From contig JBBIMK010000050.1 in assembly GCA_037444445.1 (NCBI GenBank), forward strand, positions 1 through 5,472: DNA of 5,472 nucleotides. Direction: 5' to 3'. Position numbers and translations under genes: made by a program. Positions 1 through 5,472 of this stretch are shown here, one piece after another (the first letter of the stretch is position 1; every line of letters begins with the position of its first letter). The stretch comes from a bacterium (GTDB lineage Bacteria; UBP7; UBA6624; JBBIMK01). A model generated the notes under the pieces. That model was not told where the DNA came from and did no database searches. It worked only from the letters and a program-made list of their open reading frames with translations.

Positions 1-77
1 CCTTACAGCACTTCCCCCCATTTTTGCTTCGCAAATACTTCTTTTATGCCGGGAATCTTCAGGCGAAATTCTTTGAT

Positions 78-84
78 GGAGGTG
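78..84 (+). promoter_or_regulatory. Shine-Dalgarno site (GGAGGTG) for the 91..951 ORF
   Basis: GGAGGTG at 78-84 is a near-perfect anti-SD complement. It sits 6 nt upstream of the ATG at 91. Confidence 0.7.
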
Positions 85-90
85 TAAGTT

Positions 91-951
91 ATGTTCGTGA
101 GCAGTTTTTTTCTTATCGGTATGGGACATAAAAATAAAAGCGATGATGAATTTCAAAGAAGGCTCGTCATTGCCTCCTCTCAGCAGAAATGTGTGGTCGG
201 TTTGGAAGGTTTAACCTATGGGGCCAGAAAAAATACCCGGGAGTTTGTAATTTCTGCTTATGGCGTTGAAAATGCTGAATCGGTTTTTGGTATAGAAGAC
301 GACTTCGTGAATAAATTTGCCGGTGCTTTATTACACTATGGATATTTGTCAACAAAAATGAAAAACGAGATTCCTGTAGTTAAGACACAGTTGATTTTTG
401 ACATCTTTAATAGCCCAACAGTTAAGAAAATATGGAGCCATATATCAAGTAAACCATTATCATCTGAAGTAACCGCTTTAGTTTCAGCAATTCATCAATT
501 CATCACTAACAACAGTTCTTCATCATTGAAACACTTGATTAATGAGTTTTATCATCATCAATTGCAACAATATCCTTTTACAGATGACAATGCTTATATT
601 GAACTATTAAAAGAGATTATAATAACTATGAAGACCATTGGAGGTTCAGAATATCAAATTACATCTTATTGGGTTGATATTGAGAAATATATTCAAGACC
701 CAGGGAATCACACTTATCAGGCATTTGTTGTAGACCAAATCAATGGGGAATGGAGAGACAGATTTATTGCTAAAAATATGAGGGAAATAATTGATAAAGG
801 GATTCAATTAGGTTTACCTGTTTACTTTCTTATCGGCAAAGGACATATACAGTCATTGAGTGCGAAATTACCATCAAATTATGAAGGATATGTGCAAAGA
901 GTGTATGCTAAACCCTCAATCATTCCAGATGAATTATTACCTAAAATATGA
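91..951 (+). CDS. Hypothetical protein in an AT-rich segment; candidate divergent TraB/PrgY/GumN-Tiki-ChaN-erythromycin-esterase superfamily enzyme
   Basis: A 286-codon ORF with an ATG start and a strong SD 6 nt upstream, ending at TGA 949-951. Motif order: FFLIG-M-G-H13; then the CVVGLE39G strand; then E220-W-R-D-R-F-I-A-K-N-M; then VYFLIGKGH252 followed by EGYVQRVY. This matches the GxxH ... hhhE ... E(x)RDxxhA ... hhhhGxGH ... GYxVxR pattern I recall for this superfamily. There is no signal peptide or TM segment. GC is about one-third against more than 50% in the neighbours. The confidence value applies to the CDS call; the family assignment is about 0.5. Confidence 0.8.
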   Translation: MFVSSFFLIGMGHKNKSDDEFQRRLVIASSQQKCVVGLEGLTYGARKNTREFVISAYGVENAESVFGIEDDFVNKFAGALLHYGYLSTKMKNEIPVVKTQLIFDIFNSPTVKKIWSHISSKPLSSEVTALVSAIHQFITNNSSSSLKHLINEFYHHQLQQYPFTDDNAYIELLKEIIITMKTIGGSEYQITSYWVDIEKYIQDPGNHTYQAFVVDQINGEWRDRFIAKNMREIIDKGIQLGLPVYFLIGKGHIQSLSAKLPSNYEGYVQRVYAKPSIIPDELLPKI

Positions 952-954
952 TGA

Positions 955-975
955 CATTGAAATGGCTTTTCAATG
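955..975. repeat. Perfect 8-bp inverted repeat, CATTGAAA-TGGCT-TTTCAATG (hairpin or palindromic site)
   Basis: Positions 955-962 are the exact reverse complement of 968-975, with a 5-nt spacer. The repeat starts 4 nt after the ORF 91..951 stop. The stem is AT-rich and no U-tract follows, so it is not a canonical terminator. Confidence 0.6.
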
Positions 976-1021
976 CTTCGGTCAGGCGTTCGCAGAAATG
1001 AGAGGATGCCCGATAAAACCA

Positions 1022-1045
1022 GAAAAGCGAAACCGTTTGCTTTTC
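1022..1045 (+). terminator. Candidate weak intrinsic terminator or hairpin downstream of the AT-rich ORF
   Basis: GAAAAGCGAA-ACCG-TTTGCTTTTC forms 9 Watson-Crick pairs plus one G.U, with a 4-nt loop. The 3' arm ends in TTTT and the 5' arm starts with AAAA, a bidirectional-looking layout. The stem is GC-poor and no long U-run follows it. Confidence 0.3.
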
Positions 1046-1083
1046 GGATTCTGCACAGGATGGAAGGTGACTGAATTCTGAGT

Positions 1084-2174
1084 GTGGTTTTGTTGTATTC
1101 GCCGGCGGCGATTCTGGTGAGGGAGAAATTGGAGGCCCTGCGCAAACAGTGGGGATATACCCCCCGGTCAGCCGTGCGTGTGGAGGCGGAAGCCCTTACC
1201 CCTGACCTGCTCCGCTCGCTGTTTCAGGGAGAATCCCTTTTTCTTCCCCGGGTTCGCCTGGAGGTAAAGAATGCAGCGGAAATCATTCGCCTGCCTCTGG
1301 ACAGCCTGGTTGAAATCAAGAGCCTGCTGAAATCTGCGCCGGAATCTGCCCTCGTCCTGTTCTATCAGGAGGGAGAGATGGAATCGCCAGCGCCGAAGGG
1401 AAGAAGTCTCGCCCCCGCGGGAAGCGGGAAGGTGGAAAGCCGAATCCCGGAGCCCGTTGAGGTAGAAAGCGAGGACGAGGGTGAGGAGGAAATACAGGAG
1501 GAAAAGGGGAAAAAGACAGAGAAGAAGCCCCGCTCATTTCTGGAGTATTTCCGCGGCATCCCGAATGTCCAGAAAATCATTCTGGAGCCGCCGAAATGGG
1601 AGGCATTAAAAATATGGACCGTTCAAAGAGCCAGTCGGAAAGGACTCCAGTTATCTCACACCCTGGTTACACCTTTTCTGGAGCGGGTGGGCGAGCAGCT
1701 GGACTCTATTGAGCAGTCGCTGTCTCTTCTCTCCCTTCTGAAAAGGGAAAGTTCACAGGTGACTCTAAAGGATGTGGAAATGCTTCCGGAATCTCCGGAA
1801 GCGAACATCTATAAGATGATGGATTTTTTGTGGCAGGGGGAGAGCGGGAAATCTTTGCACCAGTTAAAGAAATTGCAGTTGCAGGGCGTGGCACCGGAGC
1901 GGATTTTAGCCAGGGTGGCTTACGAAGCCAGAAGACTGGTTCAGGCAAAGCACCTGCTGGAGCAAAAACAGTCGCTGAACCCCCTCACCGACGGCTCTTC
2001 CTGGAAGGAAAAGAAACTCCGTGCCAATATGAGGCTTTTCCCGTATCATCGCTCAAGGGAGATTTTCCTGCTTTTATCCGGCGCAGATTTACGGTTGAAA
2101 ACCACCAACGAGCCAGCGTTCGCTCTACTGGAAGAACTCTTTTTACGCCTGTCTGCCATTCTGGGGGTGAAGGG

Positions 2175-2178
<4 letters not shown>
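1084..2178 (+). CDS. holA: DNA polymerase III delta subunit (clamp-loader, HolA family), carrying an acidic low-complexity insertion
   Basis: A 364-aa ORF. The N-terminus VLLYSPAAILVREKLEAL resembles the HolA 'yLlyGee.fL..e.l..l' start. NIYKMMDFLWQGESGKSLHQLKKLQLQGVAPERILARVAYEARRLVQAK matches the domain II/III pattern 'vF.L.dai..g....al..l..L...ge.p..il..l....r.L...k'. The C-terminal LSGADLRLKT...LLEELFLRL matches 'l.e.D..lK......le.l...l'. The first canonical start after the in-frame TGA at 1072-1074 is GTG at 1084. The nearest SD-like AGGTG (1065-1069) is 14 nt upstream, so the exact start is uncertain. Confidence 0.75.
1782..1802. repeat. Perfect 9-bp inverted repeat, GCTTCCGGA-ATC-TCCGGAAGC, inside holA
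   Basis: Positions 1782-1790 are the exact reverse complement of 1794-1802, with a 3-nt spacer. Each arm contains the TCCGGA palindrome. The element encodes ..MLPESPEA... Confidence 0.6.
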
Positions 2179-3470
<1,292 letters not shown>

Positions 3471-3493
3471 CTGCACCCGAAAATTTATTGCTG

Positions 3494-3502
3494 TGTTATA
3501 AT
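3494..3502 (+). promoter_or_regulatory. Candidate extended -10 promoter element (TGTTATAAT) for the ferritin gene
   Basis: A consensus TATAAT at 3497-3502 is preceded by TGn at 3494-3496. It lies 86 nt upstream of the ferritin ATG in the asnS-ferritin spacer. The hexamer at the -35 position (CACCCG, 3474-3479) is poor, which extended -10 promoters tolerate. Confidence 0.4.
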
Positions 3503-3587
3503 GGCAGTTGAAGGACGAGGAAAGGGCAAAAAGATTTTTTGAAAAGAGATGACCGGATTGCTTGATAAAAAGGGAGAGTGAGAAGCG

Positions 3588-4109
3588 ATGATGACTGAAA
3601 AAATGCAGAAGGCGATGAATCAGCAGTTGAATCGGGAATTGTATTCTGCCTACCTGTACCTGGCGATGTCCGCTTATTTTGAAAACCATAACCTCAGCGG
3701 ATTTGCTCACTGGATGCGGGTGCAGGCAAGAGAGGAAGAAGCACACGCCATGAAGTTCTACCGGCATCTGGTGGAGAGGGGCGGAAGGGTGGTTTTATCG
3801 GCTATTGAATCCCCACCGAAGGACTGGAAATCCCCCCTCGCCGTATTTCAGCAGGCTCTTGAGCACGAGCAGAAGGTGACGAAAATGATTCACGACCTGT
3901 TGAACCTGGCGAGGGCAGGAAAAGACCACGCCGCCGATGCCTTCCTTCAGTGGTTCGTGAAAGAGCAGGTGGAAGAAGAGTTCTCCACTAACGAAATCGT
4001 GCAGAAACTCAACTGGATTGGCGAGTCCGCCGGCGGCCTGCTCCTTTTAGACCACGAACTGTCTAAAAGAAAAGTGGAGAAAGGCGCAGACGAGGAAGAA
4101 AAAGAATAA
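3588..4109 (+). CDS. ftnA: Bacterial non-haem ferritin (FtnA-type)
   Basis: 173 aa. With the start at 3588, the ferroxidase-centre residues fall at the E. coli FtnA positions: E17, Y24, E50, H53, E94, Q127 and E130, plus the site-C acids E49, E126 and E129. The four-helix-bundle motifs are NRELYSAYLYLAMS, REEEAHAMKF, ALEHEQKVT and FLQWFVKEQVEEE. An AGGGAGAG SD-like run lies at 3571-3578. A second ATG at 3591 is an alternative start. Confidence 0.93.
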   Translation: MMTEKMQKAMNQQLNRELYSAYLYLAMSAYFENHNLSGFAHWMRVQAREEEAHAMKFYRHLVERGGRVVLSAIESPPKDWKSPLAVFQQALEHEQKVTKMIHDLLNLARAGKDHAADAFLQWFVKEQVEEEFSTNEIVQKLNWIGESAGGLLLLDHELSKRKVEKGADEEEKE

Positions 4110-4120
4110 ATCATTCCTCG
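4091..4120. repeat. 7-bp inverted repeat, CGAGGAA-N16-TTCCTCG, spanning the ferritin stop codon in the convergent junction
   Basis: Positions 4091-4097 are the exact reverse complement of 4114-4120, and the 16-nt loop contains the TAA at 4107-4109. No U-tract flanks it on either strand, so it is at best a weak bidirectional terminator. Confidence 0.3.
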
Positions 4121-4121
4121 C

Positions 4122-5261
4122 TTACCCATCATCACTCGCCCCTTTTCTATGCCATTTGTATGACTTCAGAAACTGCTGGATGGTCTCAGGGGGAAGCCCA
4201 TAACTGCGGTCTAAAAGAGCACGGCACTTCCGTAATTCTCGCAGGTTCTCCTCCGTGGGCGAAATCTCGCAGAAACGCTGTAAGGCATAAACATAAGATT
4301 CCAGATTGCGATAGGGCTCGTAAGTGGCTGTATTGAAGAAGGTCCGGGAGTTGGAACTGGCAAGGTCTTTCAGCCTTATCCGCTTTCCCCACGCATTCCC
4401 ACGGAAGTAAAGGATGGGAAACTCCAGCAAACTCCCCGACAGAATCCGTGCTCTCCGAATAAAATTCAGCCCCGAGAATCGCCGAAGAAAAGTGAACAGG
4501 TGGAAGAACCACACGCATAAAAAATCGGTGAAAGTAAGATGTTTCGCAGATGTTTTCAACAGATTTCTCCGAATGAAATACTGCTTGAATTCTAAACAAA
4601 CAGACCGAAGGGAAGCAGAATGATGATGATATACCACGGCGGAAGGGCAGGTGCGAATTTCATATCCTCTGCGGTGGGCTCGGACGCTGAAATCTATGTC
4701 CTCATAATACAGAAAGTAAGAAGCATCCAGCCCTCCTGAGGCAAGGAAAGGCTCTCTTTTCAGCAGAACCGCAGCAAAGCAGGCTCCAAACACCCGCTCG
4801 GGTGCGTCGTATTGCCCGATGTCAGGCTCTCCACACCCCCGATTGAATGCCTGGAAATGTGAGTCCACTCCCGTTCCCACCGCATCCAGAAAGCCAGGGT
4901 GCTCTTGCAGGAGAATCTTCGGACTCACGGCGATGCAGGCCTGCTGTTTTTGTATCTCTTCTAACATCCTCTCCACCGCATCCTCTTTCAAGATTACATC
5001 AAAGTTGAGGACAAGGAGGAAATCTTCTGTGGCTTTTTGAGCGCCCGCATTCACCGCAAAGGCGAATCCTCCATTCCGGGGCAATTTCAGGATTTCAGCA
5101 CCCATTTCCTCCGCCACTTTCAACCCCGATTCCTCATCCGAGTTACTATCCACCACAGTGACACTCACCGACACCGTTTGCTTCTTCAGAGATGAAAGGA
5201 GGAGGCGCATCTCCTGCTCCTCGCTGTTATAGTTGACGATAATCCCTCTTACCGAGTGCAT
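4122..5261 (-). CDS. Family 2 glycosyltransferase (GT-A fold, rhamnosyltransferase-like) with an extended C-terminal region
   Basis: GIIVNYNSEEQ...VTVVDSNSDEES matches the GT2 N-terminal 'vIIvnYN ... vDN.S.D' pattern. NGGFAFAVNAG and the YYEDIDFSVRAHRRGY DXD-type motif (EDID at 4692-4703) are also typical, followed by VVYHHHSAS and FIRRNLL. The stop is TAA at 4122-4124. I prefer the ATG at 5261 (MHSVRGIIVNYN) because AGGAA lies 5 nt upstream of it. The track ORF instead begins at GTG 5291, 10 codons longer, with no good SD. Confidence 0.85.
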   Translation of the reverse strand: MHSVRGIIVNYNSEEQEMRLLLSSLKKQTVSVSVTVVDSNSDEESGLKVAEEMGAEILKLPRNGGFAFAVNAGAQKATEDFLLVLNFDVILKEDAVERMLEEIQKQQACIAVSPKILLQEHPGFLDAVGTGVDSHFQAFNRGCGEPDIGQYDAPERVFGACFAAVLLKREPFLASGGLDASYFLYYEDIDFSVRAHRRGYEIRTCPSAVVYHHHSASLRSVCLEFKQYFIRRNLLKTSAKHLTFTDFLCVWFFHLFTFLRRFSGLNFIRRARILSGSLLEFPILYFRGNAWGKRIRLKDLASSNSRTFFNTATYEPYRNLESYVYALQRFCEISPTEENLRELRKCRALLDRSYGLPPETIQQFLKSYKWHRKGASDDG

Positions 5262-5402
5262 TTTTGTTCCTGCCTCTATACCCTCTGCCACCGGCCATCT
5301 ACTCTTCTACGTCTATCCATCTCCCCGTCGGAGAGGAGATCATCCCCCCACAGTTTCAACCTTTTCCACTCCCTTCTCATCCACCATTATTTTACCGCTT
5401 CT

Positions 5403-5422
5403 GGGGGTGGAGGGCTACCCCC
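5403..5422. repeat. GC-rich hairpin, GGGGGTGG-AGGG-CTACCCCC
   Basis: The + strand RNA would form 7 Watson-Crick pairs plus one G.U, with a 4-nt loop. The - strand RNA would form 6 contiguous pairs, then an A.C mismatch. No U-tract follows on either strand. The function is unknown. Confidence 0.5.
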
Positions 5423-5472
5423 GAATCGCTACTCGCTATGAGTTGTCCTTCACCGGAAAAGCAGGAAAAAGC

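Follow-up and report, generated by a model that had tools for sequence, protein, structure and literature searches.

A recently inserted, AT-rich gene 5' of holA encodes a probable TIKI-superfamily hydrolase of a rare and unnamed family

Background

The TIKI superfamily, to which Tiki/TraB/PrgY/GumN, ChaN, the erythromycin esterases, RRSP and HopBA1 belong, has been a recurrent source of unexpected activities: its members cleave Wnt, shut down pheromones, confer macrolide resistance or, in the case of a toxin, cleave Ras. They have an alpha+beta fold, in which helices flank a central parallel sheet of about five strands (PMC6254334). A set of two histidines and two glutamates (2His/2Glu) is essential in RRSP, and the erythromycin esterases (Ere) have a His-Glu pair, which in their proposed mechanism activates a water molecule (PMC6254334). 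TraB, PrgY and Tiki are membrane-associated or secreted, and ChaN is a haem-binding lipoprotein; RRSP (of MARTX toxins), PMT C1-C2, HopBA1 and Legionella RavE, the last of which depends on E19 and H21, bear the TIKI fold as leaderless effectors or as domains of giant toxins.

In this work, we focused on a gene located near one end of a 5,472-nt stretch of bacterial DNA, hereafter the window, whose product is leaderless, unlike TraB, PrgY, Tiki and ChaN. Our main reading, to which we assign a probability of about 70%, is that this gene is functional and horizontally acquired, that it is the last gene of a ~2.2-kb insertion, and that its product is a TIKI-superfamily enzyme with a single domain, from a rare family without a name.

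An intact gene under purifying selection

The locus comprises the following features (L100 is a relative described below):
1..1078, forward strand: right-hand part of an AT-rich insertion, delimited by GC content, homology to L100 and tblastn; the window contig begins inside it
78..84, forward strand: Shine-Dalgarno sequence GGAGGTG, 8 nt 5' of the ATG, read from the sequence
91..951, forward strand: probable TIKI-superfamily single-domain gene, 286 aa, family without a name (ORF, ortholog, dN/dS, AF2 model)
952..1083, forward strand: spacer to holA, 132 nt (junction comparison)
1084..2178, forward strand: holA (DNA polymerase III delta), native flank (TIGR01128 at 2e-33, PF21694)

The ORF at 91..951 is the sole long one of its region, and an in-frame TAA at 85-87 rules out any earlier start. 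When 5.8 billion protein clusters were searched with it, the protein itself and a single other sequence were returned, namely P0002 (88% identical), which is encoded by an intact ORF on contig L001 (12.2 kb), directly 5' of holA as in the window. The two contigs are 94.3% identical at the nucleotide level from window position 37 on, and the L001 counterpart of the Shine-Dalgarno sequence, GGAGGCG, shows one mismatch.

Between the two copies we counted 27 synonymous and 38 non-synonymous differences, i.e. a dN/dS of 0.33, which departs from neutrality (binomial test, p=7e-5). For the flanking holA and asnS, dN/dS was ~0.2 and dN was 2.5-3-fold below that of the ORF. The ORF is therefore constrained yet fast-evolving, i.e. 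a real gene under purifying selection.

Insertion between an MBL-fold gene and holA

Relatives of the host were found through a search with AsnS: L100, which comes from a Chocolate Pots hot-spring metagenome (PMC6137239) and whose AsnS is 83% identical, and L101 (AsnS 66% identical). The named AsnS matches, at 61-63% identity, were spread over Bacillota, Hydrothermota, WOR-3, Acidobacteria and Dictyoglomaceae. No synteny with the window was shared at 80 AsnS loci (~60% identity), and no close holA relatives were found among JGI metagenome contigs.

The gene order in L100 is MBL-fold gene, holA, asnS, ferritin ... GT2. In L101 it reads rpsF-rpsR-rplI-dnaB-purD-MBL-holA-asnS, and the order in L001 is identical. 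In both L100 and L101, the stop codon of the MBL-fold gene and the start codon of holA share 4 nt (ATGA), an overlap that represents the ancestral state with translational coupling. In L001, 2,176 bp lie between the MBL-fold gene and holA, with a GC content of 0.33-0.38 and three same-strand ORFs, none of which was found by tblastn in L100 or L101; the window has the same AT-rich DNA over the part of the interval that its contig covers. The window and L100, whose holA genes are 74% identical, become homologous again at the holA start, near window position 1079.

Base composition was compared with that of 14 host genes drawn from the window and from the 94% identical contig L001. The ORF has a GC content of 0.340 and a GC3 of 0.289, against 0.527 +/- 0.026 and 0.606 +/- 0.030 (sd) for the host genes, i.e. 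z = -7.1 and z = -10.4, respectively. Sliding GC ranged from 0.29 to 0.40 across the ORF and from 0.29 to 0.42 over 1..1078, and was ~0.52 elsewhere in the window. Recoding the protein with host codon usage would bring its GC to 0.461; codon choice and amino-acid content thus both shape the low value.

Given this composition, and since the MBL-fold gene and holA overlap without the island genes in L100 and L101, the ORF is foreign and was gained through an insertion in an ancestor that the organisms of the window and of L001 shared recently; in the window, holA is no longer translationally coupled to the MBL-fold gene, as it was ancestrally. These results agree with the first-pass annotation of the window, made from the sequence alone, on several points. 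It had named the neighbours holA, asnS, ferritin and a family-2 glycosyltransferase, and these names were confirmed; it had noted a shift in composition and codon choice at 91..951, which the above z values bear out; it had proposed horizontal acquisition, now backed by composition and by the empty sites in L100 and L101; and it had suggested the terminal gene of an accessory module, which fits the last gene of the ~2.2-kb insert seen in L001. A comparison of synteny with relatives had also been called for, and 91..951 is absent between these flanks in L100 and L101. Conservation of the ORF at this locus, which had been held to speak against acquisition, was seen in L001 only, the nearest relative, and in neither L100 nor L101.

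As regards the way in which the island arrived, a search for scars of the insertion yielded nothing convincing, with neither flanking repeats nor a tRNA, an integrase or an Rfam match. No terminator-like site was found in the 132-nt spacer before holA. A leftover of the 3' end of the MBL gene was also considered for this spacer and was rejected, the scores being at or below the shuffle mean. In L001, the ORF has two companions in the island, which encode 157 aa and 69-77 aa, and a family search with both yielded no recognisable family; the motif patterns of the 157-aa protein may recall a PIN-like domain, an impression that we do not put forward as a claim. The nearest homolog outside this locus, P0004, groups with the ORF with 95% bootstrap support. 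Its organism is plausibly of a donor-type lineage, since its contig has 22-28% GC and stems from the sequencing run that also yielded L001.

A rare family found alone and within giant proteins

A HMMER search of 1.84 billion representatives retrieved 54 proteins at E<=1e-3, 24 of them at E<=1e-10. For a few of the 54, the match was confined to residues ~200-229 and to repeated stretches, and these proteins are probably unrelated. A profile search of a word-indexed set of 5.8 billion proteins added P0055 only. The family alignment used hereafter comprises 32 sequences, with a mean column identity of 23%.

The leaderless single-domain form prevails, with at most 7 residues before strand 1 in 19 of the 32 members; nine others have a hydrophobic N-terminal leader. 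The domain also lies inside large proteins, i.e. one of 1,983 aa (Omnitrophota MAG), one of 1,811 aa with HEAT repeats (Planctomycetales MAG), one of 2,619 aa and one of 3,512 aa from Elusimicrobia, where it directly follows a hydrophobic segment. The closest relatives, which are often domains of giant proteins of Omnitrophota and Elusimicrobiota and otherwise secreted or leaderless single-domain proteins, are carried by Omnitrophota, Elusimicrobiota and Planctomycetales. Among the stand-alone copies, one adjoins a TnpB fragment and restriction-modification genes, and another has an ankyrin-repeat protein gene ~1.7 kb away. The ORF had no match among plasmids, phages and viral contigs, and neither the ORF nor four relatives nor the two companion ORFs of the island matched a PADLOC model at E<=0.1.

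Conserved motifs and predicted structure

The protein was modelled with AF2 on the family alignment (pLDDT 96.3, pTM 0.92). Alignment and model together delineate the following elements within the gene:
103..129, forward strand: strand 1 and first GxxH, SFFLIGMGH, with His13 at 127-129 (alignment, AF2 strand 5-11)
193..210, forward strand: strand 2, VVGLEG, with Glu39 at 205-207 (family alignment)
286..300, forward strand: strand 3 motif F-G67-I-E69-D, with the Glu at 295-297 (family alignment)
352..705, forward strand: predicted insert of six helices, after strand 3 and before the W-R helix (AF2 model)
751..780, forward strand: W221-R222-D-x-F-x-x-x-N229-M on the long helix 207-240 (alignment, hhalign)
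823..846, forward strand: strand 4 and second GxxH, YFLIGKGH, with His252 at 844-846 (alignment, hhalign)

H13 was found in 31 of 31 aligned sequences, and E39, G67, G249 and H252 in 32 of 32; E69 was present in 30 of the 32, with D in the other two. R222 (31/32), W221 and G40 (29/32 each), G10 (27/32) and N229 (25/32) followed. The strands predicted by AF2, 5-11, 35-42, 65-69, 244-249 and 267-272, alternate with helices, so that the core would be a five-strand, Rossmann-like alpha/beta domain, strand order and parallelism being read from the beta-alpha-beta pattern. In this model H13, E39, E69 and H252 sit at or just past the C-terminal ends of strands 1-4, and R222 lies on the long helix preceding strand 4. 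An independent model of a distant member, P0046 (pLDDT 94), showed the same layout of strands and helices. The insert is predicted to form helices 94-107, 109-118, 125-140, 146-157, 166-184 and 191-202 (pLDDT 93-98) and is likely to be a lid or substrate-recognition subdomain.

The picture drawn by the first-pass annotation needs some revision here. Among the residues of its four motifs, H13, E39, W221, R222 and H252 hold, being invariant or conserved at >=90%, whereas E220 and G12 do not (E in 8 and K in 8 of the 32 sequences at the former position, G in only 2 of 32 at the latter), and the list was incomplete, since F-G67-x-E69 on strand 3 was absent from it. Residues ~85-215, described as polar and of low complexity, correspond instead to the six predicted helices, modelled at pLDDT 93-98 over ~88-205, with W115 conserved in 24 of the 32 members. 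The protein had been called minimal, whereas 286 aa is a normal single-domain size (E. coli YbaP has 264 aa). It is indeed leaderless, with 4 residues before strand 1, but its cytoplasmic location was an assumption, because about one third of the family has leaders, the domain also occurs in giant proteins, and the effectors RRSP, HopBA1 and RavE are leaderless as well.

Relationship to the TIKI superfamily

Searched alone, the ORF matched nothing at E<=1 in Pfam, NCBIfam or the PDB sequences, and the family profile had no match in the PDB sequences either. The protein thus lies outside every named Pfam family. Partial matches appeared when the 32 members were scanned singly: ten matched PF04187 (ChaN, assigned by Pfam to the 'Tiki superfamily') over the N-terminal strand-GxxH-helix-strand-E block, at ~2-58 of the profile. 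P0046 reached 33.9 bits (gathering score 27.7), over 45 N-terminal residues only, and P0006, which is 36% identical to the protein of the ORF, reached 24.2 bits; the ORF itself did not match PF04187 at E<=1. C-terminal stretches of members matched the ends of PF04187 (in one case, model positions 174-205), PF01963 (TraB/PrgY/GumN) and PF18950, at collinear positions. For PF01963, the ORF had no match at E<=1 and the best member gave E=0.053 (13.8 bits, cut-off 26.8). Neither the ORF nor the 32 members matched the Pfam Erythro_esteras model at E<=1.

For profile-profile comparison, a TraB/GumN profile was built from ten sequences, i.e. E. coli YbaP and annotated plasmid genes. Using hhalign, the family profile scored 33.7 against it (P=6.5e-4, probability 27%) over ~50 columns, which pair R222...G249-x-x-H252...strand 5 with the TraB R-N...VGAxHL. 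Column shuffles gave a mean of 11.9 +/- 8.4, and 1 of 200 equalled the real score. Against YbaP alone the comparison was not significant (probability 0.8%), the better result requiring the ten-sequence profile. The N-terminal block was not significant against the TraB strand either (P=0.076), and for this reason we left it out of the argument.

The models were further compared by Foldseek with 350,542 PDB chains. The top matches of the ORF model were BcR135, EreC and BcR135 again, with probabilities of 0.94, 0.90 and 0.57 and E-values of 8e-3 to 9e-2, and all further matches were at a probability of <=0.2; with the P0046 model, EreC took ranks 1-2. For both models, E-values ran from 8e-3 to 0.1 for the top matches, all being >1e-3, and TM scores from 0.2 to 0.36. 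The structures of ChaN (2G5G), RRSP, PMT and HopBA1 were absent among the fold matches, and a search of BFVD returned no significant match, the best being an uncharacterised Harvfovirus protein (TM 0.43). Taken alone, the fold evidence is no more than suggestive.

The ORF model displays the five strands alternating with helices that are expected of a TIKI fold, as does that of P0046, and the 2His/2Glu and Arg set is conserved as H13, E39, E69, R222 and H252. The comparison with TraB/PrgY/GumN and Tiki extends to the whole order of elements, which runs from GxxH through the Glu on strand 2, another acidic strand and the R-N/D helix to GxxH and the last strand, and for TraB/GumN to size (264-300 aa); the long helical insert follows strand 2 in TraB but strand 3 in the protein of the ORF. 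ChaN shares the N-terminal strand-G-x-x-H-helix-strand-E block of ten of the 32 members and differs in the middle 130 residues, which are unmatched. The subfamily of the ORF also has Met in place of the Glu of G-E-x-H: RRSP, RavE and ChaN all carry the E-x-H Glu in the first motif, whereas Met11 replaces it here, and only 9 of the 32 members have Glu at this position.

Although each test is weak to moderate, we consider that the family probably belongs to the TIKI superfamily, because the methods agree, the motif order is collinear and the 2His/2Glu/Arg set is conserved. This is the superfamily that had been proposed from the motifs, and the partial PF04187 matches, the hhalign result, the Foldseek top ranks and the motif order all lend weight to it. 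The individual checks that had been suggested gave a mixed outcome: the TraB_PrgY_gumN, Cofac_haem_bdg and Erythro_esteras models did not match the ORF itself, while members matched the first two in part and P0046 passed the cut-off of the second; the AF2 model was confident and the Foldseek search was topped by BcR135 and EreC, but all at E>1e-3 and with TM of 0.2-0.36. The protein is accordingly a member of a new and rare family, of 54 clusters and without a name in databases, which probably lies inside a known superfamily.

Predicted activity and alternative readings

The protein is most likely an active His/Glu hydrolase, as predicted from the conserved H13/E39/E69/R222/H252 set, which corresponds to the 2His/2Glu of RRSP and the His-Glu pair of the Ere enzymes. 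By analogy with these enzymes, one His-Glu pair would activate water, which would attack the carbonyl of an ester or a peptide. The substrate would be positioned and polarised by the other His/Glu together with the Arg, and the helical insert would supply specificity. A peptide or protein substrate seems slightly more likely than a small-molecule ester, because the relatives are domains of giant proteins, HEAT fusions or secreted forms, an effector-like rather than a metabolic setting. At the level of the locus, the AT-rich insertion of ~2.2 kb split the overlapping MBL-fold-gene/holA pair in a recent ancestor of the window and L001 organisms.

The architecture and context of the family may fit those of inter-cellular conflict or effector domains. 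Like RRSP in MARTX, the family could constitute a hitherto unrecognised hydrolase domain, of effector or toxin type, in the giant proteins that Omnitrophota, Elusimicrobiota and Planctomycetota secrete or expose at their surface. The ORF could then be a free-standing copy, lately captured from a very AT-rich co-resident and used against other cells or incoming genetic elements; as it lies 5' of the essential holA, its removal may be costly, which would help fixation. We regard this extended scenario as speculative and rather unlikely. The occurrence of the domain inside proteins of 1,800-3,500 aa resembles the known effectors as a functional analogy only: the family has no sequence or structure match to RRSP, PMT, HopBA1 or RavE, its carriers are environmental Omnitrophota, Elusimicrobiota and Planctomycetales and not known pathogens, and neither MARTX repeats, a CPD domain nor secretion-system genes were seen. 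No clue to a secretion route, partner or substrate was identified in the window or L001.

A serious alternative, which we nevertheless hold to be doubtful, is a cytoplasmic small-molecule esterase or detoxifier of the erythromycin-esterase type, gained to inactivate an ester or lactone compound of the habitat. The top structural neighbours of the two family models are indeed erythromycin esterases or Ere-like proteins, i.e. EreC (6XCQ/6XCS) and BcR135 of Bacillus cereus (2RAD/3B55), whose alpha/beta core, bearing His and Glu where strands end, and whose helical lid have counterparts in the models. A protein without signal peptide or membrane segment would suit such a role, and a single-gene, transferred resistance-type function would suit a small accessory island. 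However, the Ere enzymes have ~400 aa against 286 aa, there is no sequence match, their lid is different and the insert unrelated in sequence, and TM reaches only 0.2-0.36. Domains in giant proteins, HEAT fusions and leaders would moreover be unexpected for a cytoplasmic detoxifier, and neither a resistance-gene context nor plasmid matches were seen.

It is very unlikely that the protein is a non-catalytic, ChaN-type binder of haem or another cofactor, with the TIKI fold serving as scaffold only. PF04187 (ChaN haem-binding) is the sole Pfam model passed above threshold by members, but these matches are limited to the common strand-GxxH-helix-strand-E core, 2G5G is not among the fold matches, and the invariance of 2His/2Glu/Arg at ~23% mean identity argues for catalysis. 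A ferritin gene does lie 2.6 kb downstream; as a native flank also present in the island-free L100, it is unrelated to the insertion.

Finally, a native gene of odd composition, or a functionless decaying remnant, lost by the island-free relatives, could be suspected from its presence at the same site in L001, the single close relative available, and from a non-synonymous rate ~2.5-3x that of holA and asnS, but this reading is largely refuted and scarcely credible, since the MBL-holA overlap takes the same ATGA form in L100 and L101, which differ in their distance from the host, GC3 is 10 sd below that of host genes and the sister sequence comes from a 22-28% GC organism, decay being excluded by the dN/dS of 0.33 (p=7e-5), the intact ORF in both genomes and the confident fold.

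Conclusions

We described a rare family with a full putative catalytic set, found both free-standing and in the giant proteins of phyla that are poorly understood and in part depend on hosts. The locus is also a clean case in which two translationally coupled core genes were recently parted by an insertion, and relatives with the empty site are at hand. The biological pay-off hinges on the identity of the substrate, and the link to giant proteins and effectors would, if true, raise the interest of the family. The 286-aa protein provides one tractable entry point to the function of such giant proteins.

Open reading frames of the island and motif similarity

The AT-rich island carried by L001, a 12.2-kb contig from run SRR11582170 that is 94.3 % identical to the window, encodes more than the ortholog of the 286-aa protein:

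L001 8643-9327, upstream of the ortholog of the 286-aa gene: two additional AT-rich ORFs, which encode 157 aa and 69-77 aa

Neither ORF had a match in Pfam, NCBIfam, PADLOC or the PDB sequences. Within the 286-aa protein itself, FFLIGMGH (window 106-129) and YFLIGKGH (window 823-846) are both strand-plus-GxxH motifs and resemble each other; the DNA encoding them is also alike, i.e. 78 % over 23 nt in L001 (9505-9527 versus 10222-10244). The likeness of these two motifs is a hint that the fold contains an internal pseudo-repeat.

Start codons of holA and asnS

The start codon of holA has moved after the insertion (window 1076-1090; L001 10470-10480; L100 905-920). In the island-free relatives holA begins with an ATG overlapping the stop codon of the MBL-fold gene (L100 905-920); the start is a TTG in L001 (10470-10480), and in the window a CTG occupies the equivalent position, the GTG at 1084 being used instead. 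The window holA also contains an acidic low-complexity insert (window 1400-1560, residues ~105-160: …EVESEDEGEEEIQEEKGKKTEKK…) that interrupts the alignment with the holA model, leaving two matching stretches, and the same insert is present in L001.

The 546-aa ORF with a GTG start listed at window 1830-3470 corresponds to the asnS frame extended upstream so that it overlaps holA. The annotated asnS product is 431 aa long; the true start consequently lies one codon past 2172, and the first few bases of asnS overlap the holA stop.

Gene content and a possible breakpoint downstream of asnS

A second small difference in gene content was found in this neighbourhood: in L100, a HicB-like antitoxin gene (4226-4462) separates the ferritin and GT2 genes, whereas the window lacks it and has a gap of only 12 nt between these two genes (window 4109-4122). 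Upstream of the GT2 gene, 69 nt of the window (5314-5382) match the reverse-complemented start of L001 (1-69) at 90 % identity, with no flanking homology on either side. Either the two genomes have a rearrangement breakpoint here, or the stretch is a short assembly-breaking repeat.

Relatives of the 286-aa protein

The sister protein of the 286-aa protein (P0004; 40 % identity, 95 % bootstrap) is encoded on L097, a 1,580-nt contig whose GC content is only 22-28 %. L097 and L001 come from one sample (run SRR11582170); the host lineage is accompanied there by an extremely AT-rich organism. In a 3,512-aa Elusimicrobia protein (L006 2978-13516) the domain occupies residues ~2,342-2,620; two ELFV-dehydrogenase-like Rossmann stretches are its sole other recognisable region, the rest having no Pfam match. 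When the structure model (m47a42031a789) was searched against the viral-protein structures of BFVD with Foldseek, an uncharacterised 638-aa Harvfovirus protein (A0A3G5A692; probability 0.94) gave the top TM-score among all fold matches (0.43), and a Hokovirus protein was also retrieved. Judging from this model, related domains may be carried by giant viruses.
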